In this document: in pieces, positions 1 through 64,000 of the stretch
How the letters are laid out: each line of letters starts with the position of its first letter
How positions within the stretch are numbered: the first letter of the stretch is position 1
From: Candidatus Woesearchaeota archaeon
GTDB taxonomy: Archaea > Nanobdellota > Nanobdellia > Woesearchaeales > GW2011-AR9
Reading direction: 5' to 3'
Assembly: GCA_016188115.1 (NCBI GenBank)
Contig: JACPIK010000002.1
Span: forward strand, 1,395,771 to 1,459,770
Length of the DNA stretch: 64,000 bases
Program-made: the position numbers and the translations under genes
Notes under the pieces: model-generated
The model's database searches: none
Told to the model about the DNA's origin: nothing
The model's input: the letters and a program-made list of their open reading frames with translations, nothing else

Positions 1-1
1 A

Positions 2-712
2 GTTTCCACCGCAGGAGAACTATCCGATATTTCTAATGTTCCTCGTTCTCGCGCTTATGATGTTCTAGAATCTCTTGAAAAGAAAGGTTTTATTGTCGTA
101 AAAGTAGGAAAGCCCATCAAATATCTCGCAGTTCCCCCTGCCGAAGTTGTTGAACGGGTAAAAAAACGTGTTGTTGAAGAAGCAGAAGAAAAAAGTCAAA
201 CTCTTTCCCAACTCAAAGAAGGCGACGTTCTAGAACAACTTAATACTCTCCATTCAGAAGGTGTTAAACTTGTTGATCCCACTGATAAATCCGGCGCATT
301 TCGCGGTCGTGATAAAGCTCATGAACATTTAGTATCAATGGTAAAAAATGCGAAAAAAAGCATTAATATCATGACTTCTAAAGATGGTGCAGTACGAAAA
401 TACGATCTTTTAGTTAATCATCTCAAACGAGCTGTGAAAGCCGGTGTTGACGTTCGCGTTAGTGTTCCTGCTGGAACTGACAAAGAAGTTATTGCAAATT
501 ACGCTAAAGTTGCGAAAGTAGCTCAACATCAACATAAAGATACTCCTGCTCGTTTTTGCAGTGTTGATGGAAAAGAAATCTTCTTTTATCTTACTGATGA
601 CGCTAAAGTGCACCGCAGTTATGATTCAGCAGTTTGGATTGAAGCACCACAATTTGTCAATTATTTCGAAGGGCTCTTTGACAAAGAATGGAAAGGCAAT
701 TTTAAACAATAA
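2..712 (+). CDS. TrmB-family transcriptional regulator (5' partial; the N-terminus lies outside the window)
   Basis: Frame 2 is open from the window edge. The N-terminal winged HTH reads '...LSDISNVPRSRAYDVLESLEKKGFIVV' and is TrmB_N-like, with a C-terminal TrmB-type domain. Stop codon at 710-712. Confidence 0.6.
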   Translation, partial: VSTAGELSDISNVPRSRAYDVLESLEKKGFIVVKVGKPIKYLAVPPAEVVERVKKRVVEEAEEKSQTLSQLKEGDVLEQLNTLHSEGVKLVDPTDKSGAFRGRDKAHEHLVSMVKNAKKSINIMTSKDGAVRKYDLLVNHLKRAVKAGVDVRVSVPAGTDKEVIANYAKVAKVAQHQHKDTPARFCSVDGKEIFFYLTDDAKVHRSYDSAVWIEAPQFVNYFEGLFDKEWKGNFKQ

Positions 713-750
713 TTTTTTGTATTATTCTTACTTTCTAGTTTTGGTAATCA

Positions 751-1166
751 TGAGACATATTCCGCGAATTTTAGTTGGTATTCAAATTGAAAATGGTCGA
801 GATTACAATACCTATACTACTCTTTTTGAAATGGTTTATCCTCCTTATGGCAACGGGTCTATGCGCGAATTTGTTGGAACTATAACCGATTTTGCTCAAA
901 ATCTAGATGAAATACTTCCCTTGCTTGCAGATGCATTTACTCAAACACCTATCTTTGCTAGAACTACAAAATATGCAGTTCTAAATGGTGGTTACTCTTT
1001 TACTGATGAGTCCTGTTCTGCTCAATCAAAAAAGCCCTATACTCCTATTCCCGCCCATTTGCTTTTCCATTTAATGAATTTATTTAAAGAAAAAAATTCT
1101 CACCTTGAACCTTCACTCTATGTTTATAATAGTCTAGCAAAATGTTATTTTCCCTGTAAAATTTAA
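751..1166 (+). CDS. hypothetical protein; start trimmed from the 561..1166 ORF to remove its overlap with the TrmB gene
   Basis: Internal ATG at 751 gives MRHIPRILVGIQIENG... No recognisable motif. Confidence 0.3.
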
Positions 1167-1258
1167 GTGGGTAAGATTACTAAGAAAAATTATTTCCCAG
1201 AACTATTCTCACTCCTAATTCCCACACCTTTTTATATCTCAAGCTCTCTTACTCCAAA

Positions 1259-1606
1259 ATGCCTGTCTACAAACAAGTTATTCTCGTGCGTCAAGATCTC
1301 GCTTTACCAAAAGGCAAAGCCTGTGCCCAAGCTGCTCACGCTGCCGTTGAAGCTGTTCTTAAAAGCGATCCTGAGATGGTTAAGGCATGGCGAGAGCAAG
1401 GTATGGCGAAAATCGCTCTTAAAGTCAAAGATGAGGCTCAACTTGTAAAACTCTTTCAAGCAGCGAAAGATAAACGTCTCGTTGCGTCTTTAATTACGGA
1501 TGCGGGAAGAACCGTAGTTGCTCCAGGTACAAAGACGTGCGCGGCAATTGGTCCTGATGAAGAAGAAAAAATTGATTTGATTACGAAAGAACTGCCTCTT
1601 CTCTAA
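1259..1606 (+). CDS. pth2: peptidyl-tRNA hydrolase, archaeal/eukaryotic type (Pth2)
   Basis: 115 aa. 'VILVRQDLALPKGKACAQAAHAA...AIGPDEEEKIDLITKELPLL' is the typical PTH2 fold signature. Confidence 0.8.
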   Translation: MPVYKQVILVRQDLALPKGKACAQAAHAAVEAVLKSDPEMVKAWREQGMAKIALKVKDEAQLVKLFQAAKDKRLVASLITDAGRTVVAPGTKTCAAIGPDEEEKIDLITKELPLL

Positions 1607-1724
1607 AAGAACTCCTCTTCTAAAAAAACTTCTTCTTCCCTAACACTTCCCTCCTCAAATTCTATCTCAGTATCAGTCAAGAAACACTTATATACCTCAA
1701 AAAGATACCTATTTCGAGAGATAG

Positions 1725-4559
1725 ATGAAAAGAAAAGAGGTTTATGCTGTAACAAAACTAGACAGAGTTCTCTTTCTCTGTTTATTACTCTTAACTCTCC
1801 TTTCTATTTCGGGTCTTGCTGTACCCATAAGGGATACAGTTTGTGAATTAGATGGTTCATTGCGTTGTTCTGCTCCTAATAGTGTCCTTGTTGGCTCAGC
1901 TGGAGCAAATCAGCCTCCTCCGTTTGTGCTAGGATATAATAATCAAGCTGTTAGTATTACCAATGCAGCATACCTCACATTTGAGAACCATCCTTTTGAA
2001 AGTCAAACGGGAAATCTTGCATTATGGTTTAAGTTAGATCCAATCATGGAACCAAGTATCACTGCTCCTGTAAAACTGTTAAAGATTTTTGAAACGGGAA
2101 ACAATCAAAATTATCTTGCTGTTCTCTATAAATCAAATGGGGAGATGGTTGTGCAATCAACTCGCAACGATAACCTCAATGTTCCAGCAAATAAACTACA
2201 ATGGAAATACATTGTCCACAAACCTCTTACTGTTGACGAATGGCATCACTTTACTTTTAGTTGGCAGCGCAACCAAGCAGGTATTCCTGATGATGTAAAA
2301 GTATTCATTGATGGTGAAGAACTGCGAAAGAGTAACTTTGTTTTTGAAGACAGTTCTGGTTTGAGAGCAACCTGGCAGCGAGGACATATTGCTAAATTGC
2401 CCTCTTTATTTCCCAATACGCGAGTTATTATTGCTAAAGGCTCTGCATCTTCAGGAAATACGCTCATAGATCAACTTAGTTTTTCACCAGAATATGTTAC
2501 TGCTGTTTGCCCTTATTGCGAAGTACTTGATGATGTTGTTCTCTATCAAAAACCTCTCTTTACAGATAAAGGGACTTATTCAACACTCCTTCCTTCCACT
2601 AAGCCACAACCCTCTGAGATCATCGAAAGCCTCTCTCTCACTGCAACCCCTGGAGAATATGAACCTACTAGTTTTGCTATTTTTACACAAAATGAACCTC
2701 TTAGAGATGTGACTGCCCAAATATCCTCTTTGAGATCTGCAGCAGGGAATTCTATTCCTATTGAGAATATCGATTTACGAGTTGTAAAAGTGTGGACTCG
2801 TGCTGGATTTGGAGCTAATTCTGCCGCAGGTTTTACATTAGGACAATCCAAACTTCAATGGGACGAATTTGGTATTAATGAAAAAGGCATTCTTGTCGCA
2901 GATATGTTGGTGTATGATGATGGTCAGGATCTAAAAGCATTAGAAAGATATAATCCCGATGGAACCTATACTGCTCCTCGCATAGCCACTCAACTTCGAA
3001 CTACTATTTCCGTTGGAGAATCCAAACAATTTTGGCTCACAATTCATGTTCCTCAAGATACTCCTGCTGGTCATTATCAAGGAGTTATCGCACTCCAAAG
3101 CCCATCTCTTGCAACTCCATTAACAATCCCTCTCTCTATAGAAGTTCTTCCATTCACTCTTGTTGAACCAAATCAAGTTCGCTCTATTTATTACCGCAAT
3201 TATCTTGGTCTAGGGGCTCTTCCTTCTGTGGGCGCTCCCGTATTTGAAAAAATTAGTGAAGAACGATATCGTGCTGAATTATCCGATATACGGGCACATG
3301 GTTTTAACGCAGTTCAGTTAAATTCGCAGCCAATGAGTGAAGAAGGGTTACGTCGTTCGCTTGAATTAGCCCGTAATGTTGGTTTTAGAATAGTTGATCA
3401 AACTGTTGCCAAAGGCGGTCGAGGCATGAGTATTGAAAGACAACTCGAACTCACACAACAGGCAGGTTTTGAGAAAATTCTTTATGCGTTTGATGAAAAA
3501 AATGAATATGCTCAAAACACCTTCGCCAACATTCTTGTTAAACTGTATGATTATCATCAAGCGGGCGCAAAAGTTATGAGTTCTTTAATTTGGCAGACTG
3601 CAGTAGAATATGAAAATCCTCAAAGTGTAATGTATGATCTAGAATATCAAAATGCCCCTTTACGAAACGTACGACCTGAAGTTGTAACCACTGGGCCTGA
3701 TTATGCAGTTATTGCTCTTCCAAATGAAGCGCATGAAGGTCGCGGCTTTGAGCGGTATTTAGATATCATCAATGGACGAGACGCACCAAGAATAAATGCA
3801 AAAGAAATGTATTATTGGCAAATAGGGATGCATAAACCATTTTACGCAAGGTATAATACGGGAGTTCTGGCATATTTCTTACGAAATTATATCTATGGTT
3901 TTAAGCCATATGCGTATTCCCATCAAGGCAGTCCCGGTTTTGGATATGGTTCTCCCTATGACACATTTGATAGTGCGTATATGTACGATGAACTAACTGA
4001 AAAAGGAGACGGGTATGTGGCTTCTCAAATGGCAGTCTATCCTTCAGCGCAAGGGCCAATCCCCACATTAGAATGGGAGGCTGTACGCGAGGGAATTGAT
4101 GATCTCAAATATTTAACAACACTCGACAATGCGTTAACTAGCTTAGAACAACAAGACCCTCGTCTCGCATCTCAACTTCGTGCAGAACTCAATACTGCGT
4201 TAGATCCATTTCGCCATCTAAACTCCTGGCGAATTATGTCGGGGGACGATTTTGACCAGTTACGCACAACCATTATCTCTCTTTTACGTCAAATTCCCGA
4301 ACCTATCTTGACTGCTATAGTTGAAGTGGATAATGTTAATGGTGTTCTAACTCAAAACAATAACAATATCATAGATAAAATAACTCTTGTTCAACAAGAT
4401 TCTCTCCAAGAAAATCAGCAAATCAATCTAGATGTTTGTTTGACATATCCTCAACTCATGCAACTTGCATCTCGTCTTGCTCAACAAGATGCACGCGGGG
4501 AAGATTTAGCCCCCATTAAACGAACCATTTTACGCACGTTTAATCTTGTCTGTTCTTAA
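1725..4559 (+). CDS. large secreted protein with an N-terminal LamG/concanavalin-A-like lectin domain
   Basis: 944 aa. N-terminal signal/TM 'VLFLCLLLLTLLSISGLA'. LamG-like block 'LALWFKLDP...WHHFTFSW...VKVFIDGEEL'. Remainder unassigned. Confidence 0.55.
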   Translation: MKRKEVYAVTKLDRVLFLCLLLLTLLSISGLAVPIRDTVCELDGSLRCSAPNSVLVGSAGANQPPPFVLGYNNQAVSITNAAYLTFENHPFESQTGNLALWFKLDPIMEPSITAPVKLLKIFETGNNQNYLAVLYKSNGEMVVQSTRNDNLNVPANKLQWKYIVHKPLTVDEWHHFTFSWQRNQAGIPDDVKVFIDGEELRKSNFVFEDSSGLRATWQRGHIAKLPSLFPNTRVIIAKGSASSGNTLIDQLSFSPEYVTAVCPYCEVLDDVVLYQKPLFTDKGTYSTLLPSTKPQPSEIIESLSLTATPGEYEPTSFAIFTQNEPLRDVTAQISSLRSAAGNSIPIENIDLRVVKVWTRAGFGANSAAGFTLGQSKLQWDEFGINEKGILVADMLVYDDGQDLKALERYNPDGTYTAPRIATQLRTTISVGESKQFWLTIHVPQDTPAGHYQGVIALQSPSLATPLTIPLSIEVLPFTLVEPNQVRSIYYRNYLGLGALPSVGAPVFEKISEERYRAELSDIRAHGFNAVQLNSQPMSEEGLRRSLELARNVGFRIVDQTVAKGGRGMSIERQLELTQQAGFEKILYAFDEKNEYAQNTFANILVKLYDYHQAGAKVMSSLIWQTAVEYENPQSVMYDLEYQNAPLRNVRPEVVTTGPDYAVIALPNEAHEGRGFERYLDIINGRDAPRINAKEMYYWQIGMHKPFYARYNTGVLAYFLRNYIYGFKPYAYSHQGSPGFGYGSPYDTFDSAYMYDELTEKGDGYVASQMAVYPSAQGPIPTLEWEAVREGIDDLKYLTTLDNALTSLEQQDPRLASQLRAELNTALDPFRHLNSWRIMSGDDFDQLRTTIISLLRQIPEPILTAIVEVDNVNGVLTQNNNNIIDKITLVQQDSLQENQQINLDVCLTYPQLMQLASRLAQQDARGEDLAPIKRTILRTFNLVCS

Positions 4560-4655
4560 TGGCGTGAAACAGTTTAAAACGGGGTATTATTTCTGAACAA
4601 CTCCTCGTTTGTAGAAACCTTTTTAAATAACCCATTATCTTAGCTTGATATTACC

Positions 4656-4964
4656 ATGAAGATCCCAAAAACAATTACTCGTCTTTGTAAGCACTGTAAG
4701 AAGCATACTCAACAAAAAGTTGCTCTCAACAAACGTAAAGCTGCGAGCTCATTAAGTCGTGGCTCAAAAGTTCGATCTCGTTTACGTGGTCTTGCACGTG
4801 GAGTAGGAAGCCATGGACGTTATTCCAAACCTGCCGTTACTAAATTCAAACGTGCTGGTGCAAAGAATACCAAAAAAACTGATATTCGCTACACTTGCAA
4901 TGAATGTAAAAAATCTTCCTGTCAACCTTCTGGAATTCGTTCCAAACGGGTAGAATTAATCTAG
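4656..4964 (+). CDS. rpl44e: 50S ribosomal protein L44e
   Basis: 'MKIPKTITRLCKHCKKHTQQKV...YTCNECKK' is the zinc-ribbon L44e signature. TATA-like 'tttttaaata' about 30 bp upstream. Confidence 0.9.
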   Translation: MKIPKTITRLCKHCKKHTQQKVALNKRKAASSLSRGSKVRSRLRGLARGVGSHGRYSKPAVTKFKRAGAKNTKKTDIRYTCNECKKSSCQPSGIRSKRVELI

Positions 4965-4972
4965 GTGTTACT

Positions 4973-5152
4973 ATGGTTGCTCAATTAAAAAGTAAATTTA
5001 TCAAAGTTCGTTGCTCTAAGTGTAAAAATGAACAAATTATTTTTGGCAATACCAGTACTGTTGTTATGTGCCTTGTTTGCAACAAAGAACTAGCATATCC
5101 TACTGGCGGGAAATCAAAAGTATCTGGTCGCGTGCTCGAACTTTTAGAATAA
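4973..5152 (+). CDS. rps27e: 30S ribosomal protein S27e
   Basis: 59 aa, below the ORF-track cutoff. 'MVAQLKSKFIKVRCSKCKNEQIIFGNTSTVVMCLVCNKELAYPTGGKSK' is the C4 zinc finger typical of S27e. Sits immediately after L44e, as in the conserved archaeal cluster. Confidence 0.85.
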   Translation: MVAQLKSKFIKVRCSKCKNEQIIFGNTSTVVMCLVCNKELAYPTGGKSKVSGRVLELLE

Positions 5153-5253
5153 ATTTATATTTTTTTCAGACTATTTTCTAAGCTATCTTTCTTCTCTTGA
5201 TATAATTAGAATTCTCATAACATTTATAAAGAACGAACTGTCAGACCAATACT

Positions 5254-6042
5254 ATGCTTTACAAGAAAATTGGATATCCTCCTGAAGAAGAGATAGTGCT
5301 TTGTAAAGTCACAAAATTACTTCCTAACTCTGTTTTTGTAGATTTGTTAGAATATGAACAGCGTTCTGGTTTAGTTCATATTTCTGAAGTAGCGCCAGGT
5401 CGTATTCGCAACCTGCGAGACTATGTAAGTCAAGACCGTCAAATTGTATGTAAAGTTCTCAAAGTATACAAAGATCGAGGCCATATTGATCTTTCACTTC
5501 GTCGTGTTAACTCTACTGAACGACGTCAAAAATTAGATGAAATTAAACAGGAACTTAAAGCAGAGCAGCTTCTTGTAAATATTGCTAAGAAGCTAAAACG
5601 ATCTGCTGAAGAAATCTACAAAGAAATCTCCCCTAAAATTTTGAAAGATTATGCTTATATTCATCTTTGTTTTCGTGATATCGTCTCTGGCGAAGTAACT
5701 CTAGAATCCCTTGGCATAAAAAAACAACTTGCCGATGAAATTACTGAAGCCGTAATCGATAAATTCAAGCCGAAAACAATTATTCTTACTGGAGAAATTC
5801 GTCTTTCTACTTTTGCTACTGCTGGTGTTGAAAAAATCAAACAGACCCTTCACTCCATTGAGAAAATCTCTGATACGATCAGTTTATCTTATCTTGGTGC
5901 TGGACGTTATAAACTCACTATTGAAGATTTTGATTACAAACCCGCAGAGCAAACACTCAAAAAAATTCAAGATCTTGTAGAAAAATTCATTGATAAAGTC
6001 TCAACCGGAAGTGTTGAACGCGAGAAAGCGGAACAAACCTAA
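5254..6042 (+). CDS. eif2a: translation initiation factor aIF2 alpha subunit
   Basis: N-terminal S1 domain 'EEEIVLCKVTKLLPNSVFVDLLEYEQRSGLVHISEVAPGRIRNLRDYV', about 260 aa. Third member of the conserved L44e-S27e-aIF2a-Nop10 cluster. Confidence 0.85.
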   Translation: MLYKKIGYPPEEEIVLCKVTKLLPNSVFVDLLEYEQRSGLVHISEVAPGRIRNLRDYVSQDRQIVCKVLKVYKDRGHIDLSLRRVNSTERRQKLDEIKQELKAEQLLVNIAKKLKRSAEEIYKEISPKILKDYAYIHLCFRDIVSGEVTLESLGIKKQLADEITEAVIDKFKPKTIILTGEIRLSTFATAGVEKIKQTLHSIEKISDTISLSYLGAGRYKLTIEDFDYKPAEQTLKKIQDLVEKFIDKVSTGSVEREKAEQT

Positions 6043-6106
6043 TCCTAAGTATAATCATAACTATAACTTACTCTTACTATCCCTCTGCTAAACACTATCT
6101 CCTGCC

Positions 6107-6286
6107 ATGTCCGCAAATATTCTCTTTTGTCCGCATTGTAAAAAGTATACCCTAGAAGAAAAATGTCCTTCTTGTTCTCTTGTCACAATTTTACCTCGAC
6201 CCCCTAAATACTCTGCGCAAGATAAGTATGCTGCCTACCGTCGAGAAGAAAAGAAAAAAGAATTAGCTCAAAAAGGATTGTATTAA
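6107..6286 (+). CDS. nop10: H/ACA ribonucleoprotein component Nop10
   Basis: 59 aa, below the ORF-track cutoff. 'ILFCPHCKKYTLEEKCPSCS...' is the Nop10 zinc ribbon, in the canonical position after aIF2 alpha. Confidence 0.8.
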   Translation: MSANILFCPHCKKYTLEEKCPSCSLVTILPRPPKYSAQDKYAAYRREEKKKELAQKGLY

Positions 6287-6380
6287 TCAAAATAAGATTG
6301 TTTTTTCTTAATTTTCCCTCATTTTCCCTTCTTCACCTCTTTCTGAAAGTTTTATATACCTAACTCACATCAATCTTAAA

Positions 6381-7253
6381 ATGGTGATAGAGAGAGAATT
6401 ACGTTCATTTGATGGGACAAAAATCCATTACGTTTATTCTCAAGGTTCAAAACCCCTCTCACTCGTTTTCGTCCATGGTATTGGTGGTAATTGGACCGTA
6501 TGGCGTAAGGAAATGGAACATTTCCAACGTCGTGGATATTCAACTCTTGCCATTGATATGCGTGGTCACGGCAGTTCAGATATGCCTGACGCATTCTCAA
6601 AATATAAAGTAATGTGCTTTACTCGCGACTTACACAAAGTAATTCAAACGGAAAAAATAAAAAATTTTGTTCTTATCGGTCATAGTATTGGCGGGGCTCT
6701 TTCCATTCATTATTGTATGCATTATCATAAAACTGCGCCTTGTTCTCTTATTCTTGTCGAAGGTACATGCGTATATCCCTTTCAGCGTCATCAACTTTTT
6801 GATTTAGGACCATATGCCACACATCTTTTACATTTTATTGCTAATCACAAACCAACTCGTCAAAAACACTTTTCTCATCTTCCTGATATTGAACTCTCTG
6901 ACAAAGGCGGTCTTTCCAATTTACGTTTACTCTTTCATCTGCTTCATCTAACTCCCATCAAAAGTTTAGTAAAAACAATTGAAAATGTTGAAGAGTTTGC
7001 TTTTAGCAATAAGAGCAAAATATTCACCTCTTTGCGTCATCTCACTATACCCACTCTATTACTCGCTGGGGATCATGATAAAGTCATTCCTCCTAAATAT
7101 TCCTACATTATTAAAGACCTTAAAAAAGATGCAGAAATCAAAATTTTACATAATGCTCAACATCATGTAATCATAGATCATCCTCGTATGGTCAGTCATG
7201 AAATTGAACGGTTTCTCATAGAAAAACAGCTTATTCAAGCTACAAAGCTTTAA
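6381..7253 (+). CDS. alpha/beta-fold hydrolase
   Basis: 'FVHGIGGNW' oxyanion region and 'GHSIGG' nucleophile elbow. Confidence 0.7.
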   Translation: MVIERELRSFDGTKIHYVYSQGSKPLSLVFVHGIGGNWTVWRKEMEHFQRRGYSTLAIDMRGHGSSDMPDAFSKYKVMCFTRDLHKVIQTEKIKNFVLIGHSIGGALSIHYCMHYHKTAPCSLILVEGTCVYPFQRHQLFDLGPYATHLLHFIANHKPTRQKHFSHLPDIELSDKGGLSNLRLLFHLLHLTPIKSLVKTIENVEEFAFSNKSKIFTSLRHLTIPTLLLAGDHDKVIPPKYSYIIKDLKKDAEIKILHNAQHHVIIDHPRMVSHEIERFLIEKQLIQATKL

Positions 7254-7277
7254 AAATAAGCTTTTTTCCTAAAATAT

Positions 7278-8090
7278 ATGCCCTCAGATCCTTCTCATCT
7301 GCTACATCCATTAGTTGCAGCCTATACTCCTGTTCCAATAATCACTCCTCCAGAATCTAGCTCAAATGGGTATATGGTTCTCTTCGTTCATGGGCTTCCA
7401 GGTCATGGGAATGGGGGATTTATGCGCAATGCTTCGGAAAAATTAGTACAAGAGGGATATGCAACTTGCCGTTACTCCCTTCGACGCGACAATTCTGTGT
7501 GGGAACATGTTAAAGATGTACGCAAGGTACTTGGCTCGCCTCTTCTGGCTTCAGTAAGACAATTAGGGGCTTTTCGTCACGTCAACTTTGAAGATCATGT
7601 ATCTGACTTAGGAGATATTATCGAAAATCTCACTACTTCTCATCAGGGTTCCTCCTCTTCTTTCACTTCTCAAAAAATAATTATTGCGGCACATTCTTAT
7701 GGTGCAGCCGTGGCATTAGCCGTTTCCAGTGCGTTTGATGCAGATGAGTCACCTATCGCCGGATTATTTTTAAGTAATCCATTCATCAGCAAAAGTGTTC
7801 GTCATCACGTTCTTCCTGGATTTAGTGGTATGCCGGATGTAGAAGAATTAACCCAATACGCCGCGTCATATTCTGGTCCTATAATGCTTTTGTATGGGGC
7901 ACATGATACCCTTGTTCCACCTGAAAATAATTCTATTCTGATTGCAGAATCAAGAGTAAATCATGCTACAGTTACAATCCCCCTCCCTCTTACAGGCCAA
8001 CCAGATCATGATTTTACCAGGCCGCAAACCCGTGAAGCGTACACTGCAAATCTTCTTACGTTTGTAAACTGGCTAAATCAAAAAAAGTAA
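7278..8090 (+). CDS. alpha/beta-fold hydrolase (second, divergent copy)
   Basis: 'FVHGLPGHGNGGF' and 'AAHSYGAAVA' (GxSxG-like). Confidence 0.55.
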   Translation: MPSDPSHLLHPLVAAYTPVPIITPPESSSNGYMVLFVHGLPGHGNGGFMRNASEKLVQEGYATCRYSLRRDNSVWEHVKDVRKVLGSPLLASVRQLGAFRHVNFEDHVSDLGDIIENLTTSHQGSSSSFTSQKIIIAAHSYGAAVALAVSSAFDADESPIAGLFLSNPFISKSVRHHVLPGFSGMPDVEELTQYAASYSGPIMLLYGAHDTLVPPENNSILIAESRVNHATVTIPLPLTGQPDHDFTRPQTREAYTANLLTFVNWLNQKK

Positions 8091-8105
8091 TCCTCAAAAA
8101 TTAAT

Positions 8106-9620
8106 CTATCCATGATATCTATTCTTAATTTTTGATTGATGGGGATAATCATCAAATCGATATAATGTGATAACTGGTGTTGCTAAATGTGCCATCTTAT
8201 GGCATGTTGCTTTATATCCTTCATTCACCTCTTGAAGTGTTTTCATGACAAGTGTTTCGTATGTTTTTGTGAGAGCAGTTGAAACATTAACTCCCTTCTT
8301 AAGTTGAAATTCAATATGTAATTGCCTATTATGTTTAGCATCAAATTTAGTTGTAAACACAAATGCTCCTGATGTAGTTTGCGCAATTTGTTTGTTGCGA
8401 TAAATACACTCTTCAATATTCTCTGGGTAAATCATAAAAGCATTAAATTTGAGAGGGCCATCTTTTCGTCCTTCAATAAAAAAGAATGGAAGAGGAAGCG
8501 TAATTGTATGATTAATATTAAACTGTTTCAACAACTTTTCCATTTGCCGATAAGAATAAGTCCCACCAATATCTTCTAAATTATATTTTATGACGGGTTG
8601 AGCAGCTTCAGGTAGAATTGTTGTAAACACTAACTCTCGATCTTTATTTGCAAAGACAAACAAATTTAGTGGATATTGAAAGAGCATAGGTGTTTCATCC
8701 ACATCACCAAATATTGCCCGTCGAAACTCATGATTCGCATCAGCTAATTGACGAATAAAAACAGTATCGTCATTTTCAGTTCCACCAAGAATGCCAATGT
8801 CTGATGCACCAAAACCAGATCGCACTTTTGCTCCTCCTGCATTTTTATGAATATATGCTCGCCAACTTTCAGGAAAATCTTCTCCTCCTCCAATAAAATG
8901 AACCTTGTACTTTTTCCAATTGAATTTAAGAGAATTTGCATAATCCACAAAATCTTTGATGAATGGGGGATAACCCGTAATCAAGATTTGCTCAAACTTA
9001 CTTCCAATATCATTAATTGTTTGTAAAATTTCATCTTTATCAGGACCAATATTAATCACTGGGTTATGTCGAGACGCAAACTCGTTAAAATTTAATCCCG
9101 TAACCCAACTTCCTAGAATAAATCCATTAATAATTAATGTTTTTTTGGTATTTACATTAAAATTAAGATCTAACCCTACACTAATTGCATTCTTTCCAAA
9201 GTCGTCTTCTGCATGTGATTTTGCCCAATAACATTGTCTCCCTGAATGACCTGAACTTTTTACAATCATACTAATATTATGATAATCTCCATCAATACAC
9301 ATTGTCGAGAGTTCTTTTGCGCTATATACGTAGCCATGCTTATTCGTTTCGGGAACTTTTGTTAAGAAATCCTGTTTTGTTTTAACACTGCGTGGATCAA
9401 AATTATGTTTTTCTAGAAAATGTTTGTAGTGAGGAATACGTTGCGCGTTAAGTTGAAACGAGTGGATAAGATAGCGTTCTTGTAATGTTTCAACAAACTC
9501 CGGTTCAAGATCAAGAAATTGTGCTTTGAATGCTTCGTAATCTTTGCCTTGCTTTTGCAACTGTTTATGCACCATAGAAAAAGGTAAATTTCTTATTAGT
9601 GCATGCTTAATACGTCCCAT
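8106..9620 (-). CDS. adenylate-forming enzyme of the ANL superfamily (PaaK / F390-synthetase / GH3-like acyl-acid ligase)
   Basis: 504 aa. P-loop-like 'KSSGHSGRQ' (compare SSGTTGKP / SSGTSxGxxK), then 'FGASDIGILGGTE' (YGxTE-like) and 'YNLEDIGG' (YRxGD-like) at the expected spacing. Its start codon overlaps the panD stop ('TAATG'). Confidence 0.5.
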   Translation of the reverse strand: MGRIKHALIRNLPFSMVHKQLQKQGKDYEAFKAQFLDLEPEFVETLQERYLIHSFQLNAQRIPHYKHFLEKHNFDPRSVKTKQDFLTKVPETNKHGYVYSAKELSTMCIDGDYHNISMIVKSSGHSGRQCYWAKSHAEDDFGKNAISVGLDLNFNVNTKKTLIINGFILGSWVTGLNFNEFASRHNPVINIGPDKDEILQTINDIGSKFEQILITGYPPFIKDFVDYANSLKFNWKKYKVHFIGGGEDFPESWRAYIHKNAGGAKVRSGFGASDIGILGGTENDDTVFIRQLADANHEFRRAIFGDVDETPMLFQYPLNLFVFANKDRELVFTTILPEAAQPVIKYNLEDIGGTYSYRQMEKLLKQFNINHTITLPLPFFFIEGRKDGPLKFNAFMIYPENIEECIYRNKQIAQTTSGAFVFTTKFDAKHNRQLHIEFQLKKGVNVSTALTKTYETLVMKTLQEVNEGYKATCHKMAHLATPVITLYRFDDYPHQSKIKNRYHG

Positions 9621-9970
9621 TATAAGTACCGTTCAAATTTATTTTTCTTGTCAACAAGAATACACTTTGGTTTAATAGGTTTGTTGGTAATCTCAAACGC
9701 CATTATAATTATTTCATGTCCTTTCTTAATCAAATGAGAGCACGCGCCATTCATGCAAATAACACCTGAGTTTTTCGGACCAGCAATGGTATATGTCTCG
9801 AGTCGAGCACCAGTGGTGTTGCTCGTTACCAGCACTTTTTCACCAGGCCAGATATTGGCTTTTTTGAGCAAGACTTCATCAATCGTGATACTGCCAATGT
9901 AATGCAGCTTTGCCTCAGTGACTGTAGCTTTATGGATTTTAGATTTAAGAACGATGCGCATGAAAATCAA
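9620..9970 (-). CDS. panD: aspartate 1-decarboxylase, pyruvoyl-dependent (PanD)
   Basis: '[23 protein letters not shown]' contains the Gly-Ser self-cleavage site. '[10 protein letters not shown]', '[14 protein letters not shown]' and 'GHEIIIMAF' align with bacterial PanD. Confidence 0.85.
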
Positions 9971-10075
9971 CCTCTCTTTACAAATAAGGGCCTTGTACTG
10001 TTAAAAACATTCTTCACTATTATTGGGGGGTGAAAGTTCAAAATATTTATATACCAGTCCCAATTTAACCATTTT

Positions 10076-11983
10076 ATGCCTATTTTCAATGTGGGGGCTG
10101 CGCTAGCACCACGAGAGTCATTTGATGGACTTATCGAGAAATACGGTTCTCCCACGTTGAATGCTCCTCAAGTCGATATTGAGAATGCGGTAGCTCATCG
10201 AACATGGTTAGCATTAGCAAAATACGTTGAATTTCTCAACCCACAGTTCCTCAATGGCTTGTTTCAAGGAATAGAACTTCCTACTCAAGGGATGAGTATT
10301 GATGAACATGTTTTTCCTCCTACAGTTGATCGTGTTCTTTCCGCTCAAGCACGTCAAGCCTATGCTATTTTAGAACTGAACCCTCGTCATTTTGGCAGTG
10401 TCGAAACTCGACTTAAGTTATTTGACAATTTAGTCCGCACTACTAATGATCCTCTTGCATGTTTTAATGCAGGTCGTAGTGTTCGTGTTGTTCCAGATCT
10501 AAATCCTCTACGAGCCGGATTTCTTGACATCCAAAAAGGATTAGCAAAAGCATTTGGCGCTAATCCAGGCAAATTACTTGAAAGCAGACTCGAACCAGCT
10601 AATGCTGCGCTTAATAGATTTCTTAGCGTGAGTGGAGCAGGATATGGGGGCAATTACCTTAACATTCGTGTTGAATATTTCCCTGGTTGTGACATCTCTC
10701 CATTAGGTGATCAATATACTTTGGGTGTACTTGTTGCAGGATTGGAACAAATCGCAGCATATAAAAAATTAGAAATTCGCTGCATCCAATCACCATTTGA
10801 TCCTCAGACAGAAAGACAAAAATTAGGGTTAGCTACTCGCGGCGTTGAGTATGACTTGAGTAATTATCATCAAACTAACGGCCCTGTTTTTATCTATCGT
10901 TTAGAATATCATGAAAAAGCAGAGTGGTTCAACCGTATCGGACGTGCCATCGTTGATTTTTCCCGACGTCATATCCCTTCTCGTCAATCAAAAGCAGTAC
11001 TAACTTCGCAAGAAGCAGTAATGCGACTGTTAACCAGCGAAAGACAAGCAGACGAAGCGCGAGAAGCAGGATATAGGTCTACTCTTGCTGCCGCCGTTGC
11101 CCGTGCCGATGCCGCCGAAGCAGAAAGAGAAGCAGAATCCCAACGTAGTGCCGCATTAGAAGCGCAACTTGAAAATGCTCGTATGGTTGCACGTAACCAA
11201 GAAGTAGGGGAATATCTTCGCACTTCTATTCATGATATCATCAATGCGTTTAATGTAGTTCGAGCTGAATTAATCACTACGGGGGGAGCAGTATTAAAAT
11301 CTCTATATTCTCCCGCGGAGGAAATTTTGCCTTCCAATCTTGTTGAAGATAAACGGTCATTGAGAGAAATTGTATCTCCATTATTAGAAGATTCTGTTGA
11401 AAGCATAGTCCGATCTTATGCATCCCATCTTGTAGATCAAGTTCAAGCAATAGATGAACAAGTTCTACGTCTTCGTCAGGTTATGAAACCAGAATCCGTT
11501 GCTCAAGTAACTGATGTTGCTTATGGTCAATCGATTGATCGTGTAATCAAAAAAGTAAGAACTCGGTTTCCTTCTGCAACTATTGAATACTCTTCCCCAG
11601 ATGATTCACATACTGTAAGTGTTAATGGAAATTTATTGGAGATGGTTTTATTCAATTTAGTTAATAATGCCATAGAAGGCTGTGTTGAAAATGGTTATGA
11701 CTCAAATCTTCGTATTCACTGTAGCACCCTAGATAGAGAGGACCATTATCGAGAGCGCATTATCATTTATCAGCAAGCTCCTATTCCTGAAAATATTTTA
11801 GGGGATCTTAACGCTGGGGTTGCCAAGAGTTCAAAAGGTGATAAAGGAAGTGCCGTAGGTGCTAGCAGCAGTCGTAAAATGGTGGTTGATGTGATGGGCG
11901 GAGATCTTCGTTGGCAAAGTCCAGTAAAAGCAGCAGGATATGGAGCAGCAACAGTTATAGAATTATATAGTAAAGATAAATAA
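10076..11983 (+). CDS. soluble histidine-kinase-like protein: novel N-terminal domain, Ala/Arg-rich coiled coil, H-box and HATPase_c
   Basis: H-box-like 'YLRTSIHDIINAFNVV'. ATPase N-box 'LEMVLFNLVNNAIEG', G-rich 'GDKGSAVGASSS', C-terminal 'VIELY'. No TM segments. GC is visibly higher than in the flanking genes. Confidence 0.55.
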   Translation: MPIFNVGAALAPRESFDGLIEKYGSPTLNAPQVDIENAVAHRTWLALAKYVEFLNPQFLNGLFQGIELPTQGMSIDEHVFPPTVDRVLSAQARQAYAILELNPRHFGSVETRLKLFDNLVRTTNDPLACFNAGRSVRVVPDLNPLRAGFLDIQKGLAKAFGANPGKLLESRLEPANAALNRFLSVSGAGYGGNYLNIRVEYFPGCDISPLGDQYTLGVLVAGLEQIAAYKKLEIRCIQSPFDPQTERQKLGLATRGVEYDLSNYHQTNGPVFIYRLEYHEKAEWFNRIGRAIVDFSRRHIPSRQSKAVLTSQEAVMRLLTSERQADEAREAGYRSTLAAAVARADAAEAEREAESQRSAALEAQLENARMVARNQEVGEYLRTSIHDIINAFNVVRAELITTGGAVLKSLYSPAEEILPSNLVEDKRSLREIVSPLLEDSVESIVRSYASHLVDQVQAIDEQVLRLRQVMKPESVAQVTDVAYGQSIDRVIKKVRTRFPSATIEYSSPDDSHTVSVNGNLLEMVLFNLVNNAIEGCVENGYDSNLRIHCSTLDREDHYRERIIIYQQAPIPENILGDLNAGVAKSSKGDKGSAVGASSSRKMVVDVMGGDLRWQSPVKAAGYGAATVIELYSKDK

Positions 11984-12003
11984 AAAAAGAGAGAAATTAA
12001 AAT

Positions 12004-12663
12004 TTAAATATCGTCTCCTTGTCCTTGTAGGCGATCTTCTAAATTTCTCACCCAACTAGGGTTAAGAATTCGGATCGGCGAATTAGGTAATGGATTTTTA
12101 GCAAGAAGTGCGTTATAATGTCGTTCTGCATCTTGCACCAGCTGTGCCACAGTTTGACCGTATGTCACTGTTCTGTCTGATCCTGGAACGCCATGTTTCT
12201 TGCGGTATGTTACATCAATCCCTTCGATACCTACTACTTTTCCAACGGCACGAGCTGGGTTTCCATTTGCGTCAAGAACTGTTCCTTCTTTCACTGCTCC
12301 GACATTCAAAATTCTCGTAGCATCAGTTGTAACAAATGAAAGTAAGTAAAGACCTAAACGAGTCTGTGACGGCTTATGTTTTTGTGACTCGTAGAGTTTT
12401 ACTAATTCTGAACCTAATAAACGTGCTGCTTCAACACCATCTCCCATTCCAACTCTTCCTTGCGGATCAATATGGACATCATAAATAAACATTGAACCTG
12501 GTTGAATTGTTTGTATGAATTTTTCAGGATGATATGCATTAGCTAAAGGAAGGGGCACTACTCTAACATTTAATGGAGAAAGTGCTCTATCTGCATCCTC
12601 GACTCTTGCTGCTTCATTTTCTAACATATATACATTTTGTATTGTAGCCATATTAATCACCAA
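12004..12663 (-). CDS. hypothetical protein, paralog A of a tandem pair
   Basis: 219 aa. Shares 'HIDPQGRVGMGDGVEAA...KLYE...LSFVTTD...NPSWVRN' blocks with the adjacent gene. Confidence 0.5.
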   Translation of the reverse strand: MVINMATIQNVYMLENEAARVEDADRALSPLNVRVVPLPLANAYHPEKFIQTIQPGSMFIYDVHIDPQGRVGMGDGVEAARLLGSELVKLYESQKHKPSQTRLGLYLLSFVTTDATRILNVGAVKEGTVLDANGNPARAVGKVVGIEGIDVTYRKKHGVPGSDRTVTYGQTVAQLVQDAERHYNALLAKNPLPNSPIRILNPSWVRNLEDRLQGQGDDI

Positions 12664-12678
12664 TTGATTTCTATTACT

Positions 12679-13326
12679 TCAAACACTATCATCTGCTTTC
12701 ATTCTATTCATCCATCCTGGATTACAGTAACGTAAATTCTGGGGTTCTTCTAATTTTCCTTCTCTGATCGCAGTATAAAATCGATCTAAATCTTCTGCAA
12801 TTTCTCTAACGCCTACCTCATAAGGAACAACACTTCCATTTCGGTCAAACCCTTTTTGTCGGAAGAATACCTCTGCTCCAGCTAAATTTGCAACACGCCC
12901 ATTCACAGGTGCATTTTTCCCATCTGGTAAACGACCAAGATAGTCGATTTCTGTTCCAGCAGGAGCATTAAAAATCGCATAAGGATTCGTAGTAACAAAA
13001 ACTAACGCTAACGGAGAAATTCGTTCGTCAAAGATTGTTGGGTCGCGCGGGTCTTCTTCATATAATTTTTGGAGACGTCGCGTAATGCTCTCAGCAGCAT
13101 CTAACCCCGTCACGCCATCGCCTTGTTCTATATGGTAATCAACAATGGCAATCCCTTTCCCAATAATACTTGACCCTAACAAAACCCGGGGATCATCTCT
13201 TACTGCACGCAGGTTATACGCTTCGATAGCCAAATCGCCGTGGCTTACAGTAGTTTGCAATCTCCTCACAAGATCTACATTATCTTCAAGAACACACAAC
13301 CGATCTAAAGTTCGAAACGTTGACAT
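12679..13326 (-). CDS. hypothetical protein, paralog B of a tandem pair
   Basis: 215 aa. 'HIEQGDGVTGLDAA...KLYEED...LVFVTTN...NPGWMNR' is collinear with paralog A. Confidence 0.5.
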   Translation of the reverse strand: MSTFRTLDRLCVLEDNVDLVRRLQTTVSHGDLAIEAYNLRAVRDDPRVLLGSSIIGKGIAIVDYHIEQGDGVTGLDAAESITRRLQKLYEEDPRDPTIFDERISPLALVFVTTNPYAIFNAPAGTEIDYLGRLPDGKNAPVNGRVANLAGAEVFFRQKGFDRNGSVVPYEVGVREIAEDLDRFYTAIREGKLEEPQNLRYCNPGWMNRMKADDSV

Positions 13327-13392
13327 TTACTACTGAAAAATAAGAAAAAAGTATATAAACACTTATATTCTATAAAATATAGGTTAAAAAAT

Positions 13393-14193
13393 CTATTTCA
13401 CACTAATCGTCACAACATCGCCATCAACACTGGCTCCTCGTGTTGTTCCTTCTAGTTTAAATACGGCATCCCCAGAACCAACAACCATTGAACCAGTGAA
13501 ATAATACACTGCTGCTTTCTCGTTAACCAAATTATACGTTAACTTACCTCCTACCGAAAGAGTCCCATCACCAGCAGGCATTACCACATCTTTGAGAGCA
13601 ACGTGACCAACATCTAATTTCTTAAATGTTAAATCAGAAATAACAATCTCCATATCTCTGCCTGACTCCAACGCAACACCATTCACACCAATGCGACGTG
13701 CTTTTCCTGCAAGAGATAATGAAGAGCCACTTAACACAAAGTCTCCTTCAAAATCGCCAATATCTAACGTAACACCCTGTAAATTATTCAACTCTAACCG
13801 ATCATTATTAACTTGGATAGAGGTTGTTAAATCGTCAAACACTAATTCCATTTGTTTTACACTCACTTTCTTGGAAAGAGCAGGAACTTTATTAAACGAC
13901 AACGTGACTGGAACATCACGAGTACCTCGTGAGACTTCTTGTTTAAACACTTTCTCTAAAGGATTATCATCAGTAGATACACTGCTAAATTCTTCTGCCT
14001 CTTGGCTATCACCAAATAATGTTGATCCTGATTTAGAAGGTGAACTCTCTTCAGATCTGGTATCACTTATGGCTCCACCGGTAATGGTTCCATCTTTGAA
14101 CACAAACAGTAACGCTACCGCACCAAGCACAATGATACCCATTACTATGTAGAATTTGATATTGGAATCCTTTTTAGGATATTTATCGTACAT
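13393..14193 (-). CDS. N-terminally membrane-anchored extracellular beta-rich protein
   Basis: One TM 'FYIVMGIIVLGAVALLFVF' followed by a Ser/Thr/Gly/Val-rich ectodomain. Confidence 0.45.
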   Translation of the reverse strand: MYDKYPKKDSNIKFYIVMGIIVLGAVALLFVFKDGTITGGAISDTRSEESSPSKSGSTLFGDSQEAEEFSSVSTDDNPLEKVFKQEVSRGTRDVPVTLSFNKVPALSKKVSVKQMELVFDDLTTSIQVNNDRLELNNLQGVTLDIGDFEGDFVLSGSSLSLAGKARRIGVNGVALESGRDMEIVISDLTFKKLDVGHVALKDVVMPAGDGTLSVGGKLTYNLVNEKAAVYYFTGSMVVGSGDAVFKLEGTTRGASVDGDVVTISVK

Positions 14194-14291
14194 TACTCAC
14201 ACACCTCTTTATAAATCAGAAAGTGTCTTTAATTTAATAAACTTTGTGGTTTCCCCTTTTATGACCATTAGGTTTTTAAATAAAGCCTACT

Positions 14292-14341
14292 CCCAAGCAT
14301 TATTCGAGAGGTGCGTCGGTTAACGCTTACGCATACTTGGG
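14292..14341 (+). promoter_or_regulatory. nested hairpin in the S15 leader region
   Basis: 'cccaagcat...gtgcgt cggtta acgc..acgcat acttggg' shows outer and inner complementarity about 60 bp upstream of the rps15 ATG. Confidence 0.2.
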
Positions 14342-14403
14342 AAAGTCTAGATATCAACTAGCATAACACTTCTCAGCTCGATCTAACATTAGGTGAACTA
14401 AAC

Positions 14404-14856
14404 ATGGCTCGTATGCATTCCCGCGCAAGAGGAAAAAGTGGAAGTAAACGCCCAATTAAACAAGTATCAACATGGGCTCCATATAAAGAAAGCGAAGTAG
14501 AAAAACTCGTTGTAAAATATGCTAAAACGGGAAAAACCAAAAGTGAAATTGGTATGATTCTTCGCGATAGTTATGGTATCCAAAGTGTTCATGCCCTTAC
14601 TGGCAAACGCGTTGCGGATATTGTTGCAGAAAACAACTTAACCAAAAAACTTCCCGATGATGTCATGGCATTAATCAAACGCCTTATTGACATTCGCGCA
14701 CACATGGACAAGAATAAGCAAGACATGACTGCCATTCGCGGTTTAACTCTTACTAATTCCAAAATCCGTCGATTGACCAAATATTACAAAGCGAAAGGAA
14801 TTATGGCTCAAGATTGGCAACTCGACATGAATAAACTTAAGATCTATCTCGAATAG
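14404..14856 (+). CDS. rps15: 30S ribosomal protein S15 (uS15 / S13e)
   Basis: 'MARMHSRARGKSGSKRP' N-terminus, 150 aa. Confidence 0.85.
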   Translation: MARMHSRARGKSGSKRPIKQVSTWAPYKESEVEKLVVKYAKTGKTKSEIGMILRDSYGIQSVHALTGKRVADIVAENNLTKKLPDDVMALIKRLIDIRAHMDKNKQDMTAIRGLTLTNSKIRRLTKYYKAKGIMAQDWQLDMNKLKIYLE

Positions 14857-14975
14857 ATCGTTTGTTTTTGATTTTTTTTCCATTTCTTCTCTTATTGCTC
14901 TTTCAACTTCTCTTTTTTTCCAAAATATTGTTCATCACCACAACCCATAAAAAGACTTACTTCTTCCATTAAAAC

Positions 14976-15701
14976 ATGCTTCCAAAAATTCTGATTGGTG
15001 TTCCTACCTTTGATGGGCAGAAATATTGTAAATTTCAATTCATTCAATCAATTCAATCATTAACCTATCTTAACGCCGATGTTTTAGTTGTTGACAATAG
15101 TGATCATGAGAACTATGCCAAAGAATTAGAACAAGTAAAAGTTCCCTATGGCAATCTCACTGTACTGCATCAAGCCCCCAAAGGCACACGTATCGAACGT
15201 ATTATCCAAAATCGAAATACTATTCGCGCTTATTTTCTCGAGCACCATTATGACTTCCTACTTTTTTTAGATAGCGACGTCATGGCTCCCAAAGATGTTA
15301 TCGAACAACTTATTGCGCTCAATAGCGATATTGCCTCTGGTCTTTATCTCACACGTCAACAAATTGCGCCGGGTAAATTTGATATTATCCCTACGGTCTA
15401 TGTACCACATGGTAAAGACAGTGTGCAAACTCTTAGTCAAGAACAAGCAGTTTCAAAAGGCGCATTTGACATCCTTATTTGTGGTCTTGGTTGCACGCTT
15501 ATTAAACGTCATGTCCTGTTTGCGCTTTCATTTCATCAATATAACTCTGAATCTTCTACTGGCAGCGAAGACGTTGCTTTCTGTTTAGATGCCAAGAAAA
15601 ATAACTTTTCCATGAAAGCAACCAGCAACGTCTTATGTGATCATGTGGGAAAAGAACAGACTTTAACATTTAAACCCAGTTTTAGTTATTCGTTGATTTA
15701 G
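14976..15701 (+). CDS. family 2 glycosyltransferase
   Basis: 'VVDNSDHENY' and a DxD motif 'LDSDVM'. Confidence 0.6.
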   Translation: MLPKILIGVPTFDGQKYCKFQFIQSIQSLTYLNADVLVVDNSDHENYAKELEQVKVPYGNLTVLHQAPKGTRIERIIQNRNTIRAYFLEHHYDFLLFLDSDVMAPKDVIEQLIALNSDIASGLYLTRQQIAPGKFDIIPTVYVPHGKDSVQTLSQEQAVSKGAFDILICGLGCTLIKRHVLFALSFHQYNSESSTGSEDVAFCLDAKKNNFSMKATSNVLCDHVGKEQTLTFKPSFSYSLI

Positions 15702-15703
15702 GT

Positions 15704-16171
15704 ATGGGGTCTTCTCGTAGCAAAACGGATTATGTACTTGATCTTGCATATGGTGCAACTCGCTACCCTTGTGCTCTTCTCTTGCCTCATGTCTACGTTG
15801 GGCATTTTGCAAAAGACGAACGCGCAGAGCATCAAAAAATCTTTTTCGAGCAATTACTTGGTCTGAATTTTCATCGAACGCCTTGGCAATTGGTTTTTCC
15901 TGGTCAAACTGCCGGACTAATAAAGAGAATTCCACCTAGTTTAGATGGAATTAATGAGTATCATGTACGTTTCTACAACGATGGGGTCATCGATTGCGAA
16001 CTTGAGGTGGATCGATTTAGTCGGAATCATTGGGCAGGTCCGCGTCAGCAGGGAGCAGAGCTTTTAGAAACGCTTCTCGAAGGAATGAATCATCTCCCGG
16101 CTCATACAAAAGATATAATTCAGACTCTCTTTGGAAGCAAGCATTATTCTGGTAATTGTGTCAGAAAATGA
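15704..16171 (+). CDS. hypothetical protein
   Basis: Open frame sitting immediately after the glycosyltransferase. No recognisable motif. Confidence 0.35.
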   Translation: MGSSRSKTDYVLDLAYGATRYPCALLLPHVYVGHFAKDERAEHQKIFFEQLLGLNFHRTPWQLVFPGQTAGLIKRIPPSLDGINEYHVRFYNDGVIDCELEVDRFSRNHWAGPRQQGAELLETLLEGMNHLPAHTKDIIQTLFGSKHYSGNCVRK

Positions 16172-16198
16172 AAAGAAAACAAGAATAAAAAAACAAAC

Positions 16199-16471
16199 TT
16201 ACAACATTGTCCGAATACTTTCAATATTGGACGCAACATCTCTTCCCTTGCGGGTAAGTTCGAGTAATTTTAAACGTCCTTCTTTGCGGAAATTAATTAA
16301 ATCTGCCTTTTGCATCTCTTGTAAGATCTTCACCACGTGAGAATATGTACAATCAATTTGTTTTGCAAGAACAGAAGCGTATACTCCAGCATTCGCGTTT
16401 TTCAACTCAACCAGCATCATCGCAGGTTTCTCTCTAAAAAATACATCAAAAATAGCTTTATTTCGTCCCAA
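16199..16471 (-). CDS. small winged-helix transcriptional regulator
   Basis: 90 aa. 'YASVLAKQIDCTYSHVVKILQEMQKADLINFRKEGRLKLLELT' is wHTH-like. Confidence 0.5.
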   Translation of the reverse strand: MGRNKAIFDVFFREKPAMMLVELKNANAGVYASVLAKQIDCTYSHVVKILQEMQKADLINFRKEGRLKLLELTRKGRDVASNIESIRTML

Positions 16472-16615
16472 ATTGGCACCCCCAATCTATCCCACCACCT
16501 CGACAAGTTGGCTCGAAGAGGTATATTTAAACCTTTATTGATTCAAACAGTTATTTCGCAGGATATATGTTTTATAAAGCTTTTGTTATAAAAATGTAGG
16601 TCCCATTATGTTATT

Positions 16616-16951
16616 TTATCGACGAGAAAGTGCTGTTACAATTATTGCTTTAAAATTTTGTTCTAATTTTTCTATGTCGTTTAATGTAAATCCCTCTGTA
16701 ATAATCTTACTTTTACCTCTTTGTAAATATAATTCAGCATTGGCAATATCTTGTTGTAATCGAATTAAGTTAGCCAAACCGACTCGTTTACATTCCTGCC
16801 ACAAATTTTTGTATCGATTTTCAACATCAATAAAACTGCATTTTGTACCTCGTAAAGAAATTATTGCTTCAGCAAGACTCACTAACGCAATTTGGATATT
16901 TTTTGGTAATGTACTTATTTGTGCTTTTACTTGAATAATATCTAAAGACAT
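16616..16951 (-). CDS. hypothetical helical protein
   Basis: 111 aa. No clear motif. Confidence 0.3.
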   Translation of the reverse strand: MSLDIIQVKAQISTLPKNIQIALVSLAEAIISLRGTKCSFIDVENRYKNLWQECKRVGLANLIRLQQDIANAELYLQRGKSKIITEGFTLNDIEKLEQNFKAIIVTALSRR

Positions 16952-17052
16952 TTCATTTTTCTAATTTATTTAGGTTATAAAGTTTCTTTGCCTCTCTGTG
17001 GGAGTAAAGCAGAACCAGAAGCCTTTTATCTAACACCTAATCCAATATCAAG

Positions 17053-18918
17053 ATGGTTTCGCCTTTCGTCGAGAATTATTTTCCTCATTCAACTATTAGA
17101 GAAGGACAAAAAGAGCTTGTTGATGATATTGAAAATGCAATTAAAACACAAACTCCTCTTATAGCTCATGCCCCGACAGGATTGGGAAAGACCGCAAGTG
17201 CATTAAGTGTAGCTATTGCCTATGCTCTTAAAAACAAAAAACGCGTTTTTTTTGCTACCAATCGTCACACGCAGCACGCAATCGCATTAGATACAGTTCG
17301 CAAAATTGGACAAAAGATAGGCCAACCAATTATTTGTGCTGATTTAATGGGGAAGAAAAATATGTGCTCACAAGAAGTTGCTGACTTATTTCAAAGTGAT
17401 TTTAGTGAATATTGTCGATCAATTGTTGAACGTGGTGAATGTTCTTATTATAACAAAGTCAAAGAAAAACAAGCACTCAGTGTAGAAGCGAAACATCTTG
17501 TTTCCACACTCAAACACGTTGCGCCATCAAGTTCAGAAAGTATCCTTAAAGCTGCAGCAAATCACGAAATGTGCGGATATGAAATTTCCATCGCTTTAGG
17601 AAAAGATGCTCAAGTGATTATTGGTGACTATAATTATCTTTTTAATAGTTTCATTCAGTCTTCGTTGTTTGGCAAAATCGGACTAACCTTAGAAGATACT
17701 ATCATTATTGTTGATGAAGGGCACAACATTCCTTCTCGGGTTATGGATATGATGAGTTCATCTCTTTCTATTACCCAACTTAAATATGCTATTCAAGAAT
17801 CTCAAAAATTTGGTTTTCGTGGTCTTGTATCTTGGATTAGTGAGATTGAACGAATCATAAATTCATTAGCAGCATTTGAAAATGATCAAAAGGAAAAGAA
17901 AGTGAATAAACAAGATCTTCTTACTCCTCTTACTAAACTAATTGATTATGACTCCTTGCTTGAACAACTTGAGACTGCTGCTGATGAAGTCCGCAAAAAA
18001 CAGCGTAAATCTTTTCTTGGAGGAATTGTCCAATTTCTTCAATCGTGGAGCGGCAGCGAAGAAGGCTATGCGCGCGTCCTTATTGAAAAATCAGGATTTA
18101 ATGGATCTGTGCTTACTCTTCAGTATCTCTGTCTTGATCCGAGTATTGTCACCAAAGATATTTTTGACCAAGCATATGCTACAGTTATCATGAGTGGCAC
18201 TCTCAAACCTCTCTTTATGTATAAAGATCTGTTAGGTATTCCTAAAGCAGCCGTAAAAGAATATGCTTCCCCTTTTCCGGCAGATAATAAATTAAGTATT
18301 ATTATTCCTCAAACCAGTACCAAATATAGTTTACGCAGTGAAGCGATGTTTACCTCCATTGGTCAGATCTGTGCAACTATTTCAAAACAAATTCCAGGAA
18401 ATGTAGCTCTCTTTTTTCCATCCTATGATCTTCGTGATCGTATCGCAACACATATTCACACATCTAAACGTCTGCTCTATGAAAAACCAACCATGTCAAA
18501 AGAAGAAAAAGAACAATTTTTGGCGACATTTCATTCCCTTCGCCGAGAAGGCGCAGTTTTGTTAGGTGTAGCCGGAGCCAATTTTGCCGAAGGAGTTGAT
18601 TTTCCTGGCGATTTACTCAACGGCGTTGTGGTTGTAGGCATTCCTCTTTCTCGTCCTGATATTCGTACCCAAGAACTCATAACCTATTATGATCGTAAGT
18701 TTGGCAAAGGGTTTGACTATGGGTATGTTTACCCTGCTATCAATAAATGTCTTCAAAGTGCTGGTCGGTGTATTCGGTCCGAAACAGACCGTGGCGTTGT
18801 CATTTATCTTGATGAACGATTTGCCCACCAACAGTATTTTTCTTGTTTTCCTCGAGAAAGGCTTCTTGTTACTAAAGATTTTGAGAAACATTTAAGCTTG
18901 TTTTTTGCTTCAAAGTAA
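17053..18918 (+). CDS. xpd: XPD/Rad3-family Fe-S DNA helicase
   Basis: Walker A 'AHAPTGLGKT', DEGH box 'IVDEGHN', and a four-Cys Fe-S domain (C-x-C...C-x-Y). Confidence 0.75.
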   Translation: MVSPFVENYFPHSTIREGQKELVDDIENAIKTQTPLIAHAPTGLGKTASALSVAIAYALKNKKRVFFATNRHTQHAIALDTVRKIGQKIGQPIICADLMGKKNMCSQEVADLFQSDFSEYCRSIVERGECSYYNKVKEKQALSVEAKHLVSTLKHVAPSSSESILKAAANHEMCGYEISIALGKDAQVIIGDYNYLFNSFIQSSLFGKIGLTLEDTIIIVDEGHNIPSRVMDMMSSSLSITQLKYAIQESQKFGFRGLVSWISEIERIINSLAAFENDQKEKKVNKQDLLTPLTKLIDYDSLLEQLETAADEVRKKQRKSFLGGIVQFLQSWSGSEEGYARVLIEKSGFNGSVLTLQYLCLDPSIVTKDIFDQAYATVIMSGTLKPLFMYKDLLGIPKAAVKEYASPFPADNKLSIIIPQTSTKYSLRSEAMFTSIGQICATISKQIPGNVALFFPSYDLRDRIATHIHTSKRLLYEKPTMSKEEKEQFLATFHSLRREGAVLLGVAGANFAEGVDFPGDLLNGVVVVGIPLSRPDIRTQELITYYDRKFGKGFDYGYVYPAINKCLQSAGRCIRSETDRGVVIYLDERFAHQQYFSCFPRERLLVTKDFEKHLSLFFASK

Positions 18919-19004
18919 GAGATCTACTCATTTTTTTGCCTATTGCCTAAAATACGTATATTATAGCAGTCTCAACTAGTATACAAAAGAGTAACATTTA
19001 TATA

Positions 19005-19160
19005 CGTGGTAGCCTATTCCGGTTCTGGGAAAAAGAGGTGATAATTTTTTTCCTGTCGGGAAGTTAGTCTTCGTATGAAGACCTCGTCCTTAGTTTCAAG
19101 GGGCTCCTTTAGAGATTCTACCACCCTCACCCCCTCTTTGGAGCCCCATTTTCTCTTTTC
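19005..19160 (+). ncRNA. candidate structured RNA or terminator-like element in a 390-bp intergenic region
   Basis: GTGGTAG (19006-12) pairs with CTACCAC (19118-24). GGGGCTCC (19100-07) pairs with GGAGCCCC (19140-47) and is followed by an oligo-T run. Inner hairpins 'gtcttcgtatgaagac' and 'ttccggttctgggaa'. Confidence 0.25.
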
Positions 19161-19310
19161 TCTGTAAGATTCTTAGTCAACATTTTCTTCGATCAAAAGG
19201 TGTAACAAAGACAAAAATGAGCCTTTTCACCCCTATGTTATATATGTAGTATATGCCTAATTCCAAAGAATAGAGAAAAGCTTAAAAGAAAGTGACTTTC
19301 AATTTAGGAT

Positions 19311-20201
19311 ATGGATCAATATCAACGCAGCGGAGAAACTTTTCAATTAGTAGGGTATGCTGTTCATGCTCCTCTAGATTCTGATGCTTCACCTGCTGAC
19401 TCCGCTGAAATAGTATCTGCTGTTCGTGCAATTCTTGGTGATGAAACTTTTCGACGTGTTCGGGCTGGTTTTCGAACTAATAGTGATGGTATTGATATTC
19501 ATCGCGTTTCTGCTCCGGATGCAGAAAATTCTGTTTTTGCTTTATATGCGACTGCTCAACAAATGAAGTCAGCAATTAATCTTTTAAGATCATTTGATAA
19601 CGATGATTACCTTCGTTTTGTTGTTCAACCTGATGGGTCTATTCAAGGGCCAAGGCTTCACAGAGACCTAGTTACTTCTTATCTTGCTCAACCAATCTCT
19701 TACTTACTTCCGGCTCAAACGACATCCCTAGTTACTCAATCAACTTCTTCCTCTTCCGCAGTACCATCTCTAGAAACAGTAGTTGAAGCGGCACCCCCTA
19801 AAATTACTTTGTCTAAGCCGGTTTTAGAAGATGAATCACCACAAAAGTTGGTTTTATTGAACCATGGCAACGTAAGACATTTAGCACGAGCATTTAATGA
19901 AGCATTACAAGCAGCAGGTTATAAGTCAAGAGGAACATTGGAATATCATGATGGTCATGTAAGGGTTGTAGCAATACCTGATGGTTTACAACTATCTGTA
20001 GAAGTGTATGGTTTAGGAGAAACAAGTCTTCATGATGTGGTTATACCTCACTTAGAAACTCATTTTGCTCCTTTTGGAGATGGAGCTCAATATGCGTTAC
20101 GTAGGTCTGTTCAAGATCGTTATGCTACTAATTCTAGGGATAAATCTATTGATGTACTTTTCCAAGCTCCAGAAATAAGACGAACTCGGCCTCGTCTTTA
20201 A
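19311..20201 (+). CDS. hypothetical protein
   Basis: 296 aa with a Ser/Thr-rich linker. No motif. Confidence 0.4.
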   Translation: MDQYQRSGETFQLVGYAVHAPLDSDASPADSAEIVSAVRAILGDETFRRVRAGFRTNSDGIDIHRVSAPDAENSVFALYATAQQMKSAINLLRSFDNDDYLRFVVQPDGSIQGPRLHRDLVTSYLAQPISYLLPAQTTSLVTQSTSSSSAVPSLETVVEAAPPKITLSKPVLEDESPQKLVLLNHGNVRHLARAFNEALQAAGYKSRGTLEYHDGHVRVVAIPDGLQLSVEVYGLGETSLHDVVIPHLETHFAPFGDGAQYALRRSVQDRYATNSRDKSIDVLFQAPEIRRTRPRL

Positions 20202-20298
20202 TCCTTGCTCAAAAACCAAAATTTTTTCTTATTTTTCATATACTTACTATATTCTTAATAGCTAAAACATATATAATTAACAGTTCACACTATATTCT

Positions 20299-20604
20299 AT
20301 GAAAATAGCATCTCGCTGCATTGATTGTGATGACGTCATCACTAACCCTATTTGTCCTGATTGTTTAACTCTTCAAATGAAACAAATGGTGGGCGAATAT
20401 GATCCTGTTCTTGCAACCCAGATTGACTCAATCCGCATTGACGGTGCAACCTCCTGCATCTCTTGTGGAGAGGGTATGGGTTTATGTGCACATTGTTTTA
20501 GTAAAGACATCTATCTTCAAGTCAAAGAAGTCAATCCTATCATTGCCAAAGAATTCCTTGCCAGATTTGATTTCGACCTAAGAAAAAGAATAACTTTCTT
20601 CTGA
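20299..20604 (+). CDS. Cys-rich zinc-ribbon protein
   Basis: CxxC pairs 'CIDCDD...CPDC...CISCGE...CAHC'. Confidence 0.4.
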   Translation: MKIASRCIDCDDVITNPICPDCLTLQMKQMVGEYDPVLATQIDSIRIDGATSCISCGEGMGLCAHCFSKDIYLQVKEVNPIIAKEFLARFDFDLRKRITFF

Positions 20605-20624
20605 ACTATTTTTTTTCTCTATCA

Positions 20625-20646
20625 CTCTCTCTCTCTCTCTCTCTCT
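20625..20646. repeat. (CT)n dinucleotide microsatellite, about 11 units
   Basis: 'ctctctctctctctctctctct' lies between two convergent genes. Confidence 0.9.
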
Positions 20647-20676
20647 AAGAAAAATAAATTATATCTCATTTAACAC

Positions 20677-22374
20677 TTAACTCACTAAATTACACTGTTG
20701 TGCAATATCAGTTACAGAAATCTCAAAGCGTACACCTGGTGAATTGGGTAAAGTAATTGTTTTACTCGTCTCCCCTTCTCCAAGAGCAACAACGGATTCT
20801 TCCAGAATTTCCCTTCCTCTTTTTTTGGTAATTAAAATGGGGACTTTTGCCGGTTCGGTATTACAATAATCAGCACCACGAAGAATTTCCCATTCAATCC
20901 CTCCTGCAGCAGTGTAATCTCCACCACCAATTCCTAAATCATATTCATGTCCATCATTCGTTTTAATGTGAACTTTTTTAAGATTACATTTCAAATCACA
21001 ATTTGACTCTTCATACAAGTCCGATAATGCCATGCATCCGCCATTTACACAATAATTGCCTCGAATACATTGGGTATTATCGGTGCATTTTTCTGCGTCA
21101 CTTGCAGCTCTATTTAATTCTCTACCTTCATTAAAATCGCATAACTGATTATTATTTGCATCTAAACAACAACCCACTTTAGAAGGCATATGGGGTGGCA
21201 AACACAAAAATTGAATTTTATATCCATCTTCGGAAGATTCATTTGCGGATACATTAAAGAAAATAGCTCGTCCTGCATTTGCTCCATTAAACATGAAGAT
21301 GACTCCTACTATAATCAAAATTGCAAACATTCCAATATAAGCTGCTTTTGCCGGAGCAGCTTTTTCCTTGCGTCCTGTGCTTTTCTTACTTGTTGTTTGA
21401 CCACTTGCCTCTAAATAGTGTTGATAATTCTGCTTCATTGTTTCTTTATACGCAGCTTCAATTTGATCTTCTGGCCATCCTGCAGCAAGTAATGTTTGTT
21501 TAATTTGAGGGTATTTTCTCCCTTGACGTACATGGCCTGTAATATATTCTACAATTTCAGAATTTGCTGTATCTGCTGATGAAGTTGTTTTCTTCTGATC
21601 TTTGGTAGCAAAATAATATACTGCCATACCTATGCTTATAACGAGTAAAATAAAGAATATGGTTGTAATTGTACTAGTAAACTCTTCTTCTTTTGCAACT
21701 TTCTCTTCTACTGTATCAAGATCTTTATTTGTTTCTCCAAGGTTAGTTTGTAATCCTGCTAAACCTGTTGAGACTCCTGTAATCTTTTTACTCAACCCTT
21801 CCTGGGCCTGATTAAGATCCATTTGGATACGATCTACATCATTACGAAGCACGGCAACTTGAGGTGTAAATGCGCTTTGTCCTTCTTGAAGAGATGCAAC
21901 CATCTGTTCCAAAGTTGCCAACCTTGTTTGAATTGCCGCAGAATCTTGACCCATGGTGGCAAGTTGTGCTTGCAACTCCTCATATTTTTCCTGTGCTTGT
22001 TGTGCTTGAAGCTGTGCAGCAAGTTCTTCTCGATTTGGTTCTTGAGCAATAGGTTCAGCTACAACATCATCTTGGACAACTGGATCTTGTTGTGAACAAG
22101 TATTATCCTCACTACAAACACAAGTATAATCATAATTTTCATCATCAAATTGGTCACAAAAAGAACAATCACTATCTATACGACAGACTTGCCGTAGCGT
22201 ACACGTATGAGTCACTGGGCTGCAAATAGTGTCCACATTATACTCTGCTTCCCATGCGCTACAATCTTGGTCACGAACGCAAGAATAACTAGGTCCGGTA
22301 TCAATTTCTGAGTGTACTAGTATAGCACAAAGTAGAATTAGTACTAGTCCAACTGTTAATAATCTATTTTTCAT
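20677..22374 (-). CDS. secreted or membrane Cys-rich protein with a coiled coil and one TM
   Basis: Signal 'LLTVGLVLILLCAILV'. Cys-rich N- and C-terminal regions. Gln/Ala/Glu-rich coiled coil. TM 'TIFFILLVISIGMAVYYF'. Confidence 0.5.
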   Translation of the reverse strand: MKNRLLTVGLVLILLCAILVHSEIDTGPSYSCVRDQDCSAWEAEYNVDTICSPVTHTCTLRQVCRIDSDCSFCDQFDDENYDYTCVCSEDNTCSQQDPVVQDDVVAEPIAQEPNREELAAQLQAQQAQEKYEELQAQLATMGQDSAAIQTRLATLEQMVASLQEGQSAFTPQVAVLRNDVDRIQMDLNQAQEGLSKKITGVSTGLAGLQTNLGETNKDLDTVEEKVAKEEEFTSTITTIFFILLVISIGMAVYYFATKDQKKTTSSADTANSEIVEYITGHVRQGRKYPQIKQTLLAAGWPEDQIEAAYKETMKQNYQHYLEASGQTTSKKSTGRKEKAAPAKAAYIGMFAILIIVGVIFMFNGANAGRAIFFNVSANESSEDGYKIQFLCLPPHMPSKVGCCLDANNNQLCDFNEGRELNRAASDAEKCTDNTQCIRGNYCVNGGCMALSDLYEESNCDLKCNLKKVHIKTNDGHEYDLGIGGGDYTAAGGIEWEILRGADYCNTEPAKVPILITKKRGREILEESVVALGEGETSKTITLPNSPGVRFEISVTDIAQQCNLVS

Positions 22375-22479
22375 CCTCTTTTACTAACCTGAAGGTTCTT
22401 TTTTCCATTTATATACTTTTGCCTTCCTTGCCGACTTCTAATTTCAAAACCAATATAAACCCTTCAATTCTTTCTTTCC

Positions 22480-23226
22480 TTGCTTATGGCTCTCAACATC
22501 GTCAAGCTTGGTGGTTCCGTTATTAATCCTGATGGGAAGTATGATCTCGCTGCGATCGCCCGTTTCATTAACACGACGCAGCAATCCAAAGATAAATTCA
22601 TCTTCATAGTGGGTGGAGGTAAACTCTGTCGTTTTGTTCAAACCGCCTCTAAACCATTTCTTGAACAAGCTCTTCATCAACAAGAATCAGTAAGTCTTGC
22701 CAATGATGAATTAGGAATCGCCGTTACCAAGATAAATGCACGTTTTCTTCTAGAACAATTTCAAAAAGTGTTAGGTTCGCAAGTTCACCCTCAAATCATC
22801 CTTGACCCTAGTCGCAAAGTATCCAGTACTGCCCGTATCTTTTTTGCCTGCGGTTGGAAACCGGGCTGCAGTACGGATCATGACATGATGTTACTCGCCA
22901 ACGCATTCAGAGCCACGCGTGTGTTTAAAATTAGTAATTTTACAATTGTGAAAGATATTGCTCCTGCAACACTTGCCTCATTAAGTCCTGAAAAACAAAA
23001 AGAAGCTCTTACCAAAGCCCAAGATCTCCCCTCCATGACTTGGAAAAAATTAGAAAGTTTGATTGGCAAAAATTGGTCTGCAGGAATGAATACACCATTT
23101 GATCCCCACGCTACTCAACTAGGATTAAAACTATCAAAGACGTTGACACTCTACATCGGTCAACAAGAAGAATTCTTCCGATTCATGAAAGAAGGTAAGT
23201 TTAAAGGCACCGTGGTGAAAAGATAA
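22480..23226 (+). CDS. pyrH: UMP kinase (archaeal PyrH, amino-acid-kinase family)
   Basis: 'IVKLGGSVI', 'FIVGGGKLCRFV' and 'CGWKPGCSTDHDMMLLA' match the archaeal UMP kinase pattern. Confidence 0.65.
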   Translation: MLMALNIVKLGGSVINPDGKYDLAAIARFINTTQQSKDKFIFIVGGGKLCRFVQTASKPFLEQALHQQESVSLANDELGIAVTKINARFLLEQFQKVLGSQVHPQIILDPSRKVSSTARIFFACGWKPGCSTDHDMMLLANAFRATRVFKISNFTIVKDIAPATLASLSPEKQKEALTKAQDLPSMTWKKLESLIGKNWSAGMNTPFDPHATQLGLKLSKTLTLYIGQQEEFFRFMKEGKFKGTVVKR

Positions 23227-23281
23227 TTTTTCTAATTGTGGCATATTCGCCGTAGTTAAAATAGAACCTAGAAATTCTAAA

Positions 23282-23330
23282 CCCGTCGAATTCGATGGGG
23301 TTAAAATCTAAAAGGGTCGATTTCGACCCC
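23282..23330. promoter_or_regulatory. two dyad-symmetric elements upstream of orc1/cdc6 (candidate ORB-like sites or operator)
   Basis: 'cccgtcgaattcgatgggg' (23282-23300) and 'gggtcgatttcgacccc' (23314-23330). Each is palindromic with G/C-run ends, 13 bp apart. Confidence 0.35.
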
Positions 23331-23389
23331 TTTGACACATCCAACAACAAGCCTAAATCTATTTAAACCAAAACTTTCTCCTTCCCTCC

Positions 23390-24457
23390 ATGTCTCTCTT
23401 CAAAGATATGCTCAAATCGGGCGAATCAGTGTTTCGCGACACTGTTCCACTCAATTTTGATTTTCAACCTAAAGTGGTCTTTGCCAGAGAAAATGAGCAA
23501 CAGCGTTTTGCCATCGCCATTCGACCTTTATTTGAAAATCATAACGGCCGTAATGTCTTTGTTTATGGGCCACCTGGCGTAGGGAAAACCACTGCGTGTA
23601 AACATGTTCTAAGAGAATTAGAAGAGACCACAGATGATATCATCCCTATGTATATCAACTGTTGGAAAGAAAATTCTACCTACAAGATTTTCTTTAAGTT
23701 ATGTGAAGATCTAGGCTATAAATTCATTCAGAGCAAAAAGACTCCTGAACTGTGGGCAATGATCATGCAACGCTTGAACAAAAAGAGTGTTGTGTTTATT
23801 TTTGATGAAATTGACAAACTTGAAGATACAGACTTTCTCTATACTATCCTTGAAGACATTTATCGCAAATCCATTTTTCTCATCACAAATTATCGTGATT
23901 CCTACAGTGAGATGGATGAACGCATTAGAAGCCGCCTCAATCCTGAGTTTCTTCATTTTCCTCCCTACACAGAAACGGAAATTGGTAAAATTCTAGAACA
24001 ACGTAAGGAATATGCCTTCGTACCTGGATGTTGGGACGATGATGCATTCAAAGAGATTGTCGAGCATTGCTCTGAAGACAAAGATGTGCGTGTTGGTCTC
24101 TATCTCATGCGTGAAACTGGAAACATTGCTGAAGAGAAAAGTTCGCGTAAAATTACCTGTCTTCATGTTGCTGCAGCCATTGCCAAAGCCCAAGAATTTC
24201 AAATCAAATCAAAAGAATCTCTTGAAGAGGATCTCCAAGTCATTCTCGAAATCATTAAAGACAACAATGGTAAAAAAATTGGTGAAATTTTCACATCATA
24301 TCAACAGATGGGCGGAGAACTCAGTTACAAAAGCTTTCAACGTCGAATTTTACGCTTGCAGGATGGGCGATATATCAATACAGAAAAAGTAACTGGAACC
24401 GAAGGCAATACCACTATTGTTCATTTTGCCTCACACAAAAAATTAACTGATTTCTAA
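23390..24457 (+). CDS. cdc6: Orc1/Cdc6 replication initiator
   Basis: AAA+ Walker A 'VYGPPGVGKTT', Walker B 'IFDEIDKL', and a C-terminal winged-helix region. Confidence 0.85.
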   Translation: MSLFKDMLKSGESVFRDTVPLNFDFQPKVVFARENEQQRFAIAIRPLFENHNGRNVFVYGPPGVGKTTACKHVLRELEETTDDIIPMYINCWKENSTYKIFFKLCEDLGYKFIQSKKTPELWAMIMQRLNKKSVVFIFDEIDKLEDTDFLYTILEDIYRKSIFLITNYRDSYSEMDERIRSRLNPEFLHFPPYTETEIGKILEQRKEYAFVPGCWDDDAFKEIVEHCSEDKDVRVGLYLMRETGNIAEEKSSRKITCLHVAAAIAKAQEFQIKSKESLEEDLQVILEIIKDNNGKKIGEIFTSYQQMGGELSYKSFQRRILRLQDGRYINTEKVTGTEGNTTIVHFASHKKLTDF

Positions 24458-24473
24458 ATCCCTAAATCAAACC

Positions 24474-24929
24474 ATGGCCGCCGAACCAAAAATCAGTGCA
24501 CATGAATCATCCGCAGGGATTATACTCTATCGCCTGCTTAACAAAAAACGAGAATACCTTCTTCTACAATATCATTATACTACTTCTTATTGGGGGCTGT
24601 GCAAAGGACGTATTGAACAAAATGAAGATCCTGAACAGACAGCACTGCGCGAAGCAGCAGAAGAAACAAGTTACACCAAGATCGAACTCCACTCTCGCTT
24701 TCGAGAAAAAACCTCTTACTTCTTTCTTCGGGAGGGGAAGTACATCTCTAAAAGCGTACTCTGGTTTTGCGGCAAGGTGTTGGATACTCACGATGGCAAA
24801 GTGTCATTTGAACACACCAAGCTCATCTGGCTACCATACGAAAAAGCAATTGAGAAATTAACCTATGACAATGATAAAAGAATGGTGCAAGAAGCAGAAG
24901 AGTTTTTGAAAAATTTTGAAAAGAAATGA
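24474..24929 (+). CDS. NUDIX hydrolase
   Basis: Nudix box 'GLCKGRIEQNEDPEQTALREAAEETS'. Confidence 0.75.
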   Translation: MAAEPKISAHESSAGIILYRLLNKKREYLLLQYHYTTSYWGLCKGRIEQNEDPEQTALREAAEETSYTKIELHSRFREKTSYFFLREGKYISKSVLWFCGKVLDTHDGKVSFEHTKLIWLPYEKAIEKLTYDNDKRMVQEAEEFLKNFEKK

Positions 24930-24946
24930 ACAACAGTTCTAAATTC

Positions 24947-25573
24947 TTATCCTTTCTGTCCCAACCCAATATCCACCACAATAATCTTGGCATTATACTT
25001 CTCCAACCCAGGTTTAGTGTCATGAAACGTAAACACAGTGTCTACATCACAGATTTTATTTGCGACATCTCCGGTATCTGGATGAAGTCCTGAGGGTACA
25101 TCTAGTGATATTTTCTCCCCAGGTATAGAATTAAAAAAATCAATGCCCCAACTTACAGGTTCACGTATATCTCCCTCAATACCAATTCCAAGCATTGCAT
25201 CAACTAAGATTAATTGGTGTTTTGGTTGAAAATGAATCTTCTCTAAATCTTCTTTATTTTTAATAGGAACAATTGTTGCTTTTTGCCAAATTGCATCGTA
25301 TTCTTTGAGTGCTTCAGGAGTTAACTTTATTTTCTCACCAAAAAACAAAACCACTACGGGCACAGTCTCAAGTAAATAACGCGCAAGAGCAAATCCGTCT
25401 CCCCCATTGTTTCCTTGACCTGCAAAAATAATCACTCGTTTTCCTTCAACTTCATGGTGAATAGTTAATAGGTGTGCAACTTCGCGCCCCACATTATCCA
25501 TAAGATCTTTCGCAAAGACTCCTTGCTTCTGCGCTTCTCGTTCAAGCTTGCGTAATTGAGCAACTGTGATCAT
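24947..25573 (-). CDS. NAD(P)H-hydrate epimerase (YjeF N-terminal domain)
   Basis: 'FAGQGNNGGDGFALARYL' is the YjeF_N signature. Confidence 0.7.
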   Translation of the reverse strand: MITVAQLRKLEREAQKQGVFAKDLMDNVGREVAHLLTIHHEVEGKRVIIFAGQGNNGGDGFALARYLLETVPVVVLFFGEKIKLTPEALKEYDAIWQKATIVPIKNKEDLEKIHFQPKHQLILVDAMLGIGIEGDIREPVSWGIDFFNSIPGEKISLDVPSGLHPDTGDVANKICDVDTVFTFHDTKPGLEKYNAKIIVVDIGLGQKG

Positions 25574-25642
25574 ACGCCATCAAGAGACGTGTTGCTATAA
25601 AAAGATTTAGCATCAAAAGTCTATGCAGAATAATCAATGCTA

Positions 25643-26065
25643 TTATCCCAAATAGTAAACCAACAACGGCACCACAAATCCAATCAATGAACCAACAGCT
25701 ACTTGGGCAGGCGTGTGTCCCATGGCAAAATGAGTTTCTTTATGTAATTTTAATTTCTTAAGAATGGTTGTGATCATCACGCCTTCTTCTCCTACGGTAC
25801 GACGTACACCAAACGCATCCCGAATCACAATCATTGCCAGAACAAGGGTAATTGCAAACGCCGTTGACGCTCCCTCATCAAGATAAATACTTGTGGAGAG
25901 GGCAACCACAAACGCCGAATGCGAGGAGGGCATACCTCCAGTAACAACAATATCTTTCACATTAAGACTCTTGTGCTGAAAGAAATAGAGAATCAACTTA
26001 AGCAGCTGCGCGCCAAAGCCAGCAAGTAACGTTGCAAGTAAGACGAAATTCATAGACTGAATCAT
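25643..26065 (-). CDS. divergent PAP2-family membrane protein
   Basis: 'GGMPSSHSAFVVAL' motif with four predicted TM segments. Confidence 0.6.
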   Translation of the reverse strand: MIQSMNFVLLATLLAGFGAQLLKLILYFFQHKSLNVKDIVVTGGMPSSHSAFVVALSTSIYLDEGASTAFAITLVLAMIVIRDAFGVRRTVGEEGVMITTILKKLKLHKETHFAMGHTPAQVAVGSLIGFVVPLLVYYLG

Positions 26066-26133
26066 TCTTTCCTGATTTAAATAAATGCGTTTTCATTCCA
26101 ACGTAGAGACGAGTCATCCATAAATTATTTAAG

Positions 26134-26841
26134 GTGAGAAAGAAAGAGTCACTCATGCCCAAAAGTTATCACGTTGGAATCATTCTTGATGGCAATCGCC
26201 GCTTTGCACAAAAAAACCAAAAGCCAACACTTGAAGGTCATAAGCTCGGTGCACAAAACGTAAAAAAACTCATTCTAGAATGGGCACCTGCCTGTAACAT
26301 CAACCAGCTGACTCTCTATGCGTTTTCTATGCAGAACTTTCAGCGTTCCAAAGAAGAAGTATCCTATCTCTTCAGTTTGTTTCGTTCATTTACGCAGGAG
26401 CTACTCAAGTCAAAAGAATTTCATGATCGGGACGTTCGCATCCGTTTCTGTGGTCGTCTGTATCTCTTTCCTAAACCATTGCAAACAATTATGCATAAAC
26501 TCATGGAGAAGACCAAGAACAACACTGGTCTGGTAGTCAATTTGTGTATGGCGTATGGTGGCAAAGAAGAAATTATTGATGCTGTCAAAGACATTGTTAC
26601 ACAAAAGATTCCCGCTTCCAAGATCGATGAGAAACTCTTTGCGTCGCATCTCTATCTAGCTGATGAACCAGATCTCATCATCCGCACCGGTGGCGACCAA
26701 CGCACTTCTAACTTTTTAATCTGGCAGTCATGGTATAGTGAGTGGTTCTTTGTCAAAAAAACTTGGCCTGAATTTAGTGAAAAAGATTTGAAGAAAATCA
26801 TTAAAGACTTTGAAGAACGACAGAGACGGTTTGGGAAGTGA
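26134..26841 (+). CDS. uppS: cis-prenyltransferase (undecaprenyl/dehydrodolichyl diphosphate synthase)
   Basis: 'HVGIILDGNRRFA', with 'RTGG' and 'SNFLIWQ' regions. Confidence 0.8.
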   Translation: MRKKESLMPKSYHVGIILDGNRRFAQKNQKPTLEGHKLGAQNVKKLILEWAPACNINQLTLYAFSMQNFQRSKEEVSYLFSLFRSFTQELLKSKEFHDRDVRIRFCGRLYLFPKPLQTIMHKLMEKTKNNTGLVVNLCMAYGGKEEIIDAVKDIVTQKIPASKIDEKLFASHLYLADEPDLIIRTGGDQRTSNFLIWQSWYSEWFFVKKTWPEFSEKDLKKIIKDFEERQRRFGK

Positions 26842-26847
26842 AACTGA

Positions 26848-28155
26848 TCAATCTAAGTTATCGATGTTTTTAGCTAGTGCATTTAATCCTCTTAACAGAT
26901 CATCATAAGTGTAAAAAGATACTTCCCCCAGATTCCTTGATTTAAACTCTCTTAGTTTCTCCTGTTCATAATCTTTTTCACAACCCATAATCAGAACACC
27001 TTTAACTCGGTTTATATCTTCTACTTTTAGATTACCTATTCCTTTTAGAACGGCTGATTTTTCATCACTTACTAAGTGAATCCAATTGTTCACTTGATCT
27101 AGTGCGTGTTGCATTTCTCTCTTTGTTTCACCATTTTTCTTCATTATTTGGAATGAAGGTTTTTCAATTTCTATAAGAAGAAGATCTTTCCTGTTTGTTA
27201 CTATACAAAAGTCAGTTTTATACTTACTCAAGATAGGCATTTTGTTATAAATCATCTCTGGCGAAAAAAGACTTAGTATTAATGTATTCCTTTCAATAAA
27301 TTTTTGAACTTCTTCTTCTCCAGGGTTACTTTCTATTAATAGTTTAAATGCATCAATTATTTTAATTATTGAAGCTTTTGTATAATAATTCTGTGCAGAT
27401 ATAATTTTTTGACTGCCATTTTTGACTTTTCCTAATAAAGCGTGAAAGTTTTCACGTATGTATTTGAGACTAAATGAAGAATTCCTACACTTACAAGAGA
27501 AAATATCTGGTAAATCCTCAAACCAGATATCTCCTTTTTCCTCAAATACTTTATCTCTCTCTAAACCTACATAAATCTTAAGTTCTGCTTTGCAGTTTTT
27601 ACAACCAAGTTGAATTGCTATTTTCTTTGAGATGGCGGGGTCAGCTTTTAGAGCAGCAATCCTCTCTTTACTTAAGGGGGGAACTTTTTGATAATGAAAA
27701 GTAACTGACCCGATTGGGATTTTTTCACCATCTTGTTCTAAAAAAATATTAAGTGTCGTCGGTTCGGATAAAATTATATCCTTCTCGAAGTCGCAGAGGA
27801 AAAGCGACCAACCCGTAGTTAAATCTCGAACTTTAATTGAAAAAGTATTTCCCCTATCAACGTTTAAATTTCTTTTATTGATTCCTTGTTCGTGATATTT
27901 TAAAGACATTTTTTGAATTAGAAGTCCGTTCTGATCCAAAAATTCTAGATTTGTATCTTTTAAATTTTTAACGTCATAAATCGCGAATACTAATTTTTTA
28001 AATTCTTTAAGATTTATAGGAAAGATGAGACAAAAACAGTTAGAGTTAATACCTATTAAATTGTGGTACCAACTTCTATAATCTCCCTCTCTAATCGACT
28101 CTCCTTTCTCACACAAACCTAAGAAAGCTACTCTGGGAATAATATTACTGCTCAT
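26848..28155 (-). CDS. AT-rich hypothetical protein with a C-terminal PD-(D/E)xK-like nuclease signature (possible DUF4263 / Shedu-like)
   Basis: C-terminal 'KTDFCIVTNRKDLLLIEIEKP...QHALDQVNNW' reads as a D...E-x-K-type core. Internal CxxC...CxC 'CKNCKAEL...CKCRN'. Composition is distinctly more AT-rich than the flanking uppS and mutL. Confidence 0.3.
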   Translation of the reverse strand: MSSNIIPRVAFLGLCEKGESIREGDYRSWYHNLIGINSNCFCLIFPINLKEFKKLVFAIYDVKNLKDTNLEFLDQNGLLIQKMSLKYHEQGINKRNLNVDRGNTFSIKVRDLTTGWSLFLCDFEKDIILSEPTTLNIFLEQDGEKIPIGSVTFHYQKVPPLSKERIAALKADPAISKKIAIQLGCKNCKAELKIYVGLERDKVFEEKGDIWFEDLPDIFSCKCRNSSFSLKYIRENFHALLGKVKNGSQKIISAQNYYTKASIIKIIDAFKLLIESNPGEEEVQKFIERNTLILSLFSPEMIYNKMPILSKYKTDFCIVTNRKDLLLIEIEKPSFQIMKKNGETKREMQHALDQVNNWIHLVSDEKSAVLKGIGNLKVEDINRVKGVLIMGCEKDYEQEKLREFKSRNLGEVSFYTYDDLLRGLNALAKNIDNLD

Positions 28156-28238
28156 AAACCCATTTAATAGATTGAGCTTAAATATGTTTCTTCGCTGTCA
28201 CCATAATCAATATAAACCTCCTTCTCTGCAAAACAACC

Positions 28239-30047
28239 ATGCCTACAATTCATGTTCTTAGCGAAGACGTCATCAATAAAATTGCAGCAGGCGAAGTTAT
28301 TGAACGGCCTGCATCCGTAGTCAAAGAGTTAGTAGAAAACTCCATCGATGCTGGTGCAACCAAAATCACGGTTGACATTGAAAATGTAGGCAGAGATCTC
28401 ATCTGCATCACTGACAATGGGTCAGGTATGAATTCAGAAGATGCAAAACTCTCCATCATTCGACATGCAACGAGTAAGTTAAGTACAGCAGACGATCTTT
28501 TCAACATTCAATCGCTTGGATTTCGTGGAGAAGCTCTCGCTTCTATTGCTGCTGTAAGTACTCTTTCCATTTCGACAAAACAAAAGAAAAACATCGAAGG
28601 CTACATGATCACCATTCGTGGTGGTACGATTCAAAAAGAAGGTTCATGTGCTCACGAGCAAGGCACAACTATTGAAGTAAAATCACTTTTTTTCAATACA
28701 CCGGCGCGTCTCAAATTTCTCAAAACCGATGCCGTGGAATTGCGCCATATCATTGATGTAGTAACCCAATATGCATTGATTCATCCCGAAATCTCTTTCA
28801 CTCTTACTCACAATAACTCCTCTCTTATCGAGGCACCTAAAGTCGAAGATCTACGCCAACGCATTGCGTTTCTCTATGGTGTATCAATAGCCAAAGATTT
28901 AGTACCTATTCAAACCAAGGGTGATGGCTTTACTCTAAACGGTTTTTTAGGCACACCAATGCAATCACGTAATGACAAAGCGCAACAGGCTTTGTATGTT
29001 AACAAACGCTGGATTAAGAATACTGATTTACGTGATGCTGTGTATGAAGGATATCATTCGATGTTGTTTCATGGTAAACATCCGATCTTTGTGTTAGACA
29101 TCGAACTCGATGCTCAACGTATTGATGTTAATATCCATCCCCAGAAATCAGAGATCAAAATCGAACAGCGTGATGAGATTTGCAGTGCGATTACGCAAGC
29201 GGTTAAACACGCACTTTCAACGAATAATCTTATTCCTGATGTGACGCCACGGTTTGAAAATGTTAGTGGATTTTCTAAACCAAGCAAGTACTCATTTGAA
29301 AAAGCAACGCAACAAGTATTGCCGATTGAGAGAGAAGAAAGAACACGATCAATTCCACAAGTAAAAGAAAGTGCCGCAGTCTATCAACAAGACTCAGACT
29401 CTTCCTCTGCTCCTAGTTCCATTAGCAATTTTCCATTTACCTCATCTCCTGCTGAGTTTCATTCTTCTCTTCCTACAATGCGTTTGTTAGGTCAAATTCA
29501 CAAAACATTCTTTGTTGCCGAAAGTGATGGTGGAGCATATTTTATCGATCAACATGCGGCACACGAACGAGTACTCTACGAGGAATTGATGGGCGATCTC
29601 ACTTTGGGTCAAATTGCACCGCAAGTATTGCTTCAAGCAGCAGTAATCGATCTCGCCCCACGGGATGTTCCCATTGTGACACAGCATCTTTCTTTCTTAC
29701 ATCAGCTTGGTTTTACACTCGAATCATTTGGAACCAATAGTTTTTCACTCAAAACGCTTCCGAGTATCTTTGGTCGACAGCAACCTAAAGAACTCTTTGC
29801 TGACATGTTGGGCATTCTGCAAGAAGAAGGGAAAAACACGTTGGAGAAACTACGTGAAACTATTCTCACTCGTATGGCTTGTCGTGCTGCCGTGATGGCG
29901 GGTGATCCAGTCACCATCCCCGAAATGGAATTGATCCTACATCAACTTTCTCAAACCCAACATCCCTATACCTGTCCCCATGGCCGTCCAACGGTGATTA
30001 GAGTGAGCGCAGAAGAGCTCGAGAAGAAGTTTAAAAGGAAAGGGTAA
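28239..30047 (+). CDS. mutL: DNA mismatch repair protein MutL
   Basis: GHKL ATPase N-terminus 'KIAAGEVIERPASVVKELVENSIDAGAT', 'GFRGEALASI', and a C-terminal dimerisation/endonuclease region. Confidence 0.85.
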   Translation: MPTIHVLSEDVINKIAAGEVIERPASVVKELVENSIDAGATKITVDIENVGRDLICITDNGSGMNSEDAKLSIIRHATSKLSTADDLFNIQSLGFRGEALASIAAVSTLSISTKQKKNIEGYMITIRGGTIQKEGSCAHEQGTTIEVKSLFFNTPARLKFLKTDAVELRHIIDVVTQYALIHPEISFTLTHNNSSLIEAPKVEDLRQRIAFLYGVSIAKDLVPIQTKGDGFTLNGFLGTPMQSRNDKAQQALYVNKRWIKNTDLRDAVYEGYHSMLFHGKHPIFVLDIELDAQRIDVNIHPQKSEIKIEQRDEICSAITQAVKHALSTNNLIPDVTPRFENVSGFSKPSKYSFEKATQQVLPIEREERTRSIPQVKESAAVYQQDSDSSSAPSSISNFPFTSSPAEFHSSLPTMRLLGQIHKTFFVAESDGGAYFIDQHAAHERVLYEELMGDLTLGQIAPQVLLQAAVIDLAPRDVPIVTQHLSFLHQLGFTLESFGTNSFSLKTLPSIFGRQQPKELFADMLGILQEEGKNTLEKLRETILTRMACRAAVMAGDPVTIPEMELILHQLSQTQHPYTCPHGRPTVIRVSAEELEKKFKRKG

Positions 30048-30091
30048 AAGTGTCTCAAGTTTTTTAAAGAGACTATTCAAGATCAGATTGT

Positions 30092-30922
30092 ATGGTTTTT
30101 TCATTAATGCCGTTATTTGACCGCTATGTTCCTGCCGAGTTGCGTTCTAACATAAAAGAAGCATACCGAGCTTTTGAATATTTTCGCGAACGAACACGCC
30201 ATCCTTTTGAAGAACGCTTTTCTCAAATTGAGATTGAAACCAATACTAATTGCAATCGCGCATGCCGTATTTGTCCTGTACGTTCCGCACCTCGTCGAGG
30301 GGGATTGATGGAAGATAGTCTCTACGCAACTCTTTTAGATCAACTTGAAGAGATGGATTATCGAGGTCGTCTTGCACCATTATTTTATAATGAACCATTT
30401 CTAGATTCACGTCTTGCTAATCTGATGGCGAAAGCAAGAGAAAAGCTTCCTCTTGCGGAGATCCTAGTCTATACTAACGGCTCATTGGCAACCGCTCAGA
30501 ATCTAGCAGAATTAGTTGAAGCAGGTGTTGATGGTATCATTATTAGTCAGTATCAAGATAATGTGGGACGAGATGATGCCCGCCCACTCCTAAAAAGTTT
30601 AGATCCAAAAATACGACGACATGTACGTTATAGGATATTAACAGAAGAAGATCCTCTTTCTAATAGGGGTGGTCTAGTAAGAGTACGTAATCCAACGGGA
30701 AAAAATGTCTGTTTTCAGGCCTCTACCAATGCCATTGTTGATTATCGTGGTAATGTGGTATTGTGTTGTAATGATTATCAGACAACACATGTTTTTGGTA
30801 ACATAAAAAATGCTTCAATAGTAGAAATTTGGAATAAGAAAGAGTTTAAACAGGTCCGAGCTGAACTGCGGCGAGGCATATTTGAATGGGAGATGTGCAA
30901 AGAATGCGCTGGAGAGAAGTGA
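30092..30922 (+). CDS. radical SAM protein with a C-terminal Cys-rich (SPASM/twitch-like) region
   Basis: CX3CX2C 'CNRACRICP', plus additional C-terminal cysteines 'CCNDYQ...CKECAGE'. Confidence 0.6.
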   Translation: MVFSLMPLFDRYVPAELRSNIKEAYRAFEYFRERTRHPFEERFSQIEIETNTNCNRACRICPVRSAPRRGGLMEDSLYATLLDQLEEMDYRGRLAPLFYNEPFLDSRLANLMAKAREKLPLAEILVYTNGSLATAQNLAELVEAGVDGIIISQYQDNVGRDDARPLLKSLDPKIRRHVRYRILTEEDPLSNRGGLVRVRNPTGKNVCFQASTNAIVDYRGNVVLCCNDYQTTHVFGNIKNASIVEIWNKKEFKQVRAELRRGIFEWEMCKECAGEK

Positions 30923-31025
30923 GTATTTTAATCTCCGCCCCAACTTTCCTTTACGAAATCTTTATAAATCCCCCTCCCTCATTAGATCCAAATAAGAGGA
31001 TGAGACAGATTTCTCGGAGTCGACT

Positions 31026-31658
31026 ATGACTACTGAACAACTAAAAACAGGTACAACTACATTAGGAATTGTTTGTAAAGATGGTATTGTTCTTGCTGCT
31101 GATAAGCGTGCAACCGCTGGTACCATGATCGTTGACAAACGTGCTGATAAAGTCCATATTCTTTCTGATAATTTCGCCGCTACAATTGCTGGAAGTGTTT
31201 CCGAAGCTCAATTAATCATCAAACTTATTCGCGCAGAACTCAAACTCAAAGAGATGCGTACATTAAAATCTCCTACAGTCAAAGAAGCAGCAAATTTACT
31301 TGGTGGAATGCTCTATGCAAGTCTACGCCGTATGAGTATGTTTCCTGCCGTTGCTCATTTTGTCCTTGCAGGACGAGATAGCACTGGTCTTCATCTCTAT
31401 GATCTTTTTCCTGATGGCAGTGTTACTCATGTTCCTGATTATATCTCCTCTGGATCTGGTTCCGTGTTTGCCTACGGAGTTCTCGAAACACAGTACAGAA
31501 AAGATATGTCAACCGCAGAAGGTGTCAAACTCGCAGTGAAAGCAGTCAATACTGCTCTTAACCGCGATAGTGCTTCAGGAAATGGTATAGATGTTATTAT
31601 AGTCACTGAAAAAGAAATTAAGCGTGTTATGCAAAAAGAAGTTGAGGTTACTCTCTAA
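31026..31658 (+). CDS. psmB: proteasome beta subunit
   Basis: 'GTTTLGIVCKDGIVLAADKRATAG', with the propeptide/Thr1 region. Confidence 0.85.
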   Translation: MTTEQLKTGTTTLGIVCKDGIVLAADKRATAGTMIVDKRADKVHILSDNFAATIAGSVSEAQLIIKLIRAELKLKEMRTLKSPTVKEAANLLGGMLYASLRRMSMFPAVAHFVLAGRDSTGLHLYDLFPDGSVTHVPDYISSGSGSVFAYGVLETQYRKDMSTAEGVKLAVKAVNTALNRDSASGNGIDVIIVTEKEIKRVMQKEVEVTL

Positions 31659-31758
31659 GTTTCTTATTTCTTCTTTTATAGTATACATTGCTAATATTAA
31701 CTTTCACAATTAGAATTAAATTTAAATTAGATTAACGTAATTTACTAAAGGTGCACAT

Positions 31759-33648
31759 ATGGCCGATATTTTAAAAGAAGTAATTAAAGTTTTACCAGAA
31801 GGAACTATTGCTGATGCCGCATTTGAAGGGGCAAACATTGTTCTTTATACTAAAAATAAAGAGTACTTCCGCGACAATGAAGGAACTATTCGTAAAGCCG
31901 TTTCAGAGTTTAAGAAGCGTATCGAACTTCGCCCTGATCCCTCTCTTTGCATCGATCAAGAAATCGCCAAAAAAGAAATCGCGAAAATTATTCCTGAAGA
32001 AGCAGGTATTAAAGAGTTCATCTTCGACCCTCCTCGTTCTCAAGTCATAATTCACGCTGAAAAACCAGGTCTTGTAATTGGTAAACAAGGAGAACTTCTC
32101 CGTGACGTCGCCAATAAAACATTTTGGATCCCTCACATCAAACGTGTTCCTCCTATCCGTTCCAAAGTTATTGAAAACATTCGTTCTGTTCTCTATGAAA
32201 ATGCAGCCGAACGTAAAAAATTTCTCGATCGTACTGGTCATCGTATTTATGATGGTTGGTTGCGTGAGAAAAAACATGAATGGGTTAGGCTCTCCTGCTT
32301 AGGAGCTGCTCGCCAAGTCGGTCGCGCCTGTTTCTTACTCCAAACTCCTGAATCAAGAGTTTTACTAGATTGTGGTATTGATCCGGGAGAAGAAGGTCCA
32401 GAAACCTACCCTTATCTTGATGCGCCAGAATTTAACATCAGTGAAATCGATGCTGTTATTATTGCTCACTCCCATCTCGATCATTCCGGTCTCGTTCCCT
32501 ATCTATTCAAATATGGTTATCAAGGTCCAGTATATTGTACATATCCTACTCGCGATGTAATGGCTCTTCTTCAACTTGATATGATTAAAATACAACGCAA
32601 TGAAGGAAAAGAACCAATCTACACCAGTGATGAAGTGCGTCAAATGGTGCTTCATAGCATTTGTTTAGATTTTGATGAAGTCGCTGATATTACACCTGAT
32701 GTACGATTAACCTTTTACAACTCCGGTCATATCCTTGGCAGTGCTATCGTTCATCTCAATATTGGCAACGGTCTGCACAACTTTGTTTATACTGGCGATA
32801 TAAAGTATGCTCGTACCAATGTTTTAGAACCTGCCAACACACAATTTCCTCGTGTTGAGACATTGATGATTGAATCAACCTATGGTGGTAAAGACAACAC
32901 TATGAATGAACAAGAAGCAGATGAGTACATGGTTAAAATCATTCGCGATACATTTGCGCGAGGTGGTAAAGTTCTCTTACCTGTTCTTGGTTCAGGTCGA
33001 ACACAAGAAATCATGGTTATTGTTGAACGTGCTATGCGCGAAAAATTAATTCCTGAGGCGCCAGTCTATATTGATGGGATGCTCTGGGATATCACGGCTA
33101 TTCACACTGCTTATCCAGAATATCTCAGCCGCAATCTTCGTCAACAAATATTTCATCAAGAAAATAATCCTTTCTTATCCCCTATTTTCAAGCCAATTGG
33201 TTCACCAAAAGAACGTCAAGCAGTCTTAGAAAGTGAAGAATCTTGCATTATCATGGCAACCTCAGGAATGCTTACTGGTGGGCCATCTATGGAATACTTT
33301 AGGGAATTATGTTCCAATCCAAAACATACTTTGATCTTTACTTGTTACCAAGCTCCCGGCAGCTTTGGCCATCGCGTTCGTGAAGGTGAACGTGAAATTG
33401 GTTTCTCCCAAGCAGGGAAACAAGTCGTCAAAGAAGTTAAAATGGAAGTTCAAAAAGTAGAGATCACTAACCATTCCGATCGCCGACAATTGCTTAATTA
33501 TGTAAAGAGATGTAATCCCCAGCCGCGCAAAATCATTGTTGTCAATGGAGAGAGTTCGCGATGCCTTGATTTTGCAAGTTCAATTCACAAAACATTCCGA
33601 ATAGAAACGGTGGCTCCAAAGAATTTAGAAGTAATACGGATACGTTAA
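31759..33648 (+). CDS. aCPSF1 / FttA-type KH + metallo-beta-lactamase + beta-CASP ribonuclease (transcription termination factor)
   Basis: N-terminal KH domains, 'HSHLDHSG' metallo-beta-lactamase motif, beta-CASP region. Sits directly after psmB, as conserved in archaea. Confidence 0.8.
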   Translation: MADILKEVIKVLPEGTIADAAFEGANIVLYTKNKEYFRDNEGTIRKAVSEFKKRIELRPDPSLCIDQEIAKKEIAKIIPEEAGIKEFIFDPPRSQVIIHAEKPGLVIGKQGELLRDVANKTFWIPHIKRVPPIRSKVIENIRSVLYENAAERKKFLDRTGHRIYDGWLREKKHEWVRLSCLGAARQVGRACFLLQTPESRVLLDCGIDPGEEGPETYPYLDAPEFNISEIDAVIIAHSHLDHSGLVPYLFKYGYQGPVYCTYPTRDVMALLQLDMIKIQRNEGKEPIYTSDEVRQMVLHSICLDFDEVADITPDVRLTFYNSGHILGSAIVHLNIGNGLHNFVYTGDIKYARTNVLEPANTQFPRVETLMIESTYGGKDNTMNEQEADEYMVKIIRDTFARGGKVLLPVLGSGRTQEIMVIVERAMREKLIPEAPVYIDGMLWDITAIHTAYPEYLSRNLRQQIFHQENNPFLSPIFKPIGSPKERQAVLESEESCIIMATSGMLTGGPSMEYFRELCSNPKHTLIFTCYQAPGSFGHRVREGEREIGFSQAGKQVVKEVKMEVQKVEITNHSDRRQLLNYVKRCNPQPRKIIVVNGESSRCLDFASSIHKTFRIETVAPKNLEVIRIR

Positions 33649-33663
33649 ATCATACTTTGATCT

Positions 33664-34110
33664 TCATTTTTTTACTCCTGAACGATCAATTACTGCGTGA
33701 ATTTTTCTATTTTCTTGTAAATATTCCTGATTATTATTTAGGAGTGTTTCTTCTCTTATTTTGTCAATGTCTGGATTAATTGCTCTTGCTATTTTATAAT
33801 AAAGATCTGAATTCTTATTGAAAAAAATCTTTCCATTATCTGCAAGTTCAAACCAGGCAAATGCATTATAGTGATTCAATAAAATTGATTTTTCAAAACA
33901 ATAGGTATCGTTATGAAATCTACCCATTAATTTTAACTTAAGCCCTTTTTGAAACCAACCCTCTGCAGTTGAAGGATTTATTTTCAAAAAGTCTTTTATC
34001 TTTTCAACTAATCTAAAAGGAAAGTATTCTTTTCGCTTGGTTTTAATTATGGAATCTATCCCCCCTTCTATCAAATTTTCCAATTCGTTATCTTTCTTAG
34101 ATTCTTTCAT
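33664..34110 (-). CDS. hypothetical (TPR-like helical) protein
   Basis: AT-rich, 148 aa. Confidence 0.3.
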   Translation of the reverse strand: MKESKKDNELENLIEGGIDSIIKTKRKEYFPFRLVEKIKDFLKINPSTAEGWFQKGLKLKLMGRFHNDTYCFEKSILLNHYNAFAWFELADNGKIFFNKNSDLYYKIARAINPDIDKIREETLLNNNQEYLQENRKIHAVIDRSGVKK

Positions 34111-34397
34111 TTTTTTCTTTTGTTGTTTAATTTCTTAAAAATAGGGTAGGTGATTAAGACAGTTAAGATATAATAAAAAAGAGTTACCAATAAACATACC
34201 CCCAATAAACTCCAAAGCCCGTTTATTTGAGGTTTTAACTCTTCATATAAGACAAAAAACAAAGCGGAAAGCAATCCAGAAAACACTGCAATTAAGAAAA
34301 GAAAGTTATGTTCTTTGAAAGTGTACTCATCCATGATAGGTTTAAAGATCAAACGTATATAAAATTTGTTAGGAATTTTACGCAAGCAGCAGATCAA
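34107..34397 (-). CDS. small membrane protein
   Basis: Two hydrophobic helices. Overlaps both neighbours by 4 bp and 20 bp. Confidence 0.3.
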   Translation of the reverse strand: MICCLRKIPNKFYIRLIFKPIMDEYTFKEHNFLFLIAVFSGLLSALFFVLYEELKPQINGLWSLLGVCLLVTLFYYILTVLITYPIFKKLNNKRKK

Positions 34398-35127
34398 TAT
34401 ATTGTATTGGTCCTTTGTAATCTTCTCTCATAATTCGACGTACTTTATCTGCTGGAAACGGTTCTTTATACCCACGTCGACATGACAATGCATCATATTC
34501 ATCAGCGGCTGCAATGATTTGTGCATCAGTTATAATCTCTAAGTTCATCTCACGGCGCTCACGGGTTCGGCGTTCCACACCCCGACGATAATCCCACCCA
34601 GTCATGTGAGGAACACTTGTCATAAAAGAATAGCGTTCGACTTCTTGGGGATCTACACTTCGATGATAACGATGATAATTCCTAGGCATCATAACTGCCC
34701 GTAATCGTCTCTCCATTTCACGTCGTTGTCGTCCTCGTGGATAAGATCGTGATTGGAATTCATGATGTGCAACGACCATCAAAGGTACTTGCGCAATACT
34801 AAAATCACCTAATTCATTAAACCCGATTCGCGGATGCTCTCTCATTCTTCCATATTCCTCATCATTAAGAGGGCCAGGTTTAGCAAGTATACAATGCGAA
34901 ACTCCTAGTTTACCAATGTCATGCAGTGCTCCTCCATATCCTAACCCCAGCAAGCGAGCATCATCAAGCCCCATCTGTTCACCAAGATGAATCGCAAATC
35001 TACCTGTTCGTACAACGTGCCTATAGCTATCTGGATGATACGATCGAAGGCCTTTAAGACGCAATAATACTTGTGGGTCACGTAGAATTCGCTGATAAAT
35101 TATATTCCCTCGTTGTGAGAACTCCAT
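34378..35127 (-). CDS. HD-GYP-like HD-domain phosphohydrolase with an Arg-rich insertion
   Basis: 'HVVRTGRFAIHLGE', 'GGALHDIGKLGV', 'EEYGRMREHP', 'AAADEYDALSCRRGYKEP'. A highly basic ~60-aa Arg-rich insert sits between the motifs. Confidence 0.5.
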   Translation of the reverse strand: MEFSQRGNIIYQRILRDPQVLLRLKGLRSYHPDSYRHVVRTGRFAIHLGEQMGLDDARLLGLGYGGALHDIGKLGVSHCILAKPGPLNDEEYGRMREHPRIGFNELGDFSIAQVPLMVVAHHEFQSRSYPRGRQRREMERRLRAVMMPRNYHRYHRSVDPQEVERYSFMTSVPHMTGWDYRRGVERRTRERREMNLEIITDAQIIAAADEYDALSCRRGYKEPFPADKVRRIMREDYKGPIQYIDLLLA

Positions 35128-35179
35128 AGTATAGGGTGCGTCTAATTCTATAAAAATCTTACGAGAAAAATGAGTGGCT

Positions 35180-36286
35180 TTAAAGTCTTCTCACAACCCC
35201 ATTTGTTGCATCTAGTTCAATAAGATCACCGTCCTGAAGCAATGTCGTGGCATTCTTGGTCCCAACGACACAGGGTTTGCCTAATTCTCTTGCAACGATT
35301 GCGGCATGACTTAATATCCCTCCTTGATCGGTAATAATACCAACTGATTGTTGCATCAACATGACGTGAGCTGGTGTGGTCATAGGACAAACTAATATAT
35401 CTCCTTTCTCAAGATTTTTATTGTCAGTATGCGAATGTATTACCTTCGCCTTACCTTGTACCACTCCTACATGCGCACTTTGTCCCTGAAGCAACGAGCT
35501 CGAACGAGAAGAAGTAATAACGGGCATAAACAGGTTGTACATTTCAGCTAAAGTAGTATTGTAATCGATAAACCAAGTACCAAATTCATTAGAAGTTGAG
35601 GTCTCGAAATAGCCTTGAAGGTAATCCTCGAAGAATTTTGCGTTGAGTGTGTGGGTAATTTTCTTTCTTGTTACTTCATCATTGACACTGATTAACCTGA
35701 GTATCTCTTCGATTTGGTGTTGTGCATCAAGATCAGGTTGACTTAATTTTAATTGTTTTAAATCGTAGGAAAAAACAATAGGTTGCTGTGAATCATGAAA
35801 CCCTTGTGTAAGCTGATGATGTCCTCCTTTGACAATTTCACCAAAAATACCCTTTGAATTCACAATAAAAATCGTGGACCACAATGAGGTTTCTGGATGA
35901 GGAACAAAATCTGCTCGATATTTTGTAGGATCAATTTGTTGTTGGTTGAACCAAGAAATGGAATTTGATATTGTCTGTCCACGTGTGCGTAATTTTGGCA
36001 ACGCAGGGTCAGTAGGCATAAGTCTTAATGCACATAATTCTGTTCCATGCTCAGCGACAAATTTCTGAAATGCCAAACTATTCTGATCAATATCAAGAGC
36101 ACTGAATTGATAGGGTTTATCAAACGGCAATCCTATTAATTCATTTAAAACCCGAAGCCGTTCTCGCTTCTCATTATCCTCAACTCGTAATTTTTGTGCT
36201 TTTGAGTGTTTGATCTGCTCAAACCAATCTGTAAGAGAAATCTGCGTTTGGTAAAGATGAGGCAAATCCATAACTACTAGTGCCAA
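35180..36286 (-). CDS. protein with a C-terminal PEP-utilising-enzyme mobile (phosphohistidine) domain
   Basis: 'GIITDQGGILSHAAIVARELGKPCVVG'. N-terminal ~250 aa unassigned. Confidence 0.55.
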   Translation of the reverse strand: MALVVMDLPHLYQTQISLTDWFEQIKHSKAQKLRVEDNEKRERLRVLNELIGLPFDKPYQFSALDIDQNSLAFQKFVAEHGTELCALRLMPTDPALPKLRTRGQTISNSISWFNQQQIDPTKYRADFVPHPETSLWSTIFIVNSKGIFGEIVKGGHHQLTQGFHDSQQPIVFSYDLKQLKLSQPDLDAQHQIEEILRLISVNDEVTRKKITHTLNAKFFEDYLQGYFETSTSNEFGTWFIDYNTTLAEMYNLFMPVITSSRSSSLLQGQSAHVGVVQGKAKVIHSHTDNKNLEKGDILVCPMTTPAHVMLMQQSVGIITDQGGILSHAAIVARELGKPCVVGTKNATTLLQDGDLIELDATNGVVRRL

Positions 36287-36329
36287 GTTGAAGGTATATA
36301 AACTTTTCAGGGATCAAGAAGAGAAAAGA

Positions 36330-36770
36330 CTATGACTTATTTGTTGAAGTTAATCGCATGTAGTCTTGCATAATCTGATAATGGTCGAACACAAATTTAT
36401 TTTTTTCTATCTTGATTTCATCTAAACCTAATAGCATTACTCTTGTTTTACCTGCTTCATCTTTGATACTACCACTTGCAGACCCATATACTGCTGTTGA
36501 AATCTTTGGTCCACGCGGGTCTCTATCTGGAGAATCGTATATCCCTAATTCTCCTGTTATAACTAGCTCAAGACCAGTTTCTTTTCTAAATTCACGAAGC
36601 GCGCACTCTTCAACAGATTCTAATTTTAGTTTCAGTCCAGATAATCCTGAAAGATACTCCCGTCTTCCTCCGGGTAACGCATAACCTGAAGGATAGTTGA
36701 GTCTCTCTATGCATACAATTTTATCTTGGTACAAAGCGATCACATCTGCGCAATATTCAAGAGCAACCAT
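36330..36770 (-). CDS. NUDIX hydrolase
   Basis: Nudix box 'GGRREYLSGLSGLKLKLESVEECALREFRKETGLEL'. Confidence 0.7.
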   Translation of the reverse strand: MVALEYCADVIALYQDKIVCIERLNYPSGYALPGGRREYLSGLSGLKLKLESVEECALREFRKETGLELVITGELGIYDSPDRDPRGPKISTAVYGSASGSIKDEAGKTRVMLLGLDEIKIEKNKFVFDHYQIMQDYMRLTSTNKS

Positions 36771-37194
36771 TTGAATACCCCTGATTAATACTATGTATGG
36801 TATCTAAAACGGAGGGGAACAGTTTCTCCTCAATCCCAAGGAAAACTTTTTGTGGTTTCTCTGTTGCGATTCTATTTACCACATCTTCTAGCCCTACTAA
36901 GTTAGTTCTTACTACTTCATGTGTAGGGACAGAGTCGCTACTCCCATCATATGAGGAGCTTGAGTACTTACTTGCAAAATATGCAGCAACAATGTATTCT
37001 CCATTTGGATCAAAATCATTTGCTTTTCTCACGTTTCTTGCTAAGATTGGCGTGTCTTGAAGATTTGAAAGAGCAAAAGCCGTTGCCTCTTCTTTCTCAT
37101 CAAATGTTCTCAATGCATCATACATCATTCTTCCTTTACATTTTTCCATTTTTTCTCCATTCAAATCTCGTTTGAACAAAACAAAATATGTCAT
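36757..37194 (-). CDS. hypothetical protein
   Basis: 145 aa. Start overlaps the downstream NUDIX gene. Confidence 0.35.
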   Translation of the reverse strand: MTYFVLFKRDLNGEKMEKCKGRMMYDALRTFDEKEEATAFALSNLQDTPILARNVRKANDFDPNGEYIVAAYFASKYSSSSYDGSSDSVPTHEVVRTNLVGLEDVVNRIATEKPQKVFLGIEEKLFPSVLDTIHSINQGYSNGCS

Positions 37195-37230
37195 TTTTTT
37201 ACCTCCACATCTTCACCCTACTTAGCGTAG

Positions 37231-37272
37231 AAAGTACGTTAATATATAAACTTTGTGTAAAAAGTACGTTAA
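37231..37272. promoter_or_regulatory. direct repeat 'aaagtacgttaa' x2 in a divergent promoter region
   Basis: Copies at 37231-37242 and 37261-37272, with a related 'gacgtaaa' at 37287. Confidence 0.3.
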
Positions 37273-37323
37273 GTTGGCGTACAGGGGACGTAAATTTATA
37301 AACTCCCTAGAAATAAACCCAAC

Positions 37324-37935
37324 ATGGTTCAATACGAACACGCACGAGTAGCAGTTGATCCTGTAATAATTACGATTCATCAAAATCAGCTTAAAGTATT
37401 TCTTGTAAAACGTGAAAAAGAACCTTTTAAAGGAAAGTATGAACTTCCAGGCGGACTTTTACAACCAACAGAGAAAGCTGAAGATACAGTTATTCGAAAA
37501 TTGCGCGAACTAACTAGCTATAAAAATCCAATATTAACACAATTTCATACATTTACCGATCCTGAACGTGATGTGCGTGAGCGTACAATTTCCATTGGTT
37601 TTATTTGTCTTCTTGAACAAAGCACTATTCCTAATATTACTGAATTTCATCTAATAAAAAATTTGCCTTCTTTAGCGTTTGATCACAAAGAGATGATTCA
37701 AAAAGCTTTGGAATTTCTCAAATTAAATATTTCTCCCGCACTCCTAAAACACATTCTTCCTCCTTTTTTTGCTCTTAATTCTCTTCAGCTAGTTTATGAA
37801 CTTATTGAACAGCAATCATATGATAATAGGAATTTTCGAAAGAGAATGATTGCAGCTGAAATTGTAGAAGAAACAGATAAAATAGAAACTGACGTGTCAC
37901 ACCGTCCTGCGAAGTTATTTCGATTTAAAGTGTAA
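37324..37935 (+). CDS. NUDIX-domain protein with a C-terminal extension (NrtR-like?)
   Basis: Degenerate Nudix box 'GKYELPGGLLQPTEKAEDTVIRKLRELTS' plus an ~80-aa C-terminal helical region. Confidence 0.5.
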   Translation: MVQYEHARVAVDPVIITIHQNQLKVFLVKREKEPFKGKYELPGGLLQPTEKAEDTVIRKLRELTSYKNPILTQFHTFTDPERDVRERTISIGFICLLEQSTIPNITEFHLIKNLPSLAFDHKEMIQKALEFLKLNISPALLKHILPPFFALNSLQLVYELIEQQSYDNRNFRKRMIAAEIVEETDKIETDVSHRPAKLFRFKV

Positions 37936-38314
37936 TTGTTAAATTTCTTTTAATCCGCCAAGGATATATCAAAGATCCCACATATACCTCCGGACCACCA
38001 TATTGATCTGAAGTAATATCAACCAGAAGTAGATTATCTAATAGAAGAAAAGTATGGTTATATTCTCTGTATCTTCCCTGAACTATCTTTCCTCCTAATT
38101 TCTTCTGCAAATATACTGTTGCTAATCCACAATTAAGTGTAGGAAATAATTCTTGTGCTCTGAGAAGAAATAACTCAATATCTTCAATGCAGGTATATTG
38201 TTGGTATAAATCACGTAATTCATTAGAATTAATGGTGCCCTGCTCAAAGTCTTTACGAACCGTCAAAGCAACTTTTCTAACTCTTTCAAGATCCATGAAA
38301 GTAATTTGGCTCAC
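37925..38314 (-). CDS. hypothetical protein
   Basis: 129 aa. No motif. Confidence 0.3.
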   Translation of the reverse strand: MSQITFMDLERVRKVALTVRKDFEQGTINSNELRDLYQQYTCIEDIELFLLRAQELFPTLNCGLATVYLQKKLGGKIVQGRYREYNHTFLLLDNLLLVDITSDQYGGPEVYVGSLIYPWRIKRNLTITL

Positions 38315-38357
38315 TTAGATATAAAATTTTATAAACAGCTCTAAAAACAACCCTCTT

Positions 38358-38540
38358 GACGCCAGTGTCGCATAACTCGGAAGCAGCAAACTGCTGAGGA
38401 ATATTGCGCAGGTCTTGAAAGAACTATCCAACATAACCTGTCCCTCTGGGATTGTCGGTTCAAAACAACCTTTTAGAAAAAAGCTTGACCAAAACAAGCC
38501 TAACTGGTTATGAAAGTCCGGCCACTGGCGCTCATTTTCT
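38358..38540 (+). ncRNA. candidate ~180-nt structured ncRNA, identity unresolved
   Basis: TATA-like 'ttttataaa' (38327-35) about 25 bp upstream. 'cgccagtg' (38360-67) is complementary to 'cactggcg' (38523-30). Oligo-T run at 38535. Internal hairpin 'agcagcaaactgct'. Local GC is above the surroundings. Confidence 0.35.
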
Positions 38541-38578
38541 TAATTTCTACGCAAGAGTTATAAATACGCCCCCTCCCG

Positions 38579-38800
38579 GTGATTAAAATGTCTCAATACA
38601 TTGAGCTCAATGACTTCCTAAAGATCAACAATGTTGCATCAACAGGAGGACAAGTGAAAATCATCATCCGCTCTGGCGTTGTTAAACTCAATGGTGTTAT
38701 TGAAACGCAAAATCGCAAAAAACTCGTTGTTGGCGATAAAATTACAGTTGAGAACAAAATATTCATCGTCGACCAAAGTGTCGTACGAGAACACCCATAG
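38579..38800 (+). CDS. S4-domain RNA-binding protein
   Basis: 'IIRSGVVKLNGVIETQNRKKLVVGDKITV' is the S4 fold signature. Confidence 0.55.
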   Translation: MIKMSQYIELNDFLKINNVASTGGQVKIIIRSGVVKLNGVIETQNRKKLVVGDKITVENKIFIVDQSVVREHP

Positions 38801-38809
38801 GTAATCAAA

Positions 38810-39349
38810 ATGACATTAATCAAAACCAAAGGACATGAATTTAATCTATCTCCAATTCGCGATTCGTATGATCGTCGTGCTATCCAATTTAAAAACAGTA
38901 TTATTGCTGCACTCAAAAAAATCGGCGTTACCGAAAACGATGTTGACATAGACGTGCAACCTAATGCTCGAATGGCAGGTCAAGCATCTGCCCGTTGGTA
39001 TGCTGAAGGATATTTAATGCAATATAGTCATCAATCTCAACCAAAATACGCTGAAAATCTCGCCGTTGTGCTCAAAGTTATTGAAAAAGAAGTAGCTCTT
39101 CTTCTAGAAGGTGTTAAACCATTTGAAGATTTCATTTCTACATTCACCGAGAAAAAAGACATTGATAAAACCCGCAAAGAAGCGCGTGAAGTTTTAGGCG
39201 TTGAACCAAACTGCATTGACTTTGAGATTATTACTAAAAAATACAAAGCTCTTGCTAAACAGTATCACCCCGATGCCCCTACGGGAGACACTGAAATGTT
39301 TAAGAAAATTAGTAATGCGTTTAATGCGCTTAAACGAGAATTGCAATAA
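38810..39349 (+). CDS. J-domain protein
   Basis: C-terminal 'DFEIITKKYKALAKQYHPDAPTGDTEMFKKISNAFNALK' with an HPD tripeptide. Confidence 0.65.
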   Translation: MTLIKTKGHEFNLSPIRDSYDRRAIQFKNSIIAALKKIGVTENDVDIDVQPNARMAGQASARWYAEGYLMQYSHQSQPKYAENLAVVLKVIEKEVALLLEGVKPFEDFISTFTEKKDIDKTRKEAREVLGVEPNCIDFEIITKKYKALAKQYHPDAPTGDTEMFKKISNAFNALKRELQ

Positions 39350-39366
39350 ATTTGTAAGCGAAGACA

Positions 39367-39975
39367 ATGGCATTTTTAGACCATTCAGGACAGATAAAAA
39401 CATATACTGAAACAAAGCTTAAATTATTGCTTTTTAGTCATCCTGTAATAAAATTTATATTTTTTATAATCTTAAATTATGTTCTTACTCTTGTTTCTAA
39501 ATATTTTCCCAGTAATTTTTTCCTAAGAACACTCACCACTATCGTAAACATCGGCATTGCCATCTACTTTGTTTTAGCTATAATCTACATCCTTCATCGA
39601 AAATGGAAACATCTTATGAGCCCCAAGAACGTGTTCTCTTTATTGTGGGCGTATGTCTTTTTTGTTATTGTTATAATCCTCGTTTTTTCAACAATTTTTA
39701 GTGTTATAGAATTAACCGGATTGGGTTATCTCAAATATGGAAGTTGCTCAGACCAATTTGATACCTTACTGGTTGATCAAGACCCTCTTGCCTCACACGA
39801 TTTTTTCTATTTTTCTGCAGTGACCTATTTCACTGTAGGTTACGGCGATATCTGCCCCATGGGTCTAATGAAATTTGCTGCCATCTTTGATGCACTGGTT
39901 GGACATCTCGTTTCTGTGATTATTGTGGCATTAATCATCAATAATTATTTACGTAGCAGAGAAGACCAGAAATAA
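39367..39975 (+). CDS. two-TM potassium channel
   Basis: Selectivity filter 'TVGYGD', flanked by a pore helix and TM segments. Confidence 0.7.
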   Translation: MAFLDHSGQIKTYTETKLKLLLFSHPVIKFIFFIILNYVLTLVSKYFPSNFFLRTLTTIVNIGIAIYFVLAIIYILHRKWKHLMSPKNVFSLLWAYVFFVIVIILVFSTIFSVIELTGLGYLKYGSCSDQFDTLLVDQDPLASHDFFYFSAVTYFTVGYGDICPMGLMKFAAIFDALVGHLVSVIIVALIINNYLRSREDQK

Positions 39976-39990
39976 TATTATCTACTAAAA

Positions 39991-40365
39991 TCAAACTTTT
40001 TCTTTTTTTGAATCTCGTTTCTCTTTTACTCTTCCTTTAATCTTTTGTATCCTTGCACCCACAGCCCGATGAAACTGCTTTGTTTTTTCAACCGCTTTTT
40101 GAGTTCCTTTTTTGACTGATTCTTGATAAAATTGATATGACACATATCGTCGCACTGCATCACTATATTCTTTTCCAACCCACCAAACACCTAAAAACAA
40201 TAGCGGCCAACTTACAAAGTAAATTATCAAAGAAGCGTAGCGAAGTGCTACATCATCAAAATGGAGAAAAAAGAGAAACGTAGTGACCTTTCCAATAATA
40301 AAGCTCAAAATAATCAGAAAAATTCCTAAGTAGAACTTAACCGAAAAACGATATTGTCTGATCAT
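39991..40365 (-). CDS. small membrane protein
   Basis: Three hydrophobic helices and a basic C-terminus. Confidence 0.35.
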   Translation of the reverse strand: MIRQYRFSVKFYLGIFLIILSFIIGKVTTFLFFLHFDDVALRYASLIIYFVSWPLLFLGVWWVGKEYSDAVRRYVSYQFYQESVKKGTQKAVEKTKQFHRAVGARIQKIKGRVKEKRDSKKEKV

Positions 40366-40646
40366 TCGAGTAGATCATGCACACTCACAACGGCGCTGCG
40401 CACTTTATCTCCTTTATTACAATAAGGGCAACTAGGAGTATAAGATTTAAACTTGTAGTGGCAACGGTCGCAATTATAGCTAATTTTGCCTTCTGCTTGT
40501 TTTTGGGCACTGCGTTCTTGAGTTTTTTTGTGGCAACCATAACACACATATTTCTTTTCTTTACCTGGAAGAAGTAATGCTGATGCTGGTTCAACCATAG
40601 TGCCACACATAGAACATTCAATTGGAACTCGTAAGATACCTGTCAT
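40362..40646 (-). CDS. zinc-ribbon protein
   Basis: 'CSMCG...CYGCH...CDRCH...CPYC'. Confidence 0.4.
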   Translation of the reverse strand: MTGILRVPIECSMCGTMVEPASALLLPGKEKKYVCYGCHKKTQERSAQKQAEGKISYNCDRCHYKFKSYTPSCPYCNKGDKVRSAVVSVHDLLE

Positions 40647-40743
40647 AAAATTTTGGCACCAACACTACTATAAAAATCTTGTGTATAAATTTATTTTATG
40701 CTCGCTAAACTTTATATACGCGGGGTCTTTTTTACCCTATACC

Positions 40744-41997
40744 GTGGATACAAAATCTATATTAAAGAACATACAACCTACTACCTCACAGCGTAAACTC
40801 TTCTATGAAACTGCATCCATTGTTTGTGATAAAATAAACGCCGTTAGTCCCTCTGCTCATGCCAGATTAGGGGGAAGTGGTGCGAAAGATACTTGGCTTG
40901 CAACCAGCGCAGATATTGACATCTTTGTAGCGTTTCCCTACGAACAATATCATGAAAAATCAGCAGTTCTCTCAGACTTAGTAGAAAAGTCCCTTCATAA
41001 ATCATTTCCTGATATCCCTATCCAACGTCTCCATGGTAGTCGTGACTATTTTCAATTTCAATATCACCATTACCTGATTGAAGTTGTTCCCATTATAGAA
41101 ATCACTAAAGCATCTCAAGCCTGTAACATCACAGATGTATCGCCCCTGCATGTAGCATGGGTTAAAGATCAGGGTAAAAATCTTGTTGATGATATTCGTC
41201 TTGCCAAACAGTTCTGCAAAGCGCAACGAGTCTATGGCGCAGAATCTTATATTGGGGGTGTAAGTGGTTATGTTGTTGAGATCCTCGTCATTCATTATGG
41301 TTCATTCGAAAAATTTGTTCAAGCTGTCACCAAATGGAAAGAGGGACAAGTAATTGATCCCACTCAATTCTACGCCAAGGGTATGGCGCGATTTAATCTA
41401 AACTCTTCCAAAATGCGTTGTCCTCTCATTGTAATTGATCCAGTAGATAAGAATCGTAATGCTGCCGCAGCGCTCAACATGTCACGTTGGCAGCGTTTAA
41501 AAGTGGCAGCAACTAAATATCTCAAAAATCCAGATACTTCATTCTTTACTCTATTTCCTTTCTCAGTTGATTCTCTCAAAATCAAAGCAGGAAAAAATAA
41601 ACTGCTTTGTTTCCATGTGATTCCGTTAGAAGGTAAAATTGATGTAGTTGGCGCAAAAATGATGAAAACGCATGAATATATTGCGCAACATCTTGAACCA
41701 TTTGGGATCGTTGAAACCGATTGGGAATGGTCTAATGGGAAGAATGCATTATTTTATTTTATTCTCAAAAAAAATAAACAACCTGCAACTCAACGTATCC
41801 AAGGTCCACCTACACACATGAAAGAAGCAGCTACCGCATTTTGCGCTAAACATAAAGAGAATGTAGAAGAAGATGGCAAACTTGTTGCTCACATTGCAGT
41901 TCGTTATCCTCTTCTTGAAGATCAAATCAAAGTACTTCTCGAAAGTGCATATGTTGCTTCGCGTATTAACGGCGTTGAAGATTTGAAGATAGTCTAG
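40744..41997 (+). CDS. cca: class I (archaeal) CCA-adding tRNA nucleotidyltransferase
   Basis: 'LGGSGAKDTWLATSADIDIFVAF' is the pol-beta NT motif. GTG start chosen at 40744, since the ATG at 40600 would overlap the convergent zinc-ribbon gene. Confidence 0.75.
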   Translation: MDTKSILKNIQPTTSQRKLFYETASIVCDKINAVSPSAHARLGGSGAKDTWLATSADIDIFVAFPYEQYHEKSAVLSDLVEKSLHKSFPDIPIQRLHGSRDYFQFQYHHYLIEVVPIIEITKASQACNITDVSPLHVAWVKDQGKNLVDDIRLAKQFCKAQRVYGAESYIGGVSGYVVEILVIHYGSFEKFVQAVTKWKEGQVIDPTQFYAKGMARFNLNSSKMRCPLIVIDPVDKNRNAAAALNMSRWQRLKVAATKYLKNPDTSFFTLFPFSVDSLKIKAGKNKLLCFHVIPLEGKIDVVGAKMMKTHEYIAQHLEPFGIVETDWEWSNGKNALFYFILKKNKQPATQRIQGPPTHMKEAATAFCAKHKENVEEDGKLVAHIAVRYPLLEDQIKVLLESAYVASRINGVEDLKIV

Positions 41998-42661
41998 TTA
42001 ATGTAGTCAACTTAGTAGATGCTCTTTTCCATTTTCGCTTTGCTTTGCGCGTTACCACTCCACGCTTTTCATTTAATTCTGCTAAAGAATCAACCGTAAC
42101 AAAATGTTTAAACAAACGTGTTTTGGAAAGAACTCGGGCAATTCGTGCGAAAATACGTGTTCCTCGTCCTGCCTTAGTTGCAGCTTCAACAATCTTTTCC
42201 TCTCGTGCAACCAAAGCTATCTCTTTTCGCGCCTCGAGTCCTTCATGTAGTAAGTCCTGACCTAATATTACTCCTCGTGTTGCCTGAATTCCTCCAAACA
42301 AAAATCCAATACCTCGAAACATAAGCCCTAGCGGTAAAACTGCCAAAATATCCAGCCAGTAATTTTTAAAGAAATAGGCAGTGCTCTTGGCACGAATAGC
42401 AAGAAAAATAAGATCAATGACAAAAATAGCAATAATAATCCCATCGATGATCTCAACGGCAAAATTAAGAGTATGATTTTCAATATGAAAGAAAACTTCA
42501 TAGATAATAATTGCTGCAAGTACAACAATAGCATAAGGAATAAGTTTTGCGTTTTTCTGTTCTACTTTCTCCCAAAATGGATTCATAGTATGTAATATCT
42601 CTTTTCCTCTATTTAAATCCAATTTACCTCTCCCAAGTGAAAGCCAAAAGTATAAAAGCAA
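41966..42661 (-). CDS. ion-channel-like membrane protein
   Basis: Several TM helices followed by a basic cytoplasmic tail. The true start is probably internal ('MNPFWEKV'). Confidence 0.4.
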   Translation of the reverse strand: MLLYFWLSLGRGKLDLNRGKEILHTMNPFWEKVEQKNAKLIPYAIVVLAAIIIYEVFFHIENHTLNFAVEIIDGIIIAIFVIDLIFLAIRAKSTAYFFKNYWLDILAVLPLGLMFRGIGFLFGGIQATRGVILGQDLLHEGLEARKEIALVAREEKIVEAATKAGRGTRIFARIARVLSKTRLFKHFVTVDSLAELNEKRGVVTRKAKRKWKRASTKLTTLTRLSSNLQRR

Positions 42662-43077
42662 CCTCCTCTCTCCATTTTTCTATGTCGATGCCTATTAAAG
42701 CAAAATGTCGCGTGTGTGGTCAATTTGCTCCACCAGAACAATTTAAACTTCATTTTGAATTACGGCAAATGGTCTGTCCTAACTGTTTTAGTGGCAAAAA
42801 GAAACCTGCCGATGAAGCTAAAGAGAAAGAAGAAGCGCAAAAGAAAATGCCTCCTGGGTGGGATAAAGAGGACGAGTATCTCGAAAAAATGGCAGCGAAG
42901 AAAAAGGAAAGTCCTACTCTTAATGCATATACTCGTGTTCCTGGCGCAGATCATTACATGTGCCGCTGCCCTGTCTGTAAATATCAATTTAAGTATGATC
43001 CTGTCAAGAAAATTCCTGCTCGCTGTCCGTATTGTGGCGCAGACTTGCCTGCATTTAAGTCGTTTAGTTTGATGTAG
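42637..43077 (+). CDS. double zinc-ribbon protein
   Basis: 'CRVCGQ...CPNCF' and 'CRCPVCKY...CPYCGADL'. Confidence 0.45.
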   Translation: MKAKSIKATSSLHFSMSMPIKAKCRVCGQFAPPEQFKLHFELRQMVCPNCFSGKKKPADEAKEKEEAQKKMPPGWDKEDEYLEKMAAKKKESPTLNAYTRVPGADHYMCRCPVCKYQFKYDPVKKIPARCPYCGADLPAFKSFSLM

Positions 43078-43136
43078 GTTTTAAATTTATTTTTCTTAAT
43101 AGAATCTTTTTAATTAGATCTCTTTTTTTAGTTATC

Positions 43137-43820
43137 ATGAACGCTTCTCAATATTTAGACTTCGTTCGTAAACAACGTACTACTCCCGCTAGAAATGAAA
43201 GAGCCTATACTGGTTCTATTTTTGACGAATTAGAAAATTATTTTGCATACAACCCTCATGCGCGATGGCTTGAATTAGGTTGTGGTTCGTACACGCAGGC
43301 ACACCGGCGGGCAGAGGAAAATATGTGTGCTCCTCATGATGTAGAATCCTTGGTAAAACGAGGATGGACTGATGTAACTGGAGTAGATTTAGTTCCCCTT
43401 GGAAAAAGAGCAACTGGGTGGAGATTTATTGAGGGAGACTTATTAGAGGAGGAAACGTGGGAGGAAATTGGGCTAGGATATGATATTGTAAGCACGACAC
43501 ATCTAATTAGTTTCAATAGGCAAAAGACAGTGAGTCCAGGATTTAGACCTAGGGGTATGGATGTATTCTCAAACGAATTTCTCCCAGAAAGATTGTTAGA
43601 TAGCTCCCATTATTTTTCGGGGGTAGATTATTTGTTACAAAAAATCTTTGGTGCTTTAAACAATGGTGGTTTAGTAAGAATTAATTCGGAACATCTGTTG
43701 AGAAAAATAGGGGCGTATTTTGTGCCAGAAGAAGGGTTTAGTTTATCAGGCAATGAGGGGATTGATTTGAGATATTTGTGTGCAAAACCGTGGACGGTTC
43801 CATGGTTGGTACTTCCCTAG
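43137..43820 (+). CDS. SAM-dependent methyltransferase
   Basis: Motif I 'WLELGCGSY'. Higher GC than the neighbours. Confidence 0.5.
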   Translation: MNASQYLDFVRKQRTTPARNERAYTGSIFDELENYFAYNPHARWLELGCGSYTQAHRRAEENMCAPHDVESLVKRGWTDVTGVDLVPLGKRATGWRFIEGDLLEEETWEEIGLGYDIVSTTHLISFNRQKTVSPGFRPRGMDVFSNEFLPERLLDSSHYFSGVDYLLQKIFGALNNGGLVRINSEHLLRKIGAYFVPEEGFSLSGNEGIDLRYLCAKPWTVPWLVLP

Positions 43821-43828
43821 ATTTTTTT

Positions 43829-45574
43829 CTACTCCCTTAACTCTGCCACATTTTGCATCGATACCATCCGAGCAAACGCGCCTTTCTTTTTTAATAACTC
43901 TGCATACGTTCCTTTCTCAACAATCCTGCCAGCATCCATAACGATAATCATATCGGCATGTCTAATAGTGGATAATCGGTGGGCAATGATAATCGTTGTC
44001 TTCTTTCCAGCAATAGAAAAGATCGATTTCTGAATGGCTCTCTCCGACTCCGAATCAAGTGAGGATGTTGCCTCATCAAAAATATAAATCTCTGGATTTT
44101 TCAACAATGCGCGAGCAATCGACACGCGTTGTTTTTGACCACCAGACAAACGAATCCCTTTCTCTCCAACAACAGTATCATAACCTTTGGGAAATCCTGC
44201 AATAAATTCATGAGCATGAGCTTTCTTAGCAGCTGCAATAACCTCTTTAAGCGACGCAGTAGGTTTAGCAAATGCAATATTTTCTTGAATGGTTTTATTA
44301 AAAATTTCTACATTTTGTGAAACTATCGCGATATTTTTTTTATACTCTTCAATAGAAAGATTTCGCAAATCTGTATCATCAATTTTAATTGCGCCCTTTG
44401 TCACATCATAATGTCGTAATAACAATCGCACTAAGGTAGTCTTACCTGATCCTGATCGACCGACTAATGCGACAACCTGCTTAGGTTTAATCATTAAAGA
44501 AATATCATGAAGAACTTGCTCTCCTTCAGCATACGAGAAAGATACTTTATCAAAATGAACTTGACCTTCCACACGTGTCACTTGTTGTGCTTTCGTGACA
44601 TTTGCAATCGCCGGTTTTTGTTCATAAATTCCTACTAATCTATCAATAGATTCGACTGCATCTTCTAAATAATTATACAATCGACCAATACGAAATGTGG
44701 AGAGAAATGCTCTCTCTGTAAGAGTATATACTAACACTACTGTTCCTGTACTAATGCTTCCCTTTAAAACCATCCACATGGCAACTCCTAAAGTTGCCCC
44801 GCGACCGAAAGTAATAATCATATCCCTTCCAAAAAGATATCTCTGTGAATGGACTTGACGTTTAATCCCATTATCAAAATAGCTATCTAATAATTTGTTA
44901 AATGTTGAGAGCTGACGATGTTCTTGTCCATAATCTTTCACCGTGGTAATATTAAACAGACTTTCTCCTAATTCTCCCGTCGCATCCTCAAAGTCACGGT
45001 GATACTGCTTTCGAAACGGTTGTACTTTTTGCGACGCATAAATCGTAATAAAAATTAAAATGGGTGTAAACACCATAAAAATTAATCCAATTTCCCACTT
45101 AACATAAAAAAGCAATAGTACCGTTAAAAACATCTGCATGAGTGTAGGAATAAACTCATTAAACGTAAACCACACTAATTCCGAGAGTTTCTGGCTTCCT
45201 TTGACAATTTTTGATACCTGCGAGCCCGTATTATATTGTTCATGAAACCCAAGATGTAGTTCCAATAGCTTTTTCTTAATACGTTTAAGAATCAGTGTTT
45301 CATATGTTAATCCCCATTCCCACTCTGCATTCTTGGCAAAATAATCAATGACTCCTAAAATAATATAAGAGGTCACTATACCACTAAAAAATAAGATCAA
45401 TCTGCTTGTATCTGTAGCATCTGTTGTAAGATGATCCACAATTTCTCGAAGAAAAATAACCGGAACAAATTTTACTGACTCATAGAAAAATGCAATACTA
45501 AACCCTTTGAGAATTCCTGTCTTGATTTCCGGAACAATCGTAAAGATCTTTTCTAAAACATGTCTCTCACGCAT
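43829..45574 (-). CDS. ABC exporter, fused permease and ATPase (MsbA-like)
   Basis: Six TM segments at the N-terminus. Walker A 'GRSGSGKTT', signature 'LSGGQKQRVSIARALL', Walker B 'IYIFDEATS'. Confidence 0.85.
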   Translation of the reverse strand: MRERHVLEKIFTIVPEIKTGILKGFSIAFFYESVKFVPVIFLREIVDHLTTDATDTSRLILFFSGIVTSYIILGVIDYFAKNAEWEWGLTYETLILKRIKKKLLELHLGFHEQYNTGSQVSKIVKGSQKLSELVWFTFNEFIPTLMQMFLTVLLLFYVKWEIGLIFMVFTPILIFITIYASQKVQPFRKQYHRDFEDATGELGESLFNITTVKDYGQEHRQLSTFNKLLDSYFDNGIKRQVHSQRYLFGRDMIITFGRGATLGVAMWMVLKGSISTGTVVLVYTLTERAFLSTFRIGRLYNYLEDAVESIDRLVGIYEQKPAIANVTKAQQVTRVEGQVHFDKVSFSYAEGEQVLHDISLMIKPKQVVALVGRSGSGKTTLVRLLLRHYDVTKGAIKIDDTDLRNLSIEEYKKNIAIVSQNVEIFNKTIQENIAFAKPTASLKEVIAAAKKAHAHEFIAGFPKGYDTVVGEKGIRLSGGQKQRVSIARALLKNPEIYIFDEATSSLDSESERAIQKSIFSIAGKKTTIIIAHRLSTIRHADMIIVMDAGRIVEKGTYAELLKKKGAFARMVSMQNVAELRE

Positions 45575-45642
45575 ACAAGAAAGATTTCCTTTTAATTTAT
45601 ATAATTATAGAAAGACATAATCTATTGCTCATGGAAGAAAAG

Positions 45643-45799
45643 CGCCCCCGCGCGGATTTGAACCGCGGTTCCAAGCTTTTTGTATCAAGAAACTCTAAAC
45701 ATGAGTTTTCTTACACCGCAAGCTCGTGTCCTATTTGCTTCAACTTTTGATCAAACTTTTAGCTTGCCTAAAAGGTTGTCCAAGCTAGACTACGAGGGC
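45643..45799 (-). tRNA. tRNA-Arg (anticodon GCG) with two introns: one in the D-loop and one canonical 37/38 intron
   Basis: Minus-strand read. Acceptor GCCCTCG pairs with CGGGGGC. D-stem GTCT/GGAC. Anticodon arm CGAGC-TTGCGG|A-GCTTG. T-arm CGCGG-TTCAAAT-CCGCG, discriminator G. Removing about 45 nt (plus 45735-45779) and 38 nt (plus 45678-45715) gives a ~74-nt cloverleaf. The 37/38 intron contains a helix AAGAAAC/GTTTCTT. Confidence 0.7.
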
Positions 45800-45865
45800 A
45801 ATAGGTAAGCAAAACCTGCCTTTCTTTAAAAAGGTTATGAGAAGATATAGTTTGTCCAAAAAGAT

Positions 45866-46645
45866 TTACTTTCGAATCTCGGCCCCACCGCTTGGCACAA
45901 AGCTCATAATCTCATCTAAATCTGTCAGCCCTAATTTATTCTTAATTTTTTTTCCAGTATCACTTTTCTTCTCTTTACCTGAAACCAAAACTACATACTT
46001 GTCTGTTTTTGCGGCAACTGCTTGCACCGGACCGCCAACAACCTGTCCCTCTACATTACCTATCGCATACTCCATTTTAGGATGGTAAAATTCACGCTTT
46101 CCATAGATCATAAAGCTTCCTTTACTCATATATTCTCCGGGTTTTGCCTCTTTACTTACCTGATCAGGTTTAACACTAAACACCTCTGCAGCACCTAATC
46201 CTAATTTCCACGCTTTCGAGAAAACGGCAACCGCTTGCGCTGTCTCTTGAATTGTCTTCTCGCCTGCCTGTTGTCCATTCTTAACTACAAAAAATGGAGA
46301 TCCTGGTGCTTCCGTATGAAGTACTATGTCTTCTTTATCAAGATGTTTCTTAATGATAATCTCATTAGTGGTTGCATCCTTACCACCAATACACAAAAAA
46401 TTCTCTGAAGAAAAAAACCAATGAAATTTCTCATACCATTCTTTCTTGCGCACAACTTTGGATTGTTTTTTCTCTTCTTCTGCAAAGAATTTCGCTTCTT
46501 CAGTTCGTAATTTCTCCAATTTTTTCTGCGTATCTAGGATGATTGCTTGTGCGCCTAAAATCTTCTTCTTTGATTTTTTCGCGAGATCAAAATAAATTCC
46601 TGCATTTTCATCTACAGATTTCTGCAGGTCGAATTCCATTTGCAT
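45866..46645 (-). CDS. stand-alone NFACT-R (DUF814) domain protein (Rqc2/FbpA C-terminal-like)
   Basis: 'FSSENFLCIGGKDATTNEIIIKKHLDKEDIVLHTEAPGSPFFVV' is the DUF814 signature. No NFACT-N domain is encoded upstream. Confidence 0.55.
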   Translation of the reverse strand: MQMEFDLQKSVDENAGIYFDLAKKSKKKILGAQAIILDTQKKLEKLRTEEAKFFAEEEKKQSKVVRKKEWYEKFHWFFSSENFLCIGGKDATTNEIIIKKHLDKEDIVLHTEAPGSPFFVVKNGQQAGEKTIQETAQAVAVFSKAWKLGLGAAEVFSVKPDQVSKEAKPGEYMSKGSFMIYGKREFYHPKMEYAIGNVEGQVVGGPVQAVAAKTDKYVVLVSGKEKKSDTGKKIKNKLGLTDLDEIMSFVPSGGAEIRK

Positions 46646-46735
46646 ACACTACTAAAAGAGAAAAGAGGTTAAAAATGTTTAGTTAGTTAACTAATATCTC
46701 ACTATTAAAGTTACCATAAAACTCTCACAATTCTT

Positions 46736-47857
46736 CTATTTGCCTGCTGCTTCTATTTTGTCAAATCCTAATGCCACAAAACCCAATAGATTCCATGCGC
46801 CTTCTTTACCATTGCGTTCCATCCAAGGAGCATACCCTGCATTAATACCTAAAGGCACTATTCCACCTACTTTAGCTCGTAGATTAATTTCTAACCCTAA
46901 TTGAACCGGCATCTCAAGTGCGGCTGCTCCTTCTACTGCGGGTCTTTGGGTTGTTAATCCCCAAACTCCTGCGCCAACACGGTAATGAGGATGAAGAAGT
47001 ATGCTTGCCGCTGCACGTGCATCTAAAAACAAAGGAGTTCGAACTTCATTAAGATTTGTTCCTGGAAATGGTATTTGTGGGCTGACAAATGAACCTCCTC
47101 TCCAAGCATTATATTCATCTGCATGCCATTCGCCTCCTAATCGTACATCTCCCGTGAGATTAAGTCTTTGTCCAGTTCCAAGTTGGGCATGAAATAAACT
47201 CCCTACTGTATGTTGATAATCTGAAAGTTCTGGTGAATGTGATCGATATCCCGGACGAAATTCTTCTTCAACAAGAAGTCGTAATTCAAATCCCTGACGA
47301 GTGCCAAAAATAAGATCTGCATCCATTTCTCTAAATTTAAGATCCAGTTGCGGTCGTACCAAAAGATGATTGCTTGGAAGCTCTCGCGAGGTATCCGAAG
47401 TTTCATCATACATCTTATACGCGCCAAACACACTCGCGCGCGCATCAAATAATCCTGTTGTTAGCGTGACAAAAGTAGTCATACCTGCTTCATGAGCAGT
47501 ACTTTCTTCCTCTTTTTTTCTAGAACCGTGCTCATAATCCCGATAATTACCCCATGATATGTAATTCATACGCACATCTAATCCTGTGCCAATCACACCT
47601 CGGTGATGAAATTGCGCAAAACCACTTAACGAATCTGCCTGAATTAAAAGATCCCATGGACTTTGTTCCAATTCTGTGTAATAATTAAGTCGTACAACCG
47701 GCGTAAATGTTCCCTCACCATTTAGCGGCGTATCTGCCCCTAATACTGCCATAAAATGATAAGGTTGTTTTGGTTCATACGTTTGCGCAGACGCGGTGTT
47801 CAAAGTCACAGTAGCCGTAGTAGTGAACAGTAATGCAGTTGGAAGAGAATAATTCAT
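46736..47857 (-). CDS. secreted beta-rich protein of unknown function, higher GC
   Basis: Signal peptide 'LLFTTTATVTLNTASA'. Gly/aromatic-rich strands. No TM segment. Confidence 0.45.
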   Translation of the reverse strand: MNYSLPTALLFTTTATVTLNTASAQTYEPKQPYHFMAVLGADTPLNGEGTFTPVVRLNYYTELEQSPWDLLIQADSLSGFAQFHHRGVIGTGLDVRMNYISWGNYRDYEHGSRKKEEESTAHEAGMTTFVTLTTGLFDARASVFGAYKMYDETSDTSRELPSNHLLVRPQLDLKFREMDADLIFGTRQGFELRLLVEEEFRPGYRSHSPELSDYQHTVGSLFHAQLGTGQRLNLTGDVRLGGEWHADEYNAWRGGSFVSPQIPFPGTNLNEVRTPLFLDARAAASILLHPHYRVGAGVWGLTTQRPAVEGAAALEMPVQLGLEINLRAKVGGIVPLGINAGYAPWMERNGKEGAWNLLGFVALGFDKIEAAGK

Positions 47858-47967
47858 TTTTTTCTAATTCATCACCCAATTTATTAAGATTGTTTCAATT
47901 TTACAGACAAAAGAATTTGAAAATAACTATCCCAAGATATATAAATTAAAACAGTATTGTCTCTCTC

Positions 47968-48717
47968 ATGGGTAAAATAGTCTCCATAGGTGGGGGTTCA
48001 ATTGGCTTTCGACGTACTCCTCAAACTACCAAAATCGATCAAGAGATTATCAACCTTTCTGGTAAAAAGAAACCCAAAGTGCTTTTTATCCCTACTGCAA
48101 CTCATGATTCTGCTGAATACGTTGAAGCATTTCATAATCATTACGAAAAACGCTTAGGATGCGATGTCAAATCATTACTTCTCTACGATGCAAAGTATAA
48201 ACATATTGAGATAGAAAAGATGATTTTAAACGCCGATATTATCTATGTTGGTGGTGGAAACACCCTTAATATGATGAAGACTTGGCGTAAGTTTGGTGTT
48301 GACAAACTTCTTCACAAAGCCTACGAAAAAAACATTGTATTATGTGGCTTAAGTGCCGGTTCGATTTGTTGGTATAACCAAGGCAACTCTGATTCTTGGC
48401 GTGACCACAACAAAAAAGCACCATTAATCCTCGTTAAAGGGCTTAATCTTGTTAACGCAGTAGGTTGTCCTCATTACGACAACGAAAAAGACCGCAAGCC
48501 ATTTTTGAAGAAAATGATGCAACATCATACTGGTGTTGCCATTGCATTTGATAGCTGTGCCGCCTTTGAAATAGTTGGTGATTGGTATCGCGTGATTACA
48601 TCAAAAAAAGGTGTCGGTTGTTACAAAGTATACTGGAAAGAAGGCAAGTACTATTGCGAAAAAATAAGACAACGAAAAGAGTTTATGCCGCTGAAGGAAT
48701 TGCTTGTAAAAGGATAG
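47968..48717 (+). CDS. S51-family peptidase (dipeptidase E / cyanophycinase-like)
   Basis: 'IYVGGGNTLNMM' and 'LCGLSAGSICW' (nucleophile Ser). Confidence 0.65.
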   Translation: MGKIVSIGGGSIGFRRTPQTTKIDQEIINLSGKKKPKVLFIPTATHDSAEYVEAFHNHYEKRLGCDVKSLLLYDAKYKHIEIEKMILNADIIYVGGGNTLNMMKTWRKFGVDKLLHKAYEKNIVLCGLSAGSICWYNQGNSDSWRDHNKKAPLILVKGLNLVNAVGCPHYDNEKDRKPFLKKMMQHHTGVAIAFDSCAAFEIVGDWYRVITSKKGVGCYKVYWKEGKYYCEKIRQRKEFMPLKELLVKG

Positions 48718-48789
48718 ATCCCTCGAAACGTTTAAATCCCCTAAATTATTCTTATAATTGATGAAAAGAGAGGCTAGATCATTCTGGTT

Positions 48790-49896
48790 ATGCTCTTGTT
48801 TTTAACTCCTCTTGCTTTTGCAGTGCCTGACATCACTTTTGTTAATCCAACTCCAAGTAATAATGCATGCACTGGTTCGAATACGTCTTTTATCGTGAAT
48901 ACAACCATTACGGAAGCGAATCTAGGGTCAGTAACGTATTCTTTTAATGGAAGTAATGAGAGTTATGAATATTATAATGACAGCTTGGTTTTAATGTTGA
49001 ATTTTGATAATGCGAGTGGTTTGGGGGAGAATGATACCTATGTTGTTGATATGAGCAGGTATGGAAATAACGCAACAGCGTACGGCGGGCTTTTAGCGAA
49101 CGGGAATGGGAAGTATAGCGGGGCATTTAATTTCGATGGAAATGATGATTATGTGAATCTTAGTACAGATACTAATTTTGCCCAGCTCCAAGTAAACATG
49201 ACCATTACTGGCTGGTTTAATGAGAACGGAGCAAATGGCAACCCTACAATTTTTTCTCAATACAAAAGCGTGGGAAGCCATCAACTAGTAAAATTAGTGC
49301 GCCTCGATAGCGACAAAGTGAATTATTTTACATCCACTTCAAACGGAGGTTGGCAAATGCAAACTCATACTACGCCGTACACAGCCAACATCTGGAATTT
49401 TTTTGCTATTATTGTCTCAGGAAACTATACCAATCCCTCGTTGGCTATCTGGCTGAACGGCGAGAAACAGTCTTTTAGTCTTTCGGCGCTAAGTACGACA
49501 CCTGATACAACGGTTCTGATCCAAATCGGCTGGTCACAACGGCAGCTAGGAGGCGAGCAGTTTGGTGGTCTGATAGATGAGATACGAGTTTTTAACAAGA
49601 GCGTAAGTGATACTGAGATTTATGGGTTGTATGCTGGCAATCTTCGAAAGTATAACTCCAATGCCTGGGAGTTGTATATCAATCAGGCCTATAACGTGAC
49701 AGACGGATTACAGAATGGCCCCTATAATTATTTTGTCAGCGCGACCAATAATACTGGAAGCGGAACGTTAAGTAGTGTTCGAATTGTTAACATTGGTCCT
49801 GCTTCTGCTGCGCCAGAATGGAGTGATTATTGCGTATTATTGATACTTTCATTAGTCATTGGTGGATTTTTTATGATAAGAAAGAGAGTGCTTTAG
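48790..49896 (+). CDS. surface protein with a LamG/concanavalin-A-like domain and a C-terminal TM anchor
   Basis: Signal 'MLLFLTPLAFA'. LamG block 'GAFNFDGNDDYVNL...MTITGWFN...IDEIRVFN'. C-terminal 'VLLILSLVIGGFFMIRKR'. Confidence 0.6.
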   Translation: MLLFLTPLAFAVPDITFVNPTPSNNACTGSNTSFIVNTTITEANLGSVTYSFNGSNESYEYYNDSLVLMLNFDNASGLGENDTYVVDMSRYGNNATAYGGLLANGNGKYSGAFNFDGNDDYVNLSTDTNFAQLQVNMTITGWFNENGANGNPTIFSQYKSVGSHQLVKLVRLDSDKVNYFTSTSNGGWQMQTHTTPYTANIWNFFAIIVSGNYTNPSLAIWLNGEKQSFSLSALSTTPDTTVLIQIGWSQRQLGGEQFGGLIDEIRVFNKSVSDTEIYGLYAGNLRKYNSNAWELYINQAYNVTDGLQNGPYNYFVSATNNTGSGTLSSVRIVNIGPASAAPEWSDYCVLLILSLVIGGFFMIRKRVL

Positions 49897-49975
49897 TAAT
49901 GAAAAGCTTTGGTTACGAACAGAAAATCAACACAAAAAAAGTGACTACCATTTATTCTCTGCGACTTTTCAGAAC

Positions 49976-50365
49976 TTATCGTATCATTAAGACTTCACTA
50001 AAACCCCTAAAATCTTCATCAGCTGTAACTGCCATTGCAGATAAGACTTGAGCTGTGTGTAAAACAAAAGCATCAGCTAGGCCAAACTTAGTTCTTTCCT
50101 TACGTATTTTGGTATGGATTTTCCCCACTTCTTCTGCAAATTTGACATCCATGGTATAAATAGAAGAGATAGATAATATAATTTTTCTCGCTTCGCTAAA
50201 ATTCATCTCTTTTTTCTCAAAAAAGCTACTTAATTCTGCAATGGTGATTATGTTAGTATAAATCTTATTCTCATCATTTTCTAGGATAGATTTGACTTTT
50301 TCACCTTTTTTACTTCCATTAAAATACTCAACCCAGGCACTTGCATCTACCACAAATGAAGTCAT
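49976..50365 (-). CDS. vapC: PIN-domain toxin VapC
   Basis: 'VVDASAWVEYF...' PIN acidic residues. Overlaps the upstream antitoxin by 4 bp. Confidence 0.7.
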   Translation of the reverse strand: MTSFVVDASAWVEYFNGSKKGEKVKSILENDENKIYTNIITIAELSSFFEKKEMNFSEARKIILSISSIYTMDVKFAEEVGKIHTKIRKERTKFGLADAFVLHTAQVLSAMAVTADEDFRGFSEVLMIR

Positions 50366-50562
50366 TCTAACTGTCCCCTCAATTTTGATTCTTTAGAAAA
50401 AGAACCCATTCCCTTGCATAAGCCAAATCCACTTTTTGCTAGTTTTCGAATTTCTATTTTAACCGTTTGATTCTCCACTAATCCTTCTTCTTCAACTATT
50501 TCTCGTGGGATAGTAACCATTAATGATCCGCCGATTTTACGAGTTTTTGATATTGTTTCCAT
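50362..50562 (-). CDS. vapB: AbrB/SpoVT-type antitoxin VapB
   Basis: 'KIGGSLMVTIPREIVEEEGL' is a swapped-hairpin AbrB-like motif, 66 aa. Confidence 0.65.
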   Translation of the reverse strand: METISKTRKIGGSLMVTIPREIVEEEGLVENQTVKIEIRKLAKSGFGLCKGMGSFSKESKLRGQLE

Positions 50563-50721
50563 ATATAACTCATAATATAACTTATTATATATAAAGTTTT
50601 CTTTGAAATTTATCCTTATTACACCAAATCTTATTTTCAGTCTTAGACGTATTCAAAAATAACGTCGTTTCCTAATCTAGAGATCAAAAAAATACCTCCT
50701 CTTGTTGTTGAATTCTTTAAT

Positions 50722-50856
50722 CTGCTAATTCCACTTGTGTATTCACAAGTGGTTTACTGCAATTCTAACATTGCTTGGAATTAGCAGGGTCAGAAATTCG
50801 ACCCGAGCGAAGCGAGCATGCCGTCCGGTCTATTGACCGGCGGTGGTCGAATTTCT
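50722..50856. repeat. two adjacent ~65-nt palindromic modules, each with a 12-bp terminal inverted repeat and an inner hairpin with a TATT loop
   Basis: Module 1 (50722-50787): CTGCTAATTCCA...TGGAATTAGCAG, with inner CCACTTGTG-TATT-CACAAGTGG. Module 2 (50792-50856): AGAAATTCGACC...GGTCGAATTTCT, with inner CCG(T)CCGGTC-TATT-GACCGGCGG. A very AT-rich tract lies immediately upstream (50563-50700). Confidence 0.5.
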
Positions 50857-50942
50857 TTGACAGAGGAAGGAAGAACGATATGGGTCACTTGAGTTGATTT
50901 AAAGTAGTAATTATTAAAAGTAAACTAAAATATTCTCCATTT

Positions 50943-51272
50943 ATGCAAGACCTTCCATTCAAACCGCGCATGCATGTGTTCATCTGTGTGAATGATCGTA
51001 CTGGACAACCCAACGATCCTAAGCCTAGTTGTGGTCCTACTATATCCACAGAAATGTACAAAGAAGTTAAGCAATGGACGCGTACACAAGGGTGGACAAA
51101 TCAAGTCTATGTTACTAAAGTAAGTTGTCTTGGCTTCTGTAATCCTGAAGGTGGTGTGATGTGCGTCTGGCCACAGGGGCGATTTGTCAAGGGTATACAA
51201 ACAGTTGATGATATGAAAAAAGTCATCTCTGAAGAATATGCAAAAGTTATGAAAATATCTCAGAGTAGGTAG
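50943..51272 (+). CDS. thioredoxin-like [2Fe-2S] ferredoxin
   Basis: 'HVFICVNDR...CGP...CLGFCNPEGGVMCVWPQG' follows the Cys pattern of the Trx-like ferredoxin family. Confidence 0.55.
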   Translation: MQDLPFKPRMHVFICVNDRTGQPNDPKPSCGPTISTEMYKEVKQWTRTQGWTNQVYVTKVSCLGFCNPEGGVMCVWPQGRFVKGIQTVDDMKKVISEEYAKVMKISQSR

Positions 51273-51286
51273 AGAAGAGGTACAGG

Positions 51287-51895
51287 ATGGTAACTAAAGA
51301 CAATTATATCGAATGCGACGTGTTAGAACAACTTCCTACACTCCATCGCGACAATTACAACTTCGAAACGGAATTCCTTACTTCCCATCTTCCCCAAAAT
51401 GCATCTGTTCTTCAAGTAGGCTGCATGGATGGAACACGGCTTTTACGACTTCATCAACAACGTCCTGACTTAGAATTATCCGGCTTAGAAATAGAACAGG
51501 ATTTAGTTCTTACAGCCCAAAGTCTGCTTTCCCAACATAAAATCCCTGCAACGATTATCCATGGAGATATTACTGCTCCGCCCCCTCTCACTCATTATGA
51601 TTATGTAGTATGTCTTAACCACACACTAGGCTACATTCCAGATCAACACAAAGCCATTGAAATGATGAAAAAGTTAGGAAAACATGTTATCATTTCAGTA
51701 TATGGCGAGATTTGGACGCCACAATTAGCTCAAGAATATTTCAAAACGCTTAAACTCTCTATTAAAGAAACCCATCATAATAAATTCATTCTTAGTGACG
51801 GATGGCCGATTCATCGTTATACTAAACAGCAAATAGAAACATGGGATGGAAAAATAATCAAAACACCGCTGGGAAGTCTTGTTATTTTTTCTTGA
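51287..51895 (+). CDS. class I SAM-dependent methyltransferase
   Basis: Motif I 'VLQVGCMDGTRLL'. Confidence 0.55.
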   Translation: MVTKDNYIECDVLEQLPTLHRDNYNFETEFLTSHLPQNASVLQVGCMDGTRLLRLHQQRPDLELSGLEIEQDLVLTAQSLLSQHKIPATIIHGDITAPPPLTHYDYVVCLNHTLGYIPDQHKAIEMMKKLGKHVIISVYGEIWTPQLAQEYFKTLKLSIKETHHNKFILSDGWPIHRYTKQQIETWDGKIIKTPLGSLVIFS

Positions 51896-51909
51896 ATTCT
51901 CTCTAAAAT

Positions 51910-52347
51910 TTAGTTTTTTGCTAAATATAAACTCAATAACCCTTCTAAAACATTTTTTCCAGTTAAATTTAATTGTCGCATAAATTGTATCATTGTCTGC
52001 TCATCACATTGGCCATAAAGAACATTTTTTGGAATAAATCCCGCAGCTCCAGCATTTTGCCAAAGTCGGATATACTGATCTCTCTCTGAGCTATTACTCA
52101 TACCATAAACTGGGGTATGTATCTTTTTCTCCCGTACTCTTTGACAAACGTCATATCCGTTCATTATGGGCATTTCTGTATCAACAAAAGCAAGATCTGG
52201 AAGAGTACTCTGACCAAAATAATTCAATCCCTCTTCTGCAGATTTTGCGCATTGAACATCAATACTTGAATCAAAAGACCTTCGAATCACCCTTGGAAGA
52301 ATTACATGTACATCAGGATCATCGTCTACAATGAGGACTATAGACAT
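51910..52347 (-). CDS. stand-alone response regulator receiver (CheY-like)
   Basis: 'IVLIVDDDPD', 'AFVDTEMP' (phospho-acceptor Asp) and a conserved Lys region. Confidence 0.7.
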   Translation of the reverse strand: MSIVLIVDDDPDVHVILPRVIRRSFDSSIDVQCAKSAEEGLNYFGQSTLPDLAFVDTEMPIMNGYDVCQRVREKKIHTPVYGMSNSSERDQYIRLWQNAGAAGFIPKNVLYGQCDEQTMIQFMRQLNLTGKNVLEGLLSLYLAKN

Positions 52348-52392
52348 AAATCACACTAATTAAAGTAACAATATAAACTCTTTGACATATTT

Positions 52393-52881
52393 TCAGCAGT
52401 TTTTGACTTCTTCAACTAACAATGCTTGTTCCGTGCAGATTTGTTCTTCATCAAAAGGAGTAATTTTTGGCACGATTTCAATTTGCTCTACTGCGCCATT
52501 TTCTTTAAGATTATACACAATTTTACCTCGATACGTTCCTGCTTTAGGCATCTTTGCTTTAACAAGATCTTCTGACTGAGAACCATCCTCACCTATAATA
52601 TTAACTATCAATCCCTCAACTTTAGAATTCTTGCCATTTTTAACGGTAAATTGTATTGTCTTGGTCTTTGTATCATAACAAACATGTTCTTTTCCTTTCA
52701 CCATGGCTAATGCTAATCCAACTTCAACTGGACATTCCGCTTCTTCTTCTACTTGAGCACTTCCTAAATTCATTACGACTACGCCTACAGCTACTGCAAA
52801 AGAAACTAGTAAAAACGTCGCAATGATCGGCGTAAGCGCTTTCTTATGCACTCTGCGGTGCTTTCCAATAGGTTTGACCAT
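52393..52881 (-). CDS. archaeal type IV pilin-like protein (class III signal peptide)
   Basis: 'KKALTPIIATFLLVSFAVAVGVVV' resembles the [KR][GA][ILV][ST]P..ATV.L prepilin peptidase motif. Followed by a beta-rich domain. Confidence 0.55.
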   Translation of the reverse strand: MVKPIGKHRRVHKKALTPIIATFLLVSFAVAVGVVVMNLGSAQVEEEAECPVEVGLALAMVKGKEHVCYDTKTKTIQFTVKNGKNSKVEGLIVNIIGEDGSQSEDLVKAKMPKAGTYRGKIVYNLKENGAVEQIEIVPKITPFDEEQICTEQALLVEEVKNC

Positions 52882-53302
52882 TATGTGTTATCTCTTTAAT
52901 TCTATTTGCTGGTATAAATATTTCTCCGCCCTGTCCAACAAACACAAGGAAATCTTTTTCAAGCTTCTTAAGATTATGTGCTGGTAGATTAACTATTTTA
53001 TTGCTAGCTTTATCCAAATAAGTGACAGAAAGTTCTTGTCTTGAAGGATGTCTGTGTATCCGATCGTAAATAATCTCTCCTTGTTTAATCTCATCAAGGG
53101 GAGTAACATCTTTAAAGATAAAACTTGAAAGAGTTAGCATTAATACTCCTACTCCTAAACTAACCAATGGGTTTGCTAAATACCCTATGTTTCCCACTCC
53201 ATCCCACAGTCCTGTCCAAAAAAAAACGACACCCATCACTCCGAAAAGGAACCAAAAGTACTTCTTCACTTTCTCAGTATGTAAGACCATCATGCCCTCC
53301 AA
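52844..53302 (-). CDS. membrane protein, paralog 1 (two TM + conserved C-terminal domain)
   Basis: Collinear with the next gene: 'FIPANRIKEITHNGQTYW' versus 'FIPIHRVKKIFQNDKIYW'. Confidence 0.45.
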   Translation of the reverse strand: MEGMMVLHTEKVKKYFWFLFGVMGVVFFWTGLWDGVGNIGYLANPLVSLGVGVLMLTLSSFIFKDVTPLDEIKQGEIIYDRIHRHPSRQELSVTYLDKASNKIVNLPAHNLKKLEKDFLVFVGQGGEIFIPANRIKEITHNGQTYWKAPQSA

Positions 53303-53736
53303 TAGATCTTATCATTTTGAAAGATTTTTTTAACACGATGAATAGGAATAAAAAATTCCTGTTTAGTAGGAAGCACTACAATTAAAGCGGTTTCGTCCAA
53401 CTGACTAATCGATACTGCCGGCACTTCTACTTCTTTTTTTTGAACTTTATCATAATATTTTATTTTAAATTGATTTTTTTGAGGATGAGCCATAATCCCT
53501 TCAAATCGTGTTACCAATGCTTTCTCCATACCACCAAGCGGGTCAAACTCTTTGAACACAAGACCGGAAAATGTTAACATTGTCAGTCCAATAAACAAGA
53601 ACACAAAGGGGTCACCAATCACATCACTTACTACAGGAATAACATAAATTCCTTCCCATACGCCTTTCCATGCTAAGATAATCGCTGCTGCTGAGTACAT
53701 AGACCAGAGAAAATGACGATCTTCTTCACGTAACAT
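53290..53736 (-). CDS. membrane protein, paralog 2
   Basis: Shares the architecture and C-terminal motif with paralog 1. Overlaps it by 13 bp. Confidence 0.45.
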   Translation of the reverse strand: MLREEDRHFLWSMYSAAAIILAWKGVWEGIYVIPVVSDVIGDPFVFLFIGLTMLTFSGLVFKEFDPLGGMEKALVTRFEGIMAHPQKNQFKIKYYDKVQKKEVEVPAVSISQLDETALIVVLPTKQEFFIPIHRVKKIFQNDKIYWRA

Positions 53737-53804
53737 CTAAATAACCTCTTTTGAAGAACTATATTTAGAGGGTATAAATAGCTTTCTGCTTTCTCAATTA
53801 CCTT

Positions 53805-54977
53805 TTATTTCATCACATACACTTTCAACGGTGGAAATCCATTAAATCCCACACTACTTACCTGCCAAGTATATGCACCTGTAGATAAAAAGTACAATTT
53901 GTCGCCTTCCTTGATATTCGCAGGAAGCTCATAGCGAAAATGTTCATATAAAATGTCGTGACTATCGCACGTTGGACCAGCCAGAATAAACTCTTTCATT
54001 TTACGAGAGTCTAATTTTGTCATGATGGGATACTTGATTGCTTCTCCCGCGCATTCATCCAACCCATTCCAGACTCCTGCATCAAGATACATCCATTCAC
54101 ATCCCATAGACTTTGATTTTGTAGCAATCAACATGACTTCGCTTACAATAACTCCCGCAGTACCAACCATGTAGCGACCAGGTTCAATAATAATGCGTGG
54201 TAGATTTTTTCCAAAATGAAATTTGAGTGATGCAGAAATTTTCTTTCCATAATATTCTAACGAAGGACTTTGCGAAAGATAGTGCGAGGGCAACCCTCCT
54301 CCTAAATTGAGCATTTCTAATTTAACGCCTTCTTTCTCAAGACGTTCAAAAAGATACTTACATTGCGCAATCGCTTGGTCCCATTGTTCCACATCGTGCT
54401 GCTGTGATCCAACATGAAATGATAACCCATAGGGAACCAAACCTTCCTTTTTGGCATGATGCGCAAGTTCTCGAATAATATCGGGATGTGCGCCAAATTT
54501 ACGTGACAGTGGCCAATCTGCCCCCTCACCATCAACCAACAACCGAAAAAAAACTCTTGAACCTGGGGCGTATTTAACCAGCTTAAGCATATCTGAATGA
54601 GAATCTGTTGCAAACATACGTATGCCCTTTTTGTAGAAATATTGTATATCTTCTATTTTTTTAATTGTGTTACCAAAGCTAATACGATCTGGTTTAACTT
54701 TAAAAGCAAGAAGTTGATCCAATTCATAACGTGAAGCGATATCAAAAGAACATTTTTGTTTTAACAGAGTTGAAACGACAGCCGGATGTGGGTTTGCTTT
54801 AAGCGCGTAAAAAATCTGAGCAAAAGGAAGCGCTTTTTGCAGTTGCAAGAAATTATGCTTTACTCGTTGTGGATCAAGTATCAAAAAAGGCGTTTTTTTC
54901 CCTTTGGCAAATCTTTCAAATTTCCCAAATCCTACTTCTTTTGCAATCTTCTTTGTTTTAAGATAGTACTCAGGCAT
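53805..54977 (-). CDS. PLP-dependent Orn/Lys/DAP/Arg decarboxylase (alanine-racemase-fold, group IV)
   Basis: PLP-binding 'FYALKANPHP', glycine-rich 'NLGGGLPSHY', and a C-terminal beta-domain. Confidence 0.7.
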   Translation of the reverse strand: MPEYYLKTKKIAKEVGFGKFERFAKGKKTPFLILDPQRVKHNFLQLQKALPFAQIFYALKANPHPAVVSTLLKQKCSFDIASRYELDQLLAFKVKPDRISFGNTIKKIEDIQYFYKKGIRMFATDSHSDMLKLVKYAPGSRVFFRLLVDGEGADWPLSRKFGAHPDIIRELAHHAKKEGLVPYGLSFHVGSQQHDVEQWDQAIAQCKYLFERLEKEGVKLEMLNLGGGLPSHYLSQSPSLEYYGKKISASLKFHFGKNLPRIIIEPGRYMVGTAGVIVSEVMLIATKSKSMGCEWMYLDAGVWNGLDECAGEAIKYPIMTKLDSRKMKEFILAGPTCDSHDILYEHFRYELPANIKEGDKLYFLSTGAYTWQVSSVGFNGFPPLKVYVMK

Positions 54978-55078
54978 AAAACACAGAACTATTTTGGTTT
55001 ATTTAAAATCTACTTTTTCAAGCATCAATATATCCGAAAGATGCTAACCATAAAGAAAAAGTTAAAACAAAGAAAAAT

Positions 55079-55651
55079 TTATTCGATACGCACTTTTAAC
55101 ACCACCACATCTTCTAATGGTCGATCTTGGCTGTTTGTCTTAACAGTAGCAATGGCGTTAACAACATCCATACCGCCAGTTACATTGCCAAACACTGGAT
55201 GCATACGATCTAGATAATTGTTATCTGCGATATTGATAAAGAATTGGCTGCCACCAGTATTGGGTCCAGCATTTGCCATAGCAATCGTTCCACGAACATT
55301 TTTCATTTCTTTATGAAACTCATCTTTGATATTGTATCCAGGTCCGCCCGTTCCCCATCGACCTTGTTTAGTGGGGTCCTTGGAAAGAGGATCTCCTCCT
55401 TGAATCATAAATCCATTCGGGGGTGCTTTAGCAGGACCAATCACTCTATGAAAACGAGTTCCATCATAAAATCCAGATTGGGCAAGCTTGATGAAGTTTG
55501 CTGTTGTAACGGGCATCTTATCTTCAGCCAGTTCTAGAGTTATTGTCCCAAGGGACGTTTCAAAAATAGCGTGTCGATTTTTCATAGTTTCACCACATGA
55601 TGTTAATAATAGAGTCAGTGCTACGATACTTAATATATAGATAGCTTTCAT
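55079..55651 (-). CDS. cyclophilin-type peptidyl-prolyl isomerase, probable lipoprotein
   Basis: 'LLLTSCGE' lipobox-like sequence. 'FHRVIGPAKAPPNGFMIQGGDP' and 'GTIAMANAGPNTGGSQFFI'. Confidence 0.8.
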   Translation of the reverse strand: MKAIYILSIVALTLLLTSCGETMKNRHAIFETSLGTITLELAEDKMPVTTANFIKLAQSGFYDGTRFHRVIGPAKAPPNGFMIQGGDPLSKDPTKQGRWGTGGPGYNIKDEFHKEMKNVRGTIAMANAGPNTGGSQFFINIADNNYLDRMHPVFGNVTGGMDVVNAIATVKTNSQDRPLEDVVVLKVRIE

Positions 55652-55767
55652 AAATTATTAATGAGAAGAAGTGCTTTATATTATTTTAGTAAATGCATTG
55701 ACATTTTGGATAAAATCCTGCATTTACTATATAGTAAACGAAATGGCGTTAAGACTTTTTTCGTTTA

Positions 55768-56295
55768 CTATTTGTGGGGGTTCTCTTGTGCCAATTCAAC
55801 TGAGGTCTTCAATCCCGCTCGTTTTCGGCAGAAGTTTATCCAGAGGTTATAGGTGGGGGCCATCCAAATAGAAAGCATCCCTGCTGATTCAATAGAGTTC
55901 TCAACTTTTTCACGATGAACTTCACCAGTGGTGATATAGTCGGCAATGGCGACAATTCCTGCATAAAACGGAGTTTGAAACGTATTAAACGCAATGAGAT
56001 CTGCAGCACGTTCTCGTAGGAAACGATACGAAGCGTCCTTCACAGCTCCAAATTGATGATACCAATGATCTTGCCATTTGCCATAATAACGTCCTGTCGC
56101 GTAATTGACTCCAAAGCTTTGTGAGCGTGAAGCCAGCATTCCTGTGATTGATAAACCAGAGTATAAGTCTAGGGGAACGCCTATTGCTAATGAATAGCTA
56201 ATACTTGCAAGCCGATCGATCTTTTTGTATTTGCGTTCGGTTTGGGTGACGAGAGAATCAATGGACATTTTACAAGAATTATTTTCCCAGTTCAC
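55768..56295 (-). CDS. hypothetical protein (last gene of a six-gene minus-strand block)
   Basis: 175 aa. Aromatic-rich, no motif. Confidence 0.35.
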   Translation of the reverse strand: MNWENNSCKMSIDSLVTQTERKYKKIDRLASISYSLAIGVPLDLYSGLSITGMLASRSQSFGVNYATGRYYGKWQDHWYHQFGAVKDASYRFLRERAADLIAFNTFQTPFYAGIVAIADYITTGEVHREKVENSIESAGMLSIWMAPTYNLWINFCRKRAGLKTSVELAQENPHK

Positions 56296-56325
56296 AAAAC
56301 CTAAAATGTAATGAGGGTAGGATGT

Positions 56326-56823
56326 TCATTTCTTCCCTCCCAATGCCTCATACACCCAACGAAAAGTCTCTTCAGTAAATTGTCCTCTTTTTGAGTTGAT
56401 GCCGATAGTTTTTCGGTTAATCATCTCAAATTCAATCATGTCATATTCTCTCAGATCATATTCTATCTCTTCGAGGGGGATAAGACCTTCTTGAGTCTGA
56501 CGTTTATACCCTACACTAGCATAGAATAGTCGTTCAAGCTGACTTTGATTAGGGCCGTAAGTATATTTTAAGATTAAACGATCTGGATCCTGGCCAAGAT
56601 CGGGGATTACATCTCGCTCTGCAAAATCACATCGTAATTCATAGCGTTTTATGGAAGGTTCGTGTAGAAACAACCTTCTCCCATTGCGAAACGTCCCAAT
56701 GCTAAATCTACCGTCAACTTCTGTGATGAAAAATCTGCCAATATGTGTTCGGTAAATATCCTCAGTAAGTGCTTCGACAACACGATCATGAATTCTTACA
56801 ATGGTATGTTCTGGGTATTCCAT
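56326..56823 (-). CDS. hypothetical protein (translationally coupled ORFan 1)
   Basis: 165 aa. Start overlaps the upstream stop (ATGA). Confidence 0.4.
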   Translation of the reverse strand: MEYPEHTIVRIHDRVVEALTEDIYRTHIGRFFITEVDGRFSIGTFRNGRRLFLHEPSIKRYELRCDFAERDVIPDLGQDPDRLILKYTYGPNQSQLERLFYASVGYKRQTQEGLIPLEEIEYDLREYDMIEFEMINRKTIGINSKRGQFTEETFRWVYEALGGKK

Positions 56824-57353
56824 TATGGTCTGCCTCCTAAAATATCTTCAAAAAATAGTCTTAGAATACTATCAGCCTGAACAACAGAAAGATTAGATTG
56901 AGCACTGTATTTTCCATCCTGCGTAACTCCAAAAATAAGTCTATGTTTTCTTCTTGAATGTAGGGATAAAAAGATGCTCTGTTTTCCATCACCTGCTAGT
57001 GTTCCATCTATACTATTGTTTTGGTATTCCTGTGACAGTTCAAGAACATACGATCCATCACCACCAAATCTGCATGCAAGATCCACAAGCGATCTAGAAG
57101 GATTAGAATCTTCCATCTCAGGTACAAACTGCCTATGGAAATATTGGGCAGAAAAATGTCCAAATTCAACTATATTCCATTCAATTCCATTTACTTTTGA
57201 GAAGAAACGTCCTACATTATCAATTCTGGAATCAAGAACTTCACGTTGTGGTGCTTGAGGGTCATAATACTGTTGGTTGAGTTGCCTATATTCACTAACT
57301 TTACTGTTTGCATATTGTACAACGTCTTGCAGTGTAGGTTCTATGATTGTCAT
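56823..57353 (-). CDS. hypothetical protein (translationally coupled ORFan 2)
   Basis: 176 aa. Shares start/stop overlaps on both sides. Confidence 0.4.
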   Translation of the reverse strand: MTIIEPTLQDVVQYANSKVSEYRQLNQQYYDPQAPQREVLDSRIDNVGRFFSKVNGIEWNIVEFGHFSAQYFHRQFVPEMEDSNPSRSLVDLACRFGGDGSYVLELSQEYQNNSIDGTLAGDGKQSIFLSLHSRRKHRLIFGVTQDGKYSAQSNLSVVQADSILRLFFEDILGGRP

Positions 57354-57835
57354 TATCTCTCCTCCAATCTCAAAAAATCATCTTCTAAAACATCGAAGAA
57401 TCGAGTTTTTCCAGTTAGTTTCGCGTAAACGCTTTCCATAAAGTGAGAGTAGATTTTCTGTACACGATCTCGGGTCGCATCACCATCATGTCTACTTAGA
57501 AAAGTCTTCCAAATGTCTTTTCCTCTTGAAACACGAAGAGATTCAAATCTTCCCGTAAGGCCATTTTCCTGAGTTTGAAAACCCCATTGGTCTTCTTTGA
57601 CGGGATCTAGAGATATTTCTAATCTTGAATTTCGCATTGGTCTCTCGACACCTGCATTATTGATATCACAAAAATAAGCTCTTAATTTTCTACCATCATT
57701 AAATAAAGTTTTAACCGTGTAATGTCCTGGAAAGCCTTCTGTCTGAGAACCATCTAAAGTAAATTCATTGGTGCCATATTCTACTAAGTATCGAGCAATT
57801 GCTTGTGATGTTTCAGATAATTCTCGCATCTTCAT
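57353..57835 (-). CDS. hypothetical protein (translationally coupled ORFan 3)
   Basis: 160 aa. Confidence 0.4.
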   Translation of the reverse strand: MKMRELSETSQAIARYLVEYGTNEFTLDGSQTEGFPGHYTVKTLFNDGRKLRAYFCDINNAGVERPMRNSRLEISLDPVKEDQWGFQTQENGLTGRFESLRVSRGKDIWKTFLSRHDGDATRDRVQKIYSHFMESVYAKLTGKTRFFDVLEDDFLRLEER

Positions 57836-57838
57836 CCC

Positions 57839-58261
57839 CTACTGTTTCTGCTGGTAACTCTGTCTTACCTTAGAAAAAGATCCAAACAATGCCTCTTGTG
57901 CCATCGTGGCTGCATCGTCTACTCCAAACGTAGGGGTCTCATAGTGCGAGTTTACCAACTTATTCCTTTCAACTAAGCGTTGATAATGTCTGAGTCTAAC
58001 TTCGAGATTTTCTTTGTATGCAACAACGTGCTCAGGCGTTAATTCTCGTCGAATTGTTCTTCTCGATCCTGTCTCCTGCTTCTTAAAATCAACAACTCCA
58101 TTACTCTCTACTCCAAAAGTATACAATTGTGTGAGTGGTAAGTGCATTGTAGCAACTACTTCGTCATTTTTACCTTCTAAATCAGCGCATCCAAGGCGTT
58201 CAAGGATTGTTTGTGTAAATTGTGCATCATACATAATATTCTCCAAAACACCTTTCACCAC
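57839..58261 (-). CDS. hypothetical protein (ORFan 4, first small gene after the binding protein)
   Basis: 140 aa. Confidence 0.4.
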   Translation of the reverse strand: MVKGVLENIMYDAQFTQTILERLGCADLEGKNDEVVATMHLPLTQLYTFGVESNGVVDFKKQETGSRRTIRRELTPEHVVAYKENLEVRLRHYQRLVERNKLVNSHYETPTFGVDDAATMAQEALFGSFSKVRQSYQQKQ

Positions 58262-58298
58262 CAGATATTAAAAAGAAAAAAACTAAAAAAATCAAAAC

Positions 58299-59459
58299 TT
58301 ACCGATACGCCACAGCCTGATTATTCTCAACTTGCTTTACTTCGAATACAGCATATTTCAAATCTCCTTGACTATCAAATTCAATTGTCGGAGAACTGAC
58401 ACCTTTGTACGAAGTTTTATACAATTCTTGAACAATCTTTGCTTTGTCTGTGCCCGCTTTTTGCATAGCAAGTGCCATCACTTTGACAGAATCATAGGCA
58501 AATGGTGCAACGAATCCTACTTCCAAGTTTTCAAATCCTTTGAGGGTGTGAATTTTTTGCGTAAGTGTTTCAGGTACGTCAGATTTTGCAAGCATGTAGA
58601 GTGCACCGTTAGTTTGGCCACTTTTAATGAATTCGTCGCCACTCCAAGCATCGCCTCCAAGCAGAGGGAGTTGTAATCCGGCTTCGTGGGTTTGTTTAAC
58701 AAAACTAACTCCTTGGGCAGGATGAAGTGGAGCAAAGATTGCAAGTGCACCGCTATTTTTCACTTTAGCTAGATCTGTGCGAAAGTCAATACTATCTTGA
58801 GTTACACCACCTTCATAGACAATCTCGCCTCCAAGACTTTCAAATTGTTGTTTGAACACTTTTTGAATTCCTTGGCCCCATTCATTTTGGGCATAAACAA
58901 TGGCAACTTTCTTAGTTCCAAGAGTGTTGTACATGAAGTTTGCTGCTTCCTTACCTTGGAAGCTATCTGATGGATAGACGCGAAACACACGATCGCCAAG
59001 CGCAGTTAATCCTGGAGCAGATGCAGTAAACATCATGACGGGTGTTCCTGCTTGCACAGCAACTGGAAGAGCAGGTCCAGCAGATGCAGAACAAACAGGT
59101 CCTGCGATGACATCAACATTATTAACATTGACAAGTTTTTGCATAGCAGCAACGCCAGCCGCACTACAAGAATCATCTTCTGCAATCAAGACCAATTTAC
59201 GGCCATTAATACCGCCAGCGGCGTTAATTTCATTCACAGCAAGAGTTGCAGCGGCGAGTGCATTTTGTCCAAATGAAGCAGCTTCACCAGTCAATGGGCC
59301 AATCCAGCCTACTTTAATATCGCCTTGGGCAGCAGCTTGTGTCGTTGGTTGGCTTTTCACAACATTTCCTGTCGGCTGTTCTGAAGAGCAACCAGCAATA
59401 AGAAACATCGCTATCACGAGTACACTAAATATGGATAATAATTTTTTCATAGTTGTCAC
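58299..59459 (-). CDS. LivJ/LivK-family (type I) periplasmic-binding-protein-like lipoprotein; no permease genes nearby
   Basis: Lipobox 'MFLIAGCSS'. 'IKVGWIGPLTGEAASFGQN...NAAGGINGRKLVL' matches Peripla_BP_6. Confidence 0.75.
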   Translation of the reverse strand: MTTMKKLLSIFSVLVIAMFLIAGCSSEQPTGNVVKSQPTTQAAAQGDIKVGWIGPLTGEAASFGQNALAAATLAVNEINAAGGINGRKLVLIAEDDSCSAAGVAAMQKLVNVNNVDVIAGPVCSASAGPALPVAVQAGTPVMMFTASAPGLTALGDRVFRVYPSDSFQGKEAANFMYNTLGTKKVAIVYAQNEWGQGIQKVFKQQFESLGGEIVYEGGVTQDSIDFRTDLAKVKNSGALAIFAPLHPAQGVSFVKQTHEAGLQLPLLGGDAWSGDEFIKSGQTNGALYMLAKSDVPETLTQKIHTLKGFENLEVGFVAPFAYDSVKVMALAMQKAGTDKAKIVQELYKTSYKGVSSPTIEFDSQGDLKYAVFEVKQVENNQAVAYR

Positions 59460-59583
59460 CTGTATTAATTACGTAGTGACTAATAATTGTAAAAAATATA
59501 GTTATGCTTATATTTTTGATATAAATATATATTATTAATATTTTGAAGTAAATTTTAAAAAGAAACACCAATATAATCAATAC

Positions 59584-60516
59584 ATGAAACGTAAAGTCGT
59601 AAAACTCGGACCGTCTACACTAGTAATCTCTCTGCCTAGTGAGTGGATTAAAAAGAGTCACATTTCTCCGGGAATCGAGCTTGATGTTGAAGAAGTACAT
59701 CACAACCTATTGATCAAGCCACCCGTCAAACAACATCCTTCCATAACAATAACTCTACATGACGAGGCTGACAAGAAAGCAATTTATTCTCAATTAAGTC
59801 ATCTCTATCGGGTTGGTTTTGATAAGATTACAATTAATTTTACGGAAAGTTCCTCTCTCAAACGCATCCAACATATTGTTTCGCAAAACCTTCTCGGTTT
59901 TGAAATTACCAAGAAAACTGTAACCTCTTGTATTATTGAAAGTATTACTGAACCAACTGACGAAAAATTTCAGGTTTTACTTCGTCGTGTTTTTTTACAA
60001 ATAAAAGAAACACAAGAATTAGTAAGAGAAGATTTTACAGCACACAAAGAGCTCAAAGCAGATGAGCTCGAAGATTTACGCGCCTCGCTTGATCGCCATA
60101 TTTTCTTTTGTCGTCGTCTGATCTCCAAAGGAATTGATATGGGCGAAACACCTCATCTGGTTTGGGAATTGTTAACTTTCTTGATGCATATTCAGCATGC
60201 GTATTATTACATGTATGGGTATTACAAAGAACATAAACAGAAAGTGCATAAAGAGACGTTACACTTGCTGAGTCATCTTGAGCTCTATTTCGATTTTTTC
60301 TACAAAGCCTATTTTGAGAAGAAAGAAGAACATCTTGTAGAACGTCGAAAAGAAAGAATACAAATTCAGCATCTAATCTTTAAACAGTTAGAAAGTGCCA
60401 ACAATCCTAATAAAGTGATTCTGGGCTATCTTCAACAAATCTGTCGTTTAATGCAGGTAGGTATCAGTCCGGTTCATTCTATCTTGGTGGATGAGAAGAG
60501 GAAAAATATAATTTAA
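59584..60516 (+). CDS. phosphate-uptake-regulator-like protein (AbrB/SpoVT N-terminal domain + PhoU-like domain)
   Basis: 'KRKVVKLGPSTLVISLPSEWIKK' is AbrB-like. The C-terminal half is PhoU-like helical repeats. Confidence 0.55.
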   Translation: MKRKVVKLGPSTLVISLPSEWIKKSHISPGIELDVEEVHHNLLIKPPVKQHPSITITLHDEADKKAIYSQLSHLYRVGFDKITINFTESSSLKRIQHIVSQNLLGFEITKKTVTSCIIESITEPTDEKFQVLLRRVFLQIKETQELVREDFTAHKELKADELEDLRASLDRHIFFCRRLISKGIDMGETPHLVWELLTFLMHIQHAYYYMYGYYKEHKQKVHKETLHLLSHLELYFDFFYKAYFEKKEEHLVERRKERIQIQHLIFKQLESANNPNKVILGYLQQICRLMQVGISPVHSILVDEKRKNII

Positions 60517-60517
60517 T

Positions 60518-62215
60518 CTATTTAATATGATATTTTTCCAACAGCTTCAAACTATCATTAAGTCCAGAGAAAGGATTAGCTGGTGGGGCGCCTGTGGGCA
60601 ATCCTTCACAAAGCTTCATCTGGTCTTGAAATGATCCTTTCTCAAGCACATCATATACATTTGGGACTGAACTATGAAGAAGTTGCACAAGAGGCCAACT
60701 AGCATTGTGCATCCTTGTTTGATTTTCTTTTACTCTCCAATCGCCTTCTTCCATTCCCTTTTTCATATTATCTTCACGTTCTGCATTTGCAATTCGATAA
60801 TTCCATACTAAATCTTGACAATGTTTTTGAAAGTCGAACCCGCGTAATTTCCATTCTTGTACTGTCCTCTTCTCTTGTTCATACTTTATGGACATCATCC
60901 AATTATCCATTGGTGGATCGTCTGCAGAGTATGCAAAATTATATGTAAGCATATCTGCATCTATAATATCCCCATTTATCTTGTTCCAGGAAGTTGTCCC
61001 GTTTTTTCTAACAATCTTTGAGACAAGATCAGGGTTGTAAAAAGCTGCATACATCGTTTTCTTATCATTAAATAAATACGAGAGTCCTTCAATTTTTGCT
61101 AATTGTGTGTGCTCATGAATATCGCCGCTTGTTCTTTCACCACCAGCATACATGCGAGCTATACGCATCTTTTGTTCGTAATCAATTTTCTTCTCTTGGT
61201 CTTCCGTTTTTATAATATATGTGCTGGCGCTTAATCCTATGGCGGTAGTTACAGCAACCGTCGTACCCCAACGTATAACTCTTGATAAAGGTCTTGATAC
61301 TTCATACTTTCGTACCGCTTTCTCGACTTCTTTAACAAGTTCTTCACCATCGTTAAGACGGGAGTCTTCATGAACAAGACATCTATGTAACAACTTTCTA
61401 AATGCCTTCGGGATGGGTGTATTACTATTTTCGATTTTATCATACACTAATCCATTCCAAACTCCTGGACTCTGATAGAGAAGATTCACTAACTCAGTTG
61501 CATTTGGTTTAAATTCTCCCTGGGGATCAGTCAATTCTTTTTCTAGTACATACTTGCCTGTAAACATTTTGTACAGCACTGATCCAAAAGACCAGACATC
61601 CATCTTAGTAGTAAGTTTTACTCCATCATCATTAAATCGTTCAGGCGCGCGAGTTAATTTATTGCCACCGCCAATACGCGTTGCGTACCCTGCTGTGGCA
61701 GTTCCAAAATCAAGAAGTTTAACATCTCCTTCACTAGTTAATCCTAAGTTTCCAGGATGATAATCTCCATGTTCTAATCCAACAACTTTATGCAAGTTTC
61801 GCAAGCCCCGTGCTCCACTTCGAGCAACCCGTATAACTTCGTCAAGAGAGAATGGCTTGTCTTCTTGCATACGCTCATAAAGAGTACGATCAACAAGTTC
61901 CATCATAAGATAATTAGTGCCATCAAGACTGCGTCCCGGAAAGAAAGAAACAAGACCCTCAAGTGTTTGTCCAAAACCACCTAATGCTTCCCGCCTAAAT
62001 GCGTCCTCCTGTGAAAGGCCGCGTTGTTCGAGAATCTCTTTAGCTCGTTCCTGCGGGTCTAAAACTTTCACTGCAACCGGTCGACCGGTACTGTCGTTAG
62101 TATATCGATAGACAATCCCGTTTGCTCCTCGATTAATCGGTCCAACGTGAGTATAACCCAAAATTTGAGGTGGTTGGAAGCCTAATATAACTATTATTGG
62201 GTCCAGCGAGCTCAT
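60518..62215 (-). CDS. eukaryotic-type Ser/Thr protein kinase with a C-terminal TM and an unknown domain
   Basis: Gly-loop 'RGANGIVYRY', 'VAVKVL', catalytic 'HGDYHPGNL', 'DFGTA'. TM 'TTVAVTTAIGLSASTYII'. C-terminal ~230 aa unassigned. Confidence 0.75.
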   Translation of the reverse strand: MSSLDPIIVILGFQPPQILGYTHVGPINRGANGIVYRYTNDSTGRPVAVKVLDPQERAKEILEQRGLSQEDAFRREALGGFGQTLEGLVSFFPGRSLDGTNYLMMELVDRTLYERMQEDKPFSLDEVIRVARSGARGLRNLHKVVGLEHGDYHPGNLGLTSEGDVKLLDFGTATAGYATRIGGGNKLTRAPERFNDDGVKLTTKMDVWSFGSVLYKMFTGKYVLEKELTDPQGEFKPNATELVNLLYQSPGVWNGLVYDKIENSNTPIPKAFRKLLHRCLVHEDSRLNDGEELVKEVEKAVRKYEVSRPLSRVIRWGTTVAVTTAIGLSASTYIIKTEDQEKKIDYEQKMRIARMYAGGERTSGDIHEHTQLAKIEGLSYLFNDKKTMYAAFYNPDLVSKIVRKNGTTSWNKINGDIIDADMLTYNFAYSADDPPMDNWMMSIKYEQEKRTVQEWKLRGFDFQKHCQDLVWNYRIANAEREDNMKKGMEEGDWRVKENQTRMHNASWPLVQLLHSSVPNVYDVLEKGSFQDQMKLCEGLPTGAPPANPFSGLNDSLKLLEKYHIK

Positions 62216-62403
62216 TTCCCATCACCTTCCTCTTCCAACATCTTTCTCAATGCATACTCCAACGCATGAGACGTGCTGCGGAATCGACCAGTCAATATTC
62301 CTTCGTCTACTTTACGCAACGTCGCTTCATCAACAGTAATGCTTATTTTTGCTTTCATGTTTAGTGGTGATTTGGTTTTACATAGCGTCTTTCGGGTTAT
62401 CAA
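62212..62403 (-). CDS. ribbon-helix-helix (CopG/Arc-like) small DNA-binding protein
   Basis: 'KAKISITVDEATLRKVDE' is an RHH beta-strand. Its stop overlaps the kinase start. Confidence 0.45.
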   Translation of the reverse strand: MITRKTLCKTKSPLNMKAKISITVDEATLRKVDEGILTGRFRSTSHALEYALRKMLEEEGDGK

Positions 62404-62516
62404 TATCGTATTGCTTCTATCGTTCAGGTCCCGGATGGAGCCTCCCCTTGAACTCTTCTGATGTTTACTCTCTCAACCCTCACCTTTGGACGCTATGTAT
62501 TCTCAAAAGTGTATAC

Positions 62517-62546
62517 TATCCTACTTTATCCTACTTTATCCTACTA
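62517..62546. repeat. 10-bp tandem repeat 'atcctacttt' x3
   Basis: Two perfect units and one degenerate copy in the divergent intergenic region. Confidence 0.8.
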
Positions 62547-62639
62547 TTTTTAAAGCTTTTGCAAATATTCTCACTTCTTAGTGACAACAAAACCAAAGAT
62601 TAATAAACCTCTTATTAATCCAGAATTCCGAAAAGAAAA

Positions 62640-63311
62640 ATGGGTGAACAATTCGATCTAGTTGAACTCAAACGAGAACAAGAACGTCTCAATAGAAAGC
62701 TCATCATAGAAGACCAATTGCCAGAATCTATTACCAAAGTCGGTGCAGCAACCACGATCTCCTTACCCAACAAACTTCTCGCAATCATCGTTGTCTGCGA
62801 ATTCCCTTCCATGAACGTGCTCGAGGAAAAAACATATACACTTCACAATCCCCTTCCCCCCAAAGCAGAATTTCTTGCCTACCGAGAAATGCCTGCAATT
62901 ATTGAAGCATATAATCAATTAGAACAAGAACCTGATCTTCTTTTAGTCAAAGGTTACGGCATCTTACACCCCCGCAACATTGGCGTTGCGTCGCATTTAG
63001 GATTAGTGCTCAACATTCCTACTCTTGGCGTTGCAGATTATCTTGCACTTGGGACCATCGAACAAGACGATCTTATTCTCAATGGTCAACTCTGCGGACA
63101 TACCCTCTTTCCACGAGAACACAGTAATCTACTCTATATCACGCCTGGTCACAAAATTTCTTTTGACACCGCACGCGACATTGCCAAGAAATGTATTCAA
63201 TACCCTCATAAGATGCCAGAACCATTGCATATTGCATTGCGGTTGGCTAAAAAGAAAATGAATGAATTAAGTTCTACTTTGGTTGGACAACAGCCTTTCT
63301 CTAATAACTAA
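62640..63311 (+). CDS. nfi: endonuclease V (deoxyinosine 3' endonuclease)
   Basis: 'LLLVKGYGILHPRNIGVASHLGLVLNIPTLGVA' is the EndoV core motif. Confidence 0.8.
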   Translation: MGEQFDLVELKREQERLNRKLIIEDQLPESITKVGAATTISLPNKLLAIIVVCEFPSMNVLEEKTYTLHNPLPPKAEFLAYREMPAIIEAYNQLEQEPDLLLVKGYGILHPRNIGVASHLGLVLNIPTLGVADYLALGTIEQDDLILNGQLCGHTLFPREHSNLLYITPGHKISFDTARDIAKKCIQYPHKMPEPLHIALRLAKKKMNELSSTLVGQQPFSNN

Positions 63312-63396
63312 AAATAAATAAACTAGTATCTTCTCTCATAACGCATACTAACACAGTTATCTTTGTATTGTGCCTAGTATAAAAAAAGGTGAAAAA

Positions 63397-64000
63397 ATGA
63401 AAACTATTATTGTAGCAGTAGTTATGGTTCTTACAGTAGTTCTCTTTGGTTGTTCACAATCAAACAACAATCCTGATAACCTTATTGATGACCAAGATGC
63501 TCTTTCAGGTCAAGCAGTTGCCAAAAAGCAACCAGTAAGCCCTTGTATGGGAAAAAAAGAAGGTTTTGTTCTGCGTGAATGTCAAAATGGGCAAAAAATA
63601 CTTTGTGAAAAAGGCAAAGTTAAGAGTGTGAGTTGTACAACTGCCCCAGCAACAACCACAAACACACAAAATCAACCCGCAGGTTCTGCCGCATCACCTT
63701 CAAACCAACCTAACGGACCTAATTCAATTTCCATTTCATCCTGTGGAACACCTGCTGGCGGATGGCAAAGAGATACTACCTACACTTTATCTCGAGACGT
63801 CATTGCGCAGGATAACCAAGCTTGTTTTGAAATCACTGCTCTTGATCGAGTAACGATCGATTGCGCCCATCACCAAATATTAGGGCTTGGTTCACAGGAT
63901 GGAATATTCTTAAGGGGAGCAGTTATTAATGATCAACTTCGTCAAATAATTCAACCAACGATTCGCAATTGTGTTATTGCTAACTTTGGGAACGGTATCT
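63397..64000 (+). CDS. secreted lipoprotein-like protein with a parallel beta-helix-type region (3' partial; runs off the window)
   Basis: 'MKTIIVAVVMVLTVVLFGCSQS' signal/lipobox. Thr/Pro/Ser-rich linker. '...NCVIANFGNGI' is a pectate-lyase-like repeat. Confidence 0.45.
   Translation, partial: MKTIIVAVVMVLTVVLFGCSQSNNNPDNLIDDQDALSGQAVAKKQPVSPCMGKKEGFVLRECQNGQKILCEKGKVKSVSCTTAPATTTNTQNQPAGSAASPSNQPNGPNSISISSCGTPAGGWQRDTTYTLSRDVIAQDNQACFEITALDRVTIDCAHHQILGLGSQDGIFLRGAVINDQLRQIIQPTIRNCVIANFGNGI

Follow-up and report, generated by a model that had tools for sequence, protein, structure and literature searches.

Which tRNA, if any, is encoded by a 157-nt segment of the minus strand (45799..45643) in a 64-kb stretch of DNA from Candidatus Woesearchaeota archaeon (the whole stretch analysed, called here the window), and by how many introns is it interrupted? 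An earlier note on this DNA had proposed a tRNA-Arg(GCG) gene with one intron in the D-loop and another at 37/38. Judging from the sequence and its orthologs, the locus is very probably a functional tRNA-Arg(GCG) gene of this DPANN archaeon, composed of three exons and two BHB introns.

The tRNA locus lies in a 291-nt gap between a minus-strand ABC transporter gene (43829-45574) and an NFACT-R/RqcH-like ORF (45866-46645). Analysis of the gene content reveals that the window encodes aCPSF1, an archaeal RqcH-type protein, Rad3/XPD, a proteasome subunit, eS/uS ribosomal proteins, and Cdc6/Orc1, and that the homologs of the RqcH-like ORF are named Woesearchaeota or Nanoarchaeota. An assembly artefact is unlikely, because an independent Logan metagenome assembly (L003) shows no difference anywhere in the tRNA locus. 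Read 5' to 3' on the minus strand, the first half of the gene is GCCCTCG-TA-GTCT-AGCTTGG[45 nt]ATA-GGAC-A-CGAGC-TTGCGG[38 nt], and the part following the 38-nt intron is A-GCTTG-GAAC-CGCGG-TTCAAAT-CCGCG-CGGGGGC-G. The individual segments are as follows:

45780..45799, minus strand: exon 1 (precursor nt 1-20), with the acceptor 5' strand GCCCUCG, U8 and A9, the D-stem 5' strand GUCU, and the D-loop AGCUUGG through G18 G19, kept in orthologs
45735..45779, minus strand: intron 1, 45 nt, in the D-loop between G19 and A20 (our own Sprinzl assignment)
45716..45734, minus strand: exon 2 (nt 66-84), with AUA (A20, U20a, A21), the D-stem 3' strand GGAC, A26, the anticodon stem 5' strand CGAGC, and UUGCGG (U32 to G37), which includes the anticodon GCG
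45678..45715, minus strand: intron 2, 38 nt, at the canonical position 37/38, with a relaxed BHB
45643..45677, minus strand: exon 3 (nt 123-157), with A38, the anticodon stem 3' strand GCUUG, the variable loop GAAC, the T-arm CGCGG-UUCAAAU-CCGCG, the acceptor 3' strand CGGGGGC, and the discriminator G73

When both introns are taken out, exons of 20, 19 and 35 nt form a 74-nt cloverleaf with a 7-bp acceptor stem (including a single U5·G68 pair), a 4-bp D-stem, 5-bp anticodon and T stems, and anticodon and T loops of 7 nt each. Standard pairs occupy 21/21 stem positions, and U8, A14, G18 G19, A21, U33, G53, T54 T55 C56, A58 and C61 are all present in the spliced sequence GCCCUCGUAGUCUAGCUUGGAUAGGAC...GGUUCAAAUCC, while CCA is not encoded. 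The elements listed in the earlier note (a 7-bp acceptor with one U-G pair, the T-arm CGCGG/TTCAAAT/CCGCG, the D-stem GTCT/GGAC and the loop TTGCGGA) were all found in place, and its intron lengths of about 45 and 38 nt turned out to be exact. ARAGORN, given the spliced sequence, reports a tRNA-Arg(gcg) of 75 bases with a flawless cloverleaf and every stem paired. tRNA-Arg is marked by C35 with G36 or U36, plus A20 in the D-loop; the window tRNA possesses A20 (the first nucleotide of exon 2), C35 and G36, which we take to be its Arg identity elements. The three exons are colinear inside the 157 nt, so the gene is neither split nor permuted. The inserts, at 45 and 38 nt, are too short for a group I ribozyme core (P1-P9, typically >200 nt), and we found no Rfam intron match at the locus.

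The expectation that standard finders would miss or mis-call the gene was borne out. ARAGORN with default settings detects no tRNA anywhere in the 64-kb window, Rfam at gathering thresholds reports nothing at the locus, and RF00005 does not match the unspliced window gene even at E<=10. Rfam matches at E<=10 around the locus, to snoRNA, mascRNA and tmRNA models, are at chance level and reflect the T-arm; they were discarded. With introns allowed, ARAGORN places a tRNA at 45642-45799 on the minus strand, thereby giving the same ends and independent support for the gene boundaries, but calls it a tRNA-Cys(ACA) whose cloverleaf is poor and whose only intron has 86 nt. This call is the one point in favor of a single-intron tRNA-Cys(ACA). 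The model is malformed, as its D-stem has 3 bp, its anticodon stem is mismatched, and its intron, at 30/31, is devoid of a BHB; to our knowledge ACA is not used as an anticodon in archaea, where A34 is avoided; and the orthologs described below, which display contiguous Arg(GCG) anticodon arms, contradict it. We therefore consider a tRNA-Cys(ACA) exceedingly improbable. Annotation by default ARAGORN or Rfam would make the genome appear to lack a tRNA for its most used Arg codons.

To locate the splice sites of the two-intron tRNA-Arg(GCG), we scanned all candidate splice-site pairs in the 157-nt precursor for the BHB geometry, i.e. two 3-nt bulges, each cut after the second nucleotide, with a 4-bp helix H between them and flanking helices h and h' (cuts are marked here by arrows). 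The best motif in the precursor, and the sole strict BHB found in this exhaustive scan, is that of intron 1 (H=4, h=4, h'=4, cut 20↓66; h+h'=8, the next best reaching 6). Its strict hBHBh' comprises h formed by nt 11-14/67-70, H formed by nt 15-18/60-63, and h' formed by nt 22-25/56-59, with GG↓A and AA↓A as the bulges. The 20↓66 cut takes out exactly 45 nt and restores the D-loop AGCUUGG↓AUA. An equally good motif at this junction arose in 0.039% of 200,000 intron shuffles (p = 3.9e-4). The BHB conformer of intron 1 lies 1.8 kcal/mol above the local MFE, and the precursor as a whole folds with z = -4.9 relative to dinucleotide shuffles. Thus, the D-loop intron is non-canonical in position, as had been suggested, while its motif is a strict hBHBh'. 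No C/D-box motifs were seen by eye in the two window introns.

Folding of the second junction gave a relaxed BHB, in agreement with the earlier proposal for the 37/38 intron. Here the outer helix h is the 5-bp anticodon stem, the bulges are GG↓U and AA↓A, and the central helix H is formed by the pairs U32-A, U33-A and G34-C with C35·A mismatched (3/4). The h' helix has 2 pairs (G·U and U-A), then 6 more past a 1-nt bulge (a G, followed by AAGAAA/UUUCUU), and then CUC/GAG. The internal helix AAGAAAC/GTTTCTT described previously does have 7 bp, but one A is bulged (AAGAAA-[A]-C vs G-UUUCUU), since the sequence reads AAGAAAAC. Taken alone, the relaxed motif has a shuffle p of about 0.036 and is weak evidence on its own. 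Relative to the local MFE, the BHB-like conformer of intron 2 costs 7.3 kcal/mol with the outer and central helices enforced, and 10.5 kcal/mol with the two h' pairs forced as well; for the entire precursor, the double-BHB conformer has -41.2 kcal/mol vs -55.7 for the MFE. The 7.3 kcal/mol gap falls inside the range of the family (1.9-9.7 kcal/mol, strict-BHB relatives included), and nearest-neighbour folding favours a conformer with 7 bp and a 3x3 internal loop at the anticodon arm in every family member, strict-BHB ones too. Because all members exhibit the same preference, we ascribe the gap to the energy model or to protein-assisted folding, and do not count it against the locus. The 3/4 central helix at 37/38 recurs in three orthologs (L030, L033, L034), two of which (L033 and L034) also have the ACAAAA↓A design of intron 2.

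The anticodon assignment depends on the register in which intron 2 is removed, as the run of A residues at its 3' end permits eight registers that keep a 7-nt loop, e.g. with UUGAAAA (Phe, GAA) or UUAAAAA (AAA). ARAGORN, after removal of intron 1 alone, indeed picked a tRNA-Phe(aaa), and therefore the assignment needed outside evidence. The BHB geometry is found in the 37/38 register alone, the only one that has the anticodon stem as its outer helix (H=3, h=5, h'=2; h=0 in all others). Besides, TTGCGGA is read in all intronless orthologs, and position 20 is A, the Arg identity element. An archaeal tRNA-Phe is expected to have G37 and A73, which speaks against the Phe register. Splicing of intron 2 in another register is thus hardly credible, and both the Phe(AAA) call and the one-intron Cys(ACA) model were rejected on the basis of structure and orthologs.

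For the two-intron tRNA-Arg(GCG) model, the comparison with related sequences is decisive. In one syntenic relative (L009), which encodes an RqcH-like protein 82% identical to that of the window, the tRNA directly adjoins the RqcH-like gene in inverted orientation (970..856); its exons are those of the window gene, the same site in the D-loop holds a 41-nt insert of unrelated sequence, the anticodon arm CGAGC-TTGCGGA-GCTTG is uninterrupted, and CCA is encoded. In the other (L010), the neighbouring RqcH-like protein is 67% identical, and the tRNA, located ~400 nt downstream of that gene, lacks the D-loop intron and contains a single 22-nt strict-BHB intron at 37/38. The last ~18 nt of the L010 tRNA (AATCCTCGCGGGGGCGCT) are repeated ~95 nt downstream (4186-4281 and 4358-4376), with a Bro-N gene further downstream; the repeat looks like an att-type duplicate from an element integrated into the tRNA 3' end.

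A search of genome contigs with the 3' exon 21-mer GGTTCAAATCCGCGCGGGGGC retrieved five Spirochaete loci alone and no relative of the window. The exon 2 19-mer ATAGGACACGAGCTTGCGG was matched identically in 59 metagenomic loci, 46 of which are archaeal-type orthologs that could be parsed end to end; these 46 and the window represent 33 distinct precursors. Nine loci (L019, L020, L024, L026, L039, L046, L059, L063, L066) share the identical 19-nt D-stem/anticodon-arm segment with the archaeal tRNA-Arg(GCG), but are intronless and differ in their 5' half (...GTCGTTCAATGG...), whose appearance is bacterial or CPR-like. The orthologs carry 0-3 introns at three fixed sites, 19/20, 37/38 and 59/60, and 7/8 of the possible combinations were seen:

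no introns: 9 distinct precursors
37/38 intron alone: 3 distinct precursors
37/38 and T-loop introns: 8 distinct precursors
D-loop intron alone: 2 distinct precursors
D-loop and T-loop introns: 1 distinct precursor
D-loop and 37/38 introns: 4 distinct precursors, the window among them
all three introns: 6 distinct precursors

The three sites themselves are used as follows:

D-loop site, GG↓...↓AUA: 14 loci including the window, introns of 17-87 nt, H=4/4 in 13/14 and h=4 in 14/14
37/38 site: 25 loci including the window, introns of 13-48 nt, H=4/4 in 20/25
T-loop site, A59↓...↓U60: 19 loci, introns of 14-90 nt

The T-loop intron, which the window gene lacks at 59/60, is found in L011, L017, L018, L022, L029-L035, L042, L048, L051, L052, L055, L064, L068 and L069. 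Both sequence and length of the introns vary across the orthologs, while the mature sequences are near-identical and covarying. An identical mature sequence can even be combined with different introns, e.g. L047 and L050 have none and L060 has a 26-nt intron in the D-loop, and L022 and L028 likewise differ in their intron sets. Among the 28 distinct spliced sequences, 588/588 pair cells are standard and 8 pairs exhibit compensatory double changes (0/500 shuffles match this). The acceptor and T stems, however, owe part of their full pairing to the method, since complementarity was used to find the 3' ends, and the search pattern itself dictated exon 2. ARAGORN with default settings calls tRNA-Arg(gcg) in 9/9 distinct intronless orthologs scanned and in none of the intron-bearing ones. 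In four intronless orthologs, which differ from the mature sequence of the window at about 5 to 11 mostly compensated stem positions, Rfam RF00005 scores 56.6-60.2 bits against a threshold of 29. The two-intron tRNA-Arg(GCG) put forward in the earlier note is thus upheld by the ARAGORN call on the spliced sequence and by the BHB geometry, i.e. by structure, and more strongly by the orthologs that lack one or both introns and share the mature sequence.

Is the gene used? Signals expected for expression are found on both sides of it, and an enzyme that would complete the product is encoded nearby:

45825..45832, minus strand: TATA-like box TTTTTAAA, 26-33 nt upstream of tRNA position 1 (about -32)
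45635..45642, minus strand: pyrimidine/T-rich tract CTTTTCTT, directly 3' of the discriminator
40600..41997, plus strand: gene for a CCA-adding enzyme (tRNA nucleotidyltransferase; Pfam PF09249, E = 1.4e-36)

The TTTTTAAA box is probably an archaeal promoter; TTTWAAW begins between -40 and -24 in 23/36 distinct orthologous loci, nearly all of them intron-bearing. Similarly, the CTTTTCTT tract is a probable archaeal oligo-T terminator, and T-runs follow the discriminator in most orthologs. CGU and CGC, which in archaea are read by a G34 tRNA, account for 338/630 Arg codons (54%) in the 42 annotated window ORFs, and no intronless copy of the anticodon arm was found within the 64-kb window.

These observations bear on the possibility that the locus is a decaying pseudogene, i.e. 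a tRNA-Arg broken by two insertions, no longer processed, and covered by another copy in the genome. Such a reading could draw on the imperfect BHB of intron 2 and on the fact that the inspected part makes up 4% of the ~1.47-Mb genome. We nevertheless deem it very unlikely: 21/21 stem pairs are preserved, no invariant tRNA nucleotide is missing, both insertions are located exactly at the BHB-intron sites of dozens of relatives, the strict BHB at intron 1 is unlikely to arise by chance, the promoter box is retained, and CGY codons dominate among Arg codons. One gene per anticodon is normal in small archaeal genomes (PMC4307357), which also counts against a pseudogene.

The functional tRNA-Arg(GCG) gene would then be processed in the following way. 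Transcription would start downstream of the TTTTTAAA box at about -32 and end at the T-rich tract, and in the 157-nt precursor the 45-nt D-loop intron (G19/A20) would fold into the strict hBHBh', and the 38-nt intron at 37/38 into the relaxed motif, whose central helix contains one C·A mismatch. Each 3-nt bulge would be cut after its second nucleotide by EndA, the splicing endonuclease of archaea, and an RtcB-type ligase would join the exons. After end trimming, the 3' CCA would be added by the CCA-adding enzyme encoded 4 kb away, an activity presumably needed in trans, since the tRNA gene has no encoded CCA. The 74-nt product would read CGU and CGC, the Arg codons that the window uses most. 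The two introns had been described as a processing puzzle, but there is not much of one, as their BHB motifs occupy separate nucleotides (11-70 and 74-128) and hence no order of intron removal is forced. Seven family scans returned no match to EndA or RtcB among the 62 window ORFs. The window also contains a 148-aa ORF (53290-53736, minus strand) with an MJ1316 RNA cyclic-end recognition domain (PF04457, E = 2.9e-7), which could act on the 2',3'-cyclic phosphate ends left by RNA cleavage.

Two-intron tRNA genes are of a kind already known, and the window gene adds a well-documented DPANN case that leaves current understanding unchanged. It is well documented that tRNA genes of archaea can contain as many as three BHB introns, located at 37/38 and at non-canonical positions, 20/21 and 59/60 among them (PMC4090602, PMC8450103). 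The multi-intron tRNA genes of Thermoproteales, other Crenarchaeota and Thaumarchaeota likewise are colinear and have short protein-spliced BHB introns at 37/38 and non-canonical sites; their hosts, however, belong to the TACK group, whereas the window gene comes from a DPANN archaeon (Woesearchaeota) and its D-loop site is at G19/A20 by our own numbering. The same architecture, one intron in the D-loop and one at 37/38, is found in the pre-tRNA-Glu(UUC) of Methanopyrus kandleri (PMC5829648). There, the strict BHB belongs to the canonical intron and a relaxed HBh' to that of the D-loop, whereas in the window gene the situation is reversed, and the isotype and lineage are different. Group I introns, which interrupt tRNA genes in Patescibacteria and some archaea (PMC13011429, PMC6125680), also hide tRNA genes from standard finders, as the window introns do, but they are self-splicing ribozymes of hundreds of nucleotides, in contrast to the 45- and 38-nt inserts with BHB geometry found here.

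Within DPANN, lineages including Woesearchaeota are reported to possess an alpha4 EndA carrying an L3 insert and to have markedly more disrupted tRNA genes, and tRNA genes have been predicted in a Woesearchaeota genome (PMC5829648). ARMAN-2, a DPANN archaeon with disrupted tRNA genes, has an epsilon2 EndA (PMC3239211, PMC5829648). The window gene belongs to the same superphylum and follows the same reported trend of many intron-bearing and multi-intron tRNA genes. In the DPANN literature that we compared (PMC3239211, PMC5829648) we found no description of a tRNA-Arg(GCG) family with 0-3 introns at three fixed sites. The 46 metagenomic orthologs and the two syntenic relatives offer a compact set of sequences in which to study how introns are gained and lost, and which substrates DPANN splicing endonucleases accept. 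As to the suggestion that multi-intron tRNAs could mark a lineage, the lineage here is DPANN (Woesearchaeota) and not the classical Thermoproteales; at a fine scale the marker is poor, because relatives with 67-82% identity in the neighbouring protein do not have the same introns.

Some of the long introns share further features. The D-loop intron of L028 and the T-loop intron of L017 have in common a hairpin, UCAAGUGGGAU-loop-AUCCCACGACA, a similarity that rests on two 11-mers seen by eye, and the D-loop intron of L030 contains a covarying version of it, GCGGG-UUUUCA-GCCCAC. BLAST among all introns revealed nothing significant in the way of similarity between positions. The common hairpin may be a mobile or protein-binding element. 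Tentatively, the window gene might be viewed as one momentary state in a rapid turnover of introns among Woesearchaeota-like DPANN archaea, with three hot spots, unrelated introns at the same site, a shared hairpin hinting at mobile BHB introns, and a C35·A motif cut by an alpha4-type EndA of broadened specificity; we hold this to be possible, but somewhat doubtful. If it were true, the tRNA-Arg(GCG) family would be a natural system for the gain, movement and loss of archaeal tRNA introns.

Several other genes of the window deserve mention. The 373-aa ORF upstream of the RqcH-like gene (46736-47857, minus strand) has no sequence match in NCBIfam, Pfam or PDB, and the RqcH-like ORF itself (45866-46645, minus strand) is a 259-aa C-terminal ORF with a match to residues 381-644 of archaeal RqcH; these two ORFs seem to divide the RqcH/NFACT function between them. 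The short RqcH form is the norm in >100 Woesearchaeota/Nanoarchaeota homologs. With lowered thresholds, ARAGORN reported a tRNA-Ser(tga) at 24877-24956 on the plus strand, which is located inside a NUDIX ORF (24474-24929), is absent at default settings, and is most likely a false positive. A Cdc6/Orc1 gene at 23390-24457 (plus strand) may mark a nearby replication origin. The gene at 28239-30047 (plus strand) encodes a full-length MutL (TIGR00585, E = 9e-169), unusual for a small DPANN genome. Finally, a 435-aa ORF (26848-28155, minus strand) contains the Shedu SduA C-terminal nuclease domain (PF14082, E = 6.5e-19), and this DPANN gene is a candidate for a role in anti-virus defence.

Follow-up and report, generated by a model that had tools for sequence, protein, structure and literature searches.

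An apparently strain-specific double palindrome beside a vapBC operon in a Woesearchaeal genome, possibly the template of a structured minus-strand RNA

The spacer at 50563-50942 of the 64,000-nucleotide stretch analysed here (the window) contains two adjacent palindromic modules, and it was confirmed that these are real and lie far beyond chance expectation. The spacer separates vapB (minus strand, ATG at 50562) from a plus-strand ORF (ATG at 50943) for a 109-aa, Cys-rich (2Fe-2S)-ferredoxin-like protein, and the structured element within it spans 50695-50870, a non-coding and hairpin-rich tract of approximately 176 bp. Our leading explanation, to which we assign a probability of roughly one in three, is that the element is a structure transcribed from the minus strand, giving an orphan RNA of about 180-200 nt that would also insulate vapBC from upstream transcription. 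The view that the element is a replication origin is not supported.

An earlier note on this DNA had described two modules of 66 and 65 nt set 4 nt apart, and these were recovered at 50722-50787 and 50792-50856, joined by the linker GGTC at 50788-50791. Module 1 is a Y-shaped palindromic unit whose terminal arms, CTGCTAATTCCA at 50722-50733 and TGGAATTAGCAG at 50776-50787, are complementary at 12 of 12 positions. It also holds an inner hairpin of 9 bp (CCACTTGTG-TATT-CACAAGTGG, 50731-50752) and a small extra hairpin (GCAAT-TCTAAC-ATTGC, 50759-50774). Module 2 is laid out as its mirror image, with arms AGAAATTCGACC (50792-50803) and GGTCGAATTTCT (50845-50856) that are likewise complementary at 12 of 12 positions, an inner hairpin of 9 bp carrying one bulged T (CCGTCCGGTC-TATT-GACCGGCGG, 50821-50843), and an unpaired stretch of 17 nt (50804-50820) that includes GCGAAGC. 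The note's account of perfect 12-bp terminal arms, of 9-bp inner hairpins with a common TATT loop, of a mirror-like arrangement and of a junction dyad, GGGTC(agaaattc)GACCC, was borne out throughout; the dyad occupies 50787-50804, where G50787 and the linker face 50800-50804. The sequences of the two modules are unrelated to each other. Module 1 comprises 23 base pairs with no G.U pair on either strand and module 2 comprises 23-24 with 0-1 G.U, and with so few G.U among the 46-47 pairs in total, neither strand is favoured by the structure. The local GC content of module 2 reaches 54-68%, compared to approximately 38% for the genome and 30-38% for the surroundings.

Both modules are enclosed by an outer stem of 8 bp, absent from the earlier note, in which CCTCCTCT at 50695-50702 is predicted to pair with AGAGGAAGG at 50862-50870 around one bulged A (minus-strand MFE and centroid folds, DNA fold). 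Segment A (GTTGAATTCTTT, 50707-50718) is an alternative partner of the left arm of module 2 at 50792-50803, and the extended helix covers 27 nt at 78% complementarity, with three G.U pairs gained on the plus strand only (counted by eye). The heptamer GTTGAAT is found at 50707-50713, outside module 1. It was noted that the arm centres are 53-54 bp apart, about five helical turns, and that AATTC recurs at 50727, 50761 and 50795 with a spacing of 34 nt. A small protein was rejected, as an ORF check of the element turned up nothing with a plausible start or promoter.

The significance of this structure was assessed against shuffled and simulated sequences. The RNA fold of the minus strand reached a z-score of -7.5 to -7.7, that of the plus strand -6.1 to -6.5 and the DNA fold of the element -7.5, and none of these values was equalled by any shuffle. 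The minimum free energies were -72.3 kcal/mol for the minus strand and -76.6 kcal/mol for the plus strand. The window has four perfect inverted repeats with arms of 12 bp or more and a spacer of 15-110 nt, compared to 0.54 expected, and none of 100 simulated windows contained two adjacent perfect 12-bp inverted repeats. The element region ranked first for structure among all intergenic regions of the window.

The promoters on either side were examined with a position weight matrix (PWM) built from 59 upstream regions of the window, in which the promoter motif usually starts 34-35 nt before the ATG (median 35). The vapB promoter occupies 50563-50599 on the minus strand, with the BRE/TATA sequence AAACTTTATATATA running from 50599 to 50586 and its first base 37 nt upstream of the ATG; it scored 10.9, compared to a median of 8.0 for real genes, and was the top promoter match of the region. 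The promoter of the ferredoxin-like gene (AGTAATTATTAAAA, plus strand, 50906-50919) scored 5.9, starts 37 nt before the ATG at 50943 and is homologous to the TATA region of relatives. Because both TATA motifs start 37 nt before their ATGs, the vapB and ferredoxin-like mRNAs are leaderless, and the position of the latter promoter places the modules upstream of it and therefore outside the 5' UTR. A riboswitch or 5' leader of a flanking gene was rejected on these grounds, since each gene has its own proximal promoter and leaderless start. Two overlapping direct repeats of 12-14 nt, ATATAACT(C/T)AT(A/T)AT, at 50563-50576 and 50575-50588 overlap the vapB TATA/BRE and may be a candidate VapB operator.

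From these features we infer that the element may be read from the minus strand. Transcription would start at about 50874-50888, within the AT-rich promoter region common to the divergent ferredoxin-like gene, and the polymerase would pass through module 2 and then module 1. The RNA would fold into two Y-shaped domains, each with a three-way junction, clamped by the outer 8-bp stem, and would stop at a U7 tract two bases past that stem, with a T5-containing hairpin further downstream. Such a unit would halt minus-strand transcription ahead of the self-regulated leaderless vapBC promoter and, in doing so, would act as an insulator or terminator.

Several observations argue for this minus-strand transcript. 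The fold is at its most significant on the minus strand, with both the 5' and the 3' end paired, and a T7 run (A7 on the plus strand) lies at 50686-50692, beginning two bases past the 3' side of the outer stem, as a candidate archaeal U-tract terminator. Runs of at least seven come about once per kb of the window, however, so that the T7 run alone is modest evidence. Downstream of it, at 50646-50666 on the minus strand, a small hairpin (GACGT / ACGTC) with a T5 run in its loop could, as read from the sequence, serve as an additional terminator ahead of the vapB promoter. A published account describes archaeal termination as dependent on U-tracts and aCPSF1 and not on hairpins (PMC8716108). At the other end of the putative transcript, two minus-strand TATA-like matches were found, TTACTTTTAATAAT from 50923 to 50910 (PWM 4.8, top 0.5% of positions) and TACTACTTTAAATC from 50909 to 50896 (PWM 3.2, top 1.2% of positions). 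They lie about 35 nt upstream of the outer stem, a spacing typical of the genome, and imply a start at about 50888 or 50874, 4-18 nt before the stem. Their scores reach only the lower quartile of real promoters, and the matches are weak evidence because the divergent gene's AT-rich promoter covers the same ground, and DNA of that composition can be expected to yield hits of this kind. Plus-strand promoter candidates near the element scored at most 2.7.

Module 2 as a GC-rich island in AT-rich DNA, the paired ends, the length of about 180-200 nt, the U7 tract directly after the terminal stem and the TATA-like site at a proper distance are all features that the element has in common with small structured archaeal ncRNAs. 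Unlike those RNAs, it has no Rfam match, no C/D or H/ACA boxes and no recognised K-turn; it lacks G.U pairs, homologues and covariation, and its promoter is weak. The near absence of G.U pairs is typical of DNA palindromes or of very young elements. The window itself offers a further comparison. Hairpin pairs of near-equal size with perfect stems, each pair with its own sequence, are found in intergenic DNA at other transcript ends (55687-55771, z -7.0, and 23283-23329), and since such pairs sit at transcript ends here, perfect stems are compatible with a role at the RNA level. A unit of promoter, hairpin and U-tail at approximately 19020-19160 has the same transcription-unit style. The element resembles these tandem hairpin terminators in being an intergenic pair of near-equal, perfect-stem units followed by a T-run on the minus strand; it differs in having branched units of about 65 nt, not simple hairpins, and in lying between divergent genes, so that no annotated gene needs a terminator at this place. 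The design is also far more elaborate than termination needs.

Transcription in the opposite direction would make the element part of a leader of the ferredoxin-like gene, started from the palindromic vapB TATA, or of an sRNA ending at AATTTCTTTG, the T-rich 3' arm of module 2. We consider this plus-strand reading improbable. The vapB TATA does score 6.0 when read on the plus strand, with a start near 50619, the alternative helix of 50707-50733 with 50776-50802 gains its three G.U pairs on that strand only, and the plus-strand MFE is slightly the more stable. Against it, the genome is leaderless and a separate promoter serves the ferredoxin-like gene 37 nt before its ATG, as it does in relatives, where the upstream spacer is only 28-139 nt; no Shine-Dalgarno-like sequence precedes the ATG, and no run of at least five T follows the structure on the plus strand. 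Known RNA classes were also considered and rejected. Neither a T-loop nor a D-loop was present for a tRNA, split tRNA or permuted tRNA, and ARAGORN found no tRNA; the conserved motifs of SRP RNA and RNase P RNA were absent, while Rfam detects these RNAs in relatives; an H/ACA RNA was dropped because the internal loop is one-sided and no ACA box occurs, and a C/D box RNA because the boxes are absent.

We sought to place the element among related sequences. Rfam gave no match at the gathering score anywhere in the window and only noise at E-values up to 10 in 50400-51100, while the same library detected RNase P RNA, LSU rRNA and one tRNA in related loci as a control. The 135-nt core, run through nhmmer and blastn and as a covariance model, matched only itself in the window and in 27 related loci (238 kb). 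No match was obtained for exact-arm patterns in IMG/VR and the JGI metagenomes or for the element in blastn against plasmids and phages, and six-frame peptides of the element compared with a collection of 5.8 billion proteins disclosed no spurious ORF that would betray another copy. No homologue, and hence no covariation, came out of these searches. The 64-kb window, part of a genome of 1.47 Mb, contains no second copy, even at low stringency, and no dispersed repeat family of any kind.

Compared to the closest relative, the element belongs to an insertion of approximately 2.1 kb (48750-50886) that also carries a LamG-domain gene (48790-49896, plus strand), vapC (49976-50365, minus strand) and vapB (50362-50562, minus strand), all three identified with Pfam. 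Homology to that relative stops at about 48665-48750 and restarts at about 50887, at CTTGAGTTGATT (blastn, local alignment and P0002 gene order); the outer stem ends 16 nt from this right junction, and the element thus forms the right edge of the LamG-vapBC insertion. It was absent from the closest relative and from 13 other syntenic loci, and neither the 14 GTDB loci nor the closest contigs with the ferredoxin-like gene have it, their spacers upstream of that gene being 28-139 nt. Homologues of vapC with 60-71% identity have short, unstructured regions upstream of vapB, and the LamG relatives in the JGI metagenomes were only 24-30% identical and uninformative. These comparisons suggest that the element is lineage-specific or strain-specific. 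No recombinase, integrase or RAYT-type transposase gene was present among the ten neighbours tested.

The earlier note had offered the region as a replication origin, next to the alternatives of a MITE pair or small structured RNAs, with the modules as initiator-binding sites and the AT-rich tract as the unwinding element, a reading that we now regard as very improbable. Archaeal origins carry at least two initiator-binding repeats (ORB or mini-ORB), usually inverted around an unwinding element, and they adjoin orc1/cdc6 at a position conserved among relatives. The element resembles them in that AT-rich DNA lies beside dyad symmetry, and the low GC content of the tract stood up to analysis (14-30% across 50550-50700, and 14-16% at the vapB promoter); its proposed role in unwinding did not, as the tract is explained by the vapB TATA/BRE. 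Repeated ORB-type elements are absent from the region. Half-sites said to be ORB-like gained no statistical support, since the mini-ORB TTCCAGTGGAAA with at most two mismatches occurs four times in the window compared to 9.2 expected and not at all near the region, and no arm sequence recurs in the window outside the pair it forms, diverged copies being absent too. The Pfam-confirmed orc1/cdc6 gene (23390-24457) is 27 kb away. A likeness between the element and the dyads upstream of that gene (23283-23329) rests on GGTCGAWWT, which has six matches compared to 1.8 expected; only four of the six are independent sites once each palindrome is counted once, so the excess is within chance, and the link between the element and these dyads was dropped. 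GC skew is lacking in many archaea, and here the cumulative skew falls steadily through both 50.7 and 23.3 kb, where an extremum had been sought, with no turn in the 64-kb window. The closest relative has nothing of this region, although its flanking genes are otherwise syntenic.

A close rival of the minus-strand RNA is a MITE-, REP- or BIME-like DNA repeat, which we regard as only slightly less probable. The element would be non-autonomous and composed of two unlike palindromic units that mirror each other; further copies would exist elsewhere in the genome or the community, an enzyme encoded at another locus would move or recombine them, and the hairpins would matter as DNA, in cruciform or single-stranded form, and not as RNA. 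MITEs occur in several copies with unrelated flanks, bear terminal inverted repeats and a target-site duplication, and are small, non-coding and intergenic; REP and BIME systems comprise hundreds of palindromic units per genome together with a RAYT-type transposase, the units being usually 20-40 nt and bacterial. The element is similarly small (135-176 bp), non-coding and set between two promoters, its stems are perfect and strand-symmetric, and like a BIME it joins two palindromic units of similar size in opposite orientation through a short linker. It is lineage-specific, no relative has it at the syntenic site, and it lies at a synteny break, 16 nt from the edge of the toxin-antitoxin indel. 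One Woesearchaeal genome has been reported to carry 105 MITEs per Mb (PMC11602168). The assembly data also point to this reading. In three samples, Logan contigs (k = 31) break off at 50742/50745, and in two samples a contig begins at 50832, leaving a gap of 89 nt; such breaks are the signature of a sequence of about 149 nt (50713-50861) that occurs in more than one context, and this sequence coincides with the two-module unit. The breaks lie about 30 nt inside both ends and fit a multi-copy or polymorphic sequence, other causes being possible; an RNA gene would leave them unexplained. Other Logan breaks map to a conserved stretch of 36 nt that relatives have in common, and hairpins alone do not break these assemblies, because a 24-kb contig passes through the perfect hairpins at 55.7 kb. 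However, the element has one copy in the 64 kb and no match in the related loci, plasmids, phages and metagenomes searched, the GC content of module 2 is far above that of the genome, and no transposase or RAYT has been recognised here. The outermost arms, on the left of module 1 and on the right of module 2, lack complementarity, so no terminal inverted repeat spans the element; the 8-bp outer stem is countable as a short terminal repeat, yet no duplicated flank lies beside it as a target-site duplication. The breaks fall in or next to both TATT loops, a coincidence estimated at about 4% if the element is a repeat, which hints instead at a hairpin-related or polymorphism cause.

These break points also bear on whether the element could be a DNA-level recombination or protein-binding site tied to movement of toxin-antitoxin cassettes, attC-like but without an integron, an explanation that we consider unlikely. 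Paired perfect palindromes would on this view flag the spots at which small cassettes of this type enter or leave the genome. The breaks in both TATT loops could reflect a real rearrangement or heterogeneity at hairpin loops, and an inversion of exactly 50743-50831 would give both break points to the base. A simple deletion between the TATT loops was rejected, its predicted break points being one base off those seen, as was an attL/attR core, which would make the Logan contigs overlap whereas a gap was found. Synteny with the closest relative extends over at least 18 kb with two differences, and each of them involves a toxin-antitoxin cassette and a perfect-palindrome pair: the window has LamG-vapBC and the element where the relative lacks both, and the PPIase-AlaE spacer holds the hairpin pair 55687-55771 in the window compared to a HepT-MNT pair in the relative. 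At locus L026, an Xre/MbcA/ParS-type antitoxin gene has a nested, GC-rich perfect palindrome directly beside it. The spacings of the arm centres and of AATTC count in the same direction. Integron attC sites are imperfect palindromes of 57-141 nt that fold as branched hairpins and often lie beside toxin-antitoxin cassettes; the element has the branched folding in common with them and with the T-shaped terminal hairpins of parvovirus-type replicons, and the toxin-antitoxin neighbourhood in common with attC. Unlike an integron attC, it has no R'' (RYYYAAC) or R' (GTTRRRY) core at the arms by eye, the GTTGAAT noted above lying outside module 1, no integrase or recombinase nearby and no array of cassettes in one orientation. 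The other vapBC homologues have short, unstructured upstream regions, and the three cases are anecdotes with no statistic behind them. A diversity-generating retroelement hairpin was also rejected, as no reverse transcriptase was noticed and the LamG gene is not adjacent.

For the annotation of this closed genome, the outcome is that a false origin candidate has been removed and that the spacer next to orc1/cdc6 stays the better one. It would be a long shot, though one these loci raise, that small mobile toxin-antitoxin cassettes of DPANN archaea use paired perfect palindromes as recombination sites or leave them behind as scars. Should the element be a DNA repeat, a reduced genome would here contain a palindromic element of an unusual, two-unit kind, which would also mark how small accessory cassettes move in these episymbionts. 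To our knowledge, almost no ncRNAs are known from DPANN archaea beyond the universal ones. That the element is transcribed at all, from which strand and between which ends, and any action in trans, are here our reading of the DNA; if the minus-strand RNA exists, a DPANN archaeon would have an orphan structured RNA particular to the strain, positioned directly before a toxin-antitoxin operon.

We found that the spacer at 50563-50942, which separates the divergent vapB gene (50362-50562, minus strand) and ferredoxin-like gene (50943-51272, plus strand), contains two palindromic modules. The vapB gene encodes an AbrB/MazE-type antitoxin, with the PIN-domain vapC gene (49976-50365, minus strand) downstream of it, and the ferredoxin-like gene is a 109-aa Cys-rich ORF whose public name is (2Fe-2S) ferredoxin domain protein. 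Module 1 (50722-50787) and module 2 (50792-50856) are joined by the 4-nt linker GGTC and are each bounded by perfect 12-bp arms, with inner hairpins of CCACTTGTG-TATT-CACAAGTGG and CCGTCCGGTC-TATT-GACCGGCGG, the latter having one bulged T. Because module 1 also carries a small third hairpin (50759-50774), both units are Y-shaped. They are arranged as mirror images, the 17-23-nt unpaired stretch in either module pointing toward the junction. The module sizes, arms, TATT-loop hairpins and mirror layout described in the earlier note were exact to the base. That description overlooked an outer stem (50695-50702, CCTCCTCT; 50862-50870, AGAGGAAGG) enclosing both modules, and the full structured unit, hereafter the element, is therefore 176 nt long. 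The unpaired stretch of module 2 also contains GCGAAGC (50807-50813), known as a DNA mini-hairpin of unusual stability; chance alone would place about three copies in the window, and it may carry no meaning.

The structure exceeds chance. For RNA folds of the two strands, z ranged from -6.1 to -7.7, and for the DNA fold z was -7.5; no shuffle was as good in either case. Four perfect inverted repeats with arms of 12 bp or longer and a spacer of 15-110 nt were counted in the window compared to 0.54 expected, and two adjacent repeats of this kind were seen in none of the simulated windows. When all intergenic spacers of the window were scanned, 50563-50942 ranked as the most structured. Only 0-1 G.U pairs occur among the 46-47 bp of both modules, and either strand can therefore form the same structure.

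The surrounding promoters were mapped with a matrix trained on 59 upstream regions of the window (consensus AAAATTTATATAAC). This motif begins 34-35 nt upstream of most ATGs, and the mRNAs are therefore essentially leaderless. The best match in the region, with a score of 10.9, is the vapB promoter (50599 to 50586, minus strand), with two direct repeats of 12-14 nt overlapping it, while the ferredoxin-like gene promoter (50906-50919, plus strand) scores 5.9. On this map the AT-rich tract, previously proposed as a DNA unwinding element, is predicted to be the promoter and operator of vapB. Since the modules lie between the two promoters, they belong to no UTR and cannot be a riboswitch or leader.

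Chief among the concrete results is a negative one: the element is very probably not an origin. That reading, which had been offered from the sequence alone, is now extremely improbable, having failed wherever it could be tested. There was no repeated initiator-binding motif in the region, and the mini-ORB consensus had no match nearby, the total for the window being below the chance expectation. The supposed likeness to two dyads preceding orc1/cdc6 was reduced to GGTCGAWWT, found at 4 independent sites compared to approximately 1.8 expected. No GC-skew turn was seen at the region, orc1/cdc6 lies 27 kb from the element, the element region is missing in relatives with syntenic flanks, and the tract put forward for unwinding is explained as a promoter. 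The tandem dyads themselves (CCCGTCGAATTCGATGGG and GGGTCGATTTCGACCC, 23283-23329) follow an amino-acid-kinase-family gene, 57-103 nt beyond its stop codon, and precede the ATG of orc1/cdc6 by about 60 nt. In the first dyad there is a G.T pair functional on the plus strand only, and there is no skew turn at this position; these dyads may serve not as origin boxes but as 3'-end hairpins.

Relatives identified through the flanking proteins were metagenome-assembled Woesearchaeota and Nanoarchaeota (DPANN) genomes. The sequence itself was contained in Logan samples SRR12113419-22, one of which is the source data for the 'Ca. Azoamicus agrarius' genome (bioRxiv 10.1101/2024.02.19.580942), and 'NC_groundwater ... 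Ag' in the name of related locus L002 was read as an agricultural groundwater site. In 5 GTDB loci a divergent NFACT-R gene lies about 55 nt from the ferredoxin-like gene; its homologue in the window is at 45866-46645, and, relative to more distantly related genomes, the two genes are separated there by about 4.3 kb (46690-50920). The closest relative (L019/L047), whose ferredoxin-like protein is 78% identical, has the order NFACT-R, a 379-aa gene, S51 peptidase, 139 nt, and the ferredoxin-like gene. Alignment against it placed an insertion of about 2.1 kb at approximately 48750-50886. This segment comprises a LamG-domain gene, vapCB and the element, and its right junction lies 16 nt from the end of the outer stem.

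Searches of 238 kb of related loci (nhmmer, blastn and a covariance model), of the DNA upstream of vapBC homologues, of plasmids and phages, and of the rest of the window revealed no further copy or remnant of the element. The exact-arm patterns had no match in IMG/VR or JGI metagenomes, and Rfam and ARAGORN returned no match; in related loci, that same Rfam library picked up RNase P RNA, rRNA and a tRNA. The element is thus an orphan. In one marine relative (L029, a TARA scaffold), an archaeal RNase P RNA gene (3427-3823) was located directly 3' of the vapBC homologue, with the end of a 23S rRNA gene 1.4 kb upstream.

Our leading but tentative reading (probability about 0.35) is that the element is a structure transcribed from the minus strand, yielding an orphan RNA that is about 180-200 nt long and stops at a U7 tract. 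At the least, such a structure would shield the self-regulated vapBC promoter from transcription arriving from upstream. The outer stem would pair its 5' and 3' ends, a T7 run begins two bases past this stem, and a T5-loop hairpin follows ahead of the vapB promoter. Module 2 also stands out as a GC island (54-68% GC). About 35 nt ahead of the stem are two TATA-like sites, but both are weak (scores 4.8 and 3.2) and fall where the divergent gene has its AT-rich promoter region. Other hairpin pairs of near-equal size with perfect stems occur at gene 3' ends in the window (55687-55771 and 23283-23329), so such stems are compatible with an RNA-level role in this genome. An RNA from the plus strand is quite unlikely. 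Elsewhere in the window, a separate candidate small RNA (18985-19160, plus strand) lies within a 392-nt spacer past a T7 terminator, with a strong TATA AACATTTATATACG, about 140 nt, a hairpin GGGGCTCC...GGAGCCCC and then ATTTTCTCTTTTCTCT; it had no Rfam match.

The element may also be a MITE/BIME-like DNA repeat, a close rival that we rate only slightly lower and that is compatible with the minus-strand RNA, since repeats can be transcribed. The strand-symmetric pairing is consistent with a repeat, as are the lineage-specific occurrence and the position at an indel edge next to a toxin-antitoxin pair. Such elements have precedent in the group, one Woesearchaeal genome having 105 MITEs per Mb in a published census (PMC11602168). 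The 64-kb window, however, is free of dispersed repeat families; tRNA genes are likewise absent from it. Also in line with a repeat, independent Logan assemblies (k=31) break off inside the element: in three samples the contigs stop at 50742, 50742 and 50745, and a 24-kb contig in two samples begins at 50832, leaving an 89-nt gap (L016-L018, L001, L045; SRR12113419-21). As flanking contigs extend 30 nt into sequence having more than one context, the would-be shared block is 50713-50861, coincident with the two-module unit. Two controls bear this out: a Logan break at 46413/46436 falls inside a 36-nt stretch conserved among relatives, and the perfect hairpins at 55.7 kb are read through by the 24-kb contig. 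However, both breaks are in or at most 2 bases from the two TATT loops, which a repeat does not predict and which we estimate as a coincidence of about 4%. Simple loop-to-loop deletion was rejected because it puts the break points one base away from those observed. Inverting exactly 50743-50831 would reproduce them, although no inverted repeats flank that segment. The gap may stem from an element in several copies, from a core that is polymorphic or invertible, or from hairpin-related sequencing dropout.

It is unlikely that the element serves the movement of toxin-antitoxin cassettes as a site for recombination or protein binding, and the association behind this reading is anecdotal. The synteny conserved with the closest relative extends over at least 18 kb and is interrupted by two differences only, both pairing a toxin-antitoxin cassette with two perfect palindromes: LamG-vapBC and the element are missing from the relative, and the PPIase-AlaE spacer holds a hairpin pair in the window and a HepT-MNT pair in the relative. 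The hairpins in that spacer of the window, separated by 1 nt, have arms of 11 bp (55687-55729) and 13 bp (55731-55771) and share TAGTAAA half-sites; the pair overlaps the stop codon of AlaE and gave a minus-strand fold z of -7.0. In related locus L026, a 77-nt GC-rich nested perfect palindrome (4811-4887, -49.5 kcal/mol) adjoins an Xre/MbcA/ParS-type antitoxin gene, and stem-closed modules lie directly upstream of the ferredoxin-like gene in L005 (2651-2758, 108 nt) and L021 (3447-3510, 64 nt); these palindromic modules are unrelated. It was also noted that a 424-nt divergent spacer of the window contains three tandem copies of ATCCTACTTT (62518-62547), the last being ATCCTACTAT, beside a 121-nt stretch (62379-62499) with an 11-12-bp closing stem and a fold z of only -1.5.

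The element is real and unusual in form, but nothing in the data demonstrates a novel type of system. As an orphan, it belongs either to the small structured RNAs or to the palindromic repeats.

What the first reader, a model, noticed from the sequence alone, without database searches (positions are those of the whole stretch)
55768..59459. Six-gene minus-strand block: orphan LivJ-like binding lipoprotein followed by five ORFans (four translationally coupled) with no recognisable domains
The genes at 57839-58261, 57353-57835, 56823-57353 and 56326-56823 share or abut start and stop codons, a sign of tight co-translation and stoichiometric complex formation. Gene 55768-56295 follows. The block is led by a type I periplasmic-binding-protein-like lipoprotein that has no ABC permease or ATPase partner in the window. 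None of the five small proteins (140-176 aa) shows a motif I can place, and they are not related to one another. A ligand-binding surface receptor plus a set of novel cytoplasmic proteins is a plausible previously undescribed sensory, defence or metabolic module.
Basis: inference. Interest (0 to 1): 0.65.

Follow-up and report, generated by a model that had tools for sequence, protein, structure and literature searches.

The report
Amino-acid transport operon with unknown add-ons
This is one operon of a Woesearchaeota (DPANN) archaeon that pairs an amino-acid-binding surface lipoprotein and an AlaE-type membrane transporter with four small cytoplasmic proteins of unknown function, and two of those four protein families (B and D) also sit inside complete branched-chain amino-acid ABC transporter operons of related archaea.

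Summary
The six ORFs exist and look coding. The last "ORFan" is not one: it is an AlaE-family (L-alanine exporter, PF06610) membrane protein.

The other four, here called A to D, have no Pfam, NCBIfam, PHROG, PADLOC or PDB sequence match. A, B and D still belong to conserved, unnamed families: about 30, 30 and 10 clusters, from metagenomes and DPANN MAGs. C is a singleton.

Context is the main result.
- Every D-family gene recovered lies next to a LivJ-like binding-protein gene.
- In more distant relatives, D or B sits between LivJ and a full LivHMGF ABC transporter.
- Opposite LivJ lies an orthologous AbrB/PhoU-like regulator, usually with a membrane Ser/Thr kinase nearby.
- In the window's lineage LivHMGF is replaced by AlaE.

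Close relatives carry LivJ-A-D-AlaE or LivJ-A-D-X-Y-AlaE. So A and D are the core and B-C is a variable insert, which argues against an obligate four-protein complex.

AlphaFold models are confident. B has a Mam33/p32-like fold. A has no structural relative in PDB or BFVD.

Best reading: a remodelled Liv-type transport operon with lineage-specific, fast-evolving accessory proteins that probably bind other proteins. A conflict or immunity cassette is not excluded. Moderately interesting; function unproven.

The parts
58299..59450 (-). LivJ-like type I substrate-binding lipoprotein (383 aa from ATG 59450; the mechanical ORF starts at GTG 59459)
   Evidence: Pfam Peripla_BP_6 E 3.2e-51 and ANF_receptor E 1.8e-33. 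NCBIfam branched-chain amino acid SBP subfamily E 1e-45, below the equivalog cut-off. It has an N-terminal hydrophobic segment and LIAGC. It is 67-75% identical to the orthologue in close relatives.
58265..58298 (-). T-rich tract between the LivJ stop and gene A, followed by a conserved GGTGGT...GGAG...ATG
   Evidence: Read. The tract and the following motif are conserved in three related contigs. Inference: an oligo-T attenuator of the archaeal type that lowers read-through from the highly expressed binding-protein gene. Not tested.
57839..58234 (-). Gene A, 131 aa, cytoplasmic, unnamed family (about 30 clusters at 50% identity)
57353..57835 (-). Gene B, 160 aa, unnamed family (about 30 clusters), Mam33/p32-like fold
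56823..57353 (-). Gene C, 176 aa, singleton
   Evidence: It finds only itself among 1.84 billion representatives. No Pfam, NCBIfam, PADLOC, PHROG or PDB match. Codon-usage score is 0.196 bits/codon in frame and negative in the other frames. It is absent from close relatives.
56326..56823 (-). Gene D, 165 aa, unnamed family (about 10 clusters), always found next to a LivJ-like gene
   Evidence: NCBI HYV86_07850 [Candidatus Woesearchaeota archaeon] on a contig of 1,471,151 bp. It is only 38% identical to the counterpart in the nzgw60-type relative, whereas flanking genes are 67-83% identical.
55768..56268 (-). AlaE-family small membrane transporter (166 aa from ATG 56268)
   Evidence: Pfam PF06610 AlaE E 1.5e-16, 61.2 bits (cut-off 25), covering profile positions 10-137 of 141. 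The same family is called on the Logan contigs. It is 69% identical in relatives. In L007 its ATG lies 2 nt after the preceding stop.
55736..55766 (-). Hairpin (aaacgaaa ... tttcgttt) directly after the AlaE stop; probable end of the transcription unit
   Evidence: Read from the sequence. Its function is inferred.
59584..60516 (+). Divergently transcribed AbrB/SpoVT-domain regulator (310 aa) with a PhoU-like C-terminal part; a conserved neighbour of the LivJ operons
   Evidence: Pfam MazE_antitoxin/AbrB-type E 4.5e-5. Orthologues lie opposite LivJ in L010, L005, L020 and L022 (E 1e-59 to 1e-19). The L020 orthologue also hits PhoU at E 1.8e-4, 22.3 bits, just under the 23.5-bit cut-off.
60518..62403 (-). 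Ser/Thr protein kinase (565 aa) preceded by a small ribbon-helix-helix-like gene (62212-62403); a recurrent neighbour of the module
   Evidence: Pkinase on the identical Logan contig. The same trio of small gene, kinase and AbrB-like regulator flanks Liv loci in ERZ27297570 and L010. Whether it is functionally linked is inference.

Best explanation
The block is a single transcription unit and a lineage-specific derivative of the Liv-type amino-acid uptake operon of DPANN archaea.

What it encodes:
- a surface-anchored LivJ-like binding lipoprotein;
- an AlaE-family small membrane transporter, sitting where relatives carry LivH-LivM-LivG-LivF;
- between them, cytoplasmic accessory proteins.

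A and D are the conserved core of the accessory set. The B-C pair is a variable insert. The four do not form an obligate complex.

Proposed mechanism (inferred, not shown): the accessory proteins are non-enzymatic, protein-binding regulators or adaptors. They would tune the transporter, or relay its state to the adjacent AbrB/PhoU-like transcription regulator and perhaps the neighbouring membrane Ser/Thr kinase. This would be analogous in logic to PhoU with the Pst transporter.
- B supplies a Mam33/p32-type interaction platform.
- A is a small alpha/beta protein. In other Woesearchaeota it is co-transcribed with transcription factors, so it probably partners a DNA-binding regulator.

Shown: gene order, coupling, conservation, family membership of LivJ and AlaE, the recurrent Liv context, and the folds of A and B.
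Inferred: co-transcription, cytoplasmic location, and the regulatory role.
For: Operon structure:
- Gaps of 3, -1 and -1 nt, then about 55 nt before AlaE.
- In relative L007 every junction from A to AlaE is 8 nt or less.
- The LivJ-A spacer is conserved.

Context of D:
- All recovered loci place D beside LivJ. The window lineage and two close relatives have LivJ-A-(..)-D-(..)-AlaE.
- L005/L006 have AbrB | D-LivJ-...-LivHMGF.
- L020 has AbrB-PhoU | LivJ-D fusion-three unknown genes-LivH-LivM-LivG-LivF. In L016-L019 and L022 the D fusion likewise follows LivJ, as far as those contigs reach.

Context of B:
- L010 (Ca. Nanoarchaeia) has two tandem B paralogues, with overlapping or abutting stop and start codons, between two LivJ genes and LivH.
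- AbrB-like regulators opposite LivJ are orthologous across these loci.

Context of A elsewhere:
- TGT-HTH_10-A in two MAGs.
- In another contig A overlaps a sigma70-like gene by 4 nt.

Protein properties:
- A to D have no predicted TM segment or signal peptide.
- AF2 models of A and B are confident, with pLDDT 94.
- The top hits for B all fall in the Mam33/p32 fold class, whose members bind many protein partners (PMC7065911).
- Codon usage supports coding for all four.
Against: - No experiment or known homologue ties any of A to D to transport or regulation.
- B is not confined to Liv loci. One homologue, with a Tat signal, lies in a polysaccharide locus. Roughly 4 of 33 B representatives carry export or membrane-anchor signals. 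That is awkward for a purely cytoplasmic transporter regulator.
- A occurs away from Liv loci.
- Gene content turns over between close relatives. A (55-59%) and especially D (38%) diverge faster than the flanking genes (67-83%). This is unusual for core regulatory subunits.
- D and C were not modelled.
- Whether the genome has LivHMGF elsewhere is unknown.
Confidence: 0.45

Rival explanations
1. The stretch between LivJ and the transporter genes is a tolerated insertion hotspot. It collects fast-evolving, conflict-related small genes, such as orphan immunity or antitoxin-like proteins or other selfish cassettes. A to D would then be cargo of that kind and unrelated to transport.
For: - Content differs among close relatives with identical flanks: A-B-C-D, A-D, or A-D-X195-Y223.
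- C, X and Y are singletons or near-singletons.
- A and D diverge faster than their flanks.
- Bona fide toxin-antitoxin pairs sit at the same kind of position in relatives. VapBC lies between a small ORF and LivH in L005. MNT/HepT lies just after AlaE in L007 and ERZ27297570.
- B-family members occur both with and without export signals, as immunity families often do (established knowledge of polymorphic-toxin immunity proteins).
Against: - No PADLOC hit for the window proteins or for 64 family members and 10 neighbours.
- No toxin-like partner in the block.
- No relatives on IMG/VR contigs.
- No flanking repeats and no GC shift.
- The same family, D, recurs next to LivJ in at least five distinct lineages, including one where it lies upstream of LivJ. 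Random insertion does not predict this.
Confidence: 0.25
2. A ligand-sensing signalling module, which is the first reader's 'sensory' option. The orphan LivJ-like lipoprotein would act as an extracellular sensor that feeds the membrane Ser/Thr kinase and the AbrB/PhoU-like regulator. A to D would be kinase substrates or phospho-dependent adaptors.
For: - The trio of small ribbon-helix-helix-like gene, membrane kinase and AbrB-like regulator recurs next to LivJ loci.
- The window has no Liv permease.
Against: - In most related loci LivJ is followed by a complete ABC importer, so its ancestral role is transport.
- The polo-box similarity is weaker than the Mam33 similarity and is generic for a beta-sheet packed on a helix.
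- Nothing links the kinase functionally to the operon beyond synteny.
Confidence: 0.15
3. A to D are small enzymes that process the transported amino acid or peptide: a metabolic module.
For: - Co-transcription with transport genes.
- A has invariant polar residues H69, N91 and Y98, and a nearly invariant S126-Y127 pair.
Against: - No similarity to any enzyme family by sequence or structure.
- The B fold class is non-catalytic.
- Gene content is not conserved among close relatives, as a pathway would require.
Confidence: 0.07

Closest known systems
LIV-I / LivJ-LivHMGF branched-chain amino-acid ABC importer operons
   Same: The first gene is a Peripla_BP_6/LivJ-type binding protein. In related DPANN loci the same small-protein families lie within operons that encode LivH, LivM and two ABC ATPases.
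   Different: The window's operon has no permease or ATPase, and an AlaE-family gene sits in their place. Classical Liv operons have no equivalent of the 2-5 small cytoplasmic proteins inserted after the binding-protein gene.
AlaE (YgaW) L-alanine exporter of Escherichia coli, Pfam PF06610
   Same: The last gene matches the family model over nearly its full length and above the curated cut-off. E. coli AlaE is a small inner-membrane amino-acid exporter that acts as a safety valve (PMC4554458, PMC6801825; titles and abstracts only).
   Different: This one is archaeal and is co-transcribed with a binding lipoprotein and unknown proteins. Its substrate and direction of transport have not been tested.
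Mam33 / p32 (gC1qBP) fold class, including Leptospira FcpB and Vibrio VC0508
   Different: Sequence identity is 5-11% and there is no profile match. B has six strands rather than seven or eight and is not markedly acidic (pI 6.3). This shows fold resemblance only, not family membership.
PhoU with the PstSCAB phosphate ABC transporter (a regulator that couples transporter state to gene regulation)
   Same: An AbrB-domain protein with a PhoU-like region is the invariant divergent neighbour of these Liv-type operons. This is the model for the proposed logic.
   Different: The PhoU match is marginal: 22.3 bits against a 23.5-bit cut-off, and only in one orthologue. No interaction has been tested. 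A to D have no similarity to PhoU.
Orphan immunity-gene arrays and toxin-antitoxin cassettes
   Same: Small, unrelated, tightly packed, fast-evolving genes whose content varies between close relatives. True TA pairs occur at equivalent positions in relatives.
   Different: No toxin partner, no match to defence or TA families, and a persistent association of family D with LivJ.

Membership tests
Type I periplasmic binding protein, LivJ-like (Pfam Peripla_BP_6, PF13458) | Full-length match to the family model above the curated cut-off | tested here: met
   175.5 bits against a cut-off of 31.7, covering residues 48-375 on profile positions 2-339 of 343.
Type I periplasmic binding protein, LivJ-like (Pfam Peripla_BP_6, PF13458) | Export and anchoring signal (signal peptide with lipobox cysteine) | tested here: met
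   A hydrophobic segment at residues 1-19 followed by LIAGC. Pattern only; lipidation has not been shown.
Type I periplasmic binding protein, LivJ-like (Pfam Peripla_BP_6, PF13458) | Cognate LivH/LivM permease and ABC ATPases encoded nearby | tested here: not met
   No LivH/LivM homologue in the 64-kb window. They are present in related loci L005, L010 and L020. The rest of the 1.47-Mb contig was not available.
Type I periplasmic binding protein, LivJ-like (Pfam Peripla_BP_6, PF13458) | Branched-chain amino-acid specificity | not testable with these tools
   The NCBIfam high-affinity BCAA SBP model scores 156 bits against an equivalog-type cut-off of 477. The ligand is therefore unknown.
AlaE L-alanine exporter (Pfam PF06610) | Match to the family model above the curated cut-off over most of its length | tested here: met
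   61.2 bits against a cut-off of 25, E 1.5e-16, profile positions 10-137 of 141. The same call appears on public contigs.
AlaE L-alanine exporter (Pfam PF06610) | Small polytopic membrane protein | tested here: inconclusive
   A simple Kyte-Doolittle scan finds no 19-residue segment above 1.4-1.6. Moderately hydrophobic stretches are visible in the sequence. No dedicated topology predictor was available.
AlaE L-alanine exporter (Pfam PF06610) | Alanine export activity | not testable with these tools
   Needs a transport assay.
Mam33 / p32 family (for protein B) | Sequence or profile similarity to the family | tested here: not met
   No Pfam hit for B or for the other 32 family members. No PDB sequence hit below E 0.3.
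Mam33 / p32 family (for protein B) | Fold: N-terminal helix, antiparallel beta-sheet, C-terminal helices | tested here: met
Mam33 / p32 family (for protein B) | Strongly acidic protein forming a doughnut-shaped trimer | tested here: not met
   pI 6.3, with 26 acidic and 25 basic residues. The oligomeric state is not testable here.
Known anti-phage defence systems (PADLOC-DB 2.0) | Any component matching a defence-system model | tested here: not met
   No hit for the six window proteins at E of 1 or less. For the 64 A- and B-family members, one stray hit at E 0.006. None for D-family members and neighbouring small proteins.
Toxin-antitoxin modules | A recognisable toxin or antitoxin domain in the coupled genes | tested here: not met
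   No Pfam or NCBIfam match in A to D. The only TA-type domains nearby are the AbrB fold of the 310-aa regulator, and MNT/HepT and VapBC pairs in relatives.

The most novel reading that the evidence does not exclude
In this Woesearchaeota lineage the LivJ-type binding lipoprotein works with the AlaE-type membrane protein as a new kind of binding-protein-dependent secondary transporter. A and D would be its dedicated cytoplasmic gating or regulatory subunits. More generally, families D and B would be previously unrecognised subunits of DPANN Liv-type transporters. The LivJ-A-D-AlaE core is conserved in three related lineages with tightly coupled genes, and no permease is nearby. Nothing excludes a LivHMGF set elsewhere in the genome.
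Probability: 0.12. Interest if true: 0.7.

Novelty: new variant of a known kind. Interest (0 to 1): 0.42.

Why it matters
DPANN archaea depend on scavenged amino acids, yet how they control uptake is unknown.

This analysis defines three unnamed protein families (A, B, D). Families B and D recur inside Liv-type transport operons beside an AbrB/PhoU-like regulator, usually with a membrane kinase nearby; A joins them in the window's own lineage. Confident structure models exist for A and B, and A has no known structural relative. That gives concrete, clonable candidates for transporter-associated regulation in a group of organisms with very few characterised proteins.

It also documents an operon variant in which an AlaE-type protein has taken the place of the ABC permease and ATPase genes. 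If the small proteins turn out to be conflict-related cargo instead, the locus is a clean example of a hypervariable hotspot inside a conserved operon.

Tried and rejected
1. Searching the word-indexed protein database with A+B+C+D concatenated returned nothing, not even self hits. The exhaustive representative search with the same concatenation worked.
2. Paralogy among A to D was rejected. BLAST and hhalign found no relation. The L010 203/199-aa pair is also unrelated to D.
3. Spurious ORFs were rejected on three grounds: codon usage, homologues and AF2 confidence.
4. Mobile-element or viral origin found no support.
   - GC content shows no shift.
   - There is no tRNA in the window.
   - Only short, low-identity repeats are present.
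   - There are no PHROG matches.
   - There are no IMG/VR relatives.
   - BFVD has no structural match for A.
5. No RNA element was found: no Rfam hit at E of 0.1 or less in 54500-60600. Bacterial-type promoter and terminator scans were uninformative for an archaeon.
6. A joint A+D model to test their interaction failed. D was therefore never modelled.
7. The afdb50 fold library was unavailable.
8. Scans of GTDB genomes with the B family found nothing. Alignments A1 to A5 were too divergent to derive search patterns.
9. The first literature search found nothing on these families or on Liv operons of DPANN.


Full report
**1. The observation**

The window is archaeal. It encodes aCPSF1/FttA, XPD, the archaeal CCA-adding enzyme and class III signal-peptide pilin-like proteins. 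Protein D is identical to NCBI HYV86_07850 of a Candidatus Woesearchaeota archaeon MAG, on a contig of 1,471,151 bp. Two Logan contigs are 100% identical in DNA to the window.

The six minus-strand ORFs exist. Junctions were read from the sequence:

| Junction | Spacing |
|---|---|
| LivJ stop to A start (ATG 58234) | 64 nt, T-rich |
| A to B | 3-nt gap |
| B to C | TAATG, 1-nt overlap |
| C to D | TAATG, 1-nt overlap |
| D to AlaE (ATG 56268) | about 55 nt |

A hairpin follows the AlaE stop. The A start at ATG 58234 has GGAG 8 nt upstream and matches the NCBI call of 131 aa.

Tight junctions are frequent in this genome: 11 of 43 same-strand pairs have a gap of 3 nt or less. The run of three argues for an operon. 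It is not a statistical oddity, and it is not evidence for a stoichiometric complex.

In-frame codon-usage scores of A, B, C and D are 0.19-0.23 bits/codon, inside the range of the window's long genes (0.15-0.40). All five alternative frames score negative. GC content is flat across the region.

**2. What the proteins are**

- LivJ-like. It gives a full-length Peripla_BP_6 match (E 3e-51) and has a lipobox-like LIAGC. It scores far below the equivalog cut-off of the branched-chain-specific NCBIfam model, so its ligand is open.
- The sixth gene is not an ORFan. It matches Pfam AlaE (L-alanine exporter) at 61 bits against a cut-off of 25, over profile positions 10-137 of 141.
- A to D have no match in Pfam, NCBIfam, PADLOC or PHROGs at E of 1 or less, apart from noise.

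An exhaustive HMMER search of 1.84 billion representatives with the four proteins concatenated gave 71 hits: about 30 clusters for A, about 30 for B, 6 for D and only the self hit for C. A profile search added further D members. Several of these are about 296 aa long and carry an extra C-terminal domain.

Source names, where given, are Woesearchaeota, Nanoarchaeota or Candidatus Nanoarchaeia MAGs. Family profiles find no PDB sequence relative, and no Pfam family recurs across members. The four are unrelated to one another by BLAST and hhalign.

**3. Structures**

B, modelled from 33 sequences, has pLDDT 94.2 and pTM 0.89. It has an N-terminal helix, a six-stranded antiparallel sheet and two C-terminal helices.

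So B has a Mam33/p32-like fold. It fails the family's sequence, acidity and strand-number features, so this is a resemblance and not membership.

**4. Genomic context, the decisive evidence**

| Locus | Arrangement |
|---|---|
| Window (Woesearchaeota HYV86) | AbrB-like(-) \| LivJ-A-B-C-D-AlaE |
| ERZ27297570, close relative with the same kinase, AbrB-like regulator and LivJ upstream | LivJ-A-D-AlaE; D and AlaE overlap |
| L007/L008/L021, Woesearchaeota nzgw60 | LivJ-A-D-X195-Y223-AlaE, with junctions of 3, 8, 1 and 2 nt |
| L005/L006, groundwater, 199-kb contig | AbrB-like(-) \| D-LivJ-small ORFs-VapBC-LivH-LivM-LivG-LivF |
| L020 (full locus); L016-L019 and L022 (UBA10192) partial | AbrB/PhoU-like(-) \| LivJ-D fusion (299 aa)-three unknown genes-LivH-LivM-LivG-LivF; in L016-L019 the D fusion follows LivJ, and L022 shows AbrB-like(-) \| LivJ-D fusion |
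| L010, Ca. Nanoarchaeia GCA_028713045.1 | kinase-AbrB-like(-) \| LivJ-LivJ-203 aa-B1-B2-109 aa-LivH-199 aa-LivM-LivG-LivF-small RHH-like gene-169 aa-kinase-AbrB-like(-); overlapping or abutting junctions through the small-gene run |

The relative with the L007 arrangement shares the window's downstream genes: cyclophilin, Orn/DAP decarboxylase and the genes that follow. X195 and Y223 have no detectable similarity to B or C.

The AbrB-like regulators are orthologous across these loci (E 1e-59 to 1e-19). One also hits PhoU just under the cut-off.

The recurrent architecture is therefore an AbrB/PhoU-like regulator, then LivJ, then 2-5 small unknown cytoplasmic proteins, then a transporter. The window lineage replaces LivHMGF by AlaE, and the 64-kb window contains no LivH or LivM.

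Not every member of these families is Liv-linked:
- A homologues lie after an HTH_10 regulator in two MAGs.
- One A homologue overlaps a sigma70-like gene.
- One B homologue, with a Tat signal, lies in a polysaccharide locus.

**5. Evolutionary behaviour**

Identity between the window and the close-relative contigs L003, L007 and L021:

| Protein | Amino-acid identity |
|---|---|
| LivJ | 67-75% |
| AlaE | 69% |
| cyclophilin | 70% |
| Orn/DAP decarboxylase | 83% |
| three downstream proteins | 67-78% |
| A | 55-59% |
| D | 38% |

Together with the B-C versus X-Y turnover, this shows that the interior of the operon evolves much faster than its ends.

**6. Interpretation**

I put the best explanation at about 0.45: a remodelled Liv-type amino-acid transport operon. 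A and D are its core accessory proteins and B-C is a variable insert. The accessory proteins are probably protein-binding regulators or adaptors that act on the transporter or on the neighbouring AbrB/PhoU-like regulator and kinase.

- Shown: the operon structure, the LivJ and AlaE memberships, the recurrent Liv context, and the folds of A and B.
- Inferred: the mechanism.

The main rival (about 0.25) is that the post-LivJ position is an insertion hotspot that accumulates fast-evolving conflict or immunity-type cassettes.
- In favour: gene turnover, rapid divergence, true TA pairs at equivalent positions in relatives, and export-signal variants of B.
- Against: the persistent D-LivJ linkage across at least five lineages, the absence of any toxin or defence match, and the absence of viral or integration signatures.

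A sensory-kinase reading (about 0.15) and an enzymatic reading (about 0.07) are weaker.

**7. Novelty and score**

LivJ and AlaE are known kinds. The operon layout, meaning AlaE in place of LivHMGF plus embedded small proteins, and the three unnamed families appear undescribed. The first literature search found nothing relevant on DPANN Liv operons, and these families carry no name to search by. I classify it as a new variant of a known kind, with interest 0.42.

It is a solid lead for DPANN transport regulation and includes a possible new fold (A). No surprising mechanism is demonstrated.

The most novel reading not excluded is a binding-protein-dependent AlaE-type transporter with A and D as dedicated subunits (probability about 0.12).

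Noticed in passing
L009 7070-8125 (Woesearchaeota MAG contig Ga0376277_0005495); also the contig carrying P0063: Bacterial-type sigma-70 region 2/region 4 (ECF-like) proteins are encoded in DPANN archaeal MAGs. In one case two of them directly follow, and the first overlaps, an A-family gene. Sigma factors are not expected in archaea. This could be horizontal transfer, contamination or a repurposed HTH protein.
   Followed up: partly
window 52844-53302 and 53290-53736 (minus strand), then 52393-52881: Two tandem paralogues (152 and 148 aa, about 28-33% identical, weak MJ1316 Pfam hit) have overlapping stop and start codons. A pilin-like protein with a class III signal peptide follows. The trio is conserved in the nzgw60 relative.
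   Followed up: partly
window 59584-62403; L010 2162-4891 and 13342-16636; ERZ27297570 contig: A recurring trio lies next to Liv-type loci: a small ribbon-helix-helix-like gene, a membrane Ser/Thr kinase and a convergent AbrB/PhoU-like regulator. It occurs twice in L010, once on each side of the operon.
   Followed up: partly
L007 3724-4330, the ERZ27297570 contig and the SRR14366772 contig; L005 12643-13272: Toxin-antitoxin pairs (MNT/HepT just after AlaE; VapB/PIN between a small ORF and LivH) are present in relatives. They are absent from the corresponding place in the window, which indicates local gain and loss of small cassettes.
   Followed up: no
window 58265-58298: A T-rich tract of about 25-30 nt directly after the LivJ stop is conserved in three related contigs, as is the following GGTGGT...GGAG motif. 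It may be an archaeal oligo-T attenuator that sets the ratio of binding protein to downstream products.
   Followed up: partly
P0036, P0082-P0084, P0086, P0087 (D-family proteins of about 290-320 aa); L020 7992-8891: In one Woesearchaeota/Nanoarchaeota clade the D domain is fused to a second, about 140-residue C-terminal domain ending in ...ALDAIARRVGHNWR. That domain also has no Pfam match.
   Followed up: no
window 28239-30047: A complete MutL homologue (HATPase_c_3, DNA_mis_repair and MutL_C domains) is encoded in this small DPANN genome.
   Followed up: no
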